DNA of 64,000 nucleotides, taken from the sequence record OL451225.1, one strand, 5' to 3'. Under the pieces are notes generated by a model that was not told where the DNA came from, made no database searches, and was given only the letters and a program-made list of their open reading frames with translations. Made by a program: the position numbers and the translations under genes. Shown here one piece after another: positions 1 through 64,000 of this stretch; positions within the stretch are counted from its first letter, which is position 1; each line of letters starts with the position of its first letter. This DNA comes from Escherichia phage P896.

Positions 1-513
1 CCCAGGGAATTTATGCAACTGGGTAAAGTCGCCATCTGAAGAAACAACCATAATCGGATGGCCGAGACCAGTGAGCAATTTTGTTAATACTGCAATATGG
101 TCATCAGCCTCGACTTTATCTATATTCATCACGATGTAAGGCATATGTTTTTCCATTTCATCGATGATGATGTGCATAGCAGCATGTAGACCTTCCCAAT
201 CAAATTGAGACTCTTCACGAGCTTTCGCACGGTTTTTCTTATAATAATAAGATTTTGTGCGGCGCCAATAGCCATTCTTCGAGTTATCAACACAAATAAT
301 TGGAATTGTATAACCAAGCTTCTTGAACTGCACAATATTTTTTCGGATAGAGTTCAGAACCAGATGTCTAGTCATTGCAGTTGTTACCTTCGGAAAGCCT
401 GCGTCTTTGCCGAATTCCTGGAAGGCGGCTGCCATAATAAGCTGGCTAAAATCGAGTAACAGAAAACCATCTTTTTGACGGTCTTCTTCGGGGAGTAAAA
501 AATCTAAATTCAT
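1..513 (-). CDS. rnh: RNase H (5'-3' exonuclease / flap endonuclease), N-terminal part; gene continues beyond window start
   Basis: Reverse-strand translation from ATG at 513 reads MNLDFLLPEEDRQKDGFLLLDFSQ...GYWRRTKSYYYKKNRAKAREESQFDWEG...EADDHIAVL...SSDGDFTQLHKFPG with no stop to the window edge; matches T4 RNase H as I recall it; lies directly upstream of gene 34 as in T4. Not in the ORF track because it is truncated. Confidence 0.8.
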   Translation of the reverse strand, partial: MNLDFLLPEEDRQKDGFLLLDFSQLIMAAAFQEFGKDAGFPKVTTAMTRHLVLNSIRKNIVQFKKLGYTIPIICVDNSKNGYWRRTKSYYYKKNRAKAREESQFDWEGLHAAMHIIIDEMEKHMPYIVMNIDKVEADDHIAVLTKLLTGLGHPIMVVSSDGDFTQLHKFPG

Positions 514-542
514 ATGAACCTCTGTTCAATTAGTTGACTCGA

Positions 543-571
543 TTATATTAGCATAAAATTTTTAAAGCAAT
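543..571 (-). promoter_or_regulatory. Putative MotA-box middle promoter for rnh (TGCTTTA box plus TATAAT)
   Basis: Minus strand reads tatTGCTTTAaaaattttatgctaaTATAATcgag about 30 nt upstream of the rnh ATG; the box-to-minus-10 spacing is slightly longer than the recalled consensus. Confidence 0.3.
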
Positions 572-578
572 ATAAATA
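571..578 (+). promoter_or_regulatory. T4-type late promoter (TATAAATA) for gene 34
   Basis: Exact TATAAATA 30 nt upstream of the gene 34 ATG; SD AGGA at 597-600. Confidence 0.7.
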
Positions 579-608
579 CACGTATACCAATCAATAAGGA
601 TAAAGCAC

Positions 609-3600
609 ATGGCCGATATTTTAAAACCAGCATTCAGAGCAACATCCGGTCTCGATGCTGCTGGTGAGAAAGTCATTAATGTCGCGAAAGCTGATTACTC
701 AGTTTTATCAGACGGCGTTAACGTAGATTTCTTTATAGAAGAAAACACAGTTCAACAATATGATGCGACACGAGGATACAAAAAGAACTTTGCAGTTATT
801 AACGATAACCGTATTTGGGTTGCTCAACGTGATATCGCGGCTCCGGCAGGGACATTTACCCCTCAGTATTGGTTAGCAACCCGTACTGACCCGAAATGGG
901 AAACTGTTGCATCTCCAACTCGTCAGCTTAGCTCGGGTGAATTTATCGCGGTCGACTCAGCTGCAAGCTTTACCACATTTACATTGCCTCCGAACCCGAC
1001 TGATGGTGATACCATCGTTATTAAAGATATCGGTGGCAATACCGGTTATAATGAAATCAAAGTTCAATCGAGCAATGTACCTGGTCAAGGTAACCAAAAG
1101 ATTGTTCGTTTCGGTAACCAATTTACTGAAATATTAATCAGTAAGCCGTTCTCTTACAACATGCTTATTTTCTCCAACCGCTTATGGCAGTTCTGGGAAG
1201 CAGGTAACGAAGAACGCGGAATAAGAATTGAACCAAGCTCTGGCAAATATCGAACTCAAGCATCAGATTTTATTATGCGTCATTATACGACTGCAGAAAA
1301 AATTACATTTATTCTTCCTAAGTATGCTAACCAAGGTGATATTATTAAATCTGTTGATATAGATGGATTAGGCCCATTATATCACCTGGATGTTGAAACG
1401 TTTGACGAGTCAAGTTCTCTGGGTAAACAAGGCCAACACAGTATGGAATTCCGTACTACTGGTGATGGTTTCTTCGTTTATAATGCCACCGAAAAATTGT
1501 GGGTGACCTGGGACGGTGATAATAAAACTCGTTTGCGTGTAATTCGTGACAATGTGAAATTGTTACCAAACGAAAGTATCATCGTGTTCGGTAATGATAA
1601 CAACACTGCGCAGACAATTAACATCGACCTTCCGACGGGTGTTCGTCCAGGTGATGTTGTTAAGATTGCTCTGAACTATCTCCGTAAGGCACAGACTGTT
1701 AATATTAAAGCTTCGGGTACTGATAAAATTGCATCTTCTGTTCAGTTGCTTCAGTTCCCGAAACGTTCGGAATATCCGCCGGATACTGAATGGGTACTGG
1801 TTGACTCTTTGACTTTCAATGGTAACATAAGTTATACTCCGGTTATTGAATTAAGTTACATGGAAGATACAGATAAAGGAATTAACTATTGGGTTGTTGC
1901 TCAGAACGTTCCGACTGTTGAGCGTGTTGACTCGAAGGATGATTTGACCCGTGCTCGCCTGGGTGTTATTGCATTGGCTAACCAGGCTCAGGCTAACGTT
2001 GACCATGAAAATAACCCTGAAAAAGAATTAGCAATTACTCCGCAGACTTTAGCTAACCGTGTGGCTACTGAATCACGTCGTGGTATTGCACGAATTGCTA
2101 ACACTGCCCAGGTAAACCAGGATACGACTTTTGCTTTCCAGGATGATATTATTATCTCTCCGAAAAAGTTAAACGAACGTACAGCTACTGAAACAAGACG
2201 TGGGCTTGCAGAAATCGCCACACAGCAAGAAACTGATGCAGGCACAGATGATACTACCATCATCACTCCACGTAAGCTACAAGCTCGTCAGGGCTCAGAA
2301 AGCCTATCTGGTATCGTTAAGTATGTTCCTACTACCGGGACTACTCCAGCAGCAAGCCGTATAACTGTTGGGACCAACGTTTATAATAAAAATACAACTA
2401 CTCTGGTAATTTCTCCGAAAGCTTTGGACCAATATAAAGCTGACCAGAACAACCAAGGTGCTGTATATTTGGCCACACAGTCAGAAGTTAACGCGGGGGC
2501 AACAAATACAGGATTCAGTAACTCGGTCGTGACTCCGGAAACATTAGGTGCACGCAGAGCAACAGATTCAAACCATGGTTTAATCGAGATTGCAACTCAG
2601 GCTGAAACTAATGCCGGAACCGATTATACCAGAGCTGTGACTCCTAAAACGTTGAATGACCGTAAAGCATCAGAATCATTATCCGGCATAGCCGAGATTG
2701 CTACGCAATCAGAATTTGATACTGGCACGGATGATACTCGTATCGCAACGCCATTAAAAATTAAAACTAGACTTAATAATACTGCTCGTACTTCTGTTAT
2801 TGCAGCAAGTGGTTTAGTAGAAACAGGGACGCTCTGGGACCATTATACGCTGAATATTCTTGAAGCAAATGAGACTCAACGTGGCACTGCAAGACTGGCT
2901 ACTCAACTTGAAGTTAATACCGGTACTGACGATAAAACAATCGTTACTCCGCTTAAGTTGATGTCGAAAAAAGCCACAGAAAGTACAGAAGGTATTGTTC
3001 GCATCGCTACTCGTGCAGAAACTATCACAGGAACAAGTTCGATTCTTGCTGTTTCTCCGGTTAGTCTGAAATGGATTGCACAGTCCGAACCAACATGGGC
3101 AGCAACCACGACGACCCGCGGTTTTGCTAAGATGTCCGAAGGCGCAATTACTTTTGTCGGTAATGCAACTGCAGGTTCGACCCAGGCTCTTGACCTGTAC
3201 GAGAAAAATAGCTATGCTATCTCTCCGTACGAGTTAAACAAAACTCTTGGTAACTTCCTGCCGCGGCTGGCTAAAGCAGCAGACTCGGATAAACTGGATA
3301 ACCTGGATAGCACGCAGTTTATTCGTCGTGATGTAGCACAAGATATTAATGCTAATATGACATTCAAACAGCCTGTTAGAATTGAAAGTACTTTAACAGT
3401 TACCGGCGTAGTTAATTTGAGTGGTTCTGTTACTTCAAATAATACTACATTAACCGGTGCTACTGCAATCAATAGCAATTCTACTGTAGGTGCTTTGAAT
3501 TACATTGAGTTCACTTCAGAATCTCAAGGTGCGGGTACTTGGAACTCTCAACATGATAGTAATGTTAAAGCTCCTGTATTTTTAAATATAACTACTCCGT

Positions 3601-4484
3601 CTGGCTCATCTAAATACGTTCCTTTAATTAAGCAACGTTATAAAGATGGGACATTTACCTTTGGTACATTGATAAATGAACCTACCTCAAATGATGAAGG
3701 TGCTTTTGTTCTTCATTATATAGATGCAGTAAAAACCCAGCGTAAATGGACCTTTAGACGGAATGGTGATTTAGAAATAACTGCAGGTAATTTCGTTATT
3801 GGTAATGGGTCTGCTGTAATTAATGGTGGTCTTAATGTTACTAAAGCTTCTGGTATTACAACCACTGGGCTAGTTGCCAATAGTGAATCCAGATTCGAAG
3901 GTGCTGTTGCTATTAACAACTTCCTTACGGTAAGCAACAAAGCTACACTTAACAACGGCTTAGCTGTTCAGAAATATGCAAGGGTTACAGGCGATAAGAC
4001 TTCTGACATCTATAACAGAAAACCTACAATGGATACTGTCGGCTTCTGGTCCGTTGATATCGATGACCCTGCTACATATAATCAGTTCCCGGGCTATTTC
4101 AAAATGGTCGAAAAGACTAACGAAGTAACTGGTCTGCCTTATTTGGAGCGTGGTGAAGAAGTTAAATCACCTGGCACATTGACTCAGTTTGGCAACACGC
4201 TGAATTCACTCTATCAAGACTGGATTACTTATCCGAATACTGCTAATGCCAGCACCACTCGTTGGACTCGTACATGGCAGCAGAACAAAAACGCGTGGTC
4301 TGGTTTTGTTCAGGTCTTTGATGGAGGTAACCCACCTCAGCCGTCGGATATTGGTGCATTGCCTGCTGATAACGCTTCGATGAGTAACCTGACTATCAGG
4401 GATTGGTTAAGAATCGGTAACGTACGTATTGTTCCGGACCCAGTAACCAAATCCGTTAAATTCGAATGGATTGATACACCATAA
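609..4484 (+). CDS. 34: Long tail fiber proximal subunit gp34
   Basis: 1291 aa ORF (T4 gp34 about 1289 aa); first gene of a 34-35-36-37-38 block; repetitive fibrous sequence (RxxGIARIAxxAE-type repeats). Confidence 0.9.
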   Translation: MADILKPAFRATSGLDAAGEKVINVAKADYSVLSDGVNVDFFIEENTVQQYDATRGYKKNFAVINDNRIWVAQRDIAAPAGTFTPQYWLATRTDPKWETVASPTRQLSSGEFIAVDSAASFTTFTLPPNPTDGDTIVIKDIGGNTGYNEIKVQSSNVPGQGNQKIVRFGNQFTEILISKPFSYNMLIFSNRLWQFWEAGNEERGIRIEPSSGKYRTQASDFIMRHYTTAEKITFILPKYANQGDIIKSVDIDGLGPLYHLDVETFDESSSLGKQGQHSMEFRTTGDGFFVYNATEKLWVTWDGDNKTRLRVIRDNVKLLPNESIIVFGNDNNTAQTINIDLPTGVRPGDVVKIALNYLRKAQTVNIKASGTDKIASSVQLLQFPKRSEYPPDTEWVLVDSLTFNGNISYTPVIELSYMEDTDKGINYWVVAQNVPTVERVDSKDDLTRARLGVIALANQAQANVDHENNPEKELAITPQTLANRVATESRRGIARIANTAQVNQDTTFAFQDDIIISPKKLNERTATETRRGLAEIATQQETDAGTDDTTIITPRKLQARQGSESLSGIVKYVPTTGTTPAASRITVGTNVYNKNTTTLVISPKALDQYKADQNNQGAVYLATQSEVNAGATNTGFSNSVVTPETLGARRATDSNHGLIEIATQAETNAGTDYTRAVTPKTLNDRKASESLSGIAEIATQSEFDTGTDDTRIATPLKIKTRLNNTARTSVIAASGLVETGTLWDHYTLNILEANETQRGTARLATQLEVNTGTDDKTIVTPLKLMSKKATESTEGIVRIATRAETITGTSSILAVSPVSLKWIAQSEPTWAATTTTRGFAKMSEGAITFVGNATAGSTQALDLYEKNSYAISPYELNKTLGNFLPRLAKAADSDKLDNLDSTQFIRRDVAQDINANMTFKQPVRIESTLTVTGVVNLSGSVTSNNTTLTGATAINSNSTVGALNYIEFTSESQGAGTWNSQHDSNVKAPVFLNITTPSGSSKYVPLIKQRYKDGTFTFGTLINEPTSNDEGAFVLHYIDAVKTQRKWTFRRNGDLEITAGNFVIGNGSAVINGGLNVTKASGITTTGLVANSESRFEGAVAINNFLTVSNKATLNNGLAVQKYARVTGDKTSDIYNRKPTMDTVGFWSVDIDDPATYNQFPGYFKMVEKTNEVTGLPYLERGEEVKSPGTLTQFGNTLNSLYQDWITYPNTANASTTRWTRTWQQNKNAWSGFVQVFDGGNPPQPSDIGALPADNASMSNLTIRDWLRIGNVRIVPDPVTKSVKFEWIDTP

Positions 4485-4492
4485 GAGGTATT

Positions 4493-5629
4493 ATGGAAAG
4501 ATTTATGGCTGAATTTGGACAGGGATATGTCCAAGTTCCCGTGCTTTCTGAAAATAACGCAGTAAGATATAAATTGTCGATTGCTGGGACTTGTACCAAA
4601 TCGCCAAACTATCCCTACGTTAAGTTTCAAGATGAGGCCTTCGGGCCTCAGAACTTCCAGAATGGATTAAACCTTATTGAGATTGACCCTGTAACAAATA
4701 CAATCACTGCAACCAAAAGTTATGGCTTCACAAAAGACTACGATGTTATTTCGCAGGCTTTTGTGGCTTATATTAATTCCATCCCGGCGGGTAGGATTGT
4801 TTGTTTGATATCACAGGGGAAATTGAATGCTTCTCAAACTTTAATTGATTGGTTCAGAACACACGGCTCGACTGCATTCCCGGATAAGTGGCTGATTGAC
4901 CAAGTTGATACTTCATATTCGGCATTTTATATAACTGGTCGAAATGCAATCGTTAAAGAGCATGTGTTGTATAATGACGGGAAAACTGTTGAGGATGTAT
5001 TGACTCCATTGGAAATGGTGTATGACAACTTTGCTGATGTGGGCGGCACAGGGTTCCCTCTGCGCATCGTGGAAGACGAAAACACATATTACAGTAATAG
5101 TACACAAGAAATAAAACGTTTCCCCACAGACTCTCCTATCACTCCTGCGGCCGATTATAATATGGCCCCTGGTGATACTTTTTACCTGAAGTTTCAGCTG
5201 ACATATGACCAGGCACTTAAAGACCTTGGAACAACTCAGATGTCTGTTCGATTCTTTAATGGTCAGACGATGATTCAGTCAAACGATTATGATATCCCAT
5301 CTTCAGGACAAGCAAGCCCACCGGCTGGTGCATGGATGACGTTTGAACGTTATGTAGTTGTTCCACCGAATGCTGATGGATTTACACTGTACGCAAGGAA
5401 GACTGTTACTGCTGGACAAGGTGGAGTAAGGAATATTTTCTTTACAGAAATCGCGCGACAAGAAACACAAGCTAAATCCGCGGAAATCGGTGTCAACGGT
5501 ATAAGAATGGTTGTAGCTGGAGAACCAGGAAATCTTGGTAATGTCATTGCACAATTGAATGATAAAAATGCAACTAAAGCAAGTCAGTCTGGATTTGTAT
5601 TTGCCGCAGAATTCCGTGAAAAAGAATAA
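4493..5629 (+). CDS. 35: Long tail fiber hinge protein gp35
   Basis: 378 aa ORF immediately after 34 (T4 gp35 about 372 aa); SD aagagg upstream. Confidence 0.85.
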   Translation: MERFMAEFGQGYVQVPVLSENNAVRYKLSIAGTCTKSPNYPYVKFQDEAFGPQNFQNGLNLIEIDPVTNTITATKSYGFTKDYDVISQAFVAYINSIPAGRIVCLISQGKLNASQTLIDWFRTHGSTAFPDKWLIDQVDTSYSAFYITGRNAIVKEHVLYNDGKTVEDVLTPLEMVYDNFADVGGTGFPLRIVEDENTYYSNSTQEIKRFPTDSPITPAADYNMAPGDTFYLKFQLTYDQALKDLGTTQMSVRFFNGQTMIQSNDYDIPSSGQASPPAGAWMTFERYVVVPPNADGFTLYARKTVTAGQGGVRNIFFTEIARQETQAKSAEIGVNGIRMVVAGEPGNLGNVIAQLNDKNATKASQSGFVFAAEFREKE

Positions 5630-5650
5630 GGACCTTCGGGTCCTTTTTTC
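5629..5650 (+). terminator. Intrinsic terminator-like hairpin after gene 35
   Basis: aggaccttcgggtcct hairpin followed by a T-run, just after the gp35 stop. Confidence 0.6.
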
Positions 5651-5652
5651 AT

Positions 5653-5660
5653 TATAAATA
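5653..5660 (+). promoter_or_regulatory. T4-type late promoter (TATAAATA) for gene 36
   Basis: Exact TATAAATA 25 nt upstream of the gene 36 ATG. Confidence 0.65.
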
Positions 5661-5685
5661 CTCTTATCTAATAAAGGGGAATAAT

Positions 5686-6333
5686 ATGGCCGATTTAAGA
5701 GTAGGCTCAACGACTGGAGGCTCAGTTATCTGGCACCAGGGTAACTTTCCGTTGACGCCAGTAAGCAATGATTTATTTTACAAAACATATAAAGTATATA
5801 CAGAATTCAATAAACCACAGGCAGCAGATAACGACTTTGTTTCAAAGGCTCTTGGTGGTAATTATAAAGCAAACGTATATTTCGAGCAAGGTCTGACCTT
5901 TAACGATACAAATGGTTATGGCATTAAACTCGGAGCAAGAACTGGTGGTGCACCATTTACGGCTTCATTCCGTATAAAAGGTCCGTTTGGTTTCGAAACC
6001 GAAACAGGCACGCCATTTATTATTTTTGACCCTGATACTACAACCGGAGCCAAAAGATTCACGGTTATGGGTGATACGCTGGCTCGTCAAGTTTATGATG
6101 ATTCGGGTCGTGTATTTTCCCCAGGGAATACTCCGTCAAAAGCACAAGTTGGATTAAGTGATGTGGATAACGCAAAACAGGTCCAAATAAATAATAGTAA
6201 CATACAATCTATGGCTGGCGTTCTTTCAGCCCCCAATTTTATATCTAGGAGCCCAGGTACATTGAACGAACACGTTCCTCGTATTGACCAGGTTGTTCTT
6301 AGAGGTACATCTGAAGATTTTGGATATTATTAA
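5686..6333 (+). CDS. 36: Long tail fiber distal-half connector gp36
   Basis: 215 aa ORF (T4 gp36 about 221 aa) between 35 and 37. Confidence 0.85.
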
Positions 6334-6341
6334 GAGGCATT

Positions 6342-9300
6342 ATGGCTACTTTAAAATCGATACAATTTAAAAGAAGTAAAACACCAGGAGCCAAGCCTAC
6401 TGCAGCTCAGTTAGATGAAGGCGAACTGGCTATTAACTTGCGTGACCGTACTATTTTTACCAAGTCAGACCAGGGACAGATTATTGATTTAGGCTTTGCT
6501 AAAGGTGGTACTATTGATGGTGATGTGACTATTAATGGTAAATTTACTTTAAATGGTGCGCATGTTCAGACATTAGGTGGTATTAATACTACTGGCGGAA
6601 TTTATTCCGGCGCGGATGTGAGTGCATTGATTTATCGTGCTCGAAATGGTTCGTTTTATTCTAGAGCGTCGAATGATACTTCTAATGCTCATTTGTGGTT
6701 TGAAAATACCAACGGTTCTGAACGCGGTGTTTTATATGCCAAACCCCAGCTTGAAAATGAAGGCGTAATTACCATGCGCGTTCGCCAGGGTACTGCTGCC
6801 GGTGCGCAAAATTCAGAGTTCCATTTTATTTCTAATGATGGTGGTATTTTCCAGGCACGCAAATTAACTGCTTTAACTTCTATTAGTACACCAACTATTA
6901 GTGTTAATTTAATTAATCATGATTCAAAAACATTTGGACAATACGACAGTCAATCTTTAGTTAACTACGTATATCCAGGCACCGGCGAAACAAATGGTGT
7001 AAACTATCTTCGTAAAGTTCGAGCTAAATCAGGCGGAACCATTTATCATGAAATTTGTACGGCTCAAACAGATCAGGCAGATGAGGTTTCTTGGTGGTCC
7101 GGTAATACACCATCATTTAAATTATATGGTATTCGTAATGACGGCCGAATGATCGTCCGCAATAGCGTAGCCATCGGGACCGTGACTGCAGGATACCCGT
7201 CAAGCGACTATGGTAATGGTGCCGCTTTAGGATTCGGTGTTTATTTAGCTCTAGGCGATAACGGGACGGGGCTGTCATACAAAAAAACCGGTGTATTTGA
7301 TTTAGTTGGTTCAGGGAATTCTGTCGCATCTATTACTCCAGATAGTTTCCGTAGTACTCGTAAAGGTATATTTGGTTGTTCAGAAGACCAAGGCACCACA
7401 TGGATTATGCCTGGCACTAATGCCGCTTTCTTGTCTGTTCAAACACAAGCTGATAATAACAATGCTGGAGACGGACAAACTCATATTGGATACAATGCTG
7501 GCGGTAAAATGAGTCATTATTTCCGCGGTAAAGGCAAAACTAATATTAATACTCAGGAAGGTGTAGACGTTAACCCTGGTATATTGAAGTTAACCACCGG
7601 CAGTGAAAGTATTAGCTTTAATGCCGCAACTGGAAGTATTAATTCTACATTAGCTTTTCGTCTTAATAAAGGCATAATTATTGACGGACCTGATAATCAG
7701 GGATTCCAGTTTAACGCCCCGACGGCCGCAGATGGTACTAGAAGTATATACTGGAATAGTGGTACTCTCGCAGGTCAAAACAAAAACCCTGTTACAGTTA
7801 AAGTGTGGGGTAATTCATTTAACGCATCTGGTGATCGTAATCGTGAAACCGTTTTTGAAGTAGCTGATGGGCAAGGTTATTATTTTTACGCTCAACGTAC
7901 TAATCCTGCATCAGGTCAAACGGTAGGTCCGGTCAACTTTAAATTTAACGGAACTGTCGAAACAGGTCATATCATAGGCCTTGGAAATATAAGTGCCTCC
8001 GGTACAGGTTCTTTCGGTGGCAATGTTACCATGTCTAATGGTTTGTTTGTCCAAGGTGGTTCTTCTATTACTGGACAAGTTAAAATCGGCGGAACAGCAG
8101 ATGCATTAAGAATTTGGAATGCTGAATATGGCGCTATTTTCCGTCGTTCAGAAAGTAACTTTTATATTCTTCCAACCAATCAAAATGAAGGCGAAAGTGG
8201 AGACATTCACAGCTCTTTGAGACCTGTGAGAATAGGATTAAACGATGGCATGGTTGGGTTAGGAAGAGATTCTTTTATAGTAGATCAAAATAACGCTTTA
8301 ACTACAATAAACAGTAACTCTCGCATTAATGCCAACTTTAAAATGCAATTGGGACAGTCGACATACATTTATGCAGAATGTACTGATGCTGTTCGTCCAG
8401 CAGGGTGTGGTTCCTTTGCATCACAGAATAATGAAAACGTCCGTGCTCCGATTTATATGAATATAGAGCGTACTGCTACTTCTGAATATATTCCTATTGT
8501 TAAACAGCGGTATGTTAAGGGTAACGGTTGCTATTCATTAGGGACTTTAATTAATAATGGTAACTTTAGAGTTCATTATCATGGTGGCGGAGATAATGGT
8601 TCAACAGGACCACAGACAGCTGATTTTGGATGGGAATTTATTAAAAACGGTGATTTTATTTCTCCTGGTAGAATTATTGCCGGTGCTGCTATTCTTGGCA
8701 CTGATGGTAATATCACCGGTGGCTCTGGTAACTTTGCTAACTTAAACAGTACAATTGAATCACTTAAAACTGATATTGTTTCAAGTTATCCTATTGGAGC
8801 CCCAATTCCATGGCCAACGGATACTCCTCCTAATGGTTATGCTTTGATGGAAGGTCAGACCTTTGATACTGCAGCTTATCCTAAGCTCGCTATCGCATAT
8901 CCTACAGGTACTATTCCGGATATGCGTGGACAAACTATCAAGGGTAAGCCAAGTGGGCGTGCTGTGTTGAGTGCAGAAGCTGATGGTATTAAGTCCCATA
9001 CCCATGGTGCATCTGCTTCGAGTACTGACTTGGGCACTAAAACCACATCAAGCTTTGATTATGGCACTAAAACATCTTCAAGCTTTGATTATGGTACTAA
9101 AACTACCAACACCACAGGTAACCATAACCATAGTGTTAGTGGTAATACCAACACCACAGGTAACCATAGCCATAGAGATGGACGTCGATTTAACCCCAGT
9201 ATTTTTAAAGATACTTATCAATATGGTTATACAAGCTCAGGTCAAAATAACTGGGGTGTACAAGGCTCAGTAGGTATGTCTATGGGGTGGTTAGCGAATA

Positions 9301-9530
9301 CCAGTACAGATGGTAATCATAGCCACTCGTTCTCGGCTACTACTAACACAACAGGTAACCACGCTCATACTGTTGGTATCGGTGCCCATACTCACACTGT
9401 AGGTATCGGCGCTCACACTCACACGGTAGCGATTGGTTCACATGGACACTCTGTTACCATTAACAGCACCGGTAATACAGAAAACACGGTTAAAAACATT
9501 GCTTTTAACTATATCGTTCGTTTAGCATAA
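6342..9530 (+). CDS. 37: Long tail fiber distal subunit gp37 (receptor-binding fiber, T4 type with His-box tip)
   Basis: 1062 aa ORF; C-terminal region has GNHSHS / [34 protein letters not shown] His-x-His repeats and ends [11 protein letters not shown], as I recall for T4 gp37; a phage tail collar-like motif ([23 protein letters not shown]) precedes it. Confidence 0.9.
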
Positions 9531-9557
9531 GGAGAGGGGCTTAGGCCCCTTCTGAAT
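9531..9557 (+). promoter_or_regulatory. Translation-initiation-region hairpin of gene 38 (split ribosome binding site)
   Basis: GGAG at 9531-9534, then a 6 bp stem/tetraloop hairpin (AGGGGC tta g GCCCCT, 9535-9550), then 7 nt to the ATG at 9558; linear SD-ATG spacing is 23 nt. Confidence 0.55.
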
Positions 9558-10103
9558 ATGAAAATTTATCATTTTTATTTTGACACAAAAGAATTTTACA
9601 AAGAAGAAAATTATAAACCAGTTAAAGGCCTTGGTCTCCCGGCCCATTCAACAGCTAAAAAGCCTTTAGAACCTAAAGAAGGATATGCAGTTGTATTTGA
9701 TGAACGCATTCAAGATTGGATTTATGAAGAAGACCATCGAGGCAAACGTGCATGGACTTTTAATAAAGAAGAAATCTTAATAAATGACATAGGAAGCCCA
9801 GTCGGTATAACTTTCGATAAACCTGGCGAGTTTGATATATGGACAGATGATGGCTGGAAAGAAGATGAAACATATAAACGAGTGATGATTCGCAATCGAA
9901 AAATTGACGATTTGTATAAAGAATTCCAGGTATTAAGTAATATGGTTGAAGCCTCAGTCGCCGATAAGAAAGAAAAATTCTATCACCAGAATCTTAAACG
10001 TTTCTTTGCTCTTTTAGAAAAACACGAACACCTCGGTGGTGAATTCCCGGCTTGGCCAGAAAAAGAGAAAAAATCATTCTTCAAAAGATGGTTTAAAAAA
10101 TAG
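9558..10103 (+). CDS. 38: gp38, T4-type tail fiber assembly chaperone (short form, not the T2-type adhesin)
   Basis: 181 aa ORF directly after 37 (T4 gp38 about 183 aa; the T2-type adhesin is about 260 aa). Confidence 0.85.
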   Translation: MKIYHFYFDTKEFYKEENYKPVKGLGLPAHSTAKKPLEPKEGYAVVFDERIQDWIYEEDHRGKRAWTFNKEEILINDIGSPVGITFDKPGEFDIWTDDGWKEDETYKRVMIRNRKIDDLYKEFQVLSNMVEASVADKKEKFYHQNLKRFFALLEKHEHLGGEFPAWPEKEKKSFFKRWFKK

Positions 10104-10117
10104 TAGCACAAAAGCAT

Positions 10118-10125
10118 TATAAATA
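10118..10125 (+). promoter_or_regulatory. T4-type late promoter (TATAAATA) for holin gene t
   Basis: Exact TATAAATA 18 nt upstream of the t ATG; SD aaggag. Confidence 0.65.
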
Positions 10126-10143
10126 TCTTTAAAGGAGAAAAGT

Positions 10144-10797
10144 ATGGAACCAAAAGTAGGATTTTCATTATCAGACCTACTTTTTGGACTTCTTGATAGA
10201 ATTTTTAAAGATAATGCGACCGGGAAAGTTGTTTTTTCCCGGGTACTAGTTATTGTTCTATTATTTTTAATGGCGGTAATCTGGTATAAAGGTGATGCAA
10301 TTTTAGATGCGTACAGGGATGCTTCATATGCCTCGTACACAGAAATGATAAGGCAAGACCAGGATAACAGATTTAAAATTGCAGCTATCGAGCAAATCCA
10401 GATAGTTCACTCATCAAGCGGGGCTGACTTCACGGCGATATATTCTTTTAGACCAACTAACCTTAACTACTTTGTGGATATGGTAGGGTACGAGGGGATA
10501 TTACCTGAATCAGTTGATGAAAAAAATTTGGGTGGGTTTCCAATAGATAAGACTTCAGCAGAATATTTGGCGGGGGTTAATGGTAATTATTTTGAATCCA
10601 GTACGGAATCTGTATTCTTACCAACAAAGAAAAAAAGCAGCTTCGCATATATGTTTAGCTGCCCATTCTTTAATTTGGAAAACGTTTATGCAGGTACAGT
10701 CTCGCTGTACTGGTATAAGCAAAAACCTATCCTTGGTTTTGATAGGCTTTCTGCTATGTGTGGACAAGCAGGTCGTACGCTTGGGCGTACACGTTAG
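10144..10797 (+). CDS. t: Holin T (lysis timing / lysis inhibition)
   Basis: 217 aa (T4 T about 218 aa); N-terminal TM segment (VLVIVLLFLMAVIWY) followed by a large periplasmic domain; position after 38. Confidence 0.9.
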   Translation: MEPKVGFSLSDLLFGLLDRIFKDNATGKVVFSRVLVIVLLFLMAVIWYKGDAILDAYRDASYASYTEMIRQDQDNRFKIAAIEQIQIVHSSSGADFTAIYSFRPTNLNYFVDMVGYEGILPESVDEKNLGGFPIDKTSAEYLAGVNGNYFESSTESVFLPTKKKSSFAYMFSCPFFNLENVYAGTVSLYWYKQKPILGFDRLSAMCGQAGRTLGRTR

Positions 10798-11069
10798 AAT
10801 CCGGAGGTATACATCATAAGATAACGGTGTATATCTTCGAATCCTTCGTTAAATTGTTCAATGATTTGTTCAATTTCATCTTCAGATAAACTTTTAAACA
10901 ACTTGTTAAACGATACATTGTTTAACTCATTACCATTCTCATTCCTCAATCCCAACTCATTCAAAAACGCGATAAACACATCACGCTTCATCGTAATATC
11001 TTCCCGGTCGGTTTTAATCAAAATTGAAGTTACAGTAACAATTTCAGAAACGATTTCAAATTTAGTCAT
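10794..11069 (-). CDS. asiA: Anti-sigma70 factor AsiA
   Basis: 91 aa; motifs ...VTSILIK..REDI...FIAFLNE...EQFNEGFE...RYLMMYT match my recollection of T4 AsiA (90 aa); convergent with t, overlapping by 4 nt. Confidence 0.85.
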   Translation of the reverse strand: MTKFEIVSEIVTVTSILIKTDREDITMKRDVFIAFLNELGLRNENGNELNNVSFNKLFKSLSEDEIEQIIEQFNEGFEDIHRYLMMYTSGF

Positions 11070-11127
11070 TTTAATTTACTCAAGTATTCAATAAGACATT
11101 CAATTATTCAGTAAGGATATTGTACTA

Positions 11128-11292
11128 TTATTCCTCTGGGTTGTACACATGATTTTCCATCTGTACAACATATTCCTGATACATCTGTTCAACTGGTTCC
11201 TGGAACTTAAAATCAGCTCCAAGGAATTCCTCAAAGCAAGACTGTTCGTGTGTACGTTGGCCAGTGATGGTGTTCTCTAAGTTATGACTCAT
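11128..11292 (-). CDS. Small hypothetical protein (asiA.1 position)
   Basis: 54 aa ORF (MSHNLENTITGQRTHEQSCFEEF...) read by hand, below the track length cut-off; fills the asiA-arn gap. Confidence 0.35.
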   Translation of the reverse strand: MSHNLENTITGQRTHEQSCFEEFLGADFKFQEPVEQMYQEYVVQMENHVYNPEE

Positions 11293-11301
11293 AACGATTC
11301 C

Positions 11302-11583
11302 TCAATCAATATAATATTCTAGACCAAAATCATCAATTTCTTCTTGAATTTCTCTTAATACTTGTTCTTCATCTAGACCAGACCCAAAAGTTACTTTAGC
11401 ATAACCTGGACGTTCACAAGAGAACCGAATTGTGTATTCCGGTTGGATATATCCAAAACTACTATCCAAATCACAAAGAATTTCTGCATAGATTTCGTCG
11501 CCGACAGCAGCATGAATTTTAAAAAGTTCATCAATGAGAATAACTAGTTCAGTTGCTTCGTACGTATGGAGTTTAGTAATCAT
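11302..11583 (-). CDS. arn: Acidic small protein, Arn-like (anti-restriction, DNA mimic) by size and position
   Basis: 93 aa, strongly acidic (many D/E), between asiA and motA; T4 Arn is about 92 aa. Assignment is by size, position and charge only. Confidence 0.45.
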   Translation of the reverse strand: MITKLHTYEATELVILIDELFKIHAAVGDEIYAEILCDLDSSFGYIQPEYTIRFSCERPGYAKVTFGSGLDEEQVLREIQEEIDDFGLEYYID

Positions 11584-11672
11584 AACCTTTACCCTTATGT
11601 TTCTGTTTACGATTAGATTCTTTAAAGTTTTTCTTCTTATCCTTATGGACAGACGCCTTATTGAAATCGTGT

Positions 11673-11951
11673 TTAGCTACCAGGTTGTTCATGTAATTTC
11701 CTTAATTGGTATTCAAGAGAGCTAATAATTTCTTTATTAGTCGCAATATACATATCACGCAGGAAGGGCTTCAGACCTTCTCTAACTCTATATGTGTTAT
11801 CACTAATATCCTTTATATATTCATGGTCTAGGGCATCCCAACCTGGCTGGTTAACATAAGTTCCCCAGTTGTCTTCCATCATGGTATTCAGATGTTTGAT
11901 ATGATTAATATGGTTTTCAATCGCATCAATTTGGAGTTGTTTAAGGTTCAT
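11673..11951 (-). CDS. Hypothetical protein
   Basis: 92 aa ORF in track; stop overlaps the next gene start. Confidence 0.5.
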   Translation of the reverse strand: MNLKQLQIDAIENHINHIKHLNTMMEDNWGTYVNQPGWDALDHEYIKDISDNTYRVREGLKPFLRDMYIATNKEIISSLEYQLRKLHEQPGS

Positions 11952-12412
11952 TAGTAAAGGTCCTCTGAATAAAGTTCTTTCTCACTGCCGCCACGTTCAA
12001 TGTGCACCTGATTTGCATAAGTCGCAATAATCATTGCTTCTTCGCGGGTCCAGTAATTGCTGTATTGGTCAATAAATCCTTGATTATCACCACAAACATG
12101 GTCTGACACAAGTTTATCACTTACCTGGTCAAGCACTTCTGCCATATCCTTGGAATAATGTCTGGCGCCGGGAATAACCAGAGTCCCGCCATCTTTCAAC
12201 TTAAAGCGGTTGGCTGCACACACAATCCTGCGCTGATATTTTTCATTGTTGTTCCAATGAGCAATCTGCCAACAGATTTCAGGAACTTCCTTTAGAATAT
12301 CTTCTTCTGTGCATTTATAACCATGTGCTTTAAATTTTTCAGCAAGACTTTCTGGAGTCTCACGAGATAAAGGAACATTCAGCATTTTTAAACGATTAAT
12401 AAATGGATTCAT
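11951..12412 (-). CDS. Hypothetical protein (153 aa from ATG overlapping the upstream stop)
   Basis: Track ORF 11951..12421; likely start is the ATG at 12412 in an ATGA overlap with the upstream gene stop. Contains IVCAANRF...DGG...PGARHYS...[10 protein letters not shown]; function unknown. Confidence 0.5.
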
Positions 12413-12741
12413 TTGAACCAACCTTTAACACGTTGCCACAGACTTTTCTGTTGAGCTTTATTAACACCAATTGAGCGAATAACTGGTTGTGATTCCTGGT
12501 ATTCTTTGTAGTCAGCTTTATATACTTCATATGCTGCTGGAACAAAGGCACCAATCGCTGCCATGAAGTTCTTGCGTGCACCAAACGGAGCTACTGCATC
12601 ATCCTGACGATGGATAAGATACTGGCCAGCTTTGACCTTGACAATAGTTCCAAGGTAAGCGCCATGATACCAAACATCCCAACCTTCTTGAGTAGGTTCC
12701 ACACAAGCGCGTAATTCATTAACAATATTCAGCTTATTCAT
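12409..12741 (-). CDS. Hypothetical protein
   Basis: 110 aa ORF in track. Confidence 0.5.
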
Positions 12742-12748
12742 AATTTCC

Positions 12749-13357
12749 TCACTTTAAGATGTTAATAACATGTTGAATGTTTTCAGTTGACATAACGTTG
12801 TCAATGTAGGTATTCAATCCACCTACTTTAACGCTAAATCCCACGTCTGTAAACTGTTTTACTATCTTTTGTTCAGTATTATACGCATGCACACGAATCT
12901 GACCATCACGACGTACATCAATCTGTTTTAATGTCTTGATACGTTTGAACTTCACAATCAGATTGCTGCGGTCTTCTGAAATGCTCTTAAAGTCAATACC
13001 AATAGACAACAATTGCTCTTTGATATATTCTGCAGTCGCTTCCATTTCATCAGTCACACCGCGTTTTGTTCTTGTCTTTTTCACTTCCAGAAGGTCAGGA
13101 TTATTTTCATTCGCCCAAAGTTCAGCTGCATCCAGAATAAGGTCAACGCCTTTTTCTGTAACCATCAAACCATCACCAGAAGCTTCAACATAGTTGTTAT
13201 TCAACAAGGTCTGTACGCTATCAATTGATGTGTTCTGCTGGTCTAAAACAACCTCTGGACTCACGAAGTTGTTTTTGTATACAAACACCAGAGCATTGAC
13301 ATCAGTCTCATGCAGCGCGTTCTGGGAGCATTTAACGATATAATTTAACTTGTTCAC
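12749..13357 (-). CDS. motA: Middle transcription activator MotA (candidate)
   Basis: 202 aa (T4 MotA 211 aa); between the asiA/arn block and gene 52 as in T4; divergent from the T4 sequence I recall, so partly positional. Confidence 0.6.
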   Translation of the reverse strand: MNKLNYIVKCSQNALHETDVNALVFVYKNNFVSPEVVLDQQNTSIDSVQTLLNNNYVEASGDGLMVTEKGVDLILDAAELWANENNPDLLEVKKTRTKRGVTDEMEATAEYIKEQLLSIGIDFKSISEDRSNLIVKFKRIKTLKQIDVRRDGQIRVHAYNTEQKIVKQFTDVGFSVKVGGLNTYIDNVMSTENIQHVINILK

Positions 13358-13359
13358 AA

Positions 13360-13587
13360 TTATCCCTTAATAGATTTCATGTAATTTGATGCATATGATT
13401 GTACCACAGTACGTTTCATATGGGAAGTAGAAACAATCACATCAATCGCTTGTTTACGTTCTTCTTTAGAATTCGCCAGTTTGAACATGTCAAAGTAATA
13501 ATAGCAAGCTTCTTTGTTAGATTTGAATTTAGCGTTGATGTATTCTTGACCTTCATTCTGTTGTGCAGTAAACATTTTATTCTCCAA
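13360..13587 (-). CDS. Hypothetical protein (motA.1 position)
   Basis: 75 aa ORF; preceded by an early promoter cassette. Confidence 0.5.
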   Translation of the reverse strand: MENKMFTAQQNEGQEYINAKFKSNKEACYYYFDMFKLANSKEERKQAIDVIVSTSHMKRTVVQSYASNYMKSIKG

Positions 13588-13624
13588 AGTTTTTGTGATT
13601 CAGTGTGTAACTCAGTATGGAATC

Positions 13625-13662
13625 ATTATGCCTCATGACCATCTGGTTGTACACTACTTTTT
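13625..13662 (-). promoter_or_regulatory. Early promoter cassette (A-rich / TGTACA / 17 bp / CATAAT), PeSL-like
   Basis: Minus strand: aaaaaagtagTGTACAaccagatggtcatgaggCATAATgattccatactgagttac; shares the aactcagtatggaatcattatg block with cassettes at 17721, 31066 and 39521. Confidence 0.6.
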
Positions 13663-13690
13663 TAAAATAAAAAAGGACCCCGAAGGGTCC
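13661..13690 (-). terminator. Intrinsic terminator-like hairpin downstream of gene 52
   Basis: ggaccccgaagggtcc hairpin (13675-13690) followed on the minus strand by a T-run. Confidence 0.55.
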
Positions 13691-13788
13691 TAGTCTTTAT
13701 CTATCTTATTACCAATAAACATACCAACAATCACACCTGCGATTGCCGCAAAAATACAAAGCAATGCAAACTCAACTCCAAAACTCAT
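13690..13788 (-). CDS. Small hydrophobic peptide (32 aa)
   Basis: MSFGVEFALLCIFAAIAGVIVGMFIGNKIDKD read by hand; ATG overlaps the gp52 stop (ATGA). Confidence 0.3.
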   Translation of the reverse strand: MSFGVEFALLCIFAAIAGVIVGMFIGNKIDKD

Positions 13789-15164
13789 AGAGCCTCCAAA
13801 TCATTAAGGTATTCAGTTTTAACATCAGTTGTCTTCCAGTACTCATGCTCAGCTTTCTTAGCCTTTGCTTCGTCTGCAAGCTTCTTGGCTTCATCAGAGG
13901 TCATATGGTAGATGTTCATCGCCACTAACTTCTCTGCATAATCGCCATATATTTCACTCGCCTGGAGTTCCTCAATCAACTTCTTACGAGGTTTCCCCTG
14001 GATAACAACCTTACCATCAATCACTTCTTTAATAAAGAAGACTTTCGCGCGGGCCAGTTTAAATGCCGCTTCAGTTTCTTTAATCTTACTGTCAATTCGC
14101 ACTTGAACATAAGTCTTACGGACATCAACGAAATCGCGAATCAGGTCAAGCGTGTTGGTGTATTCAGCCAGCTTGCCTTTGTGATTAAGCACCGTTAAGT
14201 TCTGGGAGAGCTTCTCAATCAGACCGAAGTCTTTCATGATTTTCTCATGATTCTCTTCTTCAGTACCATCCAGCTTGTATTCTTTGCGGAATTTAATCTT
14301 AAACCCGAAACCATGCTCGCCGCAGTTATCTTTCCAGGTGATAAAACCTTTCTCTTCCAGTGGGTCCAGAATTTTACTTATATACTTTTCCAGGTTCCAT
14401 TGGACCGGGATTTCAGTAATTTCCATTTGAGTCCTGGAGGTCATTTTGTATGTGCCATGAAGCTCATACTTGCCAGGCTCTTCCAATTCAACAACTTTGC
14501 CACGGAATTCTGGATATTTTACTTTCGGAGCAACCGGCTCACGACCTTCCACGATAGCTTTAACAGCTTCCTTGACGTCCTGGAACGAATGAGGAAGAAT
14601 ATCAGTAGCGAAGCCAACAGCAATCCCAGAAGTGGCGTTAAGTAATACAGTAGGAATAACAGGAAGATAAAAAGCAGGAGGCTTATGTTCTTCATCAGGA
14701 TGGACCGGAGCATATTCTGTATCCTTAAACAAGTTATAAAAGTTCTTTGAAACCCTTGCGAATACATAACGAGCTGATGATGCTTCTGGCACCATTCTGG
14801 AACCAAAGTTACCTTGCCCATCAAACATGGGGTATTCATTTTTATATGTTGCAACCAGACCAGAAGTTGCTTCTTCCGCTGATGCTTCGCCATGGTGATA
14901 ACCATAATCAGCTACGCCACCTGCAATGGATGCAACCTTATGGAATTTATTCTTATCACCGCGCGCCAGGTCTAATGCTCTCGCCATAACAAATCTGTGA
15001 ACTGGTTTAAAACCATCAATCATGTTTGGGATGGCACGACCTTCCACAGTGTATATAGCATATGACAATGCTTCCACATCAATAATGTCTTTTAGACTGC
15101 GTGGGTTAAGGGTCCCCATGGAATCACTGAACTGTTTGGACATCATACTTAAAACGTCAGACAT
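13785..15164 (-). CDS. 52: DNA topoisomerase II medium subunit gp52 (GyrA-like)
   Basis: 459 aa (T4 gp52 about 442 aa); GyrA/ParC-type N-terminal motifs (RAIPNMIDGFKPVHRFV...). Confidence 0.9.
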   Translation of the reverse strand: MSDVLSMMSKQFSDSMGTLNPRSLKDIIDVEALSYAIYTVEGRAIPNMIDGFKPVHRFVMARALDLARGDKNKFHKVASIAGGVADYGYHHGEASAEEATSGLVATYKNEYPMFDGQGNFGSRMVPEASSARYVFARVSKNFYNLFKDTEYAPVHPDEEHKPPAFYLPVIPTVLLNATSGIAVGFATDILPHSFQDVKEAVKAIVEGREPVAPKVKYPEFRGKVVELEEPGKYELHGTYKMTSRTQMEITEIPVQWNLEKYISKILDPLEEKGFITWKDNCGEHGFGFKIKFRKEYKLDGTEEENHEKIMKDFGLIEKLSQNLTVLNHKGKLAEYTNTLDLIRDFVDVRKTYVQVRIDSKIKETEAAFKLARAKVFFIKEVIDGKVVIQGKPRKKLIEELQASEIYGDYAEKLVAMNIYHMTSDEAKKLADEAKAKKAEHEYWKTTDVKTEYLNDLEAL

Positions 15165-15172
15165 ATATCACC

Positions 15173-15313
15173 TTACCAGATTAACGAATGTACTGCCATT
15201 ATAGCATCAGAAATAAAAAGCACAACCTGCACTAATGCAAATACAACTCCATAATACAGCGCTACCAATAATGCAGCAAGGGCTAACGAGTAGCCCAGGA
15301 TTTTCTTAATCAT
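15173..15313 (-). CDS. Small membrane peptide (46 aa; 52.1 position)
   Basis: MIKKILGYSLALAALLVALYYGVVFALVQVVLFISDAIMAVHSLIW read by hand; ATGA overlap with the upstream gene stop. Confidence 0.4.
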   Translation of the reverse strand: MIKKILGYSLALAALLVALYYGVVFALVQVVLFISDAIMAVHSLIW

Positions 15314-15474
15314 CTATTAACCACAGAAATCATAAATTTAACAAAAGCGTCAGTTACAAACCATCCACATAAGAAATAAACAAACCCCATAGGCGGAACA
15401 AAGACACCTGCAAGAAAAAGCGTTACCAAAACAACTACTGCTATCATATAAATGAACGAAAAGACCGTTGACAT
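15310..15474 (-). CDS. ac: Small membrane protein, Ac-like (acriflavine sensitivity) by size and position
   Basis: Track ORF 15310..15495 appears to use a non-ATG start; the first ATG gives a 54 aa protein MSTVFSFIYMIAVVVLVTLFLAGVFVPP... (T4 Ac is about 51 aa) between stp and 52. Confidence 0.45.
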   Translation of the reverse strand: MSTVFSFIYMIAVVVLVTLFLAGVFVPPMGFVYFLCGWFVTDAFVKFMISVVNR

Positions 15475-15481
15475 ATTTTCC

Positions 15482-15562
15482 TCAGGGGCGTCCAAAGACG
15501 CCAGTTAATTTCAGATTATGACGATGCCATTGCATCACATGTTCATTATGGAAATTACTCAT
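15482..15562 (-). CDS. stp: Stp peptide (26 aa; anti-restriction peptide that also triggers the PrrC anticodon nuclease)
   Basis: Hand translation [26 protein letters not shown] closely matches the T4 Stp peptide as I recall it ([26 protein letters not shown]); starts 1 nt after the ndd stop. Confidence 0.8.
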
Positions 15563-15563
15563 A

Positions 15564-16013
15564 TTAATAGCTCTGCAAAATGAATTTAAAGTTATCAGCA
15601 AGCATGCGATTCATTTCTGAAAGGGTCTGACAATCAGAACTATGTGAGCGAGTGAACGCCATCGCAATTTGACCTTTACCATAACCAGTTGTCAGAGATT
15701 TCATTTTAGAAACTGGGACAAACAGGACTTCATAGATAACACCATTGTTCGCCATTGTGCGAGACAGTTGAGAACGCTGTTTGCGGATGTGACTTAACAC
15801 AGTGTCAAACCCTTGTTGTGAACGTTGGTTACCAACATAAAAACGTGCCGCAACAATACGTGATTCACCTTCACCTTTAACCACGAAATAAAAACCTGGC
15901 TGGGCGATAGCTTCTTTAGTTGGACGCCCTGCAACATAATTACCATTATGGATGTAAGCAACAGTGGTAGCGCCGGCATTCAGTACGTCACGACGGGTCA
16001 TGTAAGTAGTCAT
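15564..16013 (-). CDS. ndd: Nucleoid disruption protein Ndd (candidate)
   Basis: 149 aa (T4 Ndd about 151 aa), immediately upstream of stp and ac as in T4. Confidence 0.6.
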
Positions 16014-16056
16014 ATTAATTTCCTCAGTAAGTTAAAGTTTTGTGCTCCAGTGGGGT

Positions 16057-16095
16057 CATTATACTCTGACCCCAAGAGTATGTACACTATTTTTG
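16057..16095 (-). promoter_or_regulatory. Early promoter cassette (TGTACA / 17 bp / TATAAT inside an inverted repeat), PeSL-like
   Basis: Minus strand: aaaaatagTGTACAtactcttGGGGTCAgagTATAATGACCCCactggag, 45 nt upstream of the ndd ATG; near-identical copy at 26650-26695. Confidence 0.6.
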
Positions 16096-16431
16096 AAGTT
16101 GTTCTAAAATAAATCCGCTGGTGTAAAGGCTTGCATTATACAGGCGGTCAAGAGACAACGAATCCAATCCATAAGCTTCGCGAATTGCATTGATAGCACT
16201 CTCATAACTTGTATAATAAACATCGCGATAATCGCGGTCCATAGTCATGCGGAACTTAATAAATTTGTAGAAACCAGTTTCAGGGTCCTGATAGAATGCA
16301 AATTCTGCAGACATCAAATTTTTAAGGTTAACAGCTTTTGTACCACCTGAATAACTTAAATCAAATGCTTCTGATATGCTAATCTGTTTAAAGAACATAA
16401 TGTTGCGATTACCAAAAAAGATTTTAGACAT
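16087..16431 (-). CDS. Hypothetical protein
   Basis: 114 aa ORF preceded by a promoter cassette. Confidence 0.5.
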   Translation of the reverse strand: MSKIFFGNRNIMFFKQISISEAFDLSYSGGTKAVNLKNLMSAEFAFYQDPETGFYKFIKFRMTMDRDYRDVYYTSYESAINAIREAYGLDSLSLDRLYNASLYTSGFILEQLQK

Positions 16432-16470
16432 AATGATTTCCTCAGTTAAATTTTATTATCCACTGGGAAC

Positions 16471-16510
16471 ATTATACTCTGCTCCCAAGAGTTTGTACAC
16501 TATTCTACAT
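16471..16510 (-). promoter_or_regulatory. Early promoter cassette (TGTACA / 17 bp / TATAAT), PeSL-like
   Basis: Minus strand: gaatagTGTACAaactcttgggagcagagTATAATgttcccagtgg. Confidence 0.6.
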
Positions 16511-16745
16511 CAACTGCGTCATCCCACAAGTCAACTTCTTCTGATGATTCCATCAGTTCATCAACTGTGAAGCACTCAGTATTATTTTCAATTGCAAAAC
16601 GCTTCTGATAAAAAGGATAATCCAAACAGTTTTCAGTGCGCACGGGGCGTTCACTGTTATCCATTAAAGGCGAAATGCGAATCAGTTGTTGACCATTACC
16701 CAGGACAAATTTTTCACCAACTGCAATGTCTTTAAAAAGTTTCAT
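16500..16745 (-). CDS. Hypothetical protein
   Basis: 81 aa ORF in track. Confidence 0.45.
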   Translation of the reverse strand: MKLFKDIAVGEKFVLGNGQQLIRISPLMDNSERPVRTENCLDYPFYQKRFAIENNTECFTVDELMESSEEVDLWDDAVDVE

Positions 16746-16948
16746 TGCTTAGCTCCATTCCAAATTACATCAACAACAGACTTCAAACCATTATCCTGGA
16801 TTTGTGTGAATACTTCAGCAGCAATCCAGACCTGGAAACCAATCATTGCAATGGCACCAATGAAAATCAGGATAATCATCGCCACAATAAACTTGAACAT
16901 AAAGTCAAAGCGACGATTGGATTTCTGAAAGTGTGAATTGTAATTCAT
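16742..16948 (-). CDS. Small membrane protein
   Basis: Track ORF 16742..16996; likely start is the internal ATG at 16948 (SD GAGGA upstream); hydrophobic core FIVAMIILIFIGAIAMIGF. Confidence 0.45.
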   Translation of the reverse strand: MNYNSHFQKSNRRFDFMFKFIVAMIILIFIGAIAMIGFQVWIAAEVFTQIQDNGLKSVVDVIWNGAKQ

Positions 16949-16958
16949 AATATTATCC

Positions 16959-17081
16959 TCAAAAGAAATAGTTAAAGTAAACACGCACATGGTCAATCAT
17001 AAAAACAATTGGGAAAATGCTCAGGACAACAAACAGTACAAACATGTTCCAAATGGCTTTAAGTAACTTTTTCATAATCAT
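16959..17081 (-). CDS. Small membrane peptide (40 aa)
   Basis: MIMKKLLKAIWNMFVLFVVLSIFPIVFMIDHVRVYFNYFF read by hand, directly downstream of a promoter cassette with the ATCAACTACTG leader. Confidence 0.35.
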   Translation of the reverse strand: MIMKKLLKAIWNMFVLFVVLSIFPIVFMIDHVRVYFNYFF

Positions 17082-17101
17082 CTCCAGTAGTTGATAGGTT
17101 C

Positions 17102-17140
17102 ATTATACTACAACCACCGGAGATGTACACTTTTTTATGC
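17102..17140 (-). promoter_or_regulatory. Early promoter cassette (TGTACA / 16 bp / TATAAT) with ATCAACTACTG leader
   Basis: Minus strand: aaaaaagTGTACAtctccggtggttgtagTATAATgaacctATCAACTACTGGAGATgattATG. Confidence 0.55.
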
Positions 17141-17220
17141 AAGTTTCATTAATAATAAACTAAAACAAACGCAAATTACTGGGATACACAACATCCAGAT
17201 AAGACACCAGGTTTTGCTGC

Positions 17221-17487
17221 TCAAAATATCACCTCTTTGATTTCAATCAGACCCCTGTGCAATGCGGTGCGAAGGTCATAAAGAATATCTATGCCATCAA
17301 CATTATCCAGTTTTCCATCAATAAGCTTTTTTAAATCATGCTTTGATGCAACTAGCGGGCGAAGAAATTTACATTCAGAAAGAGACAATTCTGTAGTAAT
17401 ATCATCACCATCACCTGACGCATCATACATGGCAGCAACAACCATACCTGTAACTTTGTGCTTGGCGTAATATAATTTGATATCCAT
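17221..17487 (-). CDS. Hypothetical protein
   Basis: Track ORF 17221..17583; likely start is the ATG at 17487 (MDIKLYYAKHK..., SD GAGGA), which avoids overlap with the upstream gene. Confidence 0.5.
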   Translation of the reverse strand: MDIKLYYAKHKVTGMVVAAMYDASGDGDDITTELSLSECKFLRPLVASKHDLKKLIDGKLDNVDGIDILYDLRTALHRGLIEIKEVIF

Positions 17488-17497
17488 TTTGTTTTCC

Positions 17498-17704
17498 TCA
17501 ATAATCAGCAAGCAAATCAACAATACAATCGCGAAGACATTTGTTTGCAATACGTTTAAGAGCAATTTCAGTTTCTGGAGCATTTTGAATAATCAAGGAA
17601 TTCAATTCAGCTTCAGCAAATTGCAATTCTTTAACCAGTTCAGCTTTATGCTTGCCTTCGCCTTGTTTTGCTTTAGCACGTTTTAATTCAGCAGTAGTCG
17701 ACAT
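17498..17704 (-). CDS. Hypothetical protein
   Basis: 68 aa ORF preceded by a promoter cassette. Confidence 0.5.
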   Translation of the reverse strand: MSTTAELKRAKAKQGEGKHKAELVKELQFAEAELNSLIIQNAPETEIALKRIANKCLRDCIVDLLADY

Positions 17705-17738
17705 TTTATTCTCCAGTTTGGTAACTCAGTATGGAATC

Positions 17739-17778
17739 ATTATGCACTGACTCCATACTGATGTACACTACTTTTTAA
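17739..17778 (-). promoter_or_regulatory. Early promoter cassette (TGTACA / 17 bp / CATAAT), PeSL-like
   Basis: Minus strand: aaaaagtagTGTACAtcagtatggagtcagtgCATAATgattccatactgagttacc. Confidence 0.6.
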
Positions 17779-18054
17779 TTAATTGTGCATTTGTTCTTTA
17801 ACTTCTTTATATGCGCCAACTGCATTCACGACCCCAGTAAAATCTGCAGTCCCACGATAGAGATAGAAAGCAATTTCAGTCAGGTGGTAGACTTCAAATT
17901 CTGAAAGATAAACGATAACGTCATAATATGCAACTTGGCCCTGGACTTCGTTGAATACCACATCAAAAATTTCATGGGTTGGAAAATTGATGTTGTTGTT
18001 TTTGAGTGCTTGAATAAGAATTTGTTTGATGTTGTGAGTAGTAACGTGTTCCAT
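17779..18054 (-). CDS. Hypothetical protein
   Basis: Track ORF 17779..18144; likely start is the ATG at 18054 (MEHVTTHNIKQ..., SD GAGGA). Confidence 0.45.
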   Translation of the reverse strand: MEHVTTHNIKQILIQALKNNNINFPTHEIFDVVFNEVQGQVAYYDVIVYLSEFEVYHLTEIAFYLYRGTADFTGVVNAVGAYKEVKEQMHN

Positions 18055-18101
18055 GATAATGTCCTCATTTGTTGGTGTGAGGACATTATTCCATAGTTGG
18101 T

Positions 18102-18695
18102 TCAGCTTGTAAACCGGTGATAGGGAAATTTTTCTTCTGAACAAGAACGGAGGTACCAGCCATCCCCTTGTGACTTCTGCACAAGACCAGACTCAGGAAC
18201 GAAAGCACCAGGTCCAGCAAGGAATTTTGGTTTAAATCTATAACCTTTGAGAGTCTCTTTTACATCGAGCATAATCATAAGGTCAGCAAGCTTGTGTTGC
18301 ATAAAAGGACCAAGATTGACCCCGTAACCATGCGGATAATCGCCCTGGTGACCAGTATGCACGGATATCCATTTGGAACCGGACTGATGAGTCTTGACTT
18401 CAATTCTTACGCCTTCTTTCGAAACTACATCAAATGCAAAGGAATAAGGATTATCGTAATCTTCATCACCGCCGCATAAAAAACCGGAGGTCCATTTGGC
18501 AATAGCTTGTTCAGCCATTGTGGCCACCATACATCTTTGCATGACTTGCTCACGGTCCTGACCTGGGTCTTTACGCAATGAATACCTGGCCGTGTCTACA
18601 ATCTTCTGCAGGGATTCAGGGGTTAAGTCTTCCTTCGTATAAAGAAAGGAGGGCATCTTTTTCAGATGCTCCCATGTTTTACTCTTCTGAATCAT
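18102..18695 (-). CDS. denB: Endonuclease IV DenB (candidate, by size and position)
   Basis: 197 aa ORF (T4 DenB about 185 aa) located before rIIB as in T4; no motif-level confirmation. Confidence 0.45.
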   Translation of the reverse strand: MIQKSKTWEHLKKMPSFLYTKEDLTPESLQKIVDTARYSLRKDPGQDREQVMQRCMVATMAEQAIAKWTSGFLCGGDEDYDNPYSFAFDVVSKEGVRIEVKTHQSGSKWISVHTGHQGDYPHGYGVNLGPFMQHKLADLMIMLDVKETLKGYRFKPKFLAGPGAFVPESGLVQKSQGDGWYLRSCSEEKFPYHRFTS

Positions 18696-18948
18696 TTACG
18701 ACCTCATCGATGCCGACGATTCCCCGGATATGAAGCTCGCCATAGTACAAACGGTCATTAGCATCAAATGTATCAGAATCCGGGTCAGGGAATTCCCCAA
18801 CAACTACTTCATCACATTCCAACCAGCCATAGTGAACATCACCTTCATGCTTGATGAGCTTACCGCAGTAAACTATTCCTGCGTAATGGTGACCCCGGAG
18901 ATTTGAAACTTTGATGTCACGGTCTGACACATTGAAATGCTTAATCAT
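18679..18948 (-). CDS. Hypothetical protein
   Basis: 89 aa ORF in track. Confidence 0.45.
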   Translation of the reverse strand: MIKHFNVSDRDIKVSNLRGHHYAGIVYCGKLIKHEGDVHYGWLECDEVVVGEFPDPDSDTFDANDRLYYGELHIRGIVGIDEVVNDSEE

Positions 18949-18951
18949 AAT

Positions 18952-19149
18952 TTATTCACCAAAATAAGAGATACGAGTTGCCAGTACATGAGCATATGCG
19001 CCCATCGCGTCAAGTTGTGAAATCAAAAAACCTTGTTGACGAGCATCGAGAGTTTCAAAAACACCGCCCTTAATAAATTCTTCAAGAGCATTAATTTTCA
19101 AAACCAGCTGGTCATGTTCTTCAACTACACGTGCTTGGAAACCTAACAT
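18952..19149 (-). CDS. Hypothetical protein
   Basis: 65 aa ORF in track. Confidence 0.4.
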   Translation of the reverse strand: MLGFQARVVEEHDQLVLKINALEEFIKGGVFETLDARQQGFLISQLDAMGAYAHVLATRISYFGE

Positions 19150-19182
19150 AAAGCCTCATTAGGGGCCGAAGCCCCGATTAAT

Positions 19183-20157
19183 TTAGAATTGTTCAGTTAC
19201 ATCATCAAGGACTAAGTAACCACACACCCTCATTTTTGCATTATTATAATCCACCGGGATACTTACAACATCACGCGGGTGAACTTTACAGGATACGATG
19301 CGTCCATCACCATGACCAAAACCACTTCCGATATAACCTTTAGAGCAAACATGCAACCCAGTCGAACAAGTCTGTTCGTCATTGTCATTCACACGAGAGC
19401 GCGGCATTTTAACATATTGACCAGGGCTGTTGTCAAATGTGTTTGAGTGGCAATCTTTGTAAGTTGCACGAACCATTTTCCATGCGATGAAATGACCGTC
19501 TTCGGTGATTTCGATATCGTTCGCAACCAGGAAGTCAAACAAACGCTGTACAGCTTTCTCACTCGGGTTCTCAAGGAGATTCTCGAGGAATGGCAGATAG
19601 AATTCAAAGTCTTCGCCATTTTGCATTGAATCAATGATACGAGTAACCAGGCCAGAGCGCAGTTCAATTCCCTGATAGAACAGGCTACCACCTTCAATAC
19701 GCACATCGCCTTTCACATATTTTTGTACTGCAGCTTTGATTGAGATAAACTCGATAGCATCATCAAAACGAGATTCAATCAATGCCTGAATAATATCATT
19801 AAAGTGTTTATGGTCTTTTGTTGCGTTCCAAACCGTACGACCTTCGGTGATGGAAACGAATTTGCTTGATGCATTCCATACGATTTCTGGGCGGCTACCG
19901 CCGATTGTATCTTCAACAACCGGAACTTCAACCGTTACTGCCACTGGAGCATTAATCGCCACCCCGACATCGGCTTTCAATGATGCAGAAATGGTTTTAG
20001 CTAATTTTGATTCTTTATCATTTTTCAAAACACGGCGAATGGTGTCAACCGATACACCGAAATTATCTGCTAGTTCCTGTTGGGTATAATTACCAGTTTT
20101 ATAAAGAGAAACTACCTGATTTTGGTCAAATTTGGATAAAGCTTTAATATTAAACAT
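19183..20157 (-). CDS. rIIB: rIIB (membrane-associated rapid-lysis / exclusion protein)
   Basis: 324 aa; MFNIKALSK..GNYTQQELAD.FGVSVDTIRRVLKN...GDVRIEGGSLFYQGIELRSGLV...FLENLLENPS.KAV.RLFDFLVANDIEITEDG...HPRDVVSIP.DYN.AKMR.C.Y matches T4 rIIB as I recall it. Confidence 0.92.
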   Translation of the reverse strand: MFNIKALSKFDQNQVVSLYKTGNYTQQELADNFGVSVDTIRRVLKNDKESKLAKTISASLKADVGVAINAPVAVTVEVPVVEDTIGGSRPEIVWNASSKFVSITEGRTVWNATKDHKHFNDIIQALIESRFDDAIEFISIKAAVQKYVKGDVRIEGGSLFYQGIELRSGLVTRIIDSMQNGEDFEFYLPFLENLLENPSEKAVQRLFDFLVANDIEITEDGHFIAWKMVRATYKDCHSNTFDNSPGQYVKMPRSRVNDNDEQTCSTGLHVCSKGYIGSGFGHGDGRIVSCKVHPRDVVSIPVDYNNAKMRVCGYLVLDDVTEQF

Positions 20158-20158
20158 A

Positions 20159-22393
20159 TTATTCCTTATTGGTCGCTTCCACGGCCTTCATGATTTGAGC
20201 AACGTTCTGCACTTGTTCAGTTGACATGGCGTTACGGTTATATAAAAAGTGTGAAACAATCGGGTGATTCTTTTCAAATTCAAAAACCATTTTATCGCTT
20301 GTTACCGAAGCGTTTTTGGTCAGGTCGTCATAAATCTTATTACAAAGGACCAGCGTTTCCTGCATGGTCTTATCAACCGTTCCACTGTTATATGCGTTAT
20401 AGGCAAAGAACTTATTGAACTGCATTAGTTCGGCATAGTCAGTATTCACATCTTTCTGAACATCTTTCGCATAAAAATACTTGAACATAAAATTCAGTTC
20501 TGCATATTCAGACAGGATAGGAATATAATAACGCGAACGGCTTGAAGCGGCAATGTACTGGTCCGCATCAACCGCATCAATCAATTCCACATAACGATTG
20601 ACTGCAGCTTCAATCAAACAATCACACTGTGCCAGCTTGGTAACCTTTTTCTGAAGCTGTGGACGAATAACACAGAATTCATTGATTTCCAACAGGTTTG
20701 CCAGTTTACACAATGTCTGGGTCCCGAAGGTCGTGGTGCCATATTCTTGATTCAACGGGGAAATGCTACTGCGGTTAATGAATACAGCATAACCATCGAT
20801 TTCCTCTGCATCAGCTGCACATGTAAATTCTTCAACAGACTGCCATTTGCCGTTGGTTTTAGTCCAACGAATCAATGATGGAGTCTTTGACTTAACGCGC
20901 GCTTTCGGGTCGGCAACCGGAATCCAGTCTTTTACAAGGGCAATCAGTTCAGACGTACGATAGATATTAACCGTATCGCCTTCAAATCGTTCCTGGAGTT
21001 GAACCATCAACCGTGTTTGAATTTCGCTGGTTGGGTCAACGAACAATAGACTACTACCTTGTACAGTCGGAACTTTACCAGATGCTTTGAGCTTTTTGGC
21101 TTTCGCGCTGGTGTCATACAGCATTGAACTGATACCACGAATCATCGCAATTCGCCCTTTAGCATCGTCAATAACAATATTCAAGGTATCATTATGAATA
21201 CCAAACATGCTTGTCAGGCTTGCAGTATTCGTGTTCGAGCTTGAGTTGCGCAGACGTTTCAGACGAGTAGTGCTATAGATATCATAGACAACCCCGGCAT
21301 TAACAAGGTCTTTGTCCAGCTCGAACATTTCGTACATCTGGTTAAAAGTCAATTGTGATTTTGTAAATTTCGTTTCAGCATTACGAGCTTTCAGAAAATT
21401 ACGAGCTTCATAATTCAAACTCTGCAATTCGCGATACGTATGGCGGATGCATTCTGATTCCTGCCATTTCTTACAATCATCTTCCATGACCTTCTTATCA
21501 AGGGATTCAATACGTTCAACGATATTTGCGACCGTACGTTTGTCCAGTGATAATGCTTCGCGAGAAGGTGCAATATCCAACGAACCCATCGGGAACTTAA
21601 TAAAGACAACATCATTTTTGGCAGTCATCCAGGTTTTCTTTGTATAACCGTCACCAATCGGATAAACAATACCACCGTAAATTGCATAAAGTCCATAACG
21701 TTCTGGACTGCTATAATTAATACGCGCTGGAGCATAATAATCATCAAATTCCGGGAAGTATTCAATTTCGCCAGCGCCTTGCACTTCAGCCAGCCCGGCA
21801 AATGGACGCATGATATATGCAATCTCGTGGCGGAACTTACCGAAATCATTACTATCAACCGGGACAACAACTTCAATCCCTGTGCGGTCACCAGGTTTCA
21901 TTGGTTCGCTAAAGGTTGGCTTAATCTGTGGACCATCGCCATCCATATAAGCGACATAACCATTAACTTGTCCATCATGATATGAAATCAGGCTAAACGT
22001 CTCTGTATAACTGAACGGAGATTTAGAACCCAGGCCAAAGCCACCAATAAAATCGTTGGATTCAGCCTTGGATGATGCAAAGAAACTGTTATACAGACCT
22101 GGAGTATTTTCATCACCACGAATCTGGAAATCACTCATACCCGGACCAAAGTCACGACATACAAAACGTGGGTCCAGTTCACCAGGAGCTTGCACAATGA
22201 ATTTATCCTGACAGCCATTGAGCATATGAGCATCAATCATATTGGTAATCAGCTCACGAACAACTGCGCGCACCTTATTTGTGTAAAGGTCGCTGGTCAG
22301 AATCTTAAACACCTTTGGAGATGCCTGGATTGTGAATGCTGACGCCTTGGCACCATTACCAAGGATTGTTTCCTTTTCAGTTTCTAAAATCAT
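20159..22393 (-). CDS. rIIA: rIIA
   Basis: 744 aa (T4 rIIA 725 aa), directly upstream of rIIB; N-terminal GHKL-type ATPase-like region. Confidence 0.9.
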   Translation of the reverse strand: MILETEKETILGNGAKASAFTIQASPKVFKILTSDLYTNKVRAVVRELITNMIDAHMLNGCQDKFIVQAPGELDPRFVCRDFGPGMSDFQIRGDENTPGLYNSFFASSKAESNDFIGGFGLGSKSPFSYTETFSLISYHDGQVNGYVAYMDGDGPQIKPTFSEPMKPGDRTGIEVVVPVDSNDFGKFRHEIAYIMRPFAGLAEVQGAGEIEYFPEFDDYYAPARINYSSPERYGLYAIYGGIVYPIGDGYTKKTWMTAKNDVVFIKFPMGSLDIAPSREALSLDKRTVANIVERIESLDKKVMEDDCKKWQESECIRHTYRELQSLNYEARNFLKARNAETKFTKSQLTFNQMYEMFELDKDLVNAGVVYDIYSTTRLKRLRNSSSNTNTASLTSMFGIHNDTLNIVIDDAKGRIAMIRGISSMLYDTSAKAKKLKASGKVPTVQGSSLLFVDPTSEIQTRLMVQLQERFEGDTVNIYRTSELIALVKDWIPVADPKARVKSKTPSLIRWTKTNGKWQSVEEFTCAADAEEIDGYAVFINRSSISPLNQEYGTTTFGTQTLCKLANLLEINEFCVIRPQLQKKVTKLAQCDCLIEAAVNRYVELIDAVDADQYIAASSRSRYYIPILSEYAELNFMFKYFYAKDVQKDVNTDYAELMQFNKFFAYNAYNSGTVDKTMQETLVLCNKIYDDLTKNASVTSDKMVFEFEKNHPIVSHFLYNRNAMSTEQVQNVAQIMKAVEATNKE

Positions 22394-22400
22394 GTTTTTC

Positions 22401-22610
22401 TCACTTTATGTTACGTTTGATTAATTCTGCAACTTCAAGAAGTTCATCCTTTGTTGCGGTGTCTGAAGCTATTTTATTACGGATTTCTTTGAAGCGTTCT
22501 TTAAACTCTTCGGCTTCTCTTATATCAAAAAATCGTTGGATAACGCGGTATTCTTTATGAACAGCTTTATCAAACAGCTCCATATTAACTTTGAAGTTCG
22601 TCATTTCCAA
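22401..22610 (-). CDS. Hypothetical protein (rIIA.1 position)
   Basis: 69 aa ORF in track. Confidence 0.45.
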   Translation of the reverse strand: MEMTNFKVNMELFDKAVHKEYRVIQRFFDIREAEEFKERFKEIRNKIASDTATKDELLEVAELIKRNIK

Positions 22611-22869
22611 TCTCCTGTAATATTTTTCTCATACTACGCATGGTAGCTTTATGTTCTTGGTCATGGTATATCAATGCAAGGAGTGCTTCAATTCGCTCCT
22701 CAGGGACCTTCTGGCCAGCCTTAATACTCATGGCTGTTGTTCTTACAGCTAATAAGTAACTTCGCTTCCTGTCGCTGTCTGGGAGCTCCTGCACCTTCCT
22801 CAGACCAGCTTCCATAATACAACGAGCAACATTTTGCAGATTAACTAAACTTCCGTCAGACATAATCAT
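22585..22869 (-). CDS. Hypothetical protein
   Basis: 94 aa ORF in track. Confidence 0.45.
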   Translation of the reverse strand: MIMSDGSLVNLQNVARCIMEAGLRKVQELPDSDRKRSYLLAVRTTAMSIKAGQKVPEERIEALLALIYHDQEHKATMRSMRKILQEIGNDELQS

Positions 22870-22917
22870 ATTTTCACCTCAAAGACATCTTAACACACTT
22901 TTTGTGGCTTGTACATA

Positions 22918-22942
22918 ATAAAAAGGTCTCCCGAAGGAGACC
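22918..22942 (-). terminator. Intrinsic terminator-like hairpin
   Basis: ggtctcccgaaggagacc hairpin followed on the minus strand by a T-run. Confidence 0.5.
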
Positions 22943-22947
22943 AAATT

Positions 22948-23136
22948 TTATTCTACTTTATAGACCTGACCATACGCCATGAAAGTTTCACCTTCCCAGG
23001 TTTCGCACGTGATTGTCACAAATTCTGCAAACAAAGGTTTTTTCTCTGCCCAGAGAAAACCATATTCACCGGTAGCGAGTGTAATCCAGTATTTAGTCAT
23101 ATTGTCTCCTAGTAGCGGGAGAATATTCTCCCACAT
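22948..23136 (-). CDS. Hypothetical protein
   Basis: 62 aa ORF in track, just downstream of gene 39. Confidence 0.4.
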   Translation of the reverse strand: MWENILPLLGDNMTKYWITLATGEYGFLWAEKKPLFAEFVTITCETWEGETFMAYGQVYKVE

Positions 23137-23140
23137 CTAT

Positions 23141-24973
23141 TTATAGCGTCGCATTCATCCAATCTTTACGCTGTTGGGAATCTTTACCGAATAGCATTTC
23201 GAACAGTTCTTTCCAGTTATCAGGCAATTGAACAACTTCGAATACCGGCTCGAGCAATACGCGTTTGTACTCAGAATCTTCCAAAGAACCAAGCCCCTTG
23301 ATATATCGGATGGTGTGCTTCGGAAGTTTATCCTTAGCTTCTTCATAGTCAGGAAGAGAATAGAACCATTCTTGTTTGTCTTTGAGCTGCGCAATAATAA
23401 CAGGAGTTTTCACAAAGCGAATTCGTCCTTCATGGAACAGCTCTGGCCAGTTACTGAAAAACGCCAATAACGATGGATAGATACTACCGACACCATCCAC
23501 ATCCGCATCTGTCATGATAGCAATGTTTCGGTAATTCATATTCTTGGCCGGTTGTCCAATCGTTAACCCAGTAATTGCACACACATCAAAGGCTTCAGCG
23601 TTCTTCATAACTTCAACAGCTTTCAGACCCCATGTGTTTTTAAACTTACCACGTAATGGATAAGCACCTTGCAATTCACGGTCGCGAACCTTAATAAATG
23701 GCCCTGTTGCAGAATCACCTTCGGTCAGGAACAGAGTCGTTTCCAACTTATCATTGCCCCATTCGTTGGCTTTGATATGCTTTTGTACCTTGGCCTTTGA
23801 AGCTTTCTTATTTGCTTTAGTCTCTGCTGCTTTCTCTGCAGCCAATTTACGGGCTAATGCAGCTTCAACAATCGGCATAATCAGCGGTTCATTTTTCAGA
23901 ATAGCTTGTGCGATTTTCTTGGCATCAATCTTGATGTGATTTCGAATTTCACCGGCCGGAGAAGTCAATCGCTCCTTAGTCTGGGAATCAAATCGCATAT
24001 TGCTCATATCGCGGATGAACATAAGCATGGTGAGGCATTCTTTAACTCGTGCCTTGGTCACCTCAATGCCTTTATATTTGCGCTTAATCGCTGGTTGAAG
24101 ATGTTCGCAGATATCATCCATAACACATTCAACGTGGTGCCCGCCATTCTTTGTATGAATGTTGTTGACATAAGTCAACTGACGAAAACCATCCGGGCTA
24201 GTCGTAAAGGCCATCGATACCGTATCAGTTTCCTGGATAACAACTTCGGTTCCAAATTGCTTGGAGAACTTCTTGAAGTTGCCATCAACCTTTTTACCAT
24301 TAAAGGTAAACTGAATATCCGGATAAACAACTGCAAGAGTCTGTAGACGGTCCAATGTAATATCCAGATAAATCTGGGACAGACTATTTTCTTCAAAGTG
24401 ACTAAAGTCTGGAATAAATATAACAGTCGTACCTTTACCCTTTGATTTCTTAGTCGACCAACATTTGTTTTCCATACCGTTGGAGCAGTTAACAGTGATT
24501 TCATTTGCACCATCAGCGGTAATCCCGGTGAACAATACAGAGAAAATATTAGTCAGAGAAGACCCGACGCCATTCATCCCGCCAGTTTTACGTTCAGCAT
24601 CATCGCCAAAGTTGCCACCTGCTTTTGGAATAGTCCATGCTGCAACAGGGCCAGGGATTTGTTCACCGTTTTGGTCTGTAACCATTGCTTGTGGAATACC
24701 ACGGCCATTATCAGAAACCGAAATCTGATTATCTTTAATTTGGACATCAATTTTATTGGCAAATTTAAAACTGGTGCGAATTGCTTCATCAACAGAGTTA
24801 TCGATAATTTCATCAATCAGTTTTACAATACCAGGAACATAGCTTACGGACTTATATTCACCAAACAAGAATCGCTCATGCGCTTCATTTGAACTGGAAC
24901 CAATATACATCCCGGAACGTTTTTTGATATGCTCGACGTCCGAGAGTACTTTAATTTCATTATTAATCATCAT
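23141..24973 (-). CDS. 39: DNA topoisomerase II large subunit, unsplit (T4 gp39 + gp60 equivalent; GyrB-like ATPase plus Toprim)
   Basis: Single 610 aa ORF with GHKL ATPase motifs (IDNSVDEA, DNGRGIP, GGMNGVGSS) and a Toprim-type C-terminal half (LFLTEGDSA...); T4 splits this into 39 (about 516 aa) and 60 (160 aa). Confidence 0.9.
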   Translation of the reverse strand: MMINNEIKVLSDVEHIKKRSGMYIGSSSNEAHERFLFGEYKSVSYVPGIVKLIDEIIDNSVDEAIRTSFKFANKIDVQIKDNQISVSDNGRGIPQAMVTDQNGEQIPGPVAAWTIPKAGGNFGDDAERKTGGMNGVGSSLTNIFSVLFTGITADGANEITVNCSNGMENKCWSTKKSKGKGTTVIFIPDFSHFEENSLSQIYLDITLDRLQTLAVVYPDIQFTFNGKKVDGNFKKFSKQFGTEVVIQETDTVSMAFTTSPDGFRQLTYVNNIHTKNGGHHVECVMDDICEHLQPAIKRKYKGIEVTKARVKECLTMLMFIRDMSNMRFDSQTKERLTSPAGEIRNHIKIDAKKIAQAILKNEPLIMPIVEAALARKLAAEKAAETKANKKASKAKVQKHIKANEWGNDKLETTLFLTEGDSATGPFIKVRDRELQGAYPLRGKFKNTWGLKAVEVMKNAEAFDVCAITGLTIGQPAKNMNYRNIAIMTDADVDGVGSIYPSLLAFFSNWPELFHEGRIRFVKTPVIIAQLKDKQEWFYSLPDYEEAKDKLPKHTIRYIKGLGSLEDSEYKRVLLEPVFEVVQLPDNWKELFEMLFGKDSQQRKDWMNATL

Positions 24974-25014
24974 CTTTCCTCTTGTGTATGGAGGTATTAT
25001 AAGTCACATATTTT

Positions 25015-25038
25015 AAAGCAAAAAGGCCCGAAGGCCTT
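25015..25038 (-). terminator. Intrinsic terminator-like hairpin
   Basis: aggcccgaaggcct hairpin followed on the minus strand by a T-run, at the 3' end of the lipoprotein gene. Confidence 0.5.
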
Positions 25039-25297
25039 ATTCAAATCGGATGGTACTGTTCTTGAACAATAATCCAGAACAAACAGTTCCTTCAACTTTC
25101 TTACCAGTTGGCCCCACGGCTGTAAAACCTGTGTGTTGAAAATCATCTTTACCACAAGAGAACCAGTTATATCCGGTGATTTGGATTTGCTCATAGCCGT
25201 TTGCATCTAATACCCGAATGGCATTATCTGCATCAGTACAACCTGCCAATGAAACCGCCAGCACCAGCGCGGCAATAGAACGATTAATGTATTTCAT
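25037..25297 (-). CDS. Small lipoprotein (signal peptide with lipobox LAGC)
   Basis: 86 aa; N-terminus MKYINRSIAALVLAVSLAGCTD is a typical lipoprotein signal peptide. Confidence 0.6.
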   Translation of the reverse strand: MKYINRSIAALVLAVSLAGCTDADNAIRVLDANGYEQIQITGYNWFSCGKDDFQHTGFTAVGPTGKKVEGTVCSGLLFKNSTIRFE

Positions 25298-25303
25298 AAT
25301 TTC

Positions 25304-25480
25304 TCACTTAGTCAGCAGGTCATAGAACCCGCCGTTAACATGTTTAGGAGCTGAAACTAACCGAACAGCCAGCCGATGGCAATCAGGACAAACATCATTA
25401 TCTCTTTCAGAGATTTTCTTGATTTTTTCGTATTCTTTCGCGCAGTCTTCGGATTGGCATTTGTAGTCATAAAGTGGCAT
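25304..25480 (-). CDS. FmdB-family-like zinc-ribbon protein (58 aa)
   Basis: Hand translation MPLYDYKCQSEDCAKEYEKIKKISERDNDVCPDCHRLAVRLVSAPKH... shows the M-P-x-Y-x-Y-x-C...C / CPxC zinc-ribbon pattern; below the track length cut-off. Confidence 0.45.
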   Translation of the reverse strand: MPLYDYKCQSEDCAKEYEKIKKISERDNDVCPDCHRLAVRLVSAPKHVNGGFYDLLTK

Positions 25481-25481
25481 G

Positions 25482-25856
25482 TTATTCCTTAAAGTGTGCT
25501 TTCAACATCTGGTAAACGGTCCAGGCTTCAGAGTTATTAGAAATGGTGATTTTAGTCAAAGGGAATTCGCTTGGTTCAAATGCTTCATCAGCGTCTTCGC
25601 ATTCGTCTTCAGTATCGTCATCTTTTTCTTCTTCAAAGAAACGACGCTCATCTTCCTTTATGAATATTCTCTCCATTCCACCGGTCGAAAATTCTATCCG
25701 ATATACATCACCGCCTTCAATTCCGACTGGTCTAAATCCTTCACCATTGATTATAGCATCAGCTATATTATCATTATCAGAGCATAACAAACGAAATCTG
25801 CTTTCAGCAACATTATCTTTAAAATAATACCATTTATCAGTTTCAAATTTCAACAT
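25482..25856 (-). CDS. Hypothetical acidic protein
   Basis: Track ORF 25482..25979; likely start at the internal ATG (MLKFETDKWYYF...) to avoid a long overlap with the upstream gene; acidic C-terminal stretch. Confidence 0.45.
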   Translation of the reverse strand: MLKFETDKWYYFKDNVAESRFRLLCSDNDNIADAIINGEGFRPVGIEGGDVYRIEFSTGGMERIFIKEDERRFFEEEKDDDTEDECEDADEAFEPSEFPLTKITISNNSEAWTVYQMLKAHFKE

Positions 25857-26073
25857 GATAAGTCTCCTTCCAAAAATCTGTACCATCTTCTGATTCTTCG
25901 CGGAACAGTGCATAGCTAGGTAATTCCGCACCTTCATACGCATACACATAAATGATATCAGTGGTGCAAAGAAATTCATTGATGTTTTTCTTCACAATCA
26001 CTTTATCACTTTCAGCGGTTTCCCAGAACTCTTCAGCGGTCAGGGAAGTGGTCACACAATCTTCATTAAACAT
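25843..26073 (-). CDS. Hypothetical protein
   Basis: 76 aa ORF in track. Confidence 0.45.
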   Translation of the reverse strand: MFNEDCVTTSLTAEEFWETAESDKVIVKKNINEFLCTTDIIYVYAYEGAELPSYALFREESEDGTDFWKETYHVEI

Positions 26074-26120
26074 AATATTCTCCTCATTGATAGGGCAAAT
26101 TACCCTATCATTTTTATAAT

Positions 26121-26612
26121 TTAGGCAAAATGAATATCAGCATACTCAACGATAAAGCTTTCAGGAACAACCTTAAAGGTTCCAAGGAACACAATATTAT
26201 ACAATTTAACCCCTTCTTCAACCCACTGGTCGGTGATGTAACCGGACATACTAGTGGTTTCATAAGTCGGACCATACATGCAATTGTATTCAAACGGTTT
26301 AGGTGAAACAAAAAAGACACCTTTGCCCAATTTCCATTTAAAATCAACCCCAACATGAGACTGGTCAATGGTTTCAACGTCTTCGGCCACAGGAGCGATG
26401 TACCCAGTAAATTCGGTTGATTCCAGGAATTTAGGATGCACATAAGCCAATTGAGTTTCAGTCTGACCATGTTTAGGAATAATACGCACTTTAACTTCTT
26501 TAATTCCGCCTACTAAATTAGTGCGAAGACTCACAACCTCAACAAAACGACCAGCCGCTTTAGAACGAGATTCTTTAGAAACACGTACAATATCACCAGC
26601 TTCAACTTTCAT
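26121..26612 (-). CDS. Hypothetical protein (MotB-position; paralogous C-terminal domain with 26689..27444)
   Basis: 163 aa; C-terminus GYITDQWVEEGVKLYNIVFLGTFKVVPESFIVEY resembles the C-terminus of the adjacent 251 aa protein. Confidence 0.55.
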   Translation of the reverse strand: MKVEAGDIVRVSKESRSKAAGRFVEVVSLRTNLVGGIKEVKVRIIPKHGQTETQLAYVHPKFLESTEFTGYIAPVAEDVETIDQSHVGVDFKWKLGKGVFFVSPKPFEYNCMYGPTYETTSMSGYITDQWVEEGVKLYNIVFLGTFKVVPESFIVEYADIHFA

Positions 26613-26654
26613 AATTTTCTCTCTTGGTTAATAAATTTATTCTCCAGTGGGGTC

Positions 26655-26695
26655 ATTATACTCTGACCCCAAGAGTTTGTACACAAATTTAATTA
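26655..26695 (-). promoter_or_regulatory. Early promoter cassette (TGTACA / 17 bp / TATAAT inside an inverted repeat), PeSL-like
   Basis: Minus strand: aatttgTGTACAaactcttGGGGTCAgagTATAATGACCCCactggagaa; near-identical to the cassette at 16051-16095. Confidence 0.6.
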
Positions 26696-27444
26696 AAAAT
26701 TTCAACAACCATGGAACGTGGTACAACAGTAAATTCACCAGCATGGACAACGTTCAGGAGTTCAACACCATCTTCAATCCACTGGTCTGTTACCCAACCA
26801 CAAATGGAACTATTAAATGGACGTTTGATTTGAACTGGTTTGCACAACAAGTCAATAGGGTCACCCAGTTCGCTAACTTCTTTCAGCAGTACAGATTCAC
26901 GCGGATAAAGGATAGCTTCAAGATTGTCACCTGATTCATTGACTGCAGTAAATTCAAAGATGCTTTGGTGATTGTGGTACTTAACTGTTTTAACGGTAAA
27001 TGGAGTAAATCCAAAAATACCTTTTAGTACACGCCAACCAGCATGCATTGCAACGGTCTTTCCAAACTGACTGGCATCTTCAATAAGCTGATAGGTTTTA
27101 CCAACTTTGATAGGAGTTTCTTCAACTTCTTTGAAGAGTTCAATCTCAGCTTCATAAACCATAATTTTTTCTACTTCATTTGTATCAAGGCGACGTGCAT
27201 GTAGAATATATGCTTTATCAAACCAGTTACTTTTTACAAAAGTTTCAACAATAAATTCACCTTCGCCTAAAGCATCAGTCAGAGTATTATACCCAGAAAC
27301 CATAGCTGCATTTTGAATAATAGGTTCAATCAGTTGATAAGTTTTGTTAATTTCAATAGTCATATTTTGTTTCTCAAGTTTTAATGGTTTAATTGGGCGA
27401 ACATACATACTTACAACATCAAAGTCAATAAATTCTGGTTTCAT
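26689..27444 (-). CDS. Hypothetical protein with internal duplication and a C-terminal domain paralogous to 26121..26612
   Basis: 251 aa; two KTYQLIE-containing segments; C-terminus GWVTDQWIEDGVELLNVVHAGEFTVVPRSMVVE. Confidence 0.55.
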   Translation of the reverse strand: MKPEFIDFDVVSMYVRPIKPLKLEKQNMTIEINKTYQLIEPIIQNAAMVSGYNTLTDALGEGEFIVETFVKSNWFDKAYILHARRLDTNEVEKIMVYEAEIELFKEVEETPIKVGKTYQLIEDASQFGKTVAMHAGWRVLKGIFGFTPFTVKTVKYHNHQSIFEFTAVNESGDNLEAILYPRESVLLKEVSELGDPIDLLCKPVQIKRPFNSSICGWVTDQWIEDGVELLNVVHAGEFTVVPRSMVVEIFN

Positions 27445-27701
27445 TATGCAACCTTATTGAACATCGCCAGTTGATTAGGTTGTACAACCATAATTTCACG
27501 ACGACCTTTTGTATTTGACACGTTCAGGTAGATGCCTTTGTTCATGTCTGTTTCTTTATCATATACCGCAATTTTATTGACAGTAAAGATTTTACCACGA
27601 ATATTTGCAAATGCACATTCAAACGCTTTAGTCAGACCTGCTTCAGCAGCTTGAAGAGCGGACATTTCATATTGTTGGCCAATTTCAAAAGAAGTAATCA
27701 T
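27444..27701 (-). CDS. Hypothetical protein (85 aa)
   Basis: Track ORF 27444..27749; likely start is the ATG at 27701 (MITSFEIG...), preceded by a promoter cassette and the ATCAACTACTGATGAGGA leader. Confidence 0.5.
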   Translation of the reverse strand: MITSFEIGQQYEMSALQAAEAGLTKAFECAFANIRGKIFTVNKIAVYDKETDMNKGIYLNVSNTKGRREIMVVQPNQLAMFNKVA

Positions 27702-27732
27702 TTTGTTGTCCTCATCAGTAGTTGATGAGATG

Positions 27733-27772
27733 ATTATGTCTCTTTCCATTGGCCTTGTACACTACTTTTTAT
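27733..27772 (-). promoter_or_regulatory. Early promoter cassette (TGTACA / 17 bp / CATAAT) with ATCAACTACTG leader
   Basis: Minus strand: aaaaagtagTGTACAaggccaatggaaagagaCATAATcatctcATCAACTACTGATGAGGAcaacaaaATG. Confidence 0.6.
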
Positions 27773-28452
27773 CGTTTTTTCGGCAAAGATAATGGGTCTG
27801 CATCTTCTTCGGAAGGAACTTCATCTAAACCAAGGGCATAGCGCTGGGCATACTTCAACATCAAAATATCTTTCGCGCAGTCATGTACCGAATCGTGCGC
27901 CACGAATCCATCTAAAGTCCCCTTTGGTAATGGAGTTTCACACATTTTACGGACGAGTGACAGGGCTTCGATTGCTGTTCTGATATCTCGCTGGTTCCAG
28001 AATACAACCGGCTCCAGGTTATAGGTATTCAATTCGCGCTCAGGAATCCCCTCATTGCGCTGTAGGTCACGGATAAGGTCAACAAACAACGGGAAGTCAA
28101 AAGACATTCCACGACACCACATAAGGCTTTCGTATTTGTTAATTCCATTACCATTCAGATAATCAATTGCCTGTTGGATACCAGTTAAAGTATCAACATC
28201 TTGCGCAGAAGGGACCAGGTTAACACGTGCTTCTGCTGATTGCTTTTTCCACCAATCCATGGTTGTTGTATCGAACAGACGCTTACCTTTTTGGTATTCA
28301 AGGCTGAACTTGATACGTTTGCCGCGATTAACTAGGGTTTCGAATGATTCCACAATAGCAGGGTCAGATTCGAATGTAATCAGAGCCAGGTCAATAACGG
28401 CTCCCTTCGAGCCGTTTCCCAGAGTTTCAAAGTCAATAATAGCATCAATCAT
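27769..28452 (-). CDS. dexA: Exonuclease A DexA (DnaQ-like 3'-5' exonuclease)
   Basis: 227 aa (T4 DexA 227 aa); N-terminal DxE exonuclease motif (MIDAIIDFETLGN) and C-terminal H...D motif (HDSVHDCAKD). Confidence 0.85.
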   Translation of the reverse strand: MIDAIIDFETLGNGSKGAVIDLALITFESDPAIVESFETLVNRGKRIKFSLEYQKGKRLFDTTTMDWWKKQSAEARVNLVPSAQDVDTLTGIQQAIDYLNGNGINKYESLMWCRGMSFDFPLFVDLIRDLQRNEGIPERELNTYNLEPVVFWNQRDIRTAIEALSLVRKMCETPLPKGTLDGFVAHDSVHDCAKDILMLKYAQRYALGLDEVPSEEDADPLSLPKKR

Positions 28453-28720
28453 CGCACATCTCTTTTAATTTCTGAATTTCACCAGCAACATAGTCGGAGA
28501 TAAAAATCCCTGGCTCTTCATTGTTAAAATATTCAATCGCGGCCATACGTTTCCGAATAAGATTCAGTTCCAGTAAAACGTAATTACCCTGCACGACGAT
28601 AGTCGGATTATCTTCGAAAAATTCAACCGCGTCCTGAATACCATAGATGAGATTATCTAAATCTTCTTTATGTACCTTATACATAATATGCGTCGTACCT
28701 CGCTCGTGTGATTCCAACAT
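28445..28720 (-). CDS. Hypothetical protein
   Basis: 91 aa ORF in track between dda and dexA. Confidence 0.45.
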   Translation of the reverse strand: MLESHERGTTHIMYKVHKEDLDNLIYGIQDAVEFFEDNPTIVVQGNYVLLELNLIRKRMAAIEYFNNEEPGIFISDYVAGEIQKLKEMCDD

Positions 28721-30005
28721 AAGCTAACTGGCTCGCTAATGAAGCTTCGGCCATATGGATGCATGGAGTATAGATGAATGCTTTGTCCACTGAAACACCC
28801 TGTGCCTTATGGATTGTACTGACCGGAAGAGCACGAACTTTCAAGAAGGTCCGGCGAGCTTTCCAGAAGTCTTTCCATTCTGGACGTTTACCAGCGGCTT
28901 TCATCTGTTTGTATGTGTCAGCAACTTTAGCCAGGTATGCCTGGAATTTTGGTTGCTGGTCTTCTGGTAAAACTTTGATGCGGTCAACCTGATATTCTTC
29001 ATCTTCATCAATTGACTCAACTTCCAGGTCCCAGTAATTAATCACCAACTGGTGCGATTCGCCTTTACAACGGAGAATTGTGGAAGTGTATTTGCAATCC
29101 TTGATGCGAACCAACTGACCATTATTAAAAATGGTTTCGCTGAATTTCTTGCCTTCAAATTCCAGCTCTTTCATGTGTGGCTCTTGCATAACCAGGACTT
29201 CATACGGTAAAAATGCTTTATCTGTTTCATAGAGCTTGCGACGAATAATATTGTTCAGTTTTTCAACTGATTTATTCGTGTACGCATACATCCTGTTTTC
29301 CATCAACATATCAGCATCTTTTACAATACCGAAATAGTTTATCATGAAATCCTTTAAAGCGGTTTGTGAGGTAAAACCCTGCACACCATGACCATCATAC
29401 ATACAGTCGCGGAACCAACCACCATTGCGAATTTCTGTCGCCACTTCAATGATAGGAGCATTGCTTCGCATGACTTCAGTCAGATGAATCTGTTTGAACT
29501 TAGGATGCGTAAAGAATGGGCTTATCTTTTGTTGTGTGCTTCCTGGGTCAACTGGCTGCAGCTGGTGCATATCACCAATCCCAAGAATAGTACACCATTC
29601 AGGAACAGAGTTAAGAATAATCTTAAACAGAGACCCGTCATACATACTCGCTTCATCACAAACCAGAACATTACATTTTGACATATCAGGCATTTCGCGC
29701 TGTTCAAAAACGTTTTGGTCTTCATATGTGGTCGGGTTAATCTTCAAGATACTATGGATTGTATTCGCTGTTTGACCAGACAATTTAGATAAAACTTTTT
29801 TCGCCTGGTGAGTTGGTGCAGCAAGCACAATTCCCATAACTCCATTACGCACTAAATGGTCAATGACAAATTTTGTCAGAGTAGTTTTACCTGTACCAGC
29901 TGGACCATTCAGAGTGATACATTCCCCTGAACGTCGCTGAATAGCTTCAGTGATATAATCAAAAGCTTCTTTTTGTCCTGTGTTCAAGTCTTCAAATTTA
30001 ATCAT
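28677..30005 (-). CDS. dda: Dda DNA helicase (SF1B)
   Basis: 442 aa (T4 Dda 439 aa); Walker A GPAGTGKTT and blocks LAAPTH.AKK.LSKLSG..A.TIHSILKINP and YVG.TR.RYD match T4 Dda as I recall it. Confidence 0.92.
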   Translation of the reverse strand: MIKFEDLNTGQKEAFDYITEAIQRRSGECITLNGPAGTGKTTLTKFVIDHLVRNGVMGIVLAAPTHQAKKVLSKLSGQTANTIHSILKINPTTYEDQNVFEQREMPDMSKCNVLVCDEASMYDGSLFKIILNSVPEWCTILGIGDMHQLQPVDPGSTQQKISPFFTHPKFKQIHLTEVMRSNAPIIEVATEIRNGGWFRDCMYDGHGVQGFTSQTALKDFMINYFGIVKDADMLMENRMYAYTNKSVEKLNNIIRRKLYETDKAFLPYEVLVMQEPHMKELEFEGKKFSETIFNNGQLVRIKDCKYTSTILRCKGESHQLVINYWDLEVESIDEDEEYQVDRIKVLPEDQQPKFQAYLAKVADTYKQMKAAGKRPEWKDFWKARRTFLKVRALPVSTIHKAQGVSVDKAFIYTPCIHMAEASLASQLAYVGITRARYDAYYV

Positions 30006-30301
30006 GCCAATTTTACTCGCTTAACATATAAAGTATCTAAAACTAATTTCAATTCTCGTGCGTGTTCTTCAGTAGGAAAAACAGTTTTTGTTTCCCGCTT
30101 ATCAAACCACCATTTTCTGGGAGTACACCGTGTTTCTATACGTCCCATACTTAAATATCTTTTTGTATTATATAAATAGCCAGCCATTTCATAATCTGCG
30201 ACAGCTTTTGTGGCGTATAAGGTCACCTTTCCATCATACTCCAATGGGCGTTCAAAACCATCTTTATCTTTGTGGACCAGCACATATGCGTAGTACATCA
30301 C
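30002..30301 (-). CDS. Hypothetical protein (dda.1 position)
   Basis: 99 aa ORF in track. Confidence 0.45.
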   Translation of the reverse strand: MMYYAYVLVHKDKDGFERPLEYDGKVTLYATKAVADYEMAGYLYNTKRYLSMGRIETRCTPRKWWFDKRETKTVFPTEEHARELKLVLDTLYVKRVKLA

Positions 30302-30302
30302 A

Positions 30303-31046
30303 TTAACCTCTAATCAGTTTAAAAATTGACGCGTTCAAAGGTAGACCTTTTTTCAGTTTAAGGCGGTCAATGAATGACAACTTATCTAAACGCTCCAGAC
30401 CTTGAATAATTTTATCATACATATCGTAACGCGTTTCAGCGTCAGATGATTTCATTTTCAGACGCCAGTCAGGACCGCCCATAACCATTTTCAGTCCACG
30501 TTGACTAGTTCCGATGGAAGCCATTTGTCCATGGATACGAGCCTTGACTGCAATCACAGAAGGGGTGGTATCTTTAGCGCCACTTTTATAAAGCTCTTTT
30601 AAATGTTTTTGACGCTTCTTGATTCCACGTTCGGTATCTTTAATATTTTTAACAATTTTGCGAATTTTATAATAGTCAGCAGGAGTTACTTTAAAACTAT
30701 TGGGCATCTTAGAACCACCATTAATACGCACCGCCAAACGAGTCTGTGCACGTTTAAGTTCATCAAGAGATAAATCAGCACGTAAACCGTTGTACTTAGT
30801 TTTGACAGGGATAACATTGCCTTCAATATAACCTATATCATTGTTAAAGCGTTCAAAGGAAACTTTATCTTGAGTTGAATTTTCATCAAAACGTTCACCA
30901 GAATACGCACAGAATTCTTGTTTCAAAAGATTGGCGATATACTTACTAGACAGATTGAAATCCTTGTTACGACGTTTTGCAGACGTTTTGGTATGCTCGC
31001 GACGTTTGTAAACTTTTAATTCAAACTCTTCTTTTGACATATTCAT
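30303..31046 (-). CDS. Srd-like protein (by size and position)
   Basis: 247 aa basic protein between dda.1 and the ART genes, where T4 carries srd (about 250 aa); no motif confirmation. Confidence 0.4.
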   Translation of the reverse strand: MNMSKEEFELKVYKRREHTKTSAKRRNKDFNLSSKYIANLLKQEFCAYSGERFDENSTQDKVSFERFNNDIGYIEGNVIPVKTKYNGLRADLSLDELKRAQTRLAVRINGGSKMPNSFKVTPADYYKIRKIVKNIKDTERGIKKRQKHLKELYKSGAKDTTPSVIAVKARIHGQMASIGTSQRGLKMVMGGPDWRLKMKSSDAETRYDMYDKIIQGLERLDKLSFIDRLKLKKGLPLNASIFKLIRG

Positions 31047-31082
31047 GATATTTTTCTCATCTTACGGACGATTGAAAACTCA

Positions 31083-31120
31083 GTATGGATTCATTATACA
31101 CTATTCATCTTTTATGTACA
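31083..31120 (-). promoter_or_regulatory. Early promoter cassette (TGTACA / 16 bp / TATAAT), PeSL-like
   Basis: Minus strand: aaaaagtagTGTACAtaaaagatgaatagtgTATAATgaatccatactgagtttt. Confidence 0.55.
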
Positions 31121-31202
31121 CTACTTTTTAGCCTTTAACGCTTTTATTTTTACTGTGTATAATGGTTCTAAGGTCTTTGGCCTTTTGTTAACCCAGAATA
31201 CT

Positions 31203-31817
31203 TCAGTAAGAAAGAACGGAAAGATTCCATAATTTATAGTCTTCCCATCTATAAATGCTCTCAATAGAGTCCACGCGTAGCGTAGTTCCCGCAGGGAACA
31301 TCATCTCATCTTCATCATTTACTAATTGTAAGTTTGAAGAACGAGTTATTTCAGGATATAGTCCGTTGAACTCTTCAGGAGGTGCCGCACAAATCATTTT
31401 AAAAATCGCTTCCTGATAATCAAATGCGAATGGTGCATCATTAATACAGAAAATATTTTTGGTTCCATAGAAGCTAAAGGAAGCAAAGTTACGCGCAACA
31501 CTGAAATCTTTGGAGAAACTCATTACACGGTCAAACTCAATCGTAGCACCAACACATCCTACGGTTTCAAGATATGCCAAAGTTTTCTTAGAAATCCCGC
31601 GATATAACTTACCAGGCACAACAGAAGTCAAATTCTTACGAATAATTTTGTTCAAAGTTTCCTGGATAGTGTCTGGCTTATTTTCCATGCACTGCCAGAG
31701 TGTACTCTGTTCCAACTCAGAGTAAATTTCATCAATTTCAATCTGGGTATTTTCGCGAAAATATTCACATTTAACTGCATTGATGTACTCTGCTAATTGG
31801 TGACTTGCGTACAGCAT
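31203..31817 (-). CDS. ModA/ModB-family mono-ADP-ribosyltransferase (R-S-ExE class)
   Basis: Track ORF 31203..31850; likely start at ATG 31817 (MLYASHQ...). Motifs in order: LYRG (Arg), SFSKD (S-x-S), DEDEMMF (ExE). Which of the pair is modA and which modB is not resolved. Confidence 0.7.
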   Translation of the reverse strand: MLYASHQLAEYINAVKCEYFRENTQIEIDEIYSELEQSTLWQCMENKPDTIQETLNKIIRKNLTSVVPGKLYRGISKKTLAYLETVGCVGATIEFDRVMSFSKDFSVARNFASFSFYGTKNIFCINDAPFAFDYQEAIFKMICAAPPEEFNGLYPEITRSSNLQLVNDEDEMMFPAGTTLRVDSIESIYRWEDYKLWNLSVLSY

Positions 31818-31848
31818 TTTATTATCCTCATCAGTAGTTGATAGGAAC

Positions 31849-31885
31849 ATCTTAACATGTCTTATTGTGCTTGTACACAGTCAAG
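31849..31885 (-). promoter_or_regulatory. Early promoter cassette (TGTACA / 17 bp / TAAGAT) with ATCAACTACTG leader
   Basis: Minus strand: TGTACAagcacaataagacatgtTAAGATgttcctATCAACTACTGATGAGgataataaaATG. Confidence 0.5.
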
Positions 31886-32422
31886 AACATAATAATCACC
31901 AACAAATCCAGCATCAACTATCACGAATTTCTGGTCAACTGGAACAAACCATTCAAGCTCAGAATCAATCATGTCCATGTATTCTTCACGTCTTAACGTT
32001 GCCGCCTGTTCGGAACCAGAAGCAGTATTGAAGAATTCCAGTGGGACGTCAAGCGCGATTTTGCGCATCGCATCATGGTAACAAAAAGCTTTGGTCTGAT
32101 TCAATCTGACGATAGTCCTAGTCACATATTCCATTGCAGCAAAATCTCTGGCAATACCATAGTCTTCTGTAAAGGAGGTTATCCTTCCAAATTCAAAAGG
32201 TTGCATTGATTCTTTTGCTTCATCTAACAAATCAATCTCTTGTTGGGTAACCCCGCGATACAAGACTGTATCGGGTATAGATAACCTTGACTTGATGATT
32301 GAGTTAACGTTTGAATGCAAGGTCTTATCAACCTTTGATGTGCGGCATTCAAATAATGAAGCTATCTCCATTTCATTAAATTTTAACTGGTTGGGTTCGG
32401 TATCAGATTTGATGATGTTCAT
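31862..32422 (-). CDS. ModA/ModB-family mono-ADP-ribosyltransferase (R-S-ExE class)
   Basis: 186 aa; motifs VLYRGV (Arg), ITSFTEDYG (S-x-S/T), SELEWFVP (ExE); adjacent to its paralogue as modA-modB are in T4. Confidence 0.7.
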   Translation of the reverse strand: MNIIKSDTEPNQLKFNEMEIASLFECRTSKVDKTLHSNVNSIIKSRLSIPDTVLYRGVTQQEIDLLDEAKESMQPFEFGRITSFTEDYGIARDFAAMEYVTRTIVRLNQTKAFCYHDAMRKIALDVPLEFFNTASGSEQAATLRREEYMDMIDSELEWFVPVDQKFVIVDAGFVGDYYVLDCVQAQ

Positions 32423-32478
32423 AATGGCCTCTCTGTTGTAAGAAAGACCATTATGTCATTAGGAGGGGAGTAAGTAAA

Positions 32479-32733
32479 CTACTTAAATACTCCAAGTGGG
32501 ACGCCAAAGACTGCAATGTCTACGGCCATGCCAATCGGAGATTGATATGATGAGTAAGAACTTTTCGATTCTGGCGGTCGTTCGGCTTTAATTGTCTTGG
32601 ATTCAGTCTTAATCCTTTGTAAGCGATTAATTTTTTGTTGCTCAATTTCCTTATGAGCATGTTTACGGTCGATATCCAGTGCCGATATGGGGATATTTGT
32701 TAACCAGTTCATCGTTTCACCCATGGTGCCCAT
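32479..32733 (-). CDS. Hypothetical protein
   Basis: 84 aa ORF; hydrophobic C-terminus and an SSYSSY low-complexity stretch. Confidence 0.4.
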   Translation of the reverse strand: MGTMGETMNWLTNIPISALDIDRKHAHKEIEQQKINRLQRIKTESKTIKAERPPESKSSYSSYQSPIGMAVDIAVFGVPLGVFK

Positions 32734-32887
32734 GGAGGTGGGTCGTCGTAATATGAGGCCAGGTCGCGCAGAACTTCCGTTGGGAGACTAAAACCATGCT
32801 TCTGTATAATCGCATCAAGTTCGTCAACTAGGTCCACACGGGCTTCCGTATGAGCTTTAGGCTCTTCAAAAAGTTCAAATAAATCCA

Positions 32888-33376
32888 TTAGTAACCACCA
32901 ATCGGACCGTAACCATACATACGAGCACGCATTTTAGTATCTTGAATAGCTTCTTCTGTTAAAGTAAAGCGTAAACCAATATCAAAGTGCTTCCAAATCT
33001 GACGTTCAACTTCAGCAAGGTCGTCGGTAGTGGAAATCAGATATGTGCGACCTTTAAGTCGTTCTTCCGAAATTCTATCGGTATCTTTATAGAAAATATC
33101 CGCAGTACCTTCTGCATACGGGTCCGGGTGGCGATAGCCTTTGATGTGTAGAGCTTCGGAAACAGTAAACGGACACCCTTCAGCCACATTAACGTTTTTG
33201 TTATGATATACCTTCAACATAATATTTTCTGGCATCGTCAGGTTCATTAATTTTGTTTCCAACTCAGTAACCGAATCCATGCCATTATATGCAAAGATAA
33301 GACAGGCTGTTGCATCGTAAGGCCGTGTTTGCCCAGCAGAATCACGGACATAGAATTCTAATTCATATACTTTCAT
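32888..33376 (-). CDS. Hypothetical protein (Mrh-position)
   Basis: 162 aa ORF between the ART genes and soc, where T4 has mrh (about 161 aa). Confidence 0.45.
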
Positions 33377-33522
33377 AATGTTTTCCTCTTACCAACTAAT
33401 GGACCATCAGGAACTTTATTTTCCTTGATGTACTTTTCATTTTCTTCCATCATTTTACTGCCAATTTTCAAAAGCAAATCCAGTGCTTCTTTTGCCTGAC
33501 GTTCAGCTTCTTCTTGTGTCAT
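33373..33522 (-). CDS. Small hypothetical protein (49 aa)
   Basis: [49 protein letters not shown] read by hand; ATGA/TGATG overlaps with both neighbours. Confidence 0.35.
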
Positions 33523-33713
33523 GATTTATCTCCGTAGATATCACGCATCAGTTTAAGCACAGCTCGTTCAGCCTTCTTTTCCTGCATGACTTTAAGCCCT
33601 GTAGCCGCCCATTCTTCCGCTTCGCGCTGCATTTCTTCCTCGGCTCTGGCCACCCAAGAATCATCAATCCCTGGAGTAACCAACCAATCTTTAAGCCAAC
33701 TTGTAATTCTCAT
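33519..33713 (-). CDS. Hypothetical protein
   Basis: 64 aa ORF in track. Confidence 0.4.
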
Positions 33714-34073
33714 TTAATCACACGAGCTGGAAGACGAATCGCAGCTTCCTGAATCATAGGAGGAATAAGACGAATCACCAGTCCACGAACTGACAGCGGC
33801 CGCAGTAACCACAATCGGAGTGGTATCTATAATCGGAGTAGTATCAACATGACTCGTAGAACGTCTTGAATCCAGATGCTCTTTTAACTTTTTCGAATTC
33901 AATGGCAATGCACCTGGTCCGACATTACCGGCTTTTTCTGGTCGGCGACGAACTTCTTCCATCATACCATCGCCCATGTAAACATATTCTCTTAGCTTGA
34001 CATCTGGTAGGCTAACAGGAACCACACCTTCATTCGGTTTAGTCTTGAATAAATTCTTGAGCCAACTAATCAT
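33714..34073 (-). CDS. Hypothetical protein with Ser-rich C-terminus
   Basis: 119 aa; C-terminal SSYSSYDSGSCDSSSSSCD low-complexity tail. Confidence 0.4.
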   Translation of the reverse strand: MISWLKNLFKTKPNEGVVPVSLPDVKLREYVYMGDGMMEEVRRRPEKAGNVGPGALPLNSKKLKEHLDSRRSTSHVDTTPIIDTTPIVVTAAAVSSWTGDSSYSSYDSGSCDSSSSSCD

Positions 34074-34267
34074 AGGAAACCTCGTTTAAATTCAACTTTA
34101 CCATCATCACAACGGATTTCAATATTGAATTCTAAAGAATCATCATCGTGCATCATGAACGAGTGTACGACAACCTCATCAAACACACCCAGACCATACT
34201 TAAAATGTACATCATGGGCAATAACTTCGTCTAAAGTTTTGTTCGGTTTAATCCAACGGTTTAACAT
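34070..34267 (-). CDS. Hypothetical protein
   Basis: 65 aa ORF in track. Confidence 0.4.
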   Translation of the reverse strand: MLNRWIKPNKTLDEVIAHDVHFKYGLGVFDEVVVHSFMMHDDDSLEFNIEIRCDDGKVEFKRGFL

Positions 34268-34312
34268 AGTATTCTCCTCTGTAGTTGAGATAATTATACC
34301 ATCTCTATTAAA

Positions 34313-34338
34313 AGCAAAAAGGGAACCCGAAGGTTCCC
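34313..34338 (-). terminator. Intrinsic terminator after soc
   Basis: gggaacccgaaggttccc hairpin followed on the minus strand by a T-run, immediately 3' of soc. Confidence 0.6.
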
Positions 34339-34343
34339 TATAA

Positions 34344-34577
34344 TTAAACTACTGGGGTAGGCGTAAACATTGCCGCGTTCTTAGTTCGCCAATCGGCTGC
34401 ATCAGTCACTACAGTAGTATATGCTGCAACGGCCGAAGGGAAAGTCTGATAGTGCGCATCAGCAATACGGTGCTCGTTCGAATAGATTTCAAACGGAACT
34501 GATACTTCAACGCCTTTAACTTCTTTACCTTCACCAGCTGGATGCGTGAAGGTTTTGATATTAACGAAACCACCCAT
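34344..34577 (-). CDS. soc: Small outer capsid protein Soc
   Basis: 77 aa; GFVNIKTF and ADAHYQTFPS motifs match T4 Soc (GYVNIKTF, GAHYQTFPS) as I recall it. Confidence 0.85.
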   Translation of the reverse strand: MGGFVNIKTFTHPAGEGKEVKGVEVSVPFEIYSNEHRIADAHYQTFPSAVAAYTTVVTDAADWRTKNAAMFTPTPVV

Positions 34578-34608
34578 AATAAACTCCTTTGTTGTTTAAT
34601 TACAGGTG

Positions 34609-34616
34609 TATTTATA
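34609..34616 (-). promoter_or_regulatory. T4-type late promoter (TATAAATA) for soc
   Basis: Minus strand reads TATAAATA 31 nt upstream of the soc ATG. Confidence 0.6.
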
Positions 34617-34618
34617 AC

Positions 34619-34900
34619 TTACAATTTGGCGGCTTGGACTGCTTTATTGGCTTCAGTCATTTTAGCTAGATTTTCAGCAGTAGGATTGGCAATGTATTCG
34701 GCTGTAGCTTGAGCAAAAACATTATGAGTTTCGATTACATTTTTAGCATTTTCAGTATTCATATCAATTTCTTGTTTAGATAAATTTTTTAGTTGATTGG
34801 CTAAGAGTTCTACAAAGATTTCAACATTAGCGTTTTCAATTATAGCATTAATATGCTTCTTACGAGCTTTCTTAAGTTGACGTTTATTTAAACGAGCCAT
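34619..34900 (-). CDS. Hypothetical protein (soc.1 position)
   Basis: 93 aa ORF in track. Confidence 0.45.
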   Translation of the reverse strand: MARLNKRQLKKARKKHINAIIENANVEIFVELLANQLKNLSKQEIDMNTENAKNVIETHNVFAQATAEYIANPTAENLAKMTEANKAVQAAKL

Positions 34901-35418
34901 TAATAACCTCGGTCTTGGCGAGCAAAGTTCTCGGCATTTTTCAGGTAATACAGTTTAAAGATTTCTTCTGCTGTCAGACCAAGACCATGGAACATATTCA
35001 GAACAAAGTGCAGGATATCAATCATTTCGAATTTAATTTCGAGCTGGTCTTCAGGAGACAATTCATCAATACGACGATTACGGAATTCAGCATGTTGCGC
35101 TTTCCACGGCTTCCAGCAACTGGATGCGGCTTTCTCACCATTAGACATGCCACCGAGCGAAGTCAGAAGTTCACGGAATTCGTCGTCGACATAATCTTTC
35201 TGGTTACGAAGCCATGCAACAACATCGCCTGCGGTTGCCAATTCATCTGGATGTGTGTTATATTCTGGTTTTTCTGTAGCCAGACGAACCTGCAAAGATT
35301 TCTGCATATCAAGCATAATCTGCAGAGGGTCATCATTGCCTTTTAGGACATCATTATACGCATCTTGCGCTTTATCAACACCAGCAATCAGTTGAGAACA
35401 CTCGTTAAAATGAGCCAT
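34900..35418 (-). CDS. 56: dCTP pyrophosphatase (dCTPase/dUTPase) gp56
   Basis: Track ORF 34900..35436; likely start at ATG 35418 (MAHFNECSQLIAGVDKAQ...); MAHFNEC, DPLQ.MLDMQ, ETAGDVV.W, IDDEFRELLTSLG, SPEDQLEIKFE..DI.HFVLNMF and EEIFKLYYLKN.ENFARQDRGY blocks match T4 gp56 as I recall it. Confidence 0.88.
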   Translation of the reverse strand: MAHFNECSQLIAGVDKAQDAYNDVLKGNDDPLQIMLDMQKSLQVRLATEKPEYNTHPDELATAGDVVAWLRNQKDYVDDEFRELLTSLGGMSNGEKAASSCWKPWKAQHAEFRNRRIDELSPEDQLEIKFEMIDILHFVLNMFHGLGLTAEEIFKLYYLKNAENFARQDRGY

Positions 35419-35502
35419 TATATTTTTCCTTATCAATTCATATTGTTTGTATGTTAATTATATCATATTGGTTTAAAGCATAAATACAAGAAAGGAGGAT
35501 GT

Positions 35503-35700
35503 ATGCTCAAACTATCTAGTCTAATTCAAGCCATCAAAGGCAGTCGTAAGCGAACGATTCTGGTCCTTTCGATACTCTGTTTTGTTCTACTCTGGAATTT
35601 CATTGTTGTCCCTATTGCATTGGCACATGGTGTTATATTGCCAGTCGTCGCGCTCGAATCAGTTGTAGATGTTTCACTGGCATTAATCGGCCTTATATAA
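35503..35700 (+). CDS. Small two-TM membrane protein on the opposite (+) strand
   Basis: 65 aa ORF with a strong SD (aaaggagg, 5 nt before the ATG); hydrophobic segments TILVLSILCFVLLWNFIVVPIALA and VVDVSLALIGLI; the only plausible + strand gene inside the minus-strand early block. Confidence 0.45.
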   Translation: MLKLSSLIQAIKGSRKRTILVLSILCFVLLWNFIVVPIALAHGVILPVVALESVVDVSLALIGLI

Positions 35701-35808
35701 ATGGAACTTACTGGTTGTGCCTATCGCTGCAACACAAGGGGTGCACTTACCCCAGGTCACAATAGAACATATTCATTCCATCATCGGTTACTTTACCGGA
35801 ATCCCTTC

Positions 35809-36837
35809 CTAAACTTTTGCGTACTTCGAAAGTCGCATTCTCGCCATCAATCCTTGAGCAACGTTATCGGCCATATATGATTCGATTTGTTCAGGGGTTG
35901 CCCCTTCTGATTTAACCATCTCATTTATGTCTTTCGTATGCCATGGTGCATTGTCCCAGAACATAACAGCTTCGCCAGCTTCAACGAGCTTCTTCATACG
36001 TTTAATCGTATCCGGATGTCTTGGCTCGTTGTCCATTACCCATACTCTTGTTTCAGCATAAGGAACAGCTTCCAATGCCAATGTGCCACCGGTTATCGCA
36101 ATGCTGTTAGGGATAAACAAACTATCAATTGGACCTTCCATTACCCATACGCGTTTACGCTCATCAATCTTGTCTACTCCATAGACTTTGGAAGCTTCTG
36201 GGTGAGCTTTGATTGTGATATATTTTTGTGGTGCATCTTTGCGAAGAGCTCGTCCTTGGAAAGATTCGATTTCTTTTTTGCCGTTGAAGATAGGAATAAC
36301 CAAGCGTGGTTCATTCGTTTCATTCTTATACGTCCCAGGATTGACGGAGTTAACTAATGCAGGCCATTTGTTTGTAAACCATAACCGGTTCCAAACATTG
36401 CTAGGAATACACCGACTTTTTACATACTTAATTATCGGATGTGCTTCTGGTAAAGTATCGAGTCTTTCACAAAAAGCAAGCTGCTCGATAACCGGAGTTT
36501 TTTCTGGTTCTTTCGGAGTTTCTGCAACTTCATTGCGCTGTCTGCCAAAGGCATTCTCCTTATACTTCTCAACCATATATTCCCGGTGTAAATCCGGCTC
36601 AAACTCTTTTATGTATTTGCTTATATGCGTGGAGTAGTCACAGTTAAAACATTTCACGTAAACCGCGCCATCAGACGGATTGGTATACGCCCAGAATCTG
36701 GCTTTATGTGAATCTTTCTGGGAGTCGCCACAAACTTTACATCTGCAGTTTGCCTTAAATGTGCTCCCGGTGACTTCTCTATAACGTGGTTGATACGATA
36801 AAGCTCTGATTGCAAATTCTCTATCAATATATGACAT
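35809..36837 (-). CDS. 61: DNA primase gp61
   Basis: 342 aa (T4 gp61 342 aa); zinc-binding CxxC...C.NC motif at the N-terminus and a Toprim region (SFQGRAL.KDAPQKYITI, EGPIDSLFI, RVWV.DNEPRHPDTIKRM) matching T4 gp61 as I recall it. Confidence 0.92.
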   Translation of the reverse strand: MSYIDREFAIRALSYQPRYREVTGSTFKANCRCKVCGDSQKDSHKARFWAYTNPSDGAVYVKCFNCDYSTHISKYIKEFEPDLHREYMVEKYKENAFGRQRNEVAETPKEPEKTPVIEQLAFCERLDTLPEAHPIIKYVKSRCIPSNVWNRLWFTNKWPALVNSVNPGTYKNETNEPRLVIPIFNGKKEIESFQGRALRKDAPQKYITIKAHPEASKVYGVDKIDERKRVWVMEGPIDSLFIPNSIAITGGTLALEAVPYAETRVWVMDNEPRHPDTIKRMKKLVEAGEAVMFWDNAPWHTKDINEMVKSEGATPEQIESYMADNVAQGLMARMRLSKYAKV

Positions 36838-37056
36838 AGTTTCCTCATTTCAATGGCCCCGAAGGACCATTATACTGTAGGTTTATCGTCTTTGTTCTTA
36901 CGCTTTTTTGATGGGATTTGTTCAGGGCCTTTATTGACAACTGCCCCGGAAGTGGTACCTGTTGTGATATTAGTTGGGTTTCCACCTGCATCACCTGCAA
37001 CCATATCTTCGTTGATAAAATCTTTGAATGTTTTCATAACACCCCCTTTCCGCTAT

Positions 37057-37248
37057 TTATACAACAAAGATAGCTTTATCACCATTTGCATCAGTCACTT
37101 CATAAGTGTCTTCATGATACAACGGAATAATCCAGGTAACACCATCATCAGCGATAACATGGATTGCTTCTTGGTCTTGCGACACGATTTCATATTCTTC
37201 AAAAAGCTGGAAGACCGAAATCTTAGAGCCCGTACACATTGCACTCAT
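37057..37248 (-). CDS. Hypothetical protein
   Basis: 63 aa ORF in track. Confidence 0.4.
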   Translation of the reverse strand: MSAMCTGSKISVFQLFEEYEIVSQDQEAIHVIADDGVTWIIPLYHEDTYEVTDANGDKAIFVV

Positions 37249-37444
37249 ATTGTTCCCTTCTTTTAATCAATTGACGATGTGCCTTTTTAAGTTTACGAAT
37301 CTGACGTTTAGTCGGTCGCGCAACGTAAGCTTGTGTAGTTACTCGTCCAAAAACACCATACTTAGGCGAAGGAGTATCAATAAAGACTTCCCACTGGCAA
37401 GAGTAACTATATATTGCTTTAGAGAATTGGGTCAAAACAAACAT
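37223..37444 (-). CDS. Hypothetical basic protein
   Basis: 73 aa ORF; start codon lies inside the 45 nt junction repeat. Confidence 0.45.
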   Translation of the reverse strand: MFVLTQFSKAIYSYSCQWEVFIDTPSPKYGVFGRVTTQAYVARPTKRQIRKLKKAHRQLIKRREQYECNVYGL

Positions 37445-37485
37445 ATTAACCTCGCTTCATGAAGGCATTAAAAATCTGGTCATCA
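37441..37485 (-). repeat. Direct repeat copy 1 (gene-junction cassette: last 12 codons + stop + 5 nt + ATG)
   Basis: catattaacctcgcttcatgaaggcattaaaaatctggtcatcaa matches 37801-37845 at 42 of 44 positions. Confidence 0.8.
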
Positions 37486-37805
37486 ATATCAGTAGGCGGT
37501 TCTTGAGCTTTGACCCAAGCCCCTTCCAGAATGTCATTTGCTTCAGTAGATATCATGACCCCAATTTCAGGGTTTCCGGTTATCCAGGCTGCACAATCGC
37601 GGACATTCTTTTTATCAAATGGATAACCACGATTATCTTCACAAGGCCCATTCATTGTCATAAATGAACGAGCCTTTATGATAACATCATCTTTAACGAT
37701 AATATAACCAATCGCCTGATTAAACCGTGGCTCACGAAATTCATAATGGGCATTACCATCATTATTGCTCGCCAGTTCAAAATTCAGAAAATTATAATAA
37801 CTCAT
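37446..37805 (-). CDS. Hypothetical protein ending in DDQIFNAFMKRG
   Basis: 119 aa ORF; C-terminal 12 residues and the downstream junction are shared with the next gene upstream. Confidence 0.5.
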   Translation of the reverse strand: MSYYNFLNFELASNNDGNAHYEFREPRFNQAIGYIIVKDDVIIKARSFMTMNGPCEDNRGYPFDKKNVRDCAAWITGNPEIGVMISTEANDILEGAWVKAQEPPTDIDDQIFNAFMKRG

Positions 37806-37845
37806 ATTAATCTCGCTTCATGAAAGCATTAAAAATCTGGTCATC
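37801..37845 (-). repeat. Direct repeat copy 2 (gene-junction cassette)
   Basis: catattaatctcgcttcatgaaagcattaaaaatctggtcatcaa; see copy 1. Confidence 0.8.
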
Positions 37846-38241
37846 AACTGAATATACAGGGGTTTCCAGAAGTTTCAAAAGACTGTTTTTGATGTACTTA
37901 CCCGGGATACCCTTAACAATACTGTCATTCAACTCATTATCAGGGTTGATGTCTTTAAATTCAAACCCGTCAAACTCAACCTTGTCAGGAATACCGTCAG
38001 CGAAAAAATAAACCAATTGGTGCATTGTATTGCGCGAAAATAATTTAGACTTGACCGCAATAAGTTCTTGCCAATGGTTTAATTCTTTGTTAAGAAGTTT
38101 ATGAGCAAACGTAATTCTATTATCACTATCAACAAGAAAATAACCCAGGTATTGAATCTCGTCGCTCCAAAACACCCTGTATGCCTGCGCATTTGGATTT
38201 TTACAACGAAGTTTTTTGATAACCAAATTTCTGTTAATCAT
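37807..38241 (-). CDS. Hypothetical protein ending in DDQIFNAFMKRD
   Basis: Track ORF 37807..38376; likely start at ATG 38241 (MINRNLVIKK...) in a TAAAATG overlap with the upstream lipoprotein gene stop. Confidence 0.5.
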   Translation of the reverse strand: MINRNLVIKKLRCKNPNAQAYRVFWSDEIQYLGYFLVDSDNRITFAHKLLNKELNHWQELIAVKSKLFSRNTMHQLVYFFADGIPDKVEFDGFEFKDINPDNELNDSIVKGIPGKYIKNSLLKLLETPVYSVDDQIFNAFMKRD

Positions 38242-38242
38242 T

Positions 38243-38536
38243 TTATTCACCTGTAACCCATTGAACAATTTTGCTATTGTCAAATGAAGCATCGCAATAC
38301 AGAATATAGTTATACTGCATAACGTCACCAGAAGACAATTGGTCAGATACTTCTTTAACCATATCAGGGCGGTCACGTTTGGTTATGTTCATGATATCAG
38401 CACGAATCTGGGTTTCAACTTCAGATTGCTCTGCTGTCATAGACCATTCACAAAGGTTTTTATCAAGCCCAGCAGTAACTGGAGCTGTACCACATGATGC
38501 TACGGTAAGAATTGCTGCAATAATTAACTTTTTCAT
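38243..38536 (-). CDS. sp: Periplasmic lipoprotein, Spackle (Sp)-like by size and position
   Basis: 97 aa with signal peptide/lipobox MKKLIIAAILTVASCG; T4 Sp (61.3) is a 97 aa secreted protein in the 61-41 interval. Assignment is by size and position only. Confidence 0.45.
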   Translation of the reverse strand: MKKLIIAAILTVASCGTAPVTAGLDKNLCEWSMTAEQSEVETQIRADIMNITKRDRPDMVKEVSDQLSSGDVMQYNYILYCDASFDNSKIVQWVTGE

Positions 38537-38564
38537 AATGTTCTCCTCAGTAGTTGATATGGAT

Positions 38565-38594
38565 AATATACTGCATTATCCCTTTGATGTAAAC
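38565..38594 (-). promoter_or_regulatory. Early promoter (GTTTACA minus-35 / 17 bp / TATATT) with ATCAACTACTG leader
   Basis: Minus strand: GTTTACAtcaaagggataatgcagTATATTatccatATCAACTACTGAGGAGaacattATG. Confidence 0.5.
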
Positions 38595-38596
38595 TG

Positions 38597-38800
38597 TTAT
38601 TTTTCGTTAGAACGATAATCACATTCAAAAACTTTATTGTCATTAACAAAGGCTTTAACCAGCGCATTATTCACTTCTGCATACTGCACTGTAACCCATT
38701 CAATCATATTTTTGTCACTGACATCCAGCGCGGTTTCTTTGGTAAACATATTACCATTTTCAAACCAACCAATAAACAATACGTTCTCTAATTTATACAT
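38597..38800 (-). CDS. Hypothetical protein
   Basis: 67 aa ORF in track. Confidence 0.45.
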   Translation of the reverse strand: MYKLENVLFIGWFENGNMFTKETALDVSDKNMIEWVTVQYAEVNNALVKAFVNDNKVFECDYRSNEK

Positions 38801-39118
38801 TTAGATTTCCTCACAAAACGCCCAGGCAGCGTGATAAACTGTTGCGCCTTTAGTATCATTTAAACAAACCACGTCAACAGGTGCAATCACACGATAAAGA
38901 CGGGGTTCTCCTCCATATGAGCGAGCTGCTCTTCCTGCATAGATACGCGCCAAACCAATATCTTCAGTAAAAAACACACGCCCTAAATTTTTCTTACGCC
39001 CAACTTCTGACAGAACACCAGTTGCATCAGGAGGACAAAGCATATTTTGGATTCCAGCATTAGAGCTTGACCCATGATAATAAACTTTGTATTCTGCCTT
39101 GCAATCAATGGTTTTCAT
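38801..39118 (-). CDS. Hypothetical protein with possible H-G-S (PARP/diphtheria-toxin-class) ADP-ribosyltransferase-like signature
   Basis: 105 aa; YHGSSSNAGIQNM..PP....G then GRVFFTEDIGLARIYAG resembles the PARP catalytic-core pattern HGS..NFAGIL......PP....G...GKGIYFA; too short for a canonical domain, so speculative. Confidence 0.5.
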   Translation of the reverse strand: MKTIDCKAEYKVYYHGSSSNAGIQNMLCPPDATGVLSEVGRKKNLGRVFFTEDIGLARIYAGRAARSYGGEPRLYRVIAPVDVVCLNDTKGATVYHAAWAFCEEI

Positions 39119-39154
39119 TTTATTCTCCAGTAGTTGATAGGGTCATTATAACAT

Positions 39155-39177
39155 AAGAAAAAGGGGCTGTAAGCCCC
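39155..39177 (-). terminator. Intrinsic terminator-like hairpin
   Basis: ggggctgtaagcccc hairpin followed on the minus strand by a T-run; next is a TATAAT plus ATCAACTACTGGAGA leader for the downstream gene. Confidence 0.5.
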
Positions 39178-39186
39178 TTTGTTCAC

Positions 39187-39489
39187 TTACGCCAACTCAT
39201 AGTTGTGCATAGTCAGACAACGAATTTTCCCAGTAGTTGGGTGCATAACAGTCACACTAATTGTGTAATCATCGCACACGTTAACAAAAGGTTCAGCGAT
39301 AACATATACTGCCCCGCCTGCAAGCAGATACTCACGAAGAGAGCTGCGAACAGATGAAGGTTGAACATCGCTTTTGAGCTTTATTAATTTACCAGTTTGA
39401 ATGCCTGATGCGATAAGAGCAGCACAGTTTTCATCACGGCGAGCGAATTGTCCAAAATAGTAACGATTCATATCGGTTTGATTAAACAT
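39187..39489 (-). CDS. Hypothetical protein
   Basis: 100 aa ORF in track, preceded by a promoter cassette. Confidence 0.45.
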   Translation of the reverse strand: MFNQTDMNRYYFGQFARRDENCAALIASGIQTGKLIKLKSDVQPSSVRSSLREYLLAGGAVYVIAEPFVNVCDDYTISVTVMHPTTGKIRCLTMHNYELA

Positions 39490-39538
39490 ATGGTTTTCCT
39501 TTTAACAGTTGGTTTATTGTGTAACTCAGTATGGAATC

Positions 39539-39578
39539 ATTATGTCCTAAGACAAGGGGCTTGTACACTATTTTAATT
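39539..39578 (-). promoter_or_regulatory. Early promoter cassette (TGTACA / 17 bp / CATAAT), PeSL-like
   Basis: Minus strand: aaaatagTGTACAagccccttgtcttaggaCATAATgattccatactgagttacac. Confidence 0.6.
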
Positions 39579-39816
39579 CATTAATTAAATGAAAATCTTG
39601 TGCATTGAAAGTAATGAAAAAATAATCATTCCCTTCAACTGAAGCATGACAGGCAACACTACACCAGCGCCTTGCTCTGTTCAAGGAGCAATCCAAAATT
39701 TTAAAAGGCTTCAGACCAACAATGGCAGCTGTTCTTTTATTATGCTCACAAATATCAGCATACTTTTGGAGAGCTTCTTCAGATTTGAACTGGTAATGCA
39801 CATTAACTAATAACAT
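39568..39816 (-). CDS. Hypothetical protein (adjacent to gene 41, where T4 carries dmd)
   Basis: 82 aa ORF with the ATCAACTACTGATGAGGA leader upstream; T4 Dmd is 60 aa, so equivalence is only positional. Confidence 0.4.
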   Translation of the reverse strand: MLLVNVHYQFKSEEALQKYADICEHNKRTAAIVGLKPFKILDCSLNRARRWCSVACHASVEGNDYFFITFNAQDFHLINELK

Positions 39817-39882
39817 TTTATTATCCTCATCAGTAGTTGATGGGATAATAGTACACCCTTTTTATGAGGATGTAAACCCCTA

Positions 39883-39905
39883 AATGAAAAAAGGTCCACC
39901 CGAAG
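39883..39905 (-). terminator. Weak terminator-like hairpin after gene 41
   Basis: Short GC stem (accc..gggt) followed on the minus strand by a T-run, just 3' of the gp41 stop. Confidence 0.3.
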
Positions 39906-39910
39906 GGTCT

Positions 39911-41350
39911 TTAGAATTTCATTTGAGCAGCAAGGTCGTCCAGGTCGCTCCTGTTGACCCTGGTTTGTCTATTCATTTCAGCCTGGCGATTCATCTCACC
40001 GGTGGCTTCTTTAACCGTAGGGCCTTGTTTAGGAGCTGAATCATCATCAACCTCGTACCAGCGCTGATTACCTTTCTTAACACCCATCTTGAATTTATTA
40101 TAGTAGTTCTTATCGCCATAACGAGACTTAAGCTGTTTGATTAACTGCAGACCCATTTGAGCGAATTCTTCAGTCTCAACAACACCCAACATAAAGTCGG
40201 CCGTGTGAGCAATACCAAAGGATTCTGCGATGTCAGCCATATCAATCTCAGCTGCAACGTTCGCGCCCCTGGTTGTCTGTGCTGCAGTCCACAGGACCAC
40301 ATTTTTCTCAACAGCCAGACCACGAAGTTCTTCTGCAACCATCTTAATCAGGCCGTAACTGTTTTCGGTAAACGTTTTCAGTCTTGAGCTTGCACAGATT
40401 GCCAGGTAGTCAACAATAATCACATCCGGCACAAACCCTTGCTTCAGTTTGTATTCATTCAATAATGCACGGAAGGTATCTGCATGAGCACCGCCAGTTG
40501 GATATTGTTTTATCTTCAGAGTCCCAAGAGTCCCTGATGCCCGCCATTTTTCCATCTTAGCTTTGTATTCTGCCCATGATATATGACCTTCATCAATATC
40601 ATCCAGAGACACATCCAGCAAGTTGGCATCAATACGTTTGGCACATACTTCTTCAGCCATTTCCATGCTTATATAAAGCACGTTATGACCAGTCTGAAGA
40701 TAGTCGGCCGCTAACGAACAAAGTCCCAGAGATTTCCCGACGTTGGTCCCGGCCAGTAAAACGTTCTCTGTGCCATACTCAACCCCACCCTTTGTGATTT
40801 TATTCAGGATGTTAATACGGAACGGAACCTTCTTCGATTTGTTCAGATAAGTCTGGAATCGAGCCTCGTAATCGTTTAACCAGTCATGGCCGAGGGCAGA
40901 ATCAAAACAGATGGACAATGCATCACGCATGATGTCAGGGATAGCACCGATATCCGGGATTCGTTTATCACGTTTATCTTTCGGAAGTTCGGCATTACTC
41001 TGGATTTCGATAATCCTGGATGTGGCATTGAACATCGCAGATTTCTGCACATACTTCTCGGTTTCTCTAACCAACCATTCTTGGTCTTCTGGAGTATCGG
41101 CCAGGACTCCTAAGAGTTTCTTTGTGCCTTCATATTCGACTTCAGAAAGGTCAGAACTGTCGAGCGCGATATCAAGTGCAGTCTTAGTTGGTACCGCTTG
41201 ATATTCTTTTACGTGTTCGTTAATCGTATTAAAAAGAGTCTTCGCGGGACCCTTTTCAAAATATGTGTTATTCAGATACGGCCAGACTTTAACAAAATAT
41301 TCCTTGTTAAAGAGTAGCTGGGATAAAATAGTTTCTACCACTTCCACCAC
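39911..41350 (-). CDS. 41: Replicative DNA helicase gp41 (DnaB-like)
   Basis: 479 aa (T4 gp41 475 aa); Walker A GTNVGKS and DnaB-family blocks. Confidence 0.92.
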   Translation of the reverse strand: MVEVVETILSQLLFNKEYFVKVWPYLNNTYFEKGPAKTLFNTINEHVKEYQAVPTKTALDIALDSSDLSEVEYEGTKKLLGVLADTPEDQEWLVRETEKYVQKSAMFNATSRIIEIQSNAELPKDKRDKRIPDIGAIPDIMRDALSICFDSALGHDWLNDYEARFQTYLNKSKKVPFRINILNKITKGGVEYGTENVLLAGTNVGKSLGLCSLAADYLQTGHNVLYISMEMAEEVCAKRIDANLLDVSLDDIDEGHISWAEYKAKMEKWRASGTLGTLKIKQYPTGGAHADTFRALLNEYKLKQGFVPDVIIVDYLAICASSRLKTFTENSYGLIKMVAEELRGLAVEKNVVLWTAAQTTRGANVAAEIDMADIAESFGIAHTADFMLGVVETEEFAQMGLQLIKQLKSRYGDKNYYNKFKMGVKKGNQRWYEVDDDSAPKQGPTVKEATGEMNRQAEMNRQTRVNRSDLDDLAAQMKF

Positions 41351-41679
41351 CTCTTTTTCATTTTAATTTTATCAATTTCATCTTGTATTTGCATTGTAAC
41401 ACACTTTTCTACATGCACAGCAAGCTCCGCTTTGCGGTCTTCAGAAGGGGTGCCGAAATCAACTGAAACTTTTCCAGATGGTTCAATTTTAATTCCGGTT
41501 ACGTACACAATGTGACTGGACCCATCAGGGAGTGATAACAGAATTTCCTGCCGTACAGTTCCCATGGATTGCCGGATAATCTCCAAACTTTTTTCGTAGT
41601 AAGGTACAGAAGGAGCCTTAGCTCCCTCCGCATCTTTCTCGAAATTATCTAAATCAGATAAATCGATATCATTCATCAA
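41335..41679 (-). CDS. 40: gp40 (head vertex assembly chaperone)
   Basis: 114 aa ORF between uvsX and 41 as in T4. Confidence 0.7.
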   Translation of the reverse strand: MMNDIDLSDLDNFEKDAEGAKAPSVPYYEKSLEIIRQSMGTVRQEILLSLPDGSSHIVYVTGIKIEPSGKVSVDFGTPSEDRKAELAVHVEKCVTMQIQDEIDKIKMKKRWWKW

Positions 41680-42847
41680 GGTCTTCCATCATATCTAAAT
41701 CGTTTTCGATATCTGCCGCAGACGGTTTTGTCTTACCTTCAGGAGCAGTGTATTTTTCAACCTTGGAGGCAATAAGCGCATCAACTTCGGCATCAACAAC
41801 AGCATTGCTATCGATTGCACCCAGTTGGTAATGGCGTTTGATTGCATCACGGAAAGGTTCGTGCTTGAACAGCGGGCCCCAGAATTCGGTGCAGTTAGTA
41901 TCTTTTGCGCGCCATGATTTTTCTTCGCGGACCATTTCACCGGTCTCAACATCAAGATATTCACGGTTATACCAACCAACTTTTGGTTTCACCACAAATC
42001 CGATTTCCATTGCCATATCAAGCAGGCCAGAATACGGGTCAATACCCCCATCGAATTTTACATCAATGAAGAATTTACTTTTCTCTTTGACCATACGAGA
42101 TTTTTCGGCGTTCAGAACAAATTGGAAGCCTTCAAGTTCTTTACCAGTTTCTTTAATCTGGCGTTTGCCGATAATGAATACGGTGTCCGCAGAATACATA
42201 ACACCTGTACCGCCGGTCATAACGGTTTTACTGTACATCTCAATCGTCTCGATTGTATGGTTAACCGCGACACAAGGAATATCCTTGATGCTAAAATACG
42301 GGGTAACAATACGGAACAGAGATTTCAGGGATTTGGCACGAGTCATATCACCAACGACTTTTTCGTTCATCGCATCTTCTGTTTCTTTTTTCGACGCCAT
42401 GTTACCGATTGAGTCAATAAAAATAATGACTTTTTCACCACGCTCAATTGCTTCAAGCTGGTTAACCATATCAACTTTCAATTGTTCAACCGACTGGATT
42501 GGTGTATGGATAACACGTTCCGGGTCAACTTTCATTGCACGAAGATATGCTTCTGTGATACCAAATTCTGAATCATAGAACAAACAGATTGCATCGGGGT
42601 ATTTGTTCATATATGCAGAGACCATCGTTAAACCCATATTGGATTTAAAGTGTTTTGACGGACCAGCAAAAATAGTCAAACCTGACTGCATACCACCATC
42701 TAGTGCACCGCTGATTGCAATGTTCAGCATCGGGATTTTTGTACGAACTACATCTTTACCATTAAAGAACTTGGACTTGGTAAGAGTCGCGGTCATTTTG
42801 GATGTAGAAGCTTTAATCAAACGGGATTTCAAATCTGCAATAGACAT
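41669..42847 (-). CDS. uvsX: Recombinase UvsX (RecA-like)
   Basis: 392 aa (T4 UvsX 391 aa); Walker A GPSKHFKS and RecA-fold blocks. Confidence 0.92.
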   Translation of the reverse strand: MSIADLKSRLIKASTSKMTATLTKSKFFNGKDVVRTKIPMLNIAISGALDGGMQSGLTIFAGPSKHFKSNMGLTMVSAYMNKYPDAICLFYDSEFGITEAYLRAMKVDPERVIHTPIQSVEQLKVDMVNQLEAIERGEKVIIFIDSIGNMASKKETEDAMNEKVVGDMTRAKSLKSLFRIVTPYFSIKDIPCVAVNHTIETIEMYSKTVMTGGTGVMYSADTVFIIGKRQIKETGKELEGFQFVLNAEKSRMVKEKSKFFIDVKFDGGIDPYSGLLDMAMEIGFVVKPKVGWYNREYLDVETGEMVREEKSWRAKDTNCTEFWGPLFKHEPFRDAIKRHYQLGAIDSNAVVDAEVDALIASKVEKYTAPEGKTKPSAADIENDLDMMEDLDE

Positions 42848-42932
42848 TCATTTTTTCCATAGGCACCATCATATTTTTCTCACAGGTTTAAGATATGATA
42901 ATTATATCACTGTATTTTTAGAGCAATTAATG

Positions 42933-43436
42933 TTAGTTAATACCTTGGCGTGCTTTCTCTTTAGCTACACATTTATTAATATAGCTCAGACGGTTTTGAG
43001 CAGAACGCTGATACATATCGCGGTACTCATTAGCTTTTGGAGAACCCGTCTCCGCTGCCTGATAAGCTTCTGCGCGCATGATGTTTATCTGCATATTGAT
43101 ATATGACATGCAGACCTGCGAAATCTGGTTAACAGTATCCAGGTCATTTTGTCGCTTGGTTTCTGCTTCCAGCTTGGCAATGATTTCGTCATGCTTCGCA
43201 GCTTGCTCGCGTTTGTACTCAATTTCTTGTTGAGCATATTTCGCGCAGTTGTTTCCACATTGATTGTTGTCGCGTTTGTAGATAAGTCCAGTACCACCTT
43301 TGAAATCAAAGGAACCATTATGCACCTGACGGTCTGCAGCAATTCGCGCTTTACCAATCTCGTTGGCATTAACAACATCACCCTGGTAAGCACAACCAGA
43401 TAGCAGCATAACAGCTGCGATAGCTAACTTTTTCAT
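42933..43436 (-). CDS. Lipoprotein with coiled-coil region
   Basis: Track ORF 42933..43463; likely start at ATG 43436 (MKKLAIAAVMLLSGC..., SD GAGGA); it occupies the interval where T4 carries beta-gt and gene 42. Confidence 0.55.
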   Translation of the reverse strand: MKKLAIAAVMLLSGCAYQGDVVNANEIGKARIAADRQVHNGSFDFKGGTGLIYKRDNNQCGNNCAKYAQQEIEYKREQAAKHDEIIAKLEAETKRQNDLDTVNQISQVCMSYINMQINIMRAEAYQAAETGSPKANEYRDMYQRSAQNRLSYINKCVAKEKARQGIN

Positions 43437-43446
43437 TGTATTTTCC

Positions 43447-43590
43447 TCAATTAAAACATTCATAGCGGGCTTGGAGCCCCAAAAATACCCAACCCAAAAT
43501 TAAAGTTGGAATCATATGTGGAGTCATTATTGCCCAGTAGATTGACATACTAAAAAATGCAATCAGTACAATAATTGTAATTATCTTCAT
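43447..43590 (-). CDS. Small membrane peptide (imm.1 position)
   Basis: 47 aa MKIITIIVLIAFFSMSIYWAIMTPHMIPTLILGWVFLGLQARYECFN read by hand; ATGA overlap with the imm stop. Confidence 0.4.
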   Translation of the reverse strand: MKIITIIVLIAFFSMSIYWAIMTPHMIPTLILGWVFLGLQARYECFN

Positions 43591-43829
43591 TTTGCTTCCT
43601 TGATGATAATTACTTGTGCATTTGATTTACGTTCAGCAACGAGTGCCCAGATAAATGCAATAAACCATCCGACCATTGTCCAACCTAACAGGAGGTTAAC
43701 AAAGAAGATTCCGCAATTACTTTTGGTTCCACGCAGTAGCGCGATAATCCACGGCAGAAAATATACCAGTGCAGCCAGGAAGAAAGAACCAGCCCCAAGA
43801 ACAACAGTACCCGCAATTAATGCTTCCAT
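43587..43829 (-). CDS. imm: Superinfection immunity protein Imm (membrane)
   Basis: Track ORF 43587..43901; likely start at ATG 43829, giving an 80 aa two-TM protein (T4 Imm 83 aa) directly downstream of gene 43. Confidence 0.7.
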   Translation of the reverse strand: MEALIAGTVVLGAGSFFLAALVYFLPWIIALLRGTKSNCGIFFVNLLLGWTMVGWFIAFIWALVAERKSNAQVIIIKEAK

Positions 43830-43901
43830 TTTAATATCCTCAAGTTTGTAATCAGTAGTTGATGGAACAATCATACGGCAATCCTTTGCCGTTGTAAACA
43901 C

Positions 43902-46616
43902 TTAAAAATCAAACATATCAAAAAGAGTTGCTTTCTTTTCGTAATCAACCTTTGCAGCTTCGGAGAAACCTGTTAATGGCTTAACAAAAGTCTTCTGGAA
44001 CAGTGTGTTGTAGTCCATCCACTGCAGAACCTGGTCACGGATTTCAATCGGGAGTTCAATCCCAGATGGCCATGCAATCACGGTTTCACCAAACGGGTTG
44101 CCGACTTTGAGCGGAAGTACATACACCTTTTCCCCTTCCATGATTTGCGGAACAGTCTTCAGACCTTTAGTTGCACGCATATATGCAAGCACACCTTTGA
44201 TATGAGCCGGACACTTAAATCCAGGGAAACCGCCTTCATTATATTTCTGGATGTTGTTAACCGATGATACACCTGCGATGGTCATGTAGTTAAGCTCATT
44301 AAATTCCTTATTGAATTCCTTGAAGTATGTCTGCAGAGATTCTTCACCTTCTTGCAGCATACGGCGGATACATTCTTTCAGAGCTTTCTGACATGCCTTT
44401 GGAGTACTCGACTTTTGAGTTTCCAGACCCATGATTTTCAGTTTCGGAACAGCATATCGTGTGCCTTCCATATCGTACACGTTCAACGCATAACGCTTCT
44501 TCGCTGTCCAGAATCCACCAACACCCTTCGAACCCAGTGGAGGACATGCAATCGCCTCACGGTCCATAAACATAAGGTGCTGTTTGTTGTTCATGTATTC
44601 AGCCAGCTCACGGAAAGCTTTATCGATTGCCGGTTCCAGACGGTCTTTCGCAAACTTGTCCATGAAGTCAACCAGGTGGTTTGTATCGCGGAATTTAGAT
44701 TCACCACCAACCTTTTTAATCAGGTTATCGCACTGGATATAAATGGAGTCAGTGTCACCATAGAATACGTAGGTTTCGCCGCTTGTCCCACAGACACTAT
44801 CGAAGTATTCGTTAACTTTACGCTCAATCCACTGCAATGCAAGTTGTCCGAAAGATGTAATCGCGGTTGCATTTCGCAGGTCAAAGTAACGGAACCATAT
44901 ATTGCCCAGAGCGCCATAACAACTGTTGATAAGCAGTTTACGGTTAATCTGTGCGGTCATGCCTGCAACTTCTTCCATCTGCGCTTTGTACAGCATACCA
45001 TTTAGGACTGTTTGATTCAGACCATGCAGGGCCGTTTTCATATTGTCATCAAAGTCATGACGATAATCAACTTCAGGCTCGGTTGTACCAGTTCCTGGAT
45101 TACGCAGAGCTTCCTTAATCAGTTCACCATTACGTTGAGCCGCAAGCATATAGCCTTTGTGTTCTTTACGCTGATTAAACACCTTGGTGACTTCTGTCGG
45201 AATAATACCCGCAACATCTTTAAAATACATCATACCATTTGGAGCACAACTAAATGTATCAGATGGACGGTCAGCAGTTCCTGCAATGTATTCGTACATC
45301 GGCGCTGGCGCAAATGACCCGGCAATCGTTTCTGGACTGATGTTAATCTGTCGGATAATGCTTGGATACAGAGATGTTAAGTCACAGCTCATTACATATT
45401 TGTATGCGTTCGGAATCGGTTCCTTAACAAATGCACCAGGGAACGATTGGCGAACATGTGATTTGGTTTCCGGAATGACTTTGTTTTGAGTCTTCAGGCT
45501 GTTAAAGATAATCGCATCCCAAGTTTTGATTGGGCTGAATACAGACTGAATCTGCATTTTTGCATAATAACCCATTGACTGGCTCAGGTTAATAAACTGC
45601 CGCTTACGGTCAATCTGCACAACACGATAAACGTCGATGATGTTATAAGAAATATACCGCTGGTGATTTGATTCACGCAGTTTAGAAATCGGGCCATCAT
45701 ACGGGAGTTTACCAACACCCAGTTCAGATTCCGCAACATAATCCAACGAATAAGACGGTTGGTTTGTGAAGCTGAACTTTTTATACAGGTCCAGATAATC
45801 CAGAACAGAGATACCCAGAATCTGAATGATTTCTTGTTCTTCACCAAAGCCGTTGTTAATGACTTTAACTTTTGTACGACGATGTGGGCTCAGACGTTTT
45901 GCCGTAGCTTCACCAAATACATTTTTAAGGCGGTTGTAGATATATGGAATATCAAACTTCTCGATGTTCCAACCAGTTAACATAACCGGAGTTTTCTCGT
46001 TCCAGAATACCAAATACTGCTGGAGCATTTCTTCTTCTGAATCGAAAGCCATATAAACAATTTTTTCCAGGATTTCTTCCGGGACTTCATCACCACCATC
46101 TTCCTGCAGCTTAGCAGCAATATCAATAGACCATTGCTCCACAGTGGCGTATGGTGAGCCCAAAAGGTCAAAGACATAGAATTTATCGTCTACCGAATCA
46201 TAGTGCGTCAGGGCGTCAATAGGGTGACGTGCTTCAGACGGCTCAGGGAACCCATCAGGAGATGTCACCTCGATATCGAAGTTAGCCACACGGATTTTAC
46301 TTGAATCGTATTTGATTTCGTGCGGGTAACGGTCGGACAAGTATGCGAGTTTAAAGTCGTCCATGCCCATGGCTTCGAGGCCCATGTCATTCATTCGCTT
46401 CATCCACTGGGATGCATCACGCATGGAATCGAATTCTTTTTTCACACAACCTTTATTATAGATGTCTGTATACTTTGCAGCTTGGTCTTCACGGGCGTGC
46501 ATAAACAAGCATGGAGCATAAGGGATTTCACGAACACGTTCATGACCATTCTTGTCAATATATCGTTCGTGTAGGTTGTCACCGATTTGTTCGATAGTTA
46601 AATAAAATTCTTGCAT
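43902..46616 (-). CDS. 43: DNA polymerase gp43 (family B, with 3'-5' exonuclease)
   Basis: 904 aa (T4 gp43 898 aa); exonuclease motifs (FDIEV, YNIIDV) and polymerase motifs (SCYGALG, YGDTDS). Confidence 0.95.
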   Translation of the reverse strand: MQEFYLTIEQIGDNLHERYIDKNGHERVREIPYAPCLFMHAREDQAAKYTDIYNKGCVKKEFDSMRDASQWMKRMNDMGLEAMGMDDFKLAYLSDRYPHEIKYDSSKIRVANFDIEVTSPDGFPEPSEARHPIDALTHYDSVDDKFYVFDLLGSPYATVEQWSIDIAAKLQEDGGDEVPEEILEKIVYMAFDSEEEMLQQYLVFWNEKTPVMLTGWNIEKFDIPYIYNRLKNVFGEATAKRLSPHRRTKVKVINNGFGEEQEIIQILGISVLDYLDLYKKFSFTNQPSYSLDYVAESELGVGKLPYDGPISKLRESNHQRYISYNIIDVYRVVQIDRKRQFINLSQSMGYYAKMQIQSVFSPIKTWDAIIFNSLKTQNKVIPETKSHVRQSFPGAFVKEPIPNAYKYVMSCDLTSLYPSIIRQINISPETIAGSFAPAPMYEYIAGTADRPSDTFSCAPNGMMYFKDVAGIIPTEVTKVFNQRKEHKGYMLAAQRNGELIKEALRNPGTGTTEPEVDYRHDFDDNMKTALHGLNQTVLNGMLYKAQMEEVAGMTAQINRKLLINSCYGALGNIWFRYFDLRNATAITSFGQLALQWIERKVNEYFDSVCGTSGETYVFYGDTDSIYIQCDNLIKKVGGESKFRDTNHLVDFMDKFAKDRLEPAIDKAFRELAEYMNNKQHLMFMDREAIACPPLGSKGVGGFWTAKKRYALNVYDMEGTRYAVPKLKIMGLETQKSSTPKACQKALKECIRRMLQEGEESLQTYFKEFNKEFNELNYMTIAGVSSVNNIQKYNEGGFPGFKCPAHIKGVLAYMRATKGLKTVPQIMEGEKVYVLPLKVGNPFGETVIAWPSGIELPIEIRDQVLQWMDYNTLFQKTFVKPLTGFSEAAKVDYEKKATLFDMFDF

Positions 46617-46660
46617 TTGGTTTCCTTTATAGTCGAGTGATTGACTTTTGTTTTATGACT
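46617..46660 (-). promoter_or_regulatory. Putative gp43 translational operator hairpin next to the SD
   Basis: mRNA leader agtcAATCACTCgactataaaggaaaccaaATG: 4 bp stem with 8 nt loop immediately 5' of the SD, resembling the T4 gene 43 autoregulatory operator. Confidence 0.4.
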
Positions 46661-46671
46661 TGACGCTATTA

Positions 46672-46686
46672 TACTACAAAAGGGAC
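46672..46686 (-). terminator. Terminator-like hairpin between regA and 43
   Basis: gggaccgaagtccc hairpin followed on the minus strand by a T-rich run. Confidence 0.45.
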
Positions 46687-46706
46687 CGAAGTCCCTTTGC
46701 TTTAAA

Positions 46707-47075
46707 TCAATTACCAATTGTATATTTGGCTACGAGCTTCCAGTCGTCTTTTTGTTTGAAGGAGATAACACGGAAGTTATTTGTTACTGCGAACAATTCA
46801 TTATGCTCTTCTTCTTTGATAGCGATTAAGCCCCAGTCTTCAAGCAGTTGAGCAATGGAATCACGGCGCTGATAGTCTTCGCCATCAATATCCACCTGAC
46901 GACCATCCATGCGCAGCATTTCTTTGAAGTGAACAATATAATAACGACCTTGCTTTTGGAGGATGTGGCAGCTCTGGTACAGCACACGGTCTTTATTATT
47001 TGCGATGCCCATACGGGTCAGAGTTTCTTTAACTTTCAGGAAGTCTTCAGGTTGCTTTAATGTAATTTCAATCAT
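46707..47075 (-). CDS. regA: Translational repressor RegA
   Basis: 122 aa; MIEITLK.PEDFLKVKETLTRMGIANNKD.VLYQSCHILQK.G.YYIVHFKEMLRMDGRQV...NNFRVISFKQK..WKLV.KYTIGN matches T4 RegA as I recall it. Confidence 0.92.
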   Translation of the reverse strand: MIEITLKQPEDFLKVKETLTRMGIANNKDRVLYQSCHILQKQGRYYIVHFKEMLRMDGRQVDIDGEDYQRRDSIAQLLEDWGLIAIKEEEHNELFAVTNNFRVISFKQKDDWKLVAKYTIGN

Positions 47076-47076
47076 T

Positions 47077-47655
47077 TTACCATTCCAATATTTGTTTTTT
47101 AATTTCTTTTTGTTCTTTCACATTACTGGTAACGGTCTTTAAGAATTCATCCGTTACCAGACCTTTTGTCTTTTTCAAAACATCTTTAAGACTACCTTTG
47201 ACTTTCAATGTTTCCATATACATCAAAGCATCATCTGCATTAATTGTATAATATTTCATTAAAAGCTTGAGCACAAGCTGAACGCTGACTACATCCGGTT
47301 CAGACTTGGCCCATTTGCCATAACGCTTGCCTTGCGGAACCGCATGCAGCAAATAATTATAATGCTGCTGGTCTGTTAACCCGGAACCGATTAAGTTCAT
47401 CACGTTCACCTGCATGATGCAATCAACATGTTGACTCAATGCGTTATCCAGCCAGAATTTATTGTAGTTTTCCGATTGAATCAGGTTCCGTGGTTTTTTG
47501 CTAACGGTTATGTCGTTAAGAATCGCGAACAATTCATTTTCTGCTTTCTCTTTGTATGAATCGGACAATTCCTGAATTTTGTTAAAGTCGCGTGATTTCC
47601 ACGCAACCTCATGTTCGTTTAATTGAACGTCATCATCAAAGAGACTTACAGCCAT
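47077..47655 (-). CDS. 62: Clamp loader small subunit gp62
   Basis: 192 aa (T4 gp62 187 aa), between regA and 44. Confidence 0.85.
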   Translation of the reverse strand: MAVSLFDDDVQLNEHEVAWKSRDFNKIQELSDSYKEKAENELFAILNDITVSKKPRNLIQSENYNKFWLDNALSQHVDCIMQVNVMNLIGSGLTDQQHYNYLLHAVPQGKRYGKWAKSEPDVVSVQLVLKLLMKYYTINADDALMYMETLKVKGSLKDVLKKTKGLVTDEFLKTVTSNVKEQKEIKKQILEW

Positions 47656-48605
47656 TTCATTTCCCCAGCCAGTTGAGCAAACAAATAAGTCAAGTGAACT
47701 TCGGTATTGGCCGCAATGCCATGGTACTGATTATTCTCACCTACAATCTCATACATGCGGATGATACTTGCACCAGTCAGTTTGCCATACATTTCATCAG
47801 CCAGCTTTGCGATGAAGCTTGAATAATCATTTGCATGCTTAGGAGCCAGGCCACGGAGAACTTTAAAGTTACGGTCCTTAAGGGCATCAATCACATCATC
47901 AATTGGTGTGCGATTGTTTGTCACGATACTCAGAATACCAGAATCGATAACACCCTTTGCCGAGTAACGGTCAAGCTCGTTAATTGTCTTACGCAGGTCC
48001 GGGAAGTTATGCTTAACCAGAGCAGCAACAACTTTCAGGTCTTCGATTTCAACGCCTTCATTTTTACATACCGCAACTGCACGATGAATCATCTCTTTCA
48101 TCATGGTAGTCTGGTCAGCCGGAGTTGCTTCACCGAACTTAATGACGCGACAACGAGACTGCAACGGAGTAATGATGCCATCAATATTGTTCGCGGTCAT
48201 AATGATTGAACAGTTGCTCGAATAAGCTTCCATAAAGCTACGGAGGTGCCGTTGTGATTCAGCCAGACCTGCACGGTCGAACTCATCGATAACGATTACC
48301 TTGCGGCGACCTTCGATTGATTTGGATGATGCAAAGCGAGTCAATTCATTACGCACAAAGTCAATTCGACAATCGGAGCCGTTAACAAACAGCATATCAG
48401 AATTCGTATCTGCGCACATAGCTTTTGCAACTGTTGTCTTACCAGTACCAGGGGAACTACTGACCAGAATCAAGTTAGGAATCAAACCTTTTTTAACAAT
48501 CGCCTCTAATGTTTCTTTATCATGAGCCGGGAGAATACACTCTGATAATGTACCTGGGCGGTATTTTTGTTCCCACATGAATTCTTTGTCATTAACCGTT
48601 AACAT
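47646..48605 (-). CDS. 44: Clamp loader ATPase gp44 (AAA+)
   Basis: 319 aa (T4 gp44 319 aa); Walker A SPGTGKTT, Walker B VIVIDEFD. Confidence 0.92.
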   Translation of the reverse strand: MLTVNDKEFMWEQKYRPGTLSECILPAHDKETLEAIVKKGLIPNLILVSSSPGTGKTTVAKAMCADTNSDMLFVNGSDCRIDFVRNELTRFASSKSIEGRRKVIVIDEFDRAGLAESQRHLRSFMEAYSSNCSIIMTANNIDGIITPLQSRCRVIKFGEATPADQTTMMKEMIHRAVAVCKNEGVEIEDLKVVAALVKHNFPDLRKTINELDRYSAKGVIDSGILSIVTNNRTPIDDVIDALKDRNFKVLRGLAPKHANDYSSFIAKLADEMYGKLTGASIIRMYEIVGENNQYHGIAANTEVHLTYLFAQLAGEMKWL

Positions 48606-48661
48606 ATATTTTCCTCATATTAGTTTCTACTTTGTACTCCATGGGGTCAAAGCCCCATTTA

Positions 48662-49357
48662 TTAATCTTGGAATTCGTGGCTAGAGCCTTGTTCCATTGC
48701 AATCACATAGCTTGCTTGTGTGCCTTCAAACTTCGTAGCAAATTTATCATCTTTCGCCCAAAGCATAACACGGTAATCAGCCGGAATCATTTTCATGTTC
48801 AGTTTGTTAATGATAAATTTGAACGCTGCATCGCCTTCATAATCACCACACACCAGGGAATACAATGGACGCGTTAATTCTTTATCTTCGAGCTGGTTAT
48901 AACCATGGATAACAATCTTACCGTCTTTGTTGGTGATTGCAAAAGTATCCAGAGACAAACCACCAGCCACACGCAGAAGCTGCTGCAGGTCACTACCTTT
49001 CAGGTCGAAGATAACCTTAGCTACCGGGAAAGGAATCTTCTTAGCAGGGAACACGATAGTGCTCGGGTCAGCTGCAGGCCAGTGAATCGTTGAACGTTGG
49101 TCTTTGATAATGATATTCGATGCATCTTCAGCCAGGGATACTTCAGCTTGGTCAGTTACCAGGCCCAGAATACTTAAGAAGCCGTTCAGGTCATAAATTG
49201 CAGCTTCAAAGTCAATTGTATCATTGATTTCAGATTCACCATATGACGCTCCAGTTACAGAACGAGTCAGGATGGTATTACCCGGCTTAAGCATAATGCC
49301 AGAGTAAATGGAAGTGAAGTTTTTCAGAACTGCGATAGTGTCTTTAGAGAATTTCAT
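48662..49357 (-). CDS. 45: Sliding clamp gp45
   Basis: 231 aa; MKFSKDT.A.LKNF..I.SGIMLK, FWPAADPST.V.P.K.IPFPVA and MKM.P..Y..LLWAKG blocks match T4 gp45 as I recall it. Confidence 0.92.
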   Translation of the reverse strand: MKFSKDTIAVLKNFTSIYSGIMLKPGNTILTRSVTGASYGESEINDTIDFEAAIYDLNGFLSILGLVTDQAEVSLAEDASNIIIKDQRSTIHWPAADPSTIVFPAKKIPFPVAKVIFDLKGSDLQQLLRVAGGLSLDTFAITNKDGKIVIHGYNQLEDKELTRPLYSLVCGDYEGDAAFKFIINKLNMKMIPADYRVMLWAKDDKFATKFEGTQASYVIAMEQGSSHEFQD

Positions 49358-49387
49358 TTAATTACCTTTTATTCAAATCAAAATTAA

Positions 49388-49819
49388 TTAAGCAACAACT
49401 GCCATTTGTTTGCGGATAGCTTCTGGAAGAGATTCAATATACTCTGGAAGTTGCGCAGCAATAATAGAACCAGCTTGCACCAGATGGTCGTCAGAGTTAA
49501 CACAATAATCATCTTCAAGACGTTCGGAACCGTCGCGGTCGATAACCAGTTTAGCACCAGCAGCCAGTGAATCGTTGTAGTGATTGCGCATCAGTTCAAT
49601 CCACTTATCAGATACATCAGTATCAATCACACCATACAACATGAATTTAACTTCTTGAGGAAGTGATTTCAAACGGGTGGCAGATGCTTCATCACATGCC
49701 AGGACCCAGGATTTGCGGACGCGGTTTTGGTTATGTGGGTTGGCGTCGGTGCGGATGGTTTTAACTTGGATATCTTTAGCAGTTACGTTGTTCATAATAT
49801 TCTCTCTATTCATTATCAA
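49388..49819 (-). CDS. rpbA: RNA polymerase-binding protein RpbA (candidate)
   Basis: 143 aa ORF between 45 and 46 (T4 RpbA about 129 aa); positional. Confidence 0.5.
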   Translation of the reverse strand: MIMNRENIMNNVTAKDIQVKTIRTDANPHNQNRVRKSWVLACDEASATRLKSLPQEVKFMLYGVIDTDVSDKWIELMRNHYNDSLAAGAKLVIDRDGSERLEDDYCVNSDDHLVQAGSIIAAQLPEYIESLPEAIRKQMAVVA

Positions 49820-50071
49820 TTAATCAAAGTATTCATATGCAAACCAGGCTTTGTGTCTGTTCGCGATTATTTTAACATATTCTTCACCGAAAGCGTTTTG
49901 TAAGTCACGTTCAGTAACAAGGTGTTCATCTTTCGAAAAGGTATTAACTAACACATACCGTTTAATTTCAGGGACAGCCAGTAAATGCTGCCCGGTTAAG
50001 AAGTCAGCCATAATAGCCTCTATTATAACATCCTTGTTTAAAGCATTATTCCATAACAGTGAATCGACCAA
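49820..50071 (-). CDS. Hypothetical protein (45.2 position)
   Basis: 83 aa ORF in track. Confidence 0.45.
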   Translation of the reverse strand: MVDSLLWNNALNKDVIIEAIMADFLTGQHLLAVPEIKRYVLVNTFSKDEHLVTERDLQNAFGEEYVKIIANRHKAWFAYEYFD

Positions 50072-51728
50072 CTTTTTTCATCTGGAGATGTTGCCCGTAT
50101 GCTTCCGGGTCATGGTCTCGGTGACTGATAATAAAGATGTTGGTGTCTTCCAATTTGTTCAGGATGGTAGCAATTGCTTTAACCCCCTCTACATCAGTAG
50201 CTGAATCGAAAACTTCGTCCAGAATCAAGGTGTTAATATTAACACCAGATACTTTCGCAGCAATATCACGCCATGTAAACAGCAATGCAATATCGATACG
50301 AGCTTTTTCACCTTGGCTAAATGATGCATAGCTGAAGTCTTCACGTCCACGAGATTTAATCGTTTCGTTGAACTCTTCATCTAACGTAAAACTATAATCA
50401 GCTTCCATAACTTTAAGGTAAGCGTTTATCTGCTTATTAAAGATAGGAATATATTTCTTAATAATAGCACCTTTGATACCGGAATCTTTCAACATATCCG
50501 TTAGGATACCACGTTGATATTTTTCCATCACAAGGTCGGATTTCTGTTTGACTATTTTATCAAGCTGGTCTTGAAGCATTTTAATGTCTGCCGCATGGTC
50601 AATGAATTCTGACTTAGCTTGCTCGATTAATGCTTTAACCTTTTTAGCTTTTTCGACAGTCTGGACTAAGGTTTGTTTCTTAGTTTGAATGTCTTGAGCT
50701 ATTGTACGTTGTTTTTGTCTTGCAGCAGAATACGCATCAAATTGCTCCTGAACAGCGTTCTGGCGAGCTTTATGGTTATCAGCTGATACATTACATTCTT
50801 CAATCTTTGACTCAATCCTGGCGACAATGGGGTCTCCTGGATGCAACTGACTGGCACAAGTCTGACAACAACCACCTTTCTCGTACAGACCAACAACCTT
50901 TCGGTAATCGTCTATCTTCGACTTAATCAGGAATGATTCCTGCTTTAACTTCGTGAGTTCATGCTCAGGGTCTTCTCCCAAGATTATCTCGGTCAGTCTT
51001 GTCGTTGCTTCTTCGATAGTCGTTTTGATTCCACGTGCTTCCGTAGCAAGTTCATCATACATCGTTTGTAGCCGCAACAGATTATCACCTGATAATTTTC
51101 TTTGACGGTCTTCGTTGTCCTGATAGATTTTAATCTGTTGAACAATACCATCATGCTGCACATCCATCACCTGGATTTGACTATTGACTTCGCGGATAAG
51201 AGATTTGTTCAGCTTATCCATATCGGCCAGTACAGAAACCTCTAAAAGGTCTTCGACAAGTTTTCTTCTTGCAGGAGTGGATAGGCCCATAAAAGGGGTA
51301 TATCCAGCTGTGCCGAGTACGACAATCTGTTTGAAGCTTGCATAGGACATTCCGATAAGCTGTTCAAATTCCGCTTGGAAGTCTTTACTGCTGGCAGATT
51401 CATCAAGACGTTTACCGCCACAAGAGATTTCAAAAACATTGGGTTTTTGCCCGCGTTTGATATAGTATTCTTTTCCATCATATTCCATCCACAATTCAAC
51501 GAGCATATCTTTTTTGTTGCTCGAGTTAATCAACTGGCCTTTCTTTACATCACGGAAAGGCTTACCGAACATAGCAAAGGTAACCGCTTCAAGGAACGTA
51601 GATTTACCCGCGCCATTCTTACCGGTGACCAGAGTTTTTTGGACTTTATCCAGTTCAACAGTAATCGGTTGAGCACCAACCGACATAATATTTTTATAGA
51701 TAACTTTCTTAAGCTTAAAAGTCTTCAT
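50046..51728 (-). CDS. 46: Recombination endonuclease subunit gp46 (Rad50/SbcC-like)
   Basis: Track ORF 50046..51740; likely start at ATG 51728 (MKTFKLKKVIYKNIMSVG...), giving 560 aa (T4 gp46 560 aa); Walker A GKNGAGKST, signature FSQGEKARIDIALL, Walker B LILDEVFD. Confidence 0.92.
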   Translation of the reverse strand: MKTFKLKKVIYKNIMSVGAQPITVELDKVQKTLVTGKNGAGKSTFLEAVTFAMFGKPFRDVKKGQLINSSNKKDMLVELWMEYDGKEYYIKRGQKPNVFEISCGGKRLDESASSKDFQAEFEQLIGMSYASFKQIVVLGTAGYTPFMGLSTPARRKLVEDLLEVSVLADMDKLNKSLIREVNSQIQVMDVQHDGIVQQIKIYQDNEDRQRKLSGDNLLRLQTMYDELATEARGIKTTIEEATTRLTEIILGEDPEHELTKLKQESFLIKSKIDDYRKVVGLYEKGGCCQTCASQLHPGDPIVARIESKIEECNVSADNHKARQNAVQEQFDAYSAARQKQRTIAQDIQTKKQTLVQTVEKAKKVKALIEQAKSEFIDHAADIKMLQDQLDKIVKQKSDLVMEKYQRGILTDMLKDSGIKGAIIKKYIPIFNKQINAYLKVMEADYSFTLDEEFNETIKSRGREDFSYASFSQGEKARIDIALLFTWRDIAAKVSGVNINTLILDEVFDSATDVEGVKAIATILNKLEDTNIFIISHRDHDPEAYGQHLQMKKVGRFTVME

Positions 51729-51978
51729 CGTAATAAGCATCCTTGATACATGATTCAGCCATATGGATTAATGCCTCTGGAGTATCATCTTCCATTACAT
51801 TAAAGCTAAATTCCACGGCCCAATCGGTGACTACATAGACTTTGATAAGTTGACCAGTTTCCCGGTCAGTGATAGCTTCAAACCAATACTTAATAGTATT
51901 CGGTTGATTATCGTCGTCAACCACATCACATTCGCGGATATGCTCAAGTCCCGCTTCATTAAAATCATAAAGTCTCAT
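51715..51978 (-). CDS. Hypothetical protein (46.1 position)
   Basis: 87 aa ORF in track. Confidence 0.45.
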   Translation of the reverse strand: MRLYDFNEAGLEHIRECDVVDDDNQPNTIKYWFEAITDRETGQLIKVYVVTDWAVEFSFNVMEDDTPEALIHMAESCIKDAYYDEDF

Positions 51979-52994
51979 TGTTGCACCTCAAGATATAATT
52001 TGTTGGCCAATGCTTTGAGAGCTTTTGATTCTTTCTCATTGGCGTCAGGTAATGCATCGATATATTCTGCCATCATATCTGTTAAGCGTTTTATGTCTAA
52101 CTCTTCATCAGAGTCTGACGTATCAACACTGTTATCAACCTTATTGACAACACGCAATTCATGCACACGCTTTTCTAATTCAGATTCGAACTTGGTCAGG
52201 TCTTTATCGACTTTTTCTACAATAACACGGACTGATAAGTCTTTGAAGTCGTCGTAGTTAATAGTTTCGTTTGGATAGAAAATCTTCCGATGCCAGGTGG
52301 TTTCATTCGGAATAAATTTCATCTCTTCGGTTTCGGTATCAAATTCCCAGAACCCGCGCGGGTCGTTCTCATCACCTGCTGTTAATGTCCATGGTGTCCC
52401 GATGTACTTAACGTTTGCGGCTTCTGAAATGGTATGAAAGTGACCAGACCAAACTTGCTTGTACTTCTTAAGGAAATCAGGCTCAAGTCCGTGGGATTTC
52501 AATCCTTTATAGAAATAAAACCCGGTTAATTCCCAGTGACCGATGCAATATTCAGCCCCAGAAGTTTTGATGTGTTGATGAATGTCAGTTGCGTTCTCGT
52601 CACACATCCATGGAATCATATCAATCTGATAACCGTCAAAATCAACAGTCGTTGGCTTATCGTAGATTTTAACATGGTCATACTTATTCAGGAGTTCAGT
52701 GATAGCATTGGGATGAATCTTATTCTTCAGATTCATGTCATGGTTCCCGACTATCGTGTGCATAGTAATTCCTGCTTCACGAAGGAGTTCCATAATCTCA
52801 CGGCTGAATTCCATCGTCTTATGCGTTACGGCCTTACGGACGTCAAAAATATCACCATATTGAATCCAGACTTTAATCCCATTCGCTTTGGAATATGCAA
52901 TCGCCTGTAAAATACCATCGCGTTGAATGTTTTGAGCCCATGGGTCGTCAGCTTTGACACCCAAGTGCCAATCACCTAAATTTAAAATTTTCAT
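51975..52994 (-). CDS. 47: Recombination endonuclease subunit gp47 (Mre11/SbcD-like)
   Basis: Track ORF 51975..53021; likely start at ATG 52994 (MKILNLGDWHLG...), giving 339 aa (T4 gp47 339 aa); calcineurin-like phosphoesterase motifs GDWH, GNHD, GHFH. Confidence 0.9.
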   Translation of the reverse strand: MKILNLGDWHLGVKADDPWAQNIQRDGILQAIAYSKANGIKVWIQYGDIFDVRKAVTHKTMEFSREIMELLREAGITMHTIVGNHDMNLKNKIHPNAITELLNKYDHVKIYDKPTTVDFDGYQIDMIPWMCDENATDIHQHIKTSGAEYCIGHWELTGFYFYKGLKSHGLEPDFLKKYKQVWSGHFHTISEAANVKYIGTPWTLTAGDENDPRGFWEFDTETEEMKFIPNETTWHRKIFYPNETINYDDFKDLSVRVIVEKVDKDLTKFESELEKRVHELRVVNKVDNSVDTSDSDEELDIKRLTDMMAEYIDALPDANEKESKALKALANKLYLEVQQ

Positions 52995-53181
52995 AAGCCA
53001 AGCACCGTTATCGCAATGCAAAATAAAATTATTGAAATGAACCCGTCAGGAGTGGAAAAGAATCCTATCCAACAAGCTCGTGTGAATGTATAGAATGCCA
53101 TGAATAGCACGACATATCCTAAAAATAATTCCATATGTTCTCCTCAGTTGGTTCATTTTATCATCCCGAATATAAAGCAAA

Positions 53182-53198
53182 AAGGAAGCACTAGGCTT
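53182..53198 (-). terminator. Terminator-like hairpin
   Basis: ggaagcactaggcttcc hairpin followed on the minus strand by a T-run. Confidence 0.4.
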
Positions 53199-53422
53199 CC
53201 TTTCCAATTAATACACCATACAGAGGTTCATGAGAAGACCTGAACTTGATAGGCTTATAGGTAATAGTACCTTCATTTTCTGCTTTAATACGAGCGGCTT
53301 CAAATTGAAGTATCATCTCATTTTTGTCAGATTTAATCTTATCAAAATCCGTCGAATTCGTCATTCATATGACCTCTTAAACTTTTTCGTATTCGTCGTT
53401 CATTAGCCTGCTGTCCATGTTA

Positions 53423-53629
53423 TCATCGTTGCCACCATTTCTTAAGTTGATGTGAGTCTACCCAAACTTTGGATGTCGGCTCAATTTTAACAATACCTTT
53501 TGGAACACCATAAGGGCCAAGGAGCTTACATTCGGTTTCGGACTGCTTGATACAGATATTACCGTATGAGCGAAGTCTGAAAGCGGCTCCAATAAGAAGC
53601 CGTTTAAAAGGTTTATTTACTAATGCCAT
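53423..53629 (-). CDS. Hypothetical protein
   Basis: 68 aa ORF in track. Confidence 0.4.
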   Translation of the reverse strand: MALVNKPFKRLLIGAAFRLRSYGNICIKQSETECKLLGPYGVPKGIVKIEPTSKVWVDSHQLKKWWQR

Positions 53630-53924
53630 TTACGATTTCCCAAATTTGTTTGCGAGTAGAATCCCACATCAACTTAATCAGGTCTTCCGTAACGGGTTGG
53701 CGGTAAATCCCACGCAGTTTAACTAAAGCGTATTTGTATGCTTCAAAATTGTTTTCCAGCACTGCGCCTTGAGCATGCTTATTCAGTCGTGCAATTTCAC
53801 GAGCATTCTTTTTCAGAATCTTCGCTGCTTGGCTGGTTGCTTCAAGTGCGTTCGCTTCTTCGAGACGTTCCTGTGCTTCTTCAATCTGCTTATCGGTCAG
53901 TTGAGAAATATCTGGAGCTTGCAT
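53613..53924 (-). CDS. Hypothetical protein
   Basis: 103 aa ORF in track. Confidence 0.45.
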   Translation of the reverse strand: MQAPDISQLTDKQIEEAQERLEEANALEATSQAAKILKKNAREIARLNKHAQGAVLENNFEAYKYALVKLRGIYRQPVTEDLIKLMWDSTRKQIWEIVNGISK

Positions 53925-53925
53925 A

Positions 53926-54177
53926 TTAATCCTTGGGAGTTAACTCAATTGTAAAATATAGATTAGCATTATCCACATGATAACGGTAATCAACGTTATT
54001 ATCCGGTGAAGTAAATTCCAGATTCCGGACGTTTAAAGGGTCGATATCAATTGGAAGACCTTTTATGTCTCGCAGATAAAGTTTAATGAAATATGGGAGC
54101 GCCGTAAAGTCTTCCTCGATTTTATCTAAAAAATCGGTAATATCAAATTGATGTTCCATATAAAAAATCCAAATCAC
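53926..54177 (-). CDS. Hypothetical protein
   Basis: 83 aa ORF in track. Confidence 0.45.
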
Positions 54178-54700
54178 CCTCTTTATCTTTGGCGCTCTTA
54201 TCAGACCCTGGCGCTTTAACTAAGGAGGATTCGTACTGTGTCATTTTGTCGTAGATGTCCTGGATAAATGTTTCATCAGCCAGAGCCACCATATCGTCAT
54301 CACGTGAATCGTATACGTTATGGACGAAGTAGCTATATTTCTTTGCCATTTCTTTACGTTCTTTTTTGATACGCTGAACGAAAGCATTGAAGCAAGCCAT
54401 TGTTATGTAAGCATGTGGATTATCGTATTTTGTTTCGTCGAAGTTGTGAAGACCTTTTATTGCGGCCTCAATTCCGTCCGCTATCATTTCTTGCTTCCAG
54501 GATTGGGTATATCCGGAGAAGTTGAAACGTTTGCTAAGACCTTCGGCTATAAGCATAATCGCCAGACCAATAACATCGTTCTGGCGAATAATTTTGTTCG
54601 GGTCAGTGTTCGCATTCAGCTTCTGTTTCCACTCCGAAATAGCTTTCAAAAGCTCTTTATTATTTACATAGTTATTCTTGGTTAATTTAATTTCGTTCAT
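54143..54700 (-). CDS. 55: Late-transcription sigma factor gp55
   Basis: 185 aa (T4 gp55 185 aa); [127 protein letters not shown] matches T4 gp55 as I recall it. Confidence 0.93.
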
Positions 54701-54748
54701 ATCGCCTCACTTAGTATATGAATATTATATCATCCTTTATACAAAGCA

Positions 54749-55015
54749 TTAGCGAAGTAAACAGTAAGCCTGGAAGACCTTCTCCATAATTGCCTTAAAT
54801 TCATGGATGTCAATATAAGGGATAACCTCGGCATCACTAATGAATTCCATCAGACGGTCATGCTCGTTGCGGTATTGTCCTTCATTCAACATGCCGATAT
54901 GGGACTCCCACGAGCCATACCCTTCTACGTGTGGGAAGAATGTTATTTTCATGAATTCATCCACCCAAAACGTTCCCAGGTCCTGGATGGATATCATTGT
55001 ATGATTGATGTGCAT
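54749..55015 (-). CDS. Hypothetical protein
   Basis: 88 aa ORF in track. Confidence 0.45.
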   Translation of the reverse strand: MHINHTMISIQDLGTFWVDEFMKITFFPHVEGYGSWESHIGMLNEGQYRNEHDRLMEFISDAEVIPYIDIHEFKAIMEKVFQAYCLLR

Positions 55016-55281
55016 CAGTACACCAATTGAGCAGCTTCTAAAACATCATCAAGCTTATCAAACTGGTCAATATAATCAATCCCACCAACTTCATCTTTAG
55101 CATACAACCAATATTGGTGGAATTCATATTCAATAATAAAGTGGTCACCTTCAATCTGGAGAACCCCATCACCATTAAATTGAACTGCATAACCCGTAAA
55201 GCGGACATCATTCAGGAGTTCTTCTTTCATAGTAATCATTTCCAAGTTTTTATCGTAATTAGAGAGTTTTATTTTAATCAT
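55015..55281 (-). CDS. Hypothetical protein
   Basis: 88 aa ORF in track. Confidence 0.45.
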   Translation of the reverse strand: MIKIKLSNYDKNLEMITMKEELLNDVRFTGYAVQFNGDGVLQIEGDHFIIEYEFHQYWLYAKDEVGGIDYIDQFDKLDDVLEAAQLVY

Positions 55282-55537
55282 TTAAGTAGTCCAGGAATTC
55301 GTCTAATGTCATGCCTTCCGCCCAAGCTTCCCAAGCATCGATTTTAGTGTACTTGGTTTTAGTACACATAGGATAGATTCTGAATTCATATCCCATTGCA
55401 ATGAAATAATTTAAAGTCCTTTGTAAATAGTATCCTTGGCTAATTTTATGAGCTCGGCGAATTCCATTAGCATACGTATGTTTGTAAGATACTATCACCG
55501 CAACACCTTCAGGTAATTCAATAGCAGGACACATCAT
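55274..55537 (-). CDS. Hypothetical protein
   Basis: 87 aa ORF in track. Confidence 0.45.
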   Translation of the reverse strand: MMCPAIELPEGVAVIVSYKHTYANGIRRAHKISQGYYLQRTLNYFIAMGYEFRIYPMCTKTKYTKIDAWEAWAEGMTLDEFLDYLND

Positions 55538-55860
55538 TTCGCACCCTTAATAATTTTCAGGTCAACAAAACCTTTCTTACGCTGGGAATTCATGCGCTTG
55601 ATGGCTTTGTCAGAAACTTCTTTGTTTTCACGTGGAAGCGGCAGACCAAACGCTACTACATCAAATTCATTCAGGATATACTGGACAAGGCTTTCACGAA
55701 TACGCGCTTTACCCATTGTCTGACCTTCTGCAATAATTAGCTTCTGTACATCGCCTTCCCACTGGTCCAGAATTTCAGGGGTAACGAAACCAGATTTCAT
55801 CAGAGTGTTGACTTTAGCAAACGCGAAATTAGCGATGGTGTTAGTGATAGATGCAGTCAT
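55534..55860 (-). CDS. Hypothetical protein
   Basis: 108 aa ORF in track; first gene of a four-gene overlapping operon. Confidence 0.5.
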   Translation of the reverse strand: MTASITNTIANFAFAKVNTLMKSGFVTPEILDQWEGDVQKLIIAEGQTMGKARIRESLVQYILNEFDVVAFGLPLPRENKEVSDKAIKRMNSQRKKGFVDLKIIKGAK

Positions 55861-55902
55861 GATATATTCCTCAGTCTCATTAAATTAAAATTTTATTATC
55901 CT

Positions 55903-55924
55903 GGGGTCATTATACCATGACCCC
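55903..55924 (-). promoter_or_regulatory. Extended minus-10 promoter (TGgTATAAT) embedded in an 8 bp stem hairpin
   Basis: Minus strand: GGGGTCATGgTATAATGACCCC, about 45 nt upstream of the ATG at 55860; same ggggtca..tgacccc arms as the cassettes at 16051 and 26650. Confidence 0.5.
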
Positions 55925-55932
55925 GTTGGTTT

Positions 55933-56130
55933 TTATTGCGCTTTAGCCGCTTTCCAGCCTTCATACATCATTGCGGCTGATATTAATATCGCTCCTGAAC
56001 AACTTGAATACTTGTGATTCCAAAACCAGTTTAGAAAAACTTCGTCATCGATACCTTGAGCTATCATATTTTCAAAGAACTGACGACGAGCTTCAGCAAT
56101 TCGCTGTGATAATTTAGATTCAGGGTTCAT
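55933..56130 (-). CDS. Hypothetical protein
   Basis: 65 aa ORF in track. Confidence 0.4.
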   Translation of the reverse strand: MNPESKLSQRIAEARRQFFENMIAQGIDDEVFLNWFWNHKYSSCSGAILISAAMMYEGWKAAKAQ

Positions 56131-56262
56131 TTAAATTTTCCAGTTACCGTTTTCATCAATAAATTCAATCCAGTCATTTACTGACCACTTGGTTGTATCG
56201 CCTTTTGGAGCAGAATTTAAAGCGTATAATCCTTGTTTAAAAAGCATTCGTTTGATATTCAT
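56131..56262 (-). CDS. Small hypothetical protein (43 aa)
   Basis: Track ORF 56131..56355; likely start at ATG 56262 (MNIKRMLF..., SD GAGGA), avoiding overlap with the upstream gene. Confidence 0.35.
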   Translation of the reverse strand: MNIKRMLFKQGLYALNSAPKGDTTKWSVNDWIEFIDENGNWKI

Positions 56263-56269
56263 GTTTTCC

Positions 56270-56563
56270 TCAGCTGTAACGATAGCACTCGTTTGATTTA
56301 CGTTTTGCAACACGGTGAGAAGTATTATAATCAAAATCATCCTCAACGTATACATCTTTTTTCAACTGACGAACTTCTTTACGCAGTTGACGATTCATCT
56401 CATTCTTGACTTCTGAATCAACGCCACGCATACGCTTCCATTTGTCTGAACGGAAGATATTTTCTTCAACTTGTTCCTGACTTACACCATCAGGCGCTCG
56501 GCGACGCCCTGAATAATAAAAATCTTTTACAGACAATTCTTTGCGACGAATAGTTTTACCCAT
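56270..56563 (-). CDS. Hypothetical basic (Arg/Lys-rich) protein
   Basis: 97 aa ORF in track. Confidence 0.45.
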   Translation of the reverse strand: MGKTIRRKELSVKDFYYSGRRRAPDGVSQEQVEENIFRSDKWKRMRGVDSEVKNEMNRQLRKEVRQLKKDVYVEDDFDYNTSHRVAKRKSNECYRYS

Positions 56564-56565
56564 AG

Positions 56566-56820
56566 TTACCTCAGCAGTTTGTATCCAATAAGCTTTTTAA
56601 TGTACTGGATATCTTTGACATCCAAATCCAACTTAAGGTCTTTCAGACGGTCGACCAGGGTCAAAAAGGTTACATGTTTCCAATTCTTCACTGGGCAACA
56701 ATAAGTCTTAGGACCATTTGCAATTTCAATATTTTTATCTGTGACGGTGATAAAAATCAAACGTTCATCATCAAGATTAAGGGTGGCGACATTTTTCATT
56801 GAATGTAATTTCAGGCTCAT
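56566..56820 (-). CDS. Hypothetical protein
   Basis: 84 aa ORF in track. Confidence 0.45.
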   Translation of the reverse strand: MSLKLHSMKNVATLNLDDERLIFITVTDKNIEIANGPKTYCCPVKNWKHVTFLTLVDRLKDLKLDLDVKDIQYIKKLIGYKLLR

Positions 56821-56999
56821 AATTTAGGTCCTTTTGCAACTGTATTGAACAAGCTACGGTCACACACCATCAACGGAGCATCAGGCCATTTCAAAGGACG
56901 ATACCATACATCTTGGTCCGTCACTTTGGTTACTTGCACAGGATAGCCATTTACTGAATAATACTGGTCGGCTTTAATTTCTTTATCTTCAATAACCAT
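56817..56999 (-). CDS. Hypothetical protein (60 aa)
   Basis: Track ORF 56817..57077; likely start at ATG 56999 (MVIEDKE...), preceded by a promoter cassette and the ATCAACTACTGATGAGGA leader. Confidence 0.45.
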   Translation of the reverse strand: MVIEDKEIKADQYYSVNGYPVQVTKVTDQDVWYRPLKWPDAPLMVCDRSLFNTVAKGPKL

Positions 57000-57030
57000 T
57001 TTGTTTTCCTCATCAGTAGTTGATGGGATA

Positions 57031-57065
57031 ATGATACACCGTTCAAAGGGGCTTGTACACCCCTT
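57031..57065 (-). promoter_or_regulatory. Early promoter cassette (TGTACA in a hairpin loop / 17 bp / TATCAT) with ATCAACTACTG leader
   Basis: Minus strand: aaaaaGGGGtGTACAagCCCCtttgaacggtgTATCATtatcccATCAACTACTGATGAGGAaaacaaaATG. Confidence 0.55.
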
Positions 57066-57066
57066 T

Positions 57067-57384
57067 TTAATCTTCAATTAAGTCCTGGTCATACCCCAGG
57101 GATATCAGTTTTGTTTTAAAGGCAGGAATATTTGTCATTTTTTCATCATTGACAAAAATCACTGGGTAACGAATGTTAAGGGTAGGATATCCAGCACGCT
57201 TAGCCAAAGACACGATTAATGGCCTGTCATAAGCGATTTCAGAGCCTTGTTTGTTAAGGACTGAATAGAATGTATAAGGAAGGTTTAAGGAGCCCAGAAG
57301 GCTCCTGACGTGCATACAACCTGGGCATCGACCGACTTCTTCGGGGATACCATAGATTTCAATCTTAGTCGAGTTTTGGTCCAC
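57067..57384 (-). CDS. nrdH: Glutaredoxin-like redoxin (NrdH-like)
   Basis: 105 aa with a CPGC redox motif near the N-terminus; between 55 and nrdG as T4 nrdH is. Confidence 0.6.
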   Translation of the reverse strand: MDQNSTKIEIYGIPEEVGRCPGCMHVRSLLGSLNLPYTFYSVLNKQGSEIAYDRPLIVSLAKRAGYPTLNIRYPVIFVNDEKMTNIPAFKTKLISLGYDQDLIED

Positions 57385-57664
57385 AGGAAATCACTCCTTG
57401 GTAGTTCCAGGTTTTAATAACTTCTTCATCGCTGGCAGTTGCGTACGGGACATAAACCTGAATAAGGAAACCCGTGTCATCGAAAGAGAAATAAACCGTC
57501 GGTTTGATTCCATGAATCTCAGACAATGCATAGATGTCTTTAAGGTCTTCTTCCTTACCGACAAAGAATTCCGGGTCCAGGTCACAGTCGTGGAAGTACC
57601 ATTCATCACCGAACTTGTCCCATGCGGTCCAATTAGTAGCTACATATTCTTCAAAACGTTTCAT
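57365..57664 (-). CDS. Hypothetical protein
   Basis: 99 aa ORF in track. Confidence 0.45.
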   Translation of the reverse strand: MKRFEEYVATNWTAWDKFGDEWYFHDCDLDPEFFVGKEEDLKDIYALSEIHGIKPTVYFSFDDTGFLIQVYVPYATASDEEVIKTWNYQGVISCGPKLD

Positions 57665-57900
57665 TCTTTCACCTTCAGCATTTTTGCAATGGTACTATGA
57701 ATAGTCTGGATTCTTTTGTTGAATTCAGAGCTTTCGAGGCCAGGATTGGTGCTTAACCAACCGATAATAACAAACAGCAAACCAAACGGGATAGCCAGAA
57801 TAAGCAGACAAACGATGAACAAAACAAGCGTTATGTTTGCCAGAATATCTGCTGTAGCATTACGAAATTTATTCATATTTACCCTTAATTGATTAACCAA
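57661..57900 (-). CDS. Small membrane protein
   Basis: 79 aa; two hydrophobic segments (ILANITLVLFIVCLLILAIPFGLLFVIIGWL). Confidence 0.45.
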   Translation of the reverse strand: MVNQLRVNMNKFRNATADILANITLVLFIVCLLILAIPFGLLFVIIGWLSTNPGLESSEFNKRIQTIHSTIAKMLKVKE

Positions 57901-57990
57901 GCATTGATAAACACTAAACTATACTGCGAATAAAATTCTGGACCAAAACGAAAAATCATATCATTTATAGTATCCATAATGTAATTCAAT

Positions 57991-58461
57991 TTAATCATGT
58001 TTCCACACCCCATCGGTATTTGACCAAAGTCGCTGATTATCCGACCCTCGCCACAGTTTTTTGGTCGGAAGATTTTTCTCATACTTCCCATCAATAATAA
58101 CATCAACATATTTAAGCATTTCTAGTTGTTTAATATCTTCAAACTTATATCCTGTCCACATCCAAATGCTTTTATTGGGATAAAGATTTTTAATAGTTTG
58201 AACCACAGAGTGAATAACATCTCGGTTATCAGGATAGAGAGGGTCTCCTCCGGTTATAGTTAATCCTTCTATATAATCATTATTCAAACATTCAATTAAT
58301 TGTTCTAGTGTTTTACCAGTAAATGGAACACCATTTCTAGCATTCCATGTTGATTTATTATAACACCCTTCGCATTTATGCAAACAACCTGTAACGAAAA
58401 GAACGACCCTGCATCCAGGGCCATTCACAAAATCGCAAGGATAAAATCTATCATAATTCAT
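57991..58461 (-). CDS. nrdG: Anaerobic ribonucleotide reductase activating protein NrdG (radical SAM)
   Basis: 156 aa (T4 NrdG 156 aa); Cys cluster GCLHKCEGC. Confidence 0.9.
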   Translation of the reverse strand: MNYDRFYPCDFVNGPGCRVVLFVTGCLHKCEGCYNKSTWNARNGVPFTGKTLEQLIECLNNDYIEGLTITGGDPLYPDNRDVIHSVVQTIKNLYPNKSIWMWTGYKFEDIKQLEMLKYVDVIIDGKYEKNLPTKKLWRGSDNQRLWSNTDGVWKHD

Positions 58462-60275
58462 TGGTGTTTAACCCTATGCATGATTTCTTTATTTTTGCCG
58501 AGATTAAATCCGCGTTCGTTCGGATTTCCCAAATAACCACAAGTTCTTCTTATTGTGTTCATCTTTTTAGGGTCAGTTTCTCCACAAATAGAACAAACAA
58601 ATCCGTTTTCAGTAGGAGTCATTTCATGGGTACTTCCACATGTAAAACATTTATCTACTGGCATATTAACACCAAAATAATCTAAATGTTGTGCAGCATA
58701 ATCCCACACAGCCTCAAGACCTTTTAGGTTATTTTTCATATCAGGAAGTTCAACATAAGAAATGTGACCGCCTGTCGCAATGAAATGATACGGTGCTTCG
58801 CGAGAAATCTTTTCAAACGGAGTAATATTTTCTTCTACTGAAACATGGAAACTATTAGTGTACCAGCCTTTATCAGTAACATCTTTTACACTTCCATATT
58901 TTTCAGTATCAAGTTTACAGAAGCGATAGCACAGGTTTTCAGCAGGAGTAGAATACAAGCTAAAAGCAAAACCGGTTCTTTCGGTCCACTGCTTAAGACG
59001 AGCATTCATTTTAGTTAAAATTTCTTGCCCAATATCACGACCGACAAGAATATTCAATTCGTGAATACCAATGTATCCCAAAGACACTGAACTTCTACCG
59101 TTTTTAAATAACTCAATTATATCATCATCGGGTTTAAGACGAACCCCGAATGCACCTTCTTGGTAAAGAATAGGAGCAACAGTCGCTTTAACTCCTTTTA
59201 AGGAATTAATTCTACACATCAAAGCTTCAAAACACAAATCCATTCGCTCATTGAACAATTCAGTAAATTTCTGTTCATTGAACTGTGTTCCAATATAAGA
59301 ATCTAACGCAATACGAGGAAGATTCAGTGTTACAACGCCAAGATTATTACGCCCATCAAGAATTTCATTACCAGCCGAATCTTTCCATACGCTCAAGAAA
59401 CTACGGCAACCCATCGGAGAAACAGGAACTGAAGAACCGGTAATAGCTTTATTATTCTTAACCGAAATAATGTCAGGATACATTCTTTTGCTTGCACACT
59501 CTAAAGCAAGCTGCTTAATATCATAGTTCGGGTCGTCTTTATAAAGATTAACACCTTCTTCAACGAACATAACAAGTTTAGGGAAAATAGGAGTTATCCC
59601 ATCACGACCAAGACCTTTAATACGATTTTTCAGAATTGCTTTCTGAATCATTCGTTCGGTCCAGTCAGTTCCGGTACCAAATGTAATTGTCACAAAAGGA
59701 GTCTGACCATTTGAGCTAAAGAGAGTATTTACTTCATATTCATAAGCTTGGAATGCGTCGTATACGTCTTTTTCTGTTTTAGATTGTGCATAATTCAACG
59801 CATCAGTGATTTGCCATTTTTCCGCGTCCTCAATATGTTTCGCATAGGTACGTTTAACATAAGGAGAAAGTACTTTATCTACATTCGCAAAAGTCGTTCC
59901 GCCATATTGATGGGAAGCAACCTGTGCAGTAATTTGTGCCATAATTGCAGTAGCAACACTGATTGATTTAGGAGTTTCAATCTGTGCATTACCGAGCTTA
60001 AACCCGTTCTCAAGCATTCCTTTTAAATCTACTAAACAGCAATTAGTAAATGGAAGAGCAGGGGAATAATCAATATCATGGAAATGAATAATTCCACTTT
60101 CATGTGCTTTCATAATAAAAGACGCGACCATATTTTTGGCAATGTGTTTAGATACAATACCAGCCATAAGGTCCCGTTGAGTTGGAAAAACACGAGAATC
60201 TTTATTAGCATTCTCGTTTAAAAGGTCTTTATTAGTTTTATGAATCAATCCTTCAATTTCGTTTTCAATTGTCAT
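58458..60275 (-). CDS. nrdD: Anaerobic ribonucleoside-triphosphate reductase NrdD (glycyl radical enzyme), uninterrupted
   Basis: 605 aa continuous ORF (T4 NrdD 605 aa after intron splicing); C-terminal glycyl-radical motif RRTCGYLG and Zn-ribbon cysteines. Confidence 0.93.
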   Translation of the reverse strand: MTIENEIEGLIHKTNKDLLNENANKDSRVFPTQRDLMAGIVSKHIAKNMVASFIMKAHESGIIHFHDIDYSPALPFTNCCLVDLKGMLENGFKLGNAQIETPKSISVATAIMAQITAQVASHQYGGTTFANVDKVLSPYVKRTYAKHIEDAEKWQITDALNYAQSKTEKDVYDAFQAYEYEVNTLFSSNGQTPFVTITFGTGTDWTERMIQKAILKNRIKGLGRDGITPIFPKLVMFVEEGVNLYKDDPNYDIKQLALECASKRMYPDIISVKNNKAITGSSVPVSPMGCRSFLSVWKDSAGNEILDGRNNLGVVTLNLPRIALDSYIGTQFNEQKFTELFNERMDLCFEALMCRINSLKGVKATVAPILYQEGAFGVRLKPDDDIIELFKNGRSSVSLGYIGIHELNILVGRDIGQEILTKMNARLKQWTERTGFAFSLYSTPAENLCYRFCKLDTEKYGSVKDVTDKGWYTNSFHVSVEENITPFEKISREAPYHFIATGGHISYVELPDMKNNLKGLEAVWDYAAQHLDYFGVNMPVDKCFTCGSTHEMTPTENGFVCSICGETDPKKMNTIRRTCGYLGNPNERGFNLGKNKEIMHRVKHQ

Positions 60276-60745
60276 TTTAAACTCTTTCTAAGCTGCTTCT
60301 TAAATGAAGCCATTAATTGTGTTTTTGTGTCAGATTCATTATAATTCATACCGTTCAAAAGCATTTCCCGAATCATTTCTTCTTTCCCCAGGCGACCGAA
60401 CTCTTTGGCTTTGTCTGCCACAAAATTAGGGTGAATATTGTTTTCGGTATAATCAGATTTCAGATAGACAAGCAAACTCTCTAACCATTCCAGGTAGTCA
60501 ACATCGCGACCTTTTAGACCCGAACGGCTGAACTTATGCTTCATTTGTCCTTCTGTTCCATTGCACAGATTGCATAGTAACCCGCGAACCTTACCGGCTT
60601 TTGGTCCGTTCAATTCGTGGTCATGGTCAAGATGGTTGGCCTGAACATCAGAGTCCAAATCACGGTGGCAAATTGGACACTTACCAGCTTGTGCATCATA
60701 AAGTTTTTGTTTTTCTTCTTTGTATAATTTGCCAGTCAACAACAT
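60272..60745 (-). CDS. 49: Endonuclease VII gp49 (Holliday junction resolvase)
   Basis: 157 aa; near-identical over its full length to T4 endonuclease VII as I recall it (MLLTGKLYKEEKQK.YDAQ.GKC.IC.R.L..DVQANHLDHDHELNGPKAGKVRGLLCNLCN..EGQMKHKF.RSGLKG...DYLEWLE.LL.YLKSDYT.NNIHPNFV.DK.KEF.RLGKEEM..EML..G..YNESDTKTQL.ASFKKQLRKSLK). Confidence 0.95.
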   Translation of the reverse strand: MLLTGKLYKEEKQKLYDAQAGKCPICHRDLDSDVQANHLDHDHELNGPKAGKVRGLLCNLCNGTEGQMKHKFSRSGLKGRDVDYLEWLESLLVYLKSDYTENNIHPNFVADKAKEFGRLGKEEMIREMLLNGMNYNESDTKTQLMASFKKQLRKSLK

Positions 60746-60780
60746 AATAAACCCTTACCATTATTAGATAAGGGTATTTA

Positions 60781-60966
60781 TTATTTTTCAAATGTGCTAT
60801 AGAACGAACGATGCAACCGTTTAAATTGACGAATCATCTTTTTGGTAGGACGAGTATACAATCCTACACAGGTGGCCATAAACTGGTCAGTAGGACTTCC
60901 TTTGATAAGAAGTTTCCAGACCTTGTCACCGTTTAACTTTTCGGTATAGACTAATTTAGTTTTCAT
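60781..60966 (-). CDS. Hypothetical protein
   Basis: 61 aa ORF in track. Confidence 0.4.
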   Translation of the reverse strand: MKTKLVYTEKLNGDKVWKLLIKGSPTDQFMATCVGLYTRPTKKMIRQFKRLHRSFYSTFEK

Positions 60967-61235
60967 TAAACAATCCTAAAACAAGGATAATGGCAGTCAA
61001 CGTTACCATTATCAATTATCATATACTCAGTGATACAGGTCCATGACCCTTCAATTTCTATGGTATCAAAAAGGTATTCATCTGTTTCAACAACGTCCCA
61101 AACATTACATTCAACGTCAGGGTCAAAACGTTGTCTTAACGCATGGATAACATCACCATTTTTAAATCCTGCGTCTTGAAGCTCTTTCATAAAACCTGAT
61201 TGAGCAGCATGAATATTAACAATTTCTAAAAACAT
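60966..61235 (-). CDS. Hypothetical protein
   Basis: 89 aa ORF in track. Confidence 0.45.
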   Translation of the reverse strand: MFLEIVNIHAAQSGFMKELQDAGFKNGDVIHALRQRFDPDVECNVWDVVETDEYLFDTIEIEGSWTCITEYMIIDNGNVDCHYPCFRIV

Positions 61236-61525
61236 TAAAAGACCTCATCAGAAAAGCGGAGTTGAGCTTCAAGCCAATGAATGTAGTCAGCTGCAGCAAA
61301 AATTAAAGCAGATTCTTCATCAGGTAACTTACGGGAATCCGACAATTCGTAAAGTGAATGTTCAATCAGACGGCCTTTATGACGGCCAACTTCAATTTTG
61401 GTACTCATATCCAAACTCCATATCGATTAAATCATTGTTTGAAGGTTCATTATAATCTATTTCGGAATCGTTGTAAACCGGTTCCTCTGGCTCGACGGTT
61501 TCCCATCGAGCGGTATACCATGGTT

Positions 61526-61846
61526 TTATAGCGTAATCCATTCTCGGATAGTTTGGGTTACGACACGTTCTTGGAGCTTAACCAGTTCAACAGTCGGGAC
61601 CATATGGTCCCAGTCGGTATGATAAGAGCCGGTACGAGTTTCGTTTACAGCCACATGCACATTATGTTTTTTGCTGAAATAAATTGCCTGGCGATATTGG
61701 TATTTGCCGGTTTGTGTCCATTCGCCTAATTCAACCGGAACCAGGTAGTCCGAAAATTCAAACTCGTATGATTCAGTAAACGCATCATGGTCTTCAATGA
61801 TTTCGCTTAAAACAGCATCAACATCTAATTCATTTTCAATAGTCAT
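61526..61846 (-). CDS. Hypothetical protein
   Basis: 106 aa ORF in track. Confidence 0.45.
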   Translation of the reverse strand: MTIENELDVDAVLSEIIEDHDAFTESYEFEFSDYLVPVELGEWTQTGKYQYRQAIYFSKKHNVHVAVNETRTGSYHTDWDHMVPTVELVKLQERVVTQTIREWITL

Positions 61847-62151
61847 TGGTCACTCCAATAGCTTGATACTTCAAAATCAGGCTCGCCGTTTTCCCAGTAC
61901 CAAGGACCAACCGGATGCCAATCGCCATGCTTATCTTCTTCATATTCTTCAGATTCAAGCCCAACGTATTGCCATTGGACTTCATAAGCAGTGCCGCCGA
62001 TTACAACAGTGTTCTCACCATACGGGTGAGCCACAGCAAAGTCAATACCTTCTGCTTTAGCCAACCAAACCATATATTCGTATAGTTTATATTCCAGGTC
62101 ATCTTCGGTACCATCACCTAGAAAAATGGTTTGTTCGTTTAATTCAATCAT
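61843..62151 (-). CDS. Hypothetical acidic protein
   Basis: 102 aa ORF in track. Confidence 0.45.
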   Translation of the reverse strand: MIELNEQTIFLGDGTEDDLEYKLYEYMVWLAKAEGIDFAVAHPYGENTVVIGGTAYEVQWQYVGLESEEYEEDKHGDWHPVGPWYWENGEPDFEVSSYWSDQ

Positions 62152-62336
62152 AATTCCACCATAAATTCAAATAGCTGGTCACGTACACAAGTATCAGTCC
62201 AACCCCATTCGTTGGCTTCTTCTTTTAACCAATCCGGGAGATTTGCCAATACGGTTTCTTTACTAGGCGCGGGAGTATCAAACTCTCTCGTCAACTCTCT
62301 TGCGCAGGTTTTATAGGCCATATCAAATTCAGTCAT
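62148..62336 (-). CDS. Hypothetical protein
   Basis: 62 aa ORF in track. Confidence 0.4.
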   Translation of the reverse strand: MTEFDMAYKTCARELTREFDTPAPSKETVLANLPDWLKEEANEWGWTDTCVRDQLFEFMVEL

Positions 62337-62490
62337 TTAAAGTTCCAGAATGAAGCACCAACCAGAAATAAAGGCCAACAAATCATAGACGTCAGCCACC
62401 AACAAAAGTCACCTGAATCATCTAATTTAGCTAGGGTCTTAGCATAACCAATACCGATGATAAGATACAAAACAACCAACATTAATTCAA

Positions 62491-62754
62491 TCATTTGAAA
62501 TACGCTCGCAGTTGGTCAAAGCCACCAATATGACTTCCATCAGGGGCAAATACCTGTGGCAAGGTCAAACCAATTTGAGATTCACGACCAAGTGCCGCCA
62601 GGAGTTGAGCAATCTTCTCATCATCAAACACACCTTTTTCTGGCATAACGTTGATGAACTCGTAAGGTTGTTTTTTAACATCCAAAAAACGTTTTGCATT
62701 ATCGCAGAATACACAGCGATGAATAGATGAATCATAACCATATACTTTAAACAT
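62491..62754 (-). CDS. nrdC: Thioredoxin/glutaredoxin NrdC
   Basis: 87 aa; MFKVYGYDS.IH.CV.CDNAKR.L.VKKQP.EFIN.MPEKGVFDDEKIA.LL..LGR..QIGLT.PQVFAPDGSHIGGFDQLR.YFK matches T4 NrdC (87 aa) as I recall it. Confidence 0.92.
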   Translation of the reverse strand: MFKVYGYDSSIHRCVFCDNAKRFLDVKKQPYEFINVMPEKGVFDDEKIAQLLAALGRESQIGLTLPQVFAPDGSHIGGFDQLRAYFK

Positions 62755-62755
62755 A

Positions 62756-63013
62756 TTATTCCTTAATTCCTAATACTTGTTTGAAGGTCTCAGTATAATC
62801 GGGGTATTGACCGGTTTGTTCTTTATGTTTGACCATAATACCATAAACTTCTGAACGCATATTATTATATGAACGAGTTAAAGCAGATTTCAATACTGAA
62901 TAACTATCCGGAAGTTTACCGTGTTCTTTATAATAGGCCAGAGTTAATTCACGGACCGCCTTATCAGCAGTCTCAAGATATTCTTTACGCTTTGCCATTT
63001 TCTTCTCGCTCAA
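62756..63013 (-). CDS. Hypothetical protein (nrdC.1 position)
   Basis: 85 aa ORF in track. Confidence 0.45.
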
Positions 63014-63278
63014 ATTTGTGTTTGCAATGTCTGCATTTATAACGAAGATTACTAGTCTGCCAATGGACTAACTGGACCTGTTCAGTTCCACATTCTGGAC
63101 AGTTTGGAACGCTCTTAGAAGCACGTTCCCGGCGGCGAACCATAGCCATTACCATATCCCAATCAGGAACCTGACTATAATCATCAGTCCAGTTTATAAG
63201 ACCTTTATTAACCCCCGCTGCGGGGGTCCATTCTGGAAATGCAGTTTCTGCAATATCTTCAGCTAAACGTTGTTTCAT
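62985..63278 (-). CDS. Zinc-ribbon protein
   Basis: 97 aa; C-terminal CPECG...CRHCKHKF zinc-ribbon pattern. Confidence 0.45.
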
Positions 63279-63868
63279 TTCAGCAGCTCCAGAGCTTGTT
63301 CCAGTTTATCCAGACGATTGGTTGATTCTTCCCAAAGTCGCTTGGCTTTAGTATAGTCTTCAGTTGCCTTTTTATTAACAGCAAGAGCTTTATTATACGC
63401 CATTTCCAGAGCAATAATTTCAGGCGCTTTTTGTTTCACTGGCTCATTGTTCAGATTATCAATCAGGTCTTCAAGGGTGGTTTCTTGTGGTGCATTCATA
63501 ATTTCCTCACTTTTCTTTTTATGGATTTCTGTAACAGTTGGTTGCTTTGCACATTTAACTTCGCGTAATGTCACCACAATTTTCCAACCTTTCCAACCAT
63601 GAGTACTGGTGATAGGGTCTACTTTAATTTTTTCAACAGTGCGCATATAGTTAAGGGCACACACCAGCTGATGAGTAAGCGTACAGGCAACATCAAGATA
63701 CTTTTTGACATTTTCTGGAGTAGCCACCGGCGTAAAGAACTCATGCTTAACTGTAATAATTACCTGGTTTTCACCAGACTCTTTAACCTTTATCATGTGC
63801 TCAGCCAAATGGGAGATAGTGCGAAAATCACCGCCCATCAATTTTGTCGCTGATTTTATGATAGACAT
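63275..63868 (-). CDS. Hypothetical protein; start uncertain
   Basis: 197 aa from the ATG at 63868 in the track; by my hand reading the same frame stays open upstream to the window edge, so the true start may lie beyond the window. Confidence 0.45.
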   Translation of the reverse strand: MSIIKSATKLMGGDFRTISHLAEHMIKVKESGENQVIITVKHEFFTPVATPENVKKYLDVACTLTHQLVCALNYMRTVEKIKVDPITSTHGWKGWKIVVTLREVKCAKQPTVTEIHKKKSEEIMNAPQETTLEDLIDNLNNEPVKQKAPEIIALEMAYNKALAVNKKATEDYTKAKRLWEESTNRLDKLEQALELLK

Positions 63869-64000
63869 TTTATTATCTCTGAATTCACGAGCCCAGCAAT
63901 GTGCGAATTCAGAAACAGTATAGCCTTGTTTATCAAGGTAGTATTTTTCAACATCGCCAAACCAATGATACCCAATTGTACCTTTACCGCGGTTGGATTC

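Follow-up and report, generated by a model that had tools for sequence, protein, structure and literature searches.

Two adjacent genes of Escherichia phage P896 (OL451225.1) encode proteins with similar C-terminal sequences, and the larger protein contains one short segment twice. The locus raises the questions of which family these proteins belong to and how the larger one acquired its layout. The window (the whole stretch of DNA analysed, 64,000 nt) comes from a Gaprivervirus, a T4-like phage with approximately 96-97% identity to Escherichia phage 212 and Shigella phage SP18. The two proteins, ORF163 and ORF251, are taken, with a probability of roughly 85%, to be the Gaprivervirus orthologues of the products of the T4 early genes motB and motB.1, and to belong to a modular family defined by one small, strongly conserved C-terminal beta-domain. 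The features of the locus are listed in Table 1.

Table 1. Features of the motB region in window coordinates; gene names follow the orthology proposed in the text.
Feature	Residues	Position	Strand	Basis or property
goF orthologue, 124 aa		25482-25856	minus	phrog_622 E 1.9e-29; same gene cluster
ORF163, motB orthologue, 163 aa		26121-26612	minus	Pfam PF17613, phrog_1671
MotB basic N-terminal domain, "KOW-like" in the literature	1-60		minus	net charge +5
MotB acidic linker	61-85		minus	net charge -5
MotB C-terminal domain	86-163	26124-26357	minus	net charge -3; dN/dS 0.08 within Gaprivervirus
MotB core most conserved with MotB.1	119-156	26145-26258	minus	BLASTP E 1e-12
Promoter-like site, sigma-70-type, TGTACA-17-TATAAT, in the motB.1-motB spacer		26655-26683	minus	consensus scan 10/12
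ORF251, motB.1 orthologue, 251 aa, Gaprivervirus two-barrel form		26689-27444	minus	phrog_2333 E 9e-79
MotB.1 N-terminal extension with conserved motif IDFDVVSMYVRPIKPL, predicted disordered	1-27	27364-27444	minus	pLDDT <50
Barrel 1, common MotB.1 N-terminal barrel subtype	28-109	27118-27363	minus	pLDDT 81-90
Barrel 2, second subtype	110-192	26869-27117	minus	pLDDT 53-81
MotB-type C-terminal domain of MotB.1	193-251	26692-26868	minus	five short beta-strands, pLDDT 77-84
ORF101 (phrog_17795), candidate free-standing barrel		27444-27749	minus	probably 85 aa from M17 (27701)

The initial annotation had described the two genes as adjacent paralogues with a common C-terminal domain. Both reading frames and the peptides it quoted were found, and the C-terminal cores of MotB and ORF251 are identical at 20 of 38 positions, with 76% positives (BLASTP with compositional adjustment, E 1e-12). 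A core of just 38 aa might suggest that the resemblance is due to chance or to composition, the latter being the outcome that the initial annotation had named as fatal to its claim. The probability of this is negligible. The C-terminal regions align with a Smith-Waterman score of 119; shuffled sequences average 21.3 (sd 4.1), which gives z = 23.8, and none of 2000 shuffles attains the observed score, so that composition is not the explanation. The curated Pfam model of motB, moreover, matches both proteins above its cut-off of 25 bits, and 27 diverse C-terminal domains of MotB and MotB.1 show no variation in the columns D, W, E, G, L, N, V, G and V. In the alignment of these 27 domains the homology spans approximately 57 aa (residues 193-251 of ORF251 and 86-163 of MotB), the MotB domain carrying an insertion of approximately 20 aa after the first strand relative to MotB.1.

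The Pfam model also tells the two proteins apart. ORF163 matches PF17613 with residues 1-162 over a model of 162 positions (E 7.7e-52, 175.8 bits), while ORF251 matches with residues 211-247 alone (E 1.3e-8, 35.3 bits). As the latter match is confined to model positions 118-154, ORF251 shares the domain and is not itself a MotB orthologue. A profile of the C-terminal domain matched ORF163, ORF251 and nothing else in the window. Among 1.84 billion representative proteins it matched only 35 clusters, with N-termini of KOW type, barrel type or hybrid type. The domain was matched in 767 phage records; their organism names indicate enterobacterial hosts, and all of the records opened are Tevenvirinae. 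The modular C-terminal-domain family is confined to T4-like phages. When all of the 686 six-frame ORFs of the window were scanned with HMMs, no copies beyond the known ORFs were detected. A marginal match at 49820-50071 (E 0.026), located between large ORFs at 49388-49819 and 50046-51740, was dismissed as chance.

The initial annotation had advised a check for homologues of T4 MotB. ORF163 is MotB itself: it shares 54% identity with T4 MotB (E 2e-58), matches phrog_1671 with E 2.4e-67, and the gene is labelled motB in SP18, VR7 and VR26. Within the dexA-39 cluster it is flanked by motB.1 and cef, as in T4. The order dexA-(x)-motB.1-motB-cef-goF-39.2-39.1-39 is kept in SP18, RZ, VR7, VR25, VR26, T4 and metagenomic contigs. 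The promoter-like site is no more than a pattern match, one that would fit the status of T4 motB as an early gene (PMC6070864). The KOW-like N-terminal motif of MotB is an HHpred assignment (PMC7827196); a Pfam scan at E <= 1 gave no match to the KOW family in ORF163, and the N-terminal motif is kept with T4. A PDB sequence search found no solved structure for MotB. Across MotB orthologues the pI ranges from 4.7 to 9.5, a spread that calls for caution against assuming that every orthologue is basic and coats the nucleoid like T4 MotB.

ORF251 combines a match to phrog_2333, a MotB-type C-terminal domain and a place directly upstream of motB. The gene at its position is labelled motB.1 in SP18 and VR7, and PF17613 is found in all of its 191 homologues. 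Foldseek matched the ORF251 model to T4 MotB.1 (P39415, E 1e-6) and to other MotB.1 proteins; a sequence search of the PDB gave chance-level matches alone (E 0.027). The AlphaFold2 model, of moderate confidence (mean pLDDT 73.7), shows two repeats of one fold and, after them, a C-terminal domain of five strands. Barrel 1 has the order strand-helix-three strands-helix-strand and barrel 2 follows in matching order; the C-terminal strands are modelled at residues 203-206, 214-224, 227-234, 237-242 and 246-248. In 68 homologues the stretch from C215 to G236 is almost invariant, and residues D7, D9, S12, Y14, K19, P20 and L21 of the N-terminal extension are at least 90% conserved (68 sequences). 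The motif of the extension also occurs in proteins that join a MotB-like N-terminus to the C-terminal domain. Within Gaprivervirus, dN/dS is 0.10 for barrel 1, 0.32 for barrel 2 and 0.18 for the C-terminal domain of MotB.1; with values of 0.08-0.32 in every module, purifying selection acts throughout.

The larger protein had been described as internally duplicated on the strength of two segments containing KTYQLIE. These segments (residues 34-40 and 115-121) indeed each head a unit of approximately 82 aa, and the two units are collinear. Residues 28-109 and 110-192 share 35% identity in an alignment of 83 columns (E 1e-7). In the shuffle test z was 11.8, and none of 2000 shuffles scored as high; hhalign gave a probability of 97% (E 7e-11), and reciprocal HMM searches gave matches of 1e-6 and 1e-5. 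The further claim, of a locally duplicated and diversifying family in the 39-dexA region, was borne out as to diversification and not as to local origin, the closer relatives of the units being single barrels of other phages. The single barrel of the 141-, 180- and 248-aa MotB.1 forms of other genera is 60-65% identical to barrel 1. Barrel 2 is 56% identical to the single barrel of a metagenomic MotB.1 (P0095), which another phage carries at the corresponding place in the locus, and barrel 2 together with the C-terminal domain is 45% identical to a full-length T4-type MotB.1 (P0250; E 2e-34). By pairwise scores, each barrel is closer to single barrels elsewhere than to the other barrel.

A recent in-gene tandem duplication of one barrel in this lineage, followed by fast divergence, is a very improbable origin for this layout. 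It would explain why the units are adjacent and collinear, start alike with KTYQLIE and end alike with L(F/L)KEV(E/S)E, why the two-barrel form is limited to one genus, and why barrel 2 evolves faster than barrel 1. The units are, however, just approximately 35% identical, and each has the closer outside relatives named above, so that both units predate the Gaprivervirus architecture. The preferred reading of ORF251 is a tandem of two barrel subtypes that diverged long ago, and its layout most likely arose, to judge from the sequences, by recombination of these subtypes and not by recent duplication in place. The two-barrel form was found in 33 of 50,697 phage records; those opened (VR26, VR7 and VR25) are Gaprivervirus, like SP18 and RZ, and two-barrel MotB.1 is confined to this genus. 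The MotB.1 length classes of 141, approximately 180, approximately 248, 251 and 165 aa differ in their N-terminal modules. The extra N-terminal domain of the form of approximately 248 aa ('MNTFD...') was suspected of being a fused ORF101 equivalent; sequence comparison linked it significantly neither to ORF101 nor to the barrels.

ORF101, the gene upstream of motB.1, probably encodes a barrel of the MotB.1 N-terminal type that stands on its own. Its stop codon overlaps the motB.1 start (TAATG), and GAGG is located 8 nt before M17. The AlphaFold2 model (pLDDT 65) has the strand and helix order of the barrels, with the first helix split in two. Its best non-self Foldseek matches in BFVD are T4 MotB.1 (E 2.9e-4, TM 0.53) and other MotB.1 proteins (up to 1e-3). 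Semi-global alignment with barrel 2 gave a marginal z = 6.0 (one of 3000 shuffles scored as high), and the full-length comparison with a pan-barrel profile a marginal hhalign E of 8e-4 (probability 25%). BLASTP found nothing between ORF101 and ORF251 or barrel 2, local Smith-Waterman alignment gave weak scores (z = 1.9 for barrel 1 and 3.7 for barrel 2), and first-pass hhalign showed no relationship. A consistent signal came solely from the pan-barrel profile, the semi-global alignment and the structure search. ORF101 has homologues in six clusters only, all at least 88% identical, and its dN/dS is 0.15. GoF, encoded in the same cluster, is a published relative of the MotB.1 barrel, the family kinship being claimed in PMC12152347. 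Barrel 1 matches the GoF family phrog_622 weakly (E 0.008), barrel 2 matches the GoF N-terminal domain with an hhalign E of 5e-4 (probability 32%), and the pan-barrel profile matches GoF with E 1.8e-3 (probability 15%). The Pfam search gave no match to LSm or Hfq.

T4 MotB is a non-essential early protein that binds DNA tightly without sequence preference (PMC6070864, PMC7827196). According to PMC6070864, PMC7827196 and PMC12449154, it copurifies with H-NS and changes the footprints of that protein; it also relieves silencing by H-NS, and it doubles the burst size. Deletion of T4 motB.1 left burst size and latent period at wild-type values, and an RNA reporter assay showed little effect of T4 MotB.1 or of wild-type GoF (PMC12152347). 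The constructs of that study were built from NC_000866.4. The T4 reference motB.1 is frameshifted inside the C-terminal domain, which shortens the annotated protein to 119 aa, and the published negative phenotypes may therefore describe a crippled allele. Full-length MotB.1 forms such as ORF251 are better subjects for study than the T4 allele.

The proposed mechanism is modular. In MotB the C-terminal domain is joined to a basic N-terminal domain described as KOW-like in the literature, whereas in MotB.1 it follows a single LSm/SH3-like barrel, or several, of the GoF/MotB.1/Frd.2 type. In Gaprivervirus MotB.1 the predicted order is disordered motif, barrel subtype 1, barrel subtype 2 and C-terminal domain. 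The N-terminal modules may supply differing activities, the basic KOW-like domain contacting DNA and the acidic barrels contacting protein or RNA. The shared C-terminal domain is tentatively regarded as a common docking or oligomerisation module, which would bind the same protein or nucleoprotein partner or pair with itself; since it is acidic in both window proteins and near-invariant in MotB.1, this role is likelier than that of a DNA-binding surface.

An OB-fold, possibly DNA-binding, was predicted by HHpred for residues 69-149 of T4 MotB, and either domain of that protein could bind DNA (PMC7827196). This prediction for the C-terminal domain conflicts with the docking role. It would make the shared domain a DNA-binding OB-fold, a type of five-stranded Greek-key barrel of approximately 70-80 aa, and MotB.1 a second MotB-like nucleoid- or DNA-binding protein, in agreement with the tight DNA binding of T4 MotB (PMC6070864) and with conserved aromatic residues (GW/Y.TDQW) of a kind able to stack on bases. 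Such a function is unlikely: the domain has a net charge of -3 in MotB and -4 in MotB.1, and the MotB.1 homologues are uniformly acidic (pI 4.6-5.2 in 120 of 120). In addition, the modelled MotB.1 domain has five short strands in approximately 46 aa, and no OB-fold is among the 50 PDB matches listed for a query with the whole ORF251 model.

The resemblance of the barrels to LSm/SH3 folds also allows MotB.1 to be viewed as an Hfq-like RNA-binding chaperone, in which two barrels per chain could mimic a dimer and form a pseudo-dimeric RNA surface. A mutant form of the related GoF protein, GoF(D25Y), stabilises an mRNA (PMC12152347), which speaks for this role. It is nevertheless doubtful, as the RNA reporter assay mentioned above responded little to the wild-type proteins, the AlphaFold3 multimers of the T4 proteins were not confident (PMC12152347), the barrels of ORF251 are acidic or neutral (net charge -9 and 0), and their structural matches are generic small barrels.

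The Gaprivervirus dexA-39 cluster could be a small-barrel shuffling locus, a possibility put at somewhat less than even. A near-invariant C-terminal anchor would be combined there with interchangeable N-terminal modules, comprising a KOW-like domain, at least three GoF-type barrel subtypes in one or two copies, and a conserved disordered D-x-D-V-x-S-M-Y peptide. Through the shared C-terminal domain, MotB and MotB.1 would have one target in common, and ORF101 would be a free-standing member of the barrel family not recognised before, with translational coupling to motB.1.

The C-terminal domain shared by MotB and MotB.1 was already published in 2021 (PMC7827196, the supplement of which includes the SP18 orthologue), as was the LSm/SH3-like barrel of MotB.1 in 2025 (PMC12152347). 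The details not reported before are the tandem barrels of MotB.1 in this lineage and the upstream ORF101, probably another barrel, which is without assignment to the GoF/MotB.1 family in the sources consulted. The frameshift in the T4 reference motB.1 is also added here. For annotation, ORF163 becomes MotB, ORF251 becomes two-barrel MotB.1, and ORF101 receives a provisional link to the GoF/MotB.1 barrel family. The value of these results is practical, for annotation and for the design of experiments; they open no long-standing question.

Compared with known systems, ORF163 resembles T4 MotB in length (163 versus 162 aa), in the N-terminal RVSxxSRSKAAG motif and in the C-terminal domain. It differs in being acidic overall (pI 5.8, net charge -3) where the T4 protein is basic (pI 9.23, net charge +6), so that carrying over charge-driven DNA binding is uncertain. 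The linker insert of approximately 21 aa in MotB of RZ and JS98 is absent from ORF163. ORF251 shares with T4 MotB.1 and phrog_2333 (Categories 2 and 4 of PMC7827196) the place directly upstream of motB, a nearly invariant C-terminal domain and the same type of N-terminal barrel. T4-type MotB.1 has a single N-terminal barrel (residues 1-82 in T4), whereas ORF251 has two of different subtypes and a 27-aa N-terminal motif. It is an architectural variant within the MotB.1 family and is not excluded from it.

Each repeat of ORF251 is modelled as five strands and two helices, matching the bent five-stranded antiparallel beta-sheet predicted for the GoF/MotB.1/Frd.2 LSm-like family. The repeats are modelled as five-stranded small barrels like the members of that family, and Foldseek recovers T4 MotB.1; the available text of PMC12152347 describes one barrel per protein there and mentions no tandem barrels. 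The best PDB folds for the whole ORF251 model are the KOW repeats of Spt5/NusG, the tandem Tudor of 53BP1, Agenet and Spindlin (E 9e-5 to 1e-3). The sequence identity to these cellular SH3-like arrays is 9-15%, the whole-model TM is 0.17-0.24, and Pfam detects no KOW or Tudor motif; what ORF251 has in common with them is several barrels of 50-80 aa in series, a likeness to KOW, Tudor and Agenet arrays that is one of fold class and not of membership.

The two adjacent genes ORF163 and ORF251 encode proteins with related C-termini, as proposed in the initial annotation. Residues 119-156 of ORF163 and 211-248 of ORF251 are identical at 20 of 38 positions, with 29/38 positives (BLASTP, E 1e-12), and the local alignment score of 119 lies 23.8 standard deviations above the shuffle mean, well beyond chance. 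Compositional bias alone does not explain the similarity, since the E-value includes compositional adjustment and 0 of 2000 shuffles scored as high. When 27 non-redundant C-terminal domains of both families are aligned, the homology extends over the entire small domain, which consists of a first strand (D-F/P-x-x-x-L-G/C-x-x-V) and a core (G-W/Y-V/I-T-D-Q-W-V/I-E-D/E-G-V-K/E-L-Y/L-N-V/I-V-x-x-G-x-F-x-V-V-P-E/R-S), with some 20 inserted residues between the two in MotB.

The suspected relation to T4 MotB is borne out. ORF163 is identified as MotB by Pfam PF17613 (whole model, E 7.7e-52), phrog_1671 (E 2.4e-67) and 54% full-length identity to T4 MotB. ORF251 matches phrog_2333 (E 9e-79) and is annotated motB.1 in phages SP18 and VR7; the Pfam motB model reaches only its last 40 residues.

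The segment 25000-28500 matches 391 phage records in megablast, best Escherichia phage 212 (97.0%) and Shigella phage SP18 (96.3%), each with 100% query coverage. SP18 and vB_EcoM_RZ are classified in the genus Gaprivervirus, subfamily Tevenvirinae. Every gene of the region lies on the minus strand, in the T4 order 39-39.1-39.2-goF-cef-motB-motB.1-motB.2-dexA. Between genes 39 and 39.1 the window has a short spacer only (compare L001 1475-1945 and L002 777-1953, two comparison loci). Here SP18 carries an additional 132-aa ORF similar to RB69ORF005c, and RZ carries such an ORF plus a 235-aa gene annotated 'endonuclease VII'; the megablast matches are in multiple pieces because of these extra ORFs. 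The longest goF ORF, of 165 aa (ATG at 25979; 25482-25979), would cover cef for the most part; starting at 25856 instead gives 124 aa, in agreement with the SP18 annotation and with phrog_622 matched full-length. GoF-like genes at this position vary highly in length among related phages, from about 120 to 239 aa. Two promoter-like sites, which are pattern matches only, have in common the unusual -35 element GTGTACAA.

Table. Features of the gene 39-dexA region in the window
Feature	Coordinates	Strand	Remark
gene 39	23141-24973	minus	
spacer	24974-25036		between gene 39 and 39.1
39.1, then 39.2		minus	between gene 39 and goF
goF	25482-25856	minus	
cef	25843-26073	minus	
ORF163 (motB)	26121-26612	minus	
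promoter-like site	26655-26683	minus	TGTACA-17-TATAAT; just upstream of motB
ORF251 (motB.1)	26689-27444	minus	
ORF251 aa 1-27	27364-27444	minus	conserved peptide motif, predicted disordered
ORF101	27444-27749	minus	
ORF101 5' end	27701-27749	minus	alternative starts
promoter-like site	27733-27761	minus	TGTACA-17-CATAAT; just upstream of ORF101
dexA	27769-28452	minus	followed by a small ORF, then dda

A profile scan of the 64 kb detected no carriers of the C-terminal domain beyond MotB and ORF251. Against 1.84 billion representative proteins the profile found just 35 clusters at E <= 0.001; a few of these, large repetitive proteins of about 360-860 aa with short-stretch matches, were taken as spurious. 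True members are 100-250 aa long and combine a MotB-like N-terminus with a MotB-type C-terminal domain, a MotB-like N-terminus with a D-x-D-V-x-S-M-Y peptide and a MotB.1-type C-terminal domain, or barrels with the C-terminal domain. A tblastn search with one hybrid protein as query placed the family in 767 phage records, whose organism names point to phages of Escherichia, Shigella, Klebsiella, Yersinia, Salmonella and other enterobacterial hosts.

MotB.1 proteins form a modular family. All 191 homologues have the PF17613 C-terminal domain, which is near-invariant while the N-terminal modules are swapped, giving several length classes: 141 aa (one barrel and the C-terminal domain); about 180 aa, the most frequent form, with a 39-aa N-terminal extension ahead of these; about 248 aa, with another N-terminal domain, about 82 aa long, ahead of the 180-aa layout; 165 aa (homologue P0095), with extension, a different barrel and the C-terminal domain; and 251 aa, observed only in close relatives of the window, with extension, barrel 1, barrel 2 and the C-terminal domain. 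Residues 1-27 of ORF251 carry a conserved peptide motif that is predicted to be disordered, (I/V)-D-x-D-(V/I)-x-S-M-Y-x-x-P-x-K/L-P-L, which precedes the MotB.1 barrels. The motif, sometimes doubled, also stands between MotB-like N-terminus and C-terminal domain in the hybrid proteins P0252, P0254, P0255 and P0260-P0262, and between barrel and C-terminal domain in P0258. Its placement suggests a movable short linear motif.

The internal duplication noticed in ORF251 is likewise well beyond chance. Residues 30-109 and 111-193 are 35% identical (E 1e-7; shuffle z = 11.8), and profile-profile comparison gave a probability of 97% (E 7e-11). The repeat is real but old rather than locally duplicated, as each barrel has closer relatives in other phages. 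Identity is 60-65% between barrel 1 and the common barrel of other genera and 56% between barrel 2 and that of P0095, as against only 35-37% between barrels 1 and 2, and ORF251 thus reads as a tandem of two old barrel subtypes that also exist separately. Barrel 2 plus the C-terminal domain align with the full-length T4-type MotB.1 P0250 (144 aa) at 45% identity (E 2e-34). P0095 and other variants adjoin motB, in a position equivalent to that of ORF251, and the two-barrel architecture probably arose by recombination. Barrel 2 is present in 33 of 50,697 phage records (tblastn, 75-99% identity); those inspected (VR26, VR7, VR25) are Gaprivervirus, likewise SP18 and RZ.

The AlphaFold2 model of ORF251 (68-sequence alignment, mean pLDDT 73.7) shows residues 1-27 disordered, followed by two barrels of like element order: strand, helix, three strands, short helix, strand (pLDDT 81-90 in barrel 1, 53-81 in barrel 2). 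The C-terminal domain has five short strands within residues 203-248 (pLDDT 77-84). Foldseek hits among predicted viral structures were MotB.1 proteins, T4 P39415 (E 1e-6) among them, along with MotB-sized proteins and, from Serratia phage PS2, a 'KOW domain-containing protein'. The best PDB matches are chains of several SH3-like barrels, namely Spt5 KOW arrays, 53BP1 tandem Tudor, AGDP3 Agenet repeats and Spindlin; with E 9e-5 to 1e-3, identity of 9-15% and low global TM scores, they place the predicted structure in a fold class, not a family.

ORF101 has homologues in six clusters only, each at least 88% identical, and no Pfam family in a Pfam scan. Pairwise and first-pass profile comparisons with the MotB.1 barrels were negative or weak. 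Its AlphaFold2 model, of low to moderate confidence (pLDDT 65; 38 to 65 across five models), has the element order of those barrels. The top BFVD match after self is T4 MotB.1 (E 2.9e-4, TM 0.53), followed by a 166-aa Sf25 protein, PP01 MotB.1 and the window-type MotB.1. Semi-global alignment with barrel 2 gave z = 6.0, a score reached by 1 of 3000 shuffles, and a pan-barrel profile matched residues 17-100 (E 8e-4, probability 25%), comparable to the result for GoF, a published family member. ORF101 is likely to be a homologous free-standing barrel. Its stop codon shares nucleotides with the motB.1 start codon (TAATG), an arrangement suggestive of translational coupling. The longest ORF is of 101 aa; the M17 start (85 aa) is found in 4/6 homologous clusters and is preceded at 8 nt by GAGG (AAGG only at the upstream ATG), which points to 85 aa as the probable true product.

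Nei-Gojobori dN/dS among six Gaprivervirus genomes, given as crude averages over non-independent pairs, was 0.10 for barrel 1, 0.32 for barrel 2, 0.18 and 0.08 for the C-terminal domains of MotB.1 and MotB, 0.35 for the MotB.1 N-terminal extension and 0.15 for the ORF101 core. Every module looks functional by this measure. Homology, architecture and purifying selection are direct observations for MotB and MotB.1 of the window.

T4 MotB is toxic when expressed heterologously and binds DNA tightly with no sequence preference (PMC6070864, PMC7827196). According to these sources and to Son et al. 2021, as summarised in PMC12449154, H-NS copurifies with it, H-NS footprints are altered, H-NS-repressed host genes are up-regulated and burst size is doubled. 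By transfer from T4, MotB would be an early host-takeover protein acting on nucleoid and H-NS. As a caution, the MotB of the window has an acidic pI of 5.8 (net charge -3), against a basic 9.23 (net +6) in T4 MotB; 111 MotB orthologues span pI 4.7-9.5. The 183-190-aa MotB forms of RZ, JS98 and other related phages have an acidic linker insert of about 21 aa (VESHDGYVCESNDIRGVVAQD), which the 163-aa MotB of the window and SP18 lacks. The C-terminal domain may tentatively be considered a common docking or self-association module (probability about 0.4), with the N-terminal modules giving contact specificity. This is favored because the C-terminal domains are acidic (net charge -3 in window MotB, -4 in window MotB.1), the MotB N-terminal domain is basic (+5) and all MotB.1 homologues have a pI of 4.6-5.2, and because the C-terminal domain stays near-invariant in MotB.1 across the module swaps. 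A DNA-binding surface on the C-terminal domain itself, suggested by an OB-fold proposal in the literature, is the less likely alternative. An RNA-chaperone role of the barrels has a similarly low probability. The effect of MotB.1 on an RNA reporter was small, and motB.1 mutants of T4 show no laboratory phenotype (PMC12152347).

T4 MotB.1 as annotated has 119 aa and ends in GGWVTDQWIGRWR (NC_000866.4; L003, the T4 comparison locus, 2643-2860). The remainder of its C-terminal domain (EDGVELLNVVHAGEYSVVPRSAVVAILN, then a stop) follows directly downstream in the +1 frame, in the spacer before motB. Together with the existence of the unframeshifted P0250 and a tblastn match to T4 in two pieces, this indicates that the T4 reference motB.1 is frameshifted, or mis-sequenced, inside the domain that it has in common with MotB. 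The motB.1 constructs of PMC12152347 were built from NC_000866.4. In the chimeric metagenomic mini-ORF P0264 (43 aa), the N-terminal 14 residues of MotB.2 (MKIYRVESSFSIL.Y) run straight into the final 28 of the MotB.1 C-terminal domain. Evidently left behind by a deletion from motB.2 into motB.1, it is to be compared with the 29-aa RB69 peptide, 'Category 3' of PMC7827196, and illustrates the plasticity of the locus.

The observation of the motB/motB.1 pair is correct and already published: a conserved C-terminal domain in common, differing N-terminal domains and a proposed duplication were described in 2021, with 102 homologues in four categories and the SP18 orthologue of ORF251 (YP_003934637.1) listed in the supplement as covering 35% of MotB (PMC7827196). 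Tandem barrels go unmentioned in PMC12152347. Among the papers searched, MotB.1 is named in PMC7827196 and PMC12152347 only. Relative to the published pair, the additions are incremental: a two-barrel architecture limited to the genus and of probable recombination origin, ORF101 as a probable extra barrel, the conserved disordered peptide motif, and the apparent frameshift in the T4 reference motB.1.

Follow-up and report, generated by a model that had tools for sequence, protein, structure and literature searches.

Background

In bacteriophage T4, soc is carried on long early and middle polycistronic RNAs in which its ribosome-binding site is sequestered (PMC2988022, section 12; PMC3014915, section 29). 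Like e, 49 and I-TevI, it is a late gene with its Shine–Dalgarno (SD) sequence and AUG sequestered on long early and middle transcripts (PMC3014915). For the sequestered ribosome-binding site of T4 soc, PMC2988022 cites Macdonald, Kutter and Mosig (1984, Genetics 106:17), and going by the two reviews and the GenBank record X01416 the combination of promoter, terminator and masking structure around soc was already known from T4 in 1984. T4 late promoters have a box spanning −13 to −6, with the transcription start at the sixth base past the box; the commonest natural variant of the box has A at −13, and AT preponderates between box and start (PMC2988020).

The soc locus of P896 resembles T4 e, 49 and I-TevI in that a late promoter, predicted in P896, lies within or immediately ahead of the 5′ strand of a hairpin masking the SD and/or the AUG (PMC3014915), and in that the late transcripts are without the masking strand and are translated in those T4 genes (PMC3014915, section 29). 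It differs from them in the gene concerned. Additionally, the structure of the gene e leader and its 100-fold effect have been measured (PMC3014915), whereas the structure of the P896 soc leader is predicted.

In the T4 record X01416 the annotated features are P(L)15.32, an SD, a RegA site, soc, the terminator t15.02 and P(E)14.98. P(E)14.98 is at the place equivalent to a restart promoter of P896 (34316..34293), and T4 P(M)16.53, in the same record, is at the place equivalent to the P896 gene 56 promoter (35480..35457). Among closer relatives, Escherichia phage SA35RD (OL960577) has soc annotated with a TATAAATA late promoter in front of it and, behind it, a rho-independent terminator and then an early promoter. 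Phage VR7 (HM563683) shares the P896 leader except that a T is missing directly ahead of the ATG, and its terminator matches in stem and loop but has a U-tract longer by one T. Both records differ from the description given here in that the masking hairpin is absent from their annotation. A literature search for T4 RNA-seq or transcription start site data naming soc returned nothing usable.

The soc locus of P896

The window analysed here is the whole 64,000 nt stretch of Escherichia phage P896 DNA (OL451225.1); the region around soc is that of a VR7/VR20-type T-even phage and is 98 % identical to Escherichia phage 212 across 1.8 kb. The ORF at 34344..34577 on the minus strand (ATG 34577..34575, stop codon 34346..34344) encodes the small outer capsid protein Soc, of 77 aa. 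Its product scores 64.6 bits against Pfam PF16855 (E 1e-17), well above the gathering cut-off of 27, and matches phrog_1715 with an E value of 3e-39. Identity to the VR20-type Soc is 96 %, and to T4 Soc only about 45–54 %.

Gene order is as in T4, with 61, 56, a variable slot, soc, mrh.2 and mrh.1 on a single strand. Gene 56, encoding dCTPase, occupies 34900..35418 (minus strand) and is followed by a 93 aa ORF (orf93; 34619..34900, minus strand), whose stop codon is at 34621..34619. The late promoter box TATAAATA (34616..34609, minus strand; −13 to −6) begins 2 nt past this stop codon, and the 31 nt between it and the soc ATG form the leader CACCTGTAATTAAACAACAAAGGAGTTTATT (34608..34578, minus strand). 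The predicted late start (+1) is the G at 34603, the sixth base past the box. The gene after soc has its ATG at 34267 (minus strand), preceded by an SD.

The T4 soc locus is alike in most of these respects. The same gene lies between 56 upstream and mrh.2 downstream, on the strand of the prereplicative genes; TATAAATA precedes the ATG by about 30 nt; the 5′ arm of a hairpin begins right past the TATA box; and past the stop codon come a C(UUCG)G terminator and, directly behind it, a promoter. The two loci differ in the leader stem, which is CAUGUAAUU/AAUUACAUG in T4 and CACCUGUAAU/AUUAUGGGUG in P896 and is in another register, in the gene upstream of soc (segF in T4, orf93 in P896), and in the restart promoter, which is of the GTTTAC early type in T4 and of the MotA-box middle type in P896. 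The P896 locus is very probably orthologous to the soc expression cassette of T4, with Soc confined to the late phase by two layers of control.

The slot between 56 and soc varies. The product of orf93 belongs to phrog_5782, labelled virion structural protein, and a Pfam search with it gave no match. T4 and VR7 carry the homing endonuclease gene segF in the slot; in RB69-type phages it is without an annotated gene, and in other lineages it is filled by small, unrelated ORFs. The slot is a gene-replacement hot spot that ends exactly at the soc late promoter. Further upstream, between 61 and 56, a 65 aa ORF at 35503–35700 on the plus strand (phrog_2024) is a homologue of VR7ORF033w and RB32 ORF030w; its hydrophobic product resembles a small membrane protein, and dam is at the equivalent place in T4. 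Just 5′ of the SD of primase gene 61 (start 36837) there is a 9 bp UUCG hairpin without a U-tail (36851–36872, minus strand), which may be a processing, stability or translational element.

Phage records bearing Soc number roughly 975; the comparisons made here cover 54 soc loci taken from Tequatro-, Mosig-, Gapriver-, Dhaka-, Karam-, Kanagawa-, Winkler-, Jiaoda- and Marfavirus and from metagenomic viral contigs, covering at least nine genera. Searching the viral contigs with one protein retrieved close relatives only; an alignment query together with GenBank records reached the other genera. In one IMG/VR contig (L065, 395–700) soc is stopped after 33 codons and soc-coding sequence resumes downstream, apparently a disrupted gene or an artefact of assembly or duplication.

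Terminator and flanking promoters

The intrinsic terminator of soc (34310..34339, minus strand) starts 5 nt past the stop codon. An 8 bp stem is capped by a C(UUCG)G tetraloop at 34339..34320, reading AGGGAACC-UUCG-GGUUCCCU in the RNA (a GGGAACC-UUCG-GGUUCCC hairpin) and AGGGAACC-TTCG-GGTTCCCT in the DNA of the minus strand, and is followed by UUUUGCUUUU, the DNA tail TTTTGCTTTT extending down to 34310. The stem of 8 bp with 5–7 G–C pairs, the UUCG loop and the U5GCU4 tract are those of an intrinsic terminator. The site is the top terminator-like site within 32000–37500 (5.5 kb). Its predicted folding energy is −13.8 kcal/mol (z −3.2), and 1 of 200 shuffled sequences was equally stable. The terminator is one-directional, the reverse strand being without a T-run.

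The hairpin was found in all 53 loci with an intact soc, 45 of which have the UUCG loop. In an alignment of 20 sequences, 96 % of the cells were paired and compensatory changes occurred at 5 of 9 pairs, with 25 compensatory cells; none of 500 shuffles was as high.

A putative middle-type promoter follows at 34316..34293 (minus strand) and overlaps the terminator U-tract. It consists of a MotA-box-like TGCTTTT, an 11 nt spacer and TATAAT, with TGGTATAAT (34301..34293, minus strand) as its −10 part. A second promoter of this type, TGCTTTAAACCAATATGATATAAT (35480..35457, minus strand), precedes gene 56. Both match the pattern of MotA-dependent middle promoters, a TGCTT-type box about 11–13 bp before a TAnnnT −10 element, and are predicted from that pattern. 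Matches to the pattern number 36 in the window against 17.4 expected and are mostly on the minus strand. A generic sigma-70 scan of the soc flanks gave nothing useful; the flanking promoters were found with T4-specific patterns.

The promoter at 34316..34293 would restart transcription of mrh.2 at about 34286, and so the 3′ side of soc appears insulated, first by the terminator and then by a new promoter leading into mrh.2. P896, VR7, X20, Karamvirus and Marfavirus have a MotA-box middle promoter at this restart position, and T4, RB69 and many other phages have an early one of the GTTTAC type; between lineages, the promoter behind soc seems to have changed its regulatory class. The same close packing is seen elsewhere in the window. 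At 25038–24996 as at 34339–34293 (both minus strand), the U-tract of a C(UUCG)G terminator runs into a TGCTTT MotA box, followed by TATAAT, and the two sites have the appearance of compact terminator–promoter junctions.

The 5′ side is different. The original prediction had presented soc as an isolated late transcription unit, with a late promoter of its own and a strong terminator right after the stop codon, insulated from the early genes around it. A fully insulated monocistronic unit, transcribed from its own promoter only and shielded on both sides from early transcription, would account for the promoter motif, the strong terminator and the restart promoter downstream, yet it is unlikely. 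A scan of the minus strand from 35457 to 34339 for terminator-like hairpins found none before the soc terminator itself. The late box lies only those 2 nt past the upstream stop codon, and in every lineage examined the upstream gene abuts or overlaps it. T4 reviews place soc on polycistronic early and middle RNA, and the conserved anti-AUG/anti-SD arm upstream of the late +1, described below, would be purposeless without read-through.

Since no terminator stands between the gene 56 promoter and soc, a 56-orf93-soc RNA of about 1.1 kb is expected, with gene 56 and orf93 as the upstream genes co-transcribed with soc; the promoter at 35480..35457 is the likely source of the RNA that would enter soc. 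Insulation from the neighbouring early genes thus holds for the 3′ side and fails, as a transcriptional barrier, on the 5′ side. The late-type promoter and the terminator of the predicted unit are borne out, but its insulation from upstream transcription is not. Setting a monocistronic soc RNA against a read-through RNA as alternatives was a mistaken premise, as both are expected, and the separation of soc from early expression would be translational rather than due to a barrier to transcription.

A predicted leader hairpin over the soc start codon

The soc leader can form a hairpin with the 5′ arm CACCUGUAAU (34608..34599, minus strand) and the 3′ arm AUUAUGGGUG (34580..34571, minus strand), the latter holding the start codon. 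The soc SD, GGAG (34587..34584, minus strand), is in the hairpin loop and is predicted to be unpaired with a probability of about 0.8 in all RNA forms. The GC-rich half of the 5′ arm, CACCU (34608..34604), is upstream of the predicted +1 and is present in the read-through RNA only. It makes up 5 of the 10 arm bases and is the only part of the arm that forms C–G pairs, so that the late RNA is left without them.

The two RNAs are predicted to differ accordingly in their fold. The probability that the AUG is unpaired is 0.01 in read-through RNAs of 97–421 nt. In the late RNA it is 0.63 with 21 nt of 3′ context and 0.12–0.24 with longer 3′ contexts, in which the late-RNA AUG is thus mostly paired as well. 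Opening the ribosome site is predicted to cost 11.8 kcal/mol in the P896 read-through RNA versus 3.0 kcal/mol in the late RNA. Across 31 distinct leaders the mean difference in opening energy was +7.8 kcal/mol, exceeding 1 kcal/mol in 29; it was near zero in JS10 copy b and in Manna, and 2.2 kcal/mol in T4 with an assumed +1. When the 13 nt arm was shuffled, the observed AUG pairing was reached in 10 of 500 cases. The minimum free energy of the whole leader was unremarkable against shuffles (z −0.42); the case for the hairpin rests on which bases pair, as tested by arm shuffles and opening energy, and on covariation.

Covariation in the leader is modest. In the register of the window, 92.8 % of cells were paired among 14 distinct related leaders, versus 34–52 % in slid controls, and three compensatory pairs were found among these sequences. 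In Kanagawavirus an A–U pair has become G–C through a synonymous GGU-to-GGC change in codon 2, the G–U intermediate of the A–U to G–C change being seen in a VR20-type contig. Winklervirus likewise has a change from A–U to G–C, and the third pair has changed from A–U to U–A. A single consensus structure for all lineages was attempted and failed, as T4-type leaders pair with a shift of 2; covariation was therefore counted in the window-type register only. The T4 leader forms its CAUGUAAUU/AAUUACAUG stem in this shifted register. In Jiaodavirus and Marfavirus the same −5 to −1 bases (CUCCU and UUCCU) pair with the SD instead, and in Karamvirus the hairpin is weak.

As in the class of sequestered ribosome-binding sites formed by e, soc, 49 and I-TevI, the AUG is in the 3′ strand, the 5′ strand is missing from the late RNA in its C–G-pairing half, and compensatory changes conserve the pairing among relatives. 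An Rfam search of the leader region assigned it to no family, giving two matches far below the gathering scores.

Stem loops of this kind might instead act mainly on RNA stability or in protein binding. The leader and 3′ hairpins could, for example, serve as a RegA operator, present the GGAG loop to RegB or protect the 3′ end from exonucleases, and masking and termination would then not be their main roles. X01416 annotates a RegA-binding sequence across the T4 soc start, the GGAG of P896 is unpaired in the loop and RegB cuts unpaired GGAG in early RNAs, and C(UUCG)G hairpins, with their high stability, could shield 3′ ends. Such roles could, however, coexist with masking or termination. A U-tract with a restart promoter immediately behind it indicates genuine termination, and in Jiaoda- and Marfavirus the arm pairs with the SD itself, as suits a masked ribosome site rather than presentation of GGAG. 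That stability or binding is the main function is quite improbable, and masking of the ribosome site together with termination remains the preferred reading.

Conservation of the late promoter

The count of the late promoter motif is uninformative by itself. With 4.55 copies of TATAAATA expected, the 64 kb window contains 7, a count that 16 of 100 shuffles reached, so the argument for a soc late promoter is one of position and conservation. Of these 7 copies, six lie 12–45 nt upstream of an SD and ATG. Over the 54 soc loci, ATAAATA is invariant (54/54) and lies 27–34 nt before the ATG; 43 loci have TATAAATA and 11 have AATAAATA, the T/A difference at −13 being the sole variation. A motif-anchored alignment of these loci carries 2.0 bits per position over ATAAATA versus less than 0.9 bit in the 30 nt upstream, and the motif is kept across 39 distinct, mostly unrelated upstream contexts. 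The predicted promoter of soc is thus confirmed as an exact match in a conserved position. That TATAAATA is a chance AT-rich 8-mer, with soc expressed from upstream promoters only, would suit a window count no higher than chance but is scarcely credible given the invariance of ATAAATA at a fixed distance from the ATG in so many contexts, a sole variant that is also the commonest natural one in T4, and the annotation of the equivalent T4 site as P(L)15.32.

The box at −13 to −6 is that of T4 late promoters, in which no −35 element is needed, and the window encodes both the late sigma factor gp55 (54158..54700, 80 % identity by tblastn) and the sliding clamp gp45 (48671..49357, 61 % identity by tblastn). 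One feature deviates. The segment from −5 to +1, CACCU-G, is GC-rich (4 of 6 bases G or C), in contrast to the usual AT-rich T4 late promoters; the AT-rich segment between box and start is a statistical tendency among late promoters and no strict requirement. The GC-rich segment could weaken the soc late promoter, and may reflect a trade-off between promoter and hairpin, the same bases being needed for the hairpin.

The automatic motif finder picked TTTAAATA in the leader loop of T4 and SV76, which was rejected as a late box. Five more TATAAATA sites in the window, at 571 (+), 5653 (+), 10118 (+), 23138 (−) and 37054 (−), lie at the 12–45 nt spacing upstream of an SD and ATG; these are likely late promoters. 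Behind the site at 23145..23138 (minus strand) a GGGAGAAUAUUCUCCC hairpin stands at the predicted +1, and the site at 5653 (+) comes after another UUCG terminator.

Proposed expression of soc

Direct observation on these loci covers the sequence elements, how they are conserved and covary, and the difference in predicted fold between the two RNAs; promoter activity, read-through and the translational block are inferred for P896 by analogy with T4. In the orthologous cassette as proposed here, RNA synthesized before the late phase would start at the middle-type promoter of gene 56, possibly further upstream, and read through orf93 into soc. This read-through 56-orf93-soc RNA, of about 1.1 kb, would stop at the same terminator as the late RNA (34339..34310). 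In it, CACCU would extend the CACCUGUAAU/AUUAUGGGUG stem and bury the soc AUG, leaving the gene untranslated; this is the second of the two layers. The first is late transcription: late in infection, RNA polymerase with gp55, gp33 and gp45 would start at about 34603, past TATAAATA, and stop at the UUCG-tetraloop terminator at about 34316, producing a monocistronic soc RNA of about 290 nt. Being without CACCU, this late RNA would have an open soc ribosome site. The middle-type promoter fused to the terminator U-tract would then restart transcription of the downstream prereplicative genes, mrh.2 and beyond.

For most of the records listed, the stretch homologous to the window by BLAST runs from the late promoter motif to the terminator U-tract. 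JS10 carries two tandem soc genes (locus L032, 340–1000), each with [T/A]ATAAATA, an anti-AUG arm and a UUCG terminator, and the second soc promoter follows directly after the first terminator. The annotated start of the first JS10 copy (387) is probably 12 nt too far upstream, as GGAG precedes the ATG at 399.

There is roughly an even chance that soc is, beyond this, a self-contained and portable module for late expression, with the TATA box and the U-tract as its edges, in which the arm has been re-matched and the class of the restart promoter switched. The portable module would explain why homology between lineages begins and ends at those edges and why the tandem copies of JS10 carry all of the elements, a reading evenly balanced on present comparisons. 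Likewise, it could just as well be true as not that the −5 to −1 arm has found new partners as lineages diverged: the AUG-proximal codons in some, a shifted register or the SD in others. If true, the portable module would provide a comparative account of a promoter discriminator co-evolving with coding sequence. To our knowledge, such co-evolution of the soc promoter discriminator with coding sequence has not been laid out before. The comparative picture is otherwise only mildly new, and its novelty lies in the sharp edges of the cassette and the lineage-specific re-matching of the arm opposite the ribosome-binding site.

Implications

Beyond annotation, the arrangement described here is of little importance. 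Soc is widely used for capsid display, and for engineering it is relevant that the 31 nt leader and the first three codons of soc are under RNA-structure constraint; altering the leader or the first codons may give premature or altered expression of Soc. The classic T4 solution for a structural gene inside a prereplicative block, a late promoter embedded in a silencing hairpin and combined with a shared terminator, has been kept in this Gaprivervirus-type phage and in at least nine genera of T-even relatives.

Follow-up and report, generated by a model that had tools for sequence, protein, structure and literature searches.

The + strand open reading frame between genes 56 and 61 is best explained as a late gene for a signal-anchored inner-membrane protein that belongs to a T-even (Tevenvirinae) family and is followed downstream by a decayed second copy (probability approximately 0.75). 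The gene-level part of this reading is firmer, and the frame (35503..35700, hereafter copy A) is almost certainly a genuine protein-coding gene for a small membrane protein. The window (the whole 64,000-nt stretch analyzed) comes from a T-even phage of the genus Gaprivervirus, and the interval and its flanks were 99% identical to those of Shigella phage SP18, Escherichia phage 212, and DCP80.

Coding status, distribution, and genomic position

Copy A begins with ATG, encodes 65 aa, and belongs to phrog_2024, the family of RB32ORF030w, RB69ORF029w, and VR7ORF033w. Both of its neighbors lie on the minus strand. The left flank is gene 56 (dCTPase; 34900..35421; phrog_173, E = 3.7e-44), where residues 1-171 of T4 gp56 matched 35418..34903 of the window with 70% identity (tblastn). 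The right flank, convergent with copy A, is gene 61 (DNA primase; 35809..36837; phrog_47, E = 2.9e-94), with 60% identity to T4 gp61 (tblastn against the window). A first-pass annotation, made from the sequence alone, had the strand, the coordinates, and the 65-aa length right, but the interval measures 387 bp rather than 370 bp. Its strong Shine-Dalgarno element was likewise present (AAAGGAGG, 35491..35498, + strand), at a spacing, read from the sequence, of 4 nt from the ATG and not 5 nt. An element of the form (A/G)GGAG(G/A) preceded the start codon in every homologue examined.

Residues 1-65 of the copy A protein aligned to positions 1-65 of the 65-position phrog_2024 profile (E = 1.2e-26). 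Frame +1 was the sole stop-free frame of the six in 7 Gaprivervirus and 3 Tequatrovirus genomes. The pN/pS ratio of copy A was 0.33 in Gaprivervirus (n = 7) and 0.13 in Tequatrovirus (n = 3), and variable sites were distributed over codon positions 1, 2, and 3 as 20/5/24 and 6/1/10, respectively. Pairwise omega was 0.20 between the window and TH15 (Sd = 21.3, Nd = 15.7) and 0.10 between the T4 and fPS-2 homologues. Between genera, synonymous sites were saturated and protein identity was still approximately 50%. The family match and the purifying selection confirm the earlier proposal that a small hydrophobic protein gene is encoded antisense to the early block. Loss or disruption of the frame in close relatives would have spoken against that proposal; copy A was intact in every relative examined.

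Searches of phage records (tblastn) returned 713 records with a match of the copy A type (A-type) and 115 records with a match of the type of the second copy described below (B-type). The A-type records were mostly from Tequatrovirus and Mosigvirus, and 680 of the 713 were below 60% identity. By a rough count, approximately 790 records carried a family homologue and approximately 950 carried a gp61 at least 60% identical; the small gene appears to be common among phages sharing a closely related primase. Family proteins were 62-74 aa long. The family is narrow: of 1.84 billion representative proteins searched by profile, only five were real representatives, and a repeat protein (P0037) was a spurious match. 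One of the five, P0038, was the sole homologue detected outside T4-like phages and lay on a siphophage-like contig.

The copy A protein is already deposited as hypothetical, members of its family carry that label in hundreds of T4-like phages, and the family is already catalogued as a PHROG. Protein P0001 (hypothetical protein, Escherichia phage P896) was 100% identical to the copy A product, and 34 further database representatives were 83-98% identical to it. The annotators of RB32, RB69, and VR7 flagged the family years ago: RB14 lists its homologue as RB32ORF030w ("similar to RB69ORF029w") and VR7 lists its own as VR7ORF033w. A literature search found no paper naming RB69ORF029w, RB32ORF030w, VR7ORF033w, or phrog_2024, and searches on T4 ribosome profiling and unannotated genes returned nothing relevant. 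A T4 dRNA-seq preprint gives 150 phage start sites in total, of which 22 are antisense (bioRxiv 10.1101/2024.04.04.588121).

The T4 record confirmed that dam lies between genes 56 and 61, as the first-pass annotation had stated. Its further suggestion, that the window frame occupies the place of dam, does not hold, because T4 carries both. A homologue of 66 aa, 52% identical to the window protein, is encoded at 17738..17938 (+ strand) of AF158101.6 and NC_000866.4. It sits in the 309-bp gap between dam and gene 61, where neither record has an annotated feature, and its stop codon overlaps that of gene 61 by 4 nt. No Dam homologue was found anywhere in the 64-kb window (tblastn with T4 Dam, E ≤ 1e-3); the same search against the window matched T4 gp56, gp61, gp61.1, Sp, Dmd, and Soc. 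The T4 reference records thus miss a conserved gene, and screens built on that annotation may skip it.

The small gene was on the + strand and tail-to-tail with gene 61 in every locus examined, with the same position in 10 genera (the loci included those of T4, RB14, fPS-2, Mosigvirus, Moonvirus, Kanagawavirus, Dhakavirus, Marfavirus, Mosugukvirus, and Gelderlandvirus). The space between gene 56 and the small gene is a variable slot, of which dam is one of several inserts. T4 has dam there, fPS-2 has a homing endonuclease, and Kanagawavirus, Moonvirus, and Marfavirus have a MazG-like pyrophosphohydrolase; the slot was empty in RB14, Mosigvirus, Dhakavirus, and the window.

A second copy and its decay

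In most genera, the small gene overlaps the gene 61 stop codon, whereas copy A of the window stands 108 bp from gene 61. What separates the two is the remnant of a second copy, which fills the rest of the interval and had been missed by the first-pass annotation. Alignment of the DNA with MN01 and TH15 placed this copy B pseudogene at 35702..35812 (+ strand), comprising codons 31-66 and the stop codon, the latter sharing 4 nt with the stop of gene 61. The Shine-Dalgarno element, the start codon, and the first 30 codons are missing, having been lost in a 97-bp deletion flanked by direct repeats of (G/A)TGGAACT. A terminator-like hairpin on the minus strand (35753..35738), with a poor T-run, was observed inside the remnant.

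Two tandem genes were present in the Gaprivervirus genomes MN01, TH15, UPEC01, VR25, and VR26. Copy B of these genomes, intact at 66 aa in MN01 and TH15, starts 9 nt after the copy A stop codon and overlaps the gene 61 stop. The MN01 protein (QIN95559) matched phrog_2024 (E = 1e-27) and, when used as a tblastn query, matched SP18-like genomes over residues 28-66 only. Copy B was only approximately 30% identical to copy A. The two types share architecture, gene position, and PHROG, but the B-type carries an Asp within the membrane helix, and its C-terminal segment is polar, rich in His, and not transmembrane-like. The examined genomes of Dhakavirus, Marfavirus, Kanagawavirus, Mosugukvirus, and Gelderlandvirus carried the B-type as their sole copy.

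Two intact B copies were under purifying selection (omega = 0.07), and judged from the lesions in the sequences, copy B has been lost independently in several Gaprivervirus lineages. Five different lesions were seen: the deletion in the window, a stop at codon 2 with a 2-bp deletion (VR20), a 1-bp insertion (VR7), loss of the start codon with two deletions (EAWsc9), and a stop at codon 2 with a deletion and an adjacent homing endonuclease gene (RZ). Copy A was intact in all of these genomes. Repeated independent loss of B with retention of A suggests an overlap in function between the copies and a need for one of them. The pair amounts to a natural redundancy experiment.

Expression signals

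A late-promoter-like motif, cATAAATA, was found at 35479..35486 (+ strand), 16 nt before the ATG, and it matched the T4 late consensus TATAAATA at 7 of 8 positions. That consensus occupies -13 to -6, and its T at -13 is variable and poorly conserved in T4-like phages (PMC1524935). The base at -13, a T in the consensus, was C in the window and G in T4. An exact ATAAATA occurred 13-22 nt before the start codon in nine lineages (Gaprivervirus, T4, RB14/fPS-2, Mosigvirus, Kanagawavirus, Dhakavirus, Marfavirus, Mosugukvirus, and a metagenomic relative), among which the flanking sequence could not be aligned. The Dhakavirus, Marfavirus, and Mosugukvirus loci had been fetched as a test of this prediction, and the motif was present in all three. 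Moonvirus and Gelderlandvirus had ATTAAATA in its place.

The ATAAATA heptamer was depleted in the window as a whole (11 sites; 20.7 ± 3.7 expected). At 8 of the 11 sites, an open reading frame of at least 50 aa started within approximately 40 nt, and these included genes 34, t, soc, and 49. In T4, these four genes (encoding the tail fiber, the T holin, Soc, and endonuclease VII) are transcribed late, and T4-type late transcription is coupled to replication and depends on gp55, gp33, and gp45. A scan of the interval found no early promoter for the small gene. Copy A is probably transcribed late, and the earlier suggestion of a late-expressed membrane factor fits the conserved motif. Given the 16-nt distance to the ATG, the predicted transcript would start near 35492, close to the strong Shine-Dalgarno element, with a leader of only approximately 11 nt; the shortness of this leader, the base other than T at -13, and the ATTAAATA of two lineages count against the late reading. 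The position of this conserved late motif within an early region is worth recording in itself.

On the opposite strand, a pattern match to the T4 middle-promoter consensus predicted a MotA-type middle promoter for gene 56 (35457..35480, minus strand). Its MotA box, TGCTTTA, is at minus-strand 35474-35480 and its -10 element, TATAAT, at minus-strand 35457-35462, with an 11-nt spacer. This predicted promoter overlaps the + strand late motif by 2 nt, and in fPS-2 a "predicted middle promoter" is annotated at the corresponding position.

These arrangements raise the question of whether the functional product is a late antisense RNA that shuts down early messages, the reading frame being incidental. 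The motif is directed towards gene 61 and overlaps the predicted gene 56 promoter, a scan of the interval beyond copy A showed no + strand terminator, and in most genera the 4-nt overlap with the gene 61 stop leaves no space for one, so that a late transcript would run antisense into gene 61. Against an RNA function stand the frame-specific purifying selection, with approximately 50% protein identity retained between genera at saturated synonymous change, the strong and correctly spaced Shine-Dalgarno element of every lineage, the conserved length of 62-74 aa, and the invariant W, P, G, and P residues. A noncoding antisense RNA as the sole product was rejected on the frame-specific selection and the conserved Shine-Dalgarno element, and we regard this reading as highly improbable. 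An antisense effect could coexist with a functional protein, and transcription into gene 61 may be a side-effect or a second function.

Even less probable, to the point of being very nearly dismissible, is a type I toxin-like membrane peptide restrained by an antisense RNA. The product is small and hydrophobic and is encoded antisense to the flanking transcription, but against this stand the strong Shine-Dalgarno element, the dedicated promoter of late type, and the shortness of the predicted leader. Rfam detected no RNA family in the interval, and the gene keeps a fixed genomic position in strictly lytic phages. The first-pass annotation had offered a toxin-like peptide as one option; nothing in the analysis favored it.

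Protein topology, candidate functions, and known systems

The window protein has a basic N-terminus (net charge +5), followed by a 19-residue hydrophobic stretch containing W31-N32, by P37, and by a turn at G43 and P47. Its C-terminal helix is short and acidic, an acidic residue stands at position 52, and the sequence ends in LIGLI. Among 12 diverse members, W31, P37, G43, and P47 were invariant and N32 was nearly so. All family members had an N-terminal net charge of +2 to +5. The hydrophobic stretch was 18-19 residues long in 14 of 15 members (16 residues in P0038) and was followed by a Pro at a fixed position. After this Pro, all members continued with x-A-x-[A/S/T]-x-G-x3-P and a tail of 21-33 residues with a conserved acidic residue.

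Two hydrophobic segments were indeed present in the window protein (mean Kyte-Doolittle 2.76 over residues 19-40, 2.30 over residues 44-65), and the hydrophobic tail explains why two transmembrane segments had been proposed. That topology is doubtful. The B-type tail is polar (mean Kyte-Doolittle 0.43, summed Hessa-scale insertion energy +16.6), so tail hydrophobicity is not a property of the family. The AlphaFold2 model (17-sequence alignment, mean pLDDT 87) had a helix at residues 2-41, a loop at 42-50, and a helix at 51-62. The first helix (40 residues) was the only one of membrane length, and the last, with 12 residues, was too short to span a bilayer. A two-transmembrane hairpin was rejected as the family topology on the polar B-type segment and the single long helix of the model. 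Under the positive-inside rule, the N-terminus would face the cytoplasm, with a single signal-anchor and a C-terminal hook at the periplasmic face; a signal-anchor helix followed by a short C-terminal helix is the likely arrangement, which the model and the hydropathy of the family favor over two transmembrane segments.

The same N-terminal region could be read as a cleavable leader. Cleavage would remove the N-terminal 41 residues, between A-L-A and H-G, and free a 24-residue acidic, hydrophobic peptide in the periplasm. The P-I-A-L-A stretch before H-G in the window protein, a conserved motif, does resemble a signal-peptidase site, with a basic n-region, a hydrophobic core, and a P at -5; of 15 members, 14 have A at -3 and all have A, S, or T at -1. 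The AlphaFold helix ends exactly at A41. However, a core of 18-19 residues in 14 of the 15 (16 in P0038) has the length of a transmembrane segment and exceeds that of typical signal peptides. The conserved W-N, joined by an Asp in the B-type, would be unusual in a disposable leader, and the T found at -1 in 7 of 15 members is a poor signal-peptidase residue. Secretion of a processed peptide is accordingly quite unlikely.

We also considered whether the copy A product is a holin or pinholin-like protein that accumulates late in the inner membrane and then forms holes. It is a small membrane protein encoded behind a late-type promoter and a strong Shine-Dalgarno element, the EAWsc9 record reads "holin family protein", and UniRef calls the OE5505 homologue "Holin". 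Yet a scan of 12 diverse family members gave no match to a Pfam holin model at a cutoff as loose as E ≤ 10. With its LIGLI terminus, the protein lacks a charged C-terminal tail, the second segment of the B-type is not transmembrane-like, and the model has one membrane-length helix. Its neighbors are genes 56 and 61, with no endolysin or spanin gene, and the canonical T holin is encoded at 10144..10797 (Pfam Phage_holin_T, E = 5e-68) behind its own TATAAATA. T4 t mutants do not lyse, and a second sufficient holin is therefore not expected. The holin reading, rejected for want of a holin-model match, a charged tail, and a lysis cassette and because T is encoded elsewhere, is improbable.

Other searches gave no functional lead. 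Scans of the frame and diverse members against Pfam, NCBIfam, and PADLOC returned only meaningless matches to P-type ATPase transmembrane segments and COX7B. A sequence profile search of the PDB gave only noise (E approximately 0.5), and a Foldseek search of the AlphaFold model against BFVD and the PDB retrieved only family members, one of them labeled "Holin". The database labels "holin", "dCTP pyrophosphatase", and "DNA packaging ATPase" carried by family members are unsupported.

A superinfection-exclusion (Imm-like) protein of the inner membrane, blocking DNA entry from later phages, would agree with conserved residues at the predicted periplasmic face of a small inner-membrane protein. 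It would also agree with the context of P0038, whose gene follows a tail-tip gene and precedes a serine recombinase gene. The region between tail-tip and recombinase genes often houses accessory ("moron") and exclusion genes. No endolysin was recognizable near P0038, and its context does not decide between a lysis and an accessory role. However, the T4 exclusion genes imm and sp are early genes, whereas copy A carries a motif of late type and the scan found no early promoter for it. There was also no sequence or fold similarity to known exclusion proteins, and PADLOC gave no match. Exclusion in this Imm-like form is unlikely.

The late signal-anchored protein remains the preferred reading. Its late (gp55)-type nATAAATA would drive a small gene opposite to the early block from a transcript with a very short leader. 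The product would be a bitopic inner-membrane protein. Its basic, amphipathic N-terminus would lie in the cytoplasm, a single signal-anchor helix of constant length would bear the conserved W-N, and the periplasmic face would hold the conserved turn (P-x-A-x-[A/S/T]-x-G-x3-P) together with a short, acidic helix. The clustering of invariant residues at the periplasmic end points to the binding of a membrane or periplasmic partner late in infection. The role we would prefer is envelope modulation, either of lysis timing or lysis inhibition around the T holin or as late exclusion of incoming DNA; assigning a specific role of this kind in the late envelope programme is a tentative guess. More doubtful again is that the family is an unrecognized late T-even envelope component whose periplasmic hook binds the T holin/RI machinery or blocks DNA. 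If so, it would be a new player in a system thought to be genetically complete. Speaking against the preferred reading, T4 lysis genetics is not known to require an additional factor.

The closest counterparts of copy A are its own relatives. The T4 homologue, RB32ORF030w, RB69ORF029w, and VR7ORF033w have in common with it the size, the tail-to-tail position with gene 61, the upstream nATAAATA and Shine-Dalgarno element, and the motif W-N...P...G...P...(L/M)(E/D). T4 T (Phage_holin_T) and class II holins or pinholins such as S21 are also small late inner-membrane proteins, and an N-in orientation, predicted for copy A, would be shared with T. T4 Imm, Sp, and RI are likewise small phage proteins at the inner membrane or periplasm. 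RI has an N-terminal signal-anchor followed by a periplasmic part and in this resembles the predicted topology of copy A. Imm, Sp, and RI nonetheless belong to different families: copy A matched phrog_2024 only, and sp was present separately in the window at 38536..38246 (tblastn).

The T4 counterpart and its naming in public records

T4 carries a conserved member of the small-gene family (phrog_2024) as an ORF of 66 aa on the + strand, located at 17738..17938 in AF158101.6 and NC_000866.4 (3492..3692 in the T4 locus, L001) and preceded by gATAAATA and AAAGGAGGA. The 309-bp gap between dam and gene 61 is without annotation in both of these T4 reference records, and studies that lean on the T4 reference gene list may overlook the ORF. 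Unsupported product names were found on family members elsewhere (loci L012 1705..1902 and L020 1201..1425; hit H102, from UPEC01; protein P0065). The UPEC01 member is named "DNA packaging ATPase" and the CGG4-1 member "dCTP pyrophosphatase"; the EAWsc9 member is labelled "holin family protein" and the UniRef name for the OE5505 member is "Holin"; none of these names is supported.

Neighboring genes of the family

The space separating gene 56 from the small gene was hypervariable among the five loci compared (L001, L003, L004, L005, and L018). It is filled by dam in T4 and by a homing endonuclease in fPS-2, and Kanagawavirus, Moonvirus, and Marfavirus have a second MazG-like NTP pyrophosphohydrolase there. 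In RZ (L013), the small gene and gene 61 are separated by a gene that adjoins gene 61 and that the RefSeq copy labels a homing endonuclease; going by feature names alone, DK-13 and P8 have the same arrangement.

The only member found outside T4-like phages was P0038 (69 aa), on a siphophage-like contig (L014 3260..5082; Logan SRR23468712). Its gene comes after that for a 1229-aa tail-tip protein. The upstream flank also holds an endonuclease VII-like gene and a gene for a 94-aa protein with TM and coiled-coil segments; downstream are two unknowns (179 aa and 105 aa) and then a serine recombinase. This gene context suggests that the small gene moved horizontally into a temperate siphophage.

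Promoter-like and terminator-like elements in the window

On the − strand at 35457..35480, a MotA box (TGCTTTA) is followed after 11 nt by TATAAT, resembling a middle promoter for gene 56. This putative promoter and the + strand late motif stand back-to-back with a 2-nt overlap, and judging from their sequences the two look like a compact divergent promoter pair. Within the copy B remnant, the − strand at 35738..35753 reads GGGGTAAGTGCACCCC, a terminator-like hairpin downstream of gene 61 that is followed by TTGTGTT; the opposite strand codes for QGVHLPQ in intact copies. The hairpin may have arisen by chance, or the sequence may serve both purposes.

In P896, late starts are well marked by the sequence TATAAATA. 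It lies 18 nt ahead of the ATG of the T holin gene (217 aa; 10119..10797 with its motif, + strand; Pfam Phage_holin_T, E 5e-68) and at tail-fibre-like genes (609 and 5686, + strand). It also occurs at 23138..23145 on the − strand; the ORF that starts 37 nt further on (23100..22948, − strand; 50 aa, beginning MTKYWITLATGEYGF) has an AGGAG. A perfect copy (37054..37061, − strand) is situated 16 nt ahead of the start of the gp61.1 homologue (37037..36870, − strand; 55 aa, 75% identity to T4 gp61.1), and because of it this small gene inside the early block may also have a late promoter.

The gap between soc and gene 56

In the window, an ORF of 93 aa (34619..34900, − strand) separates soc from gene 56. 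Its similarity to phrog_5782 (E 4e-15), a family described as "virion structural protein," is confined to residues 1-49. A hypothetical protein of equal length is annotated at this position in MN01; T4 and VR7 have segF there.
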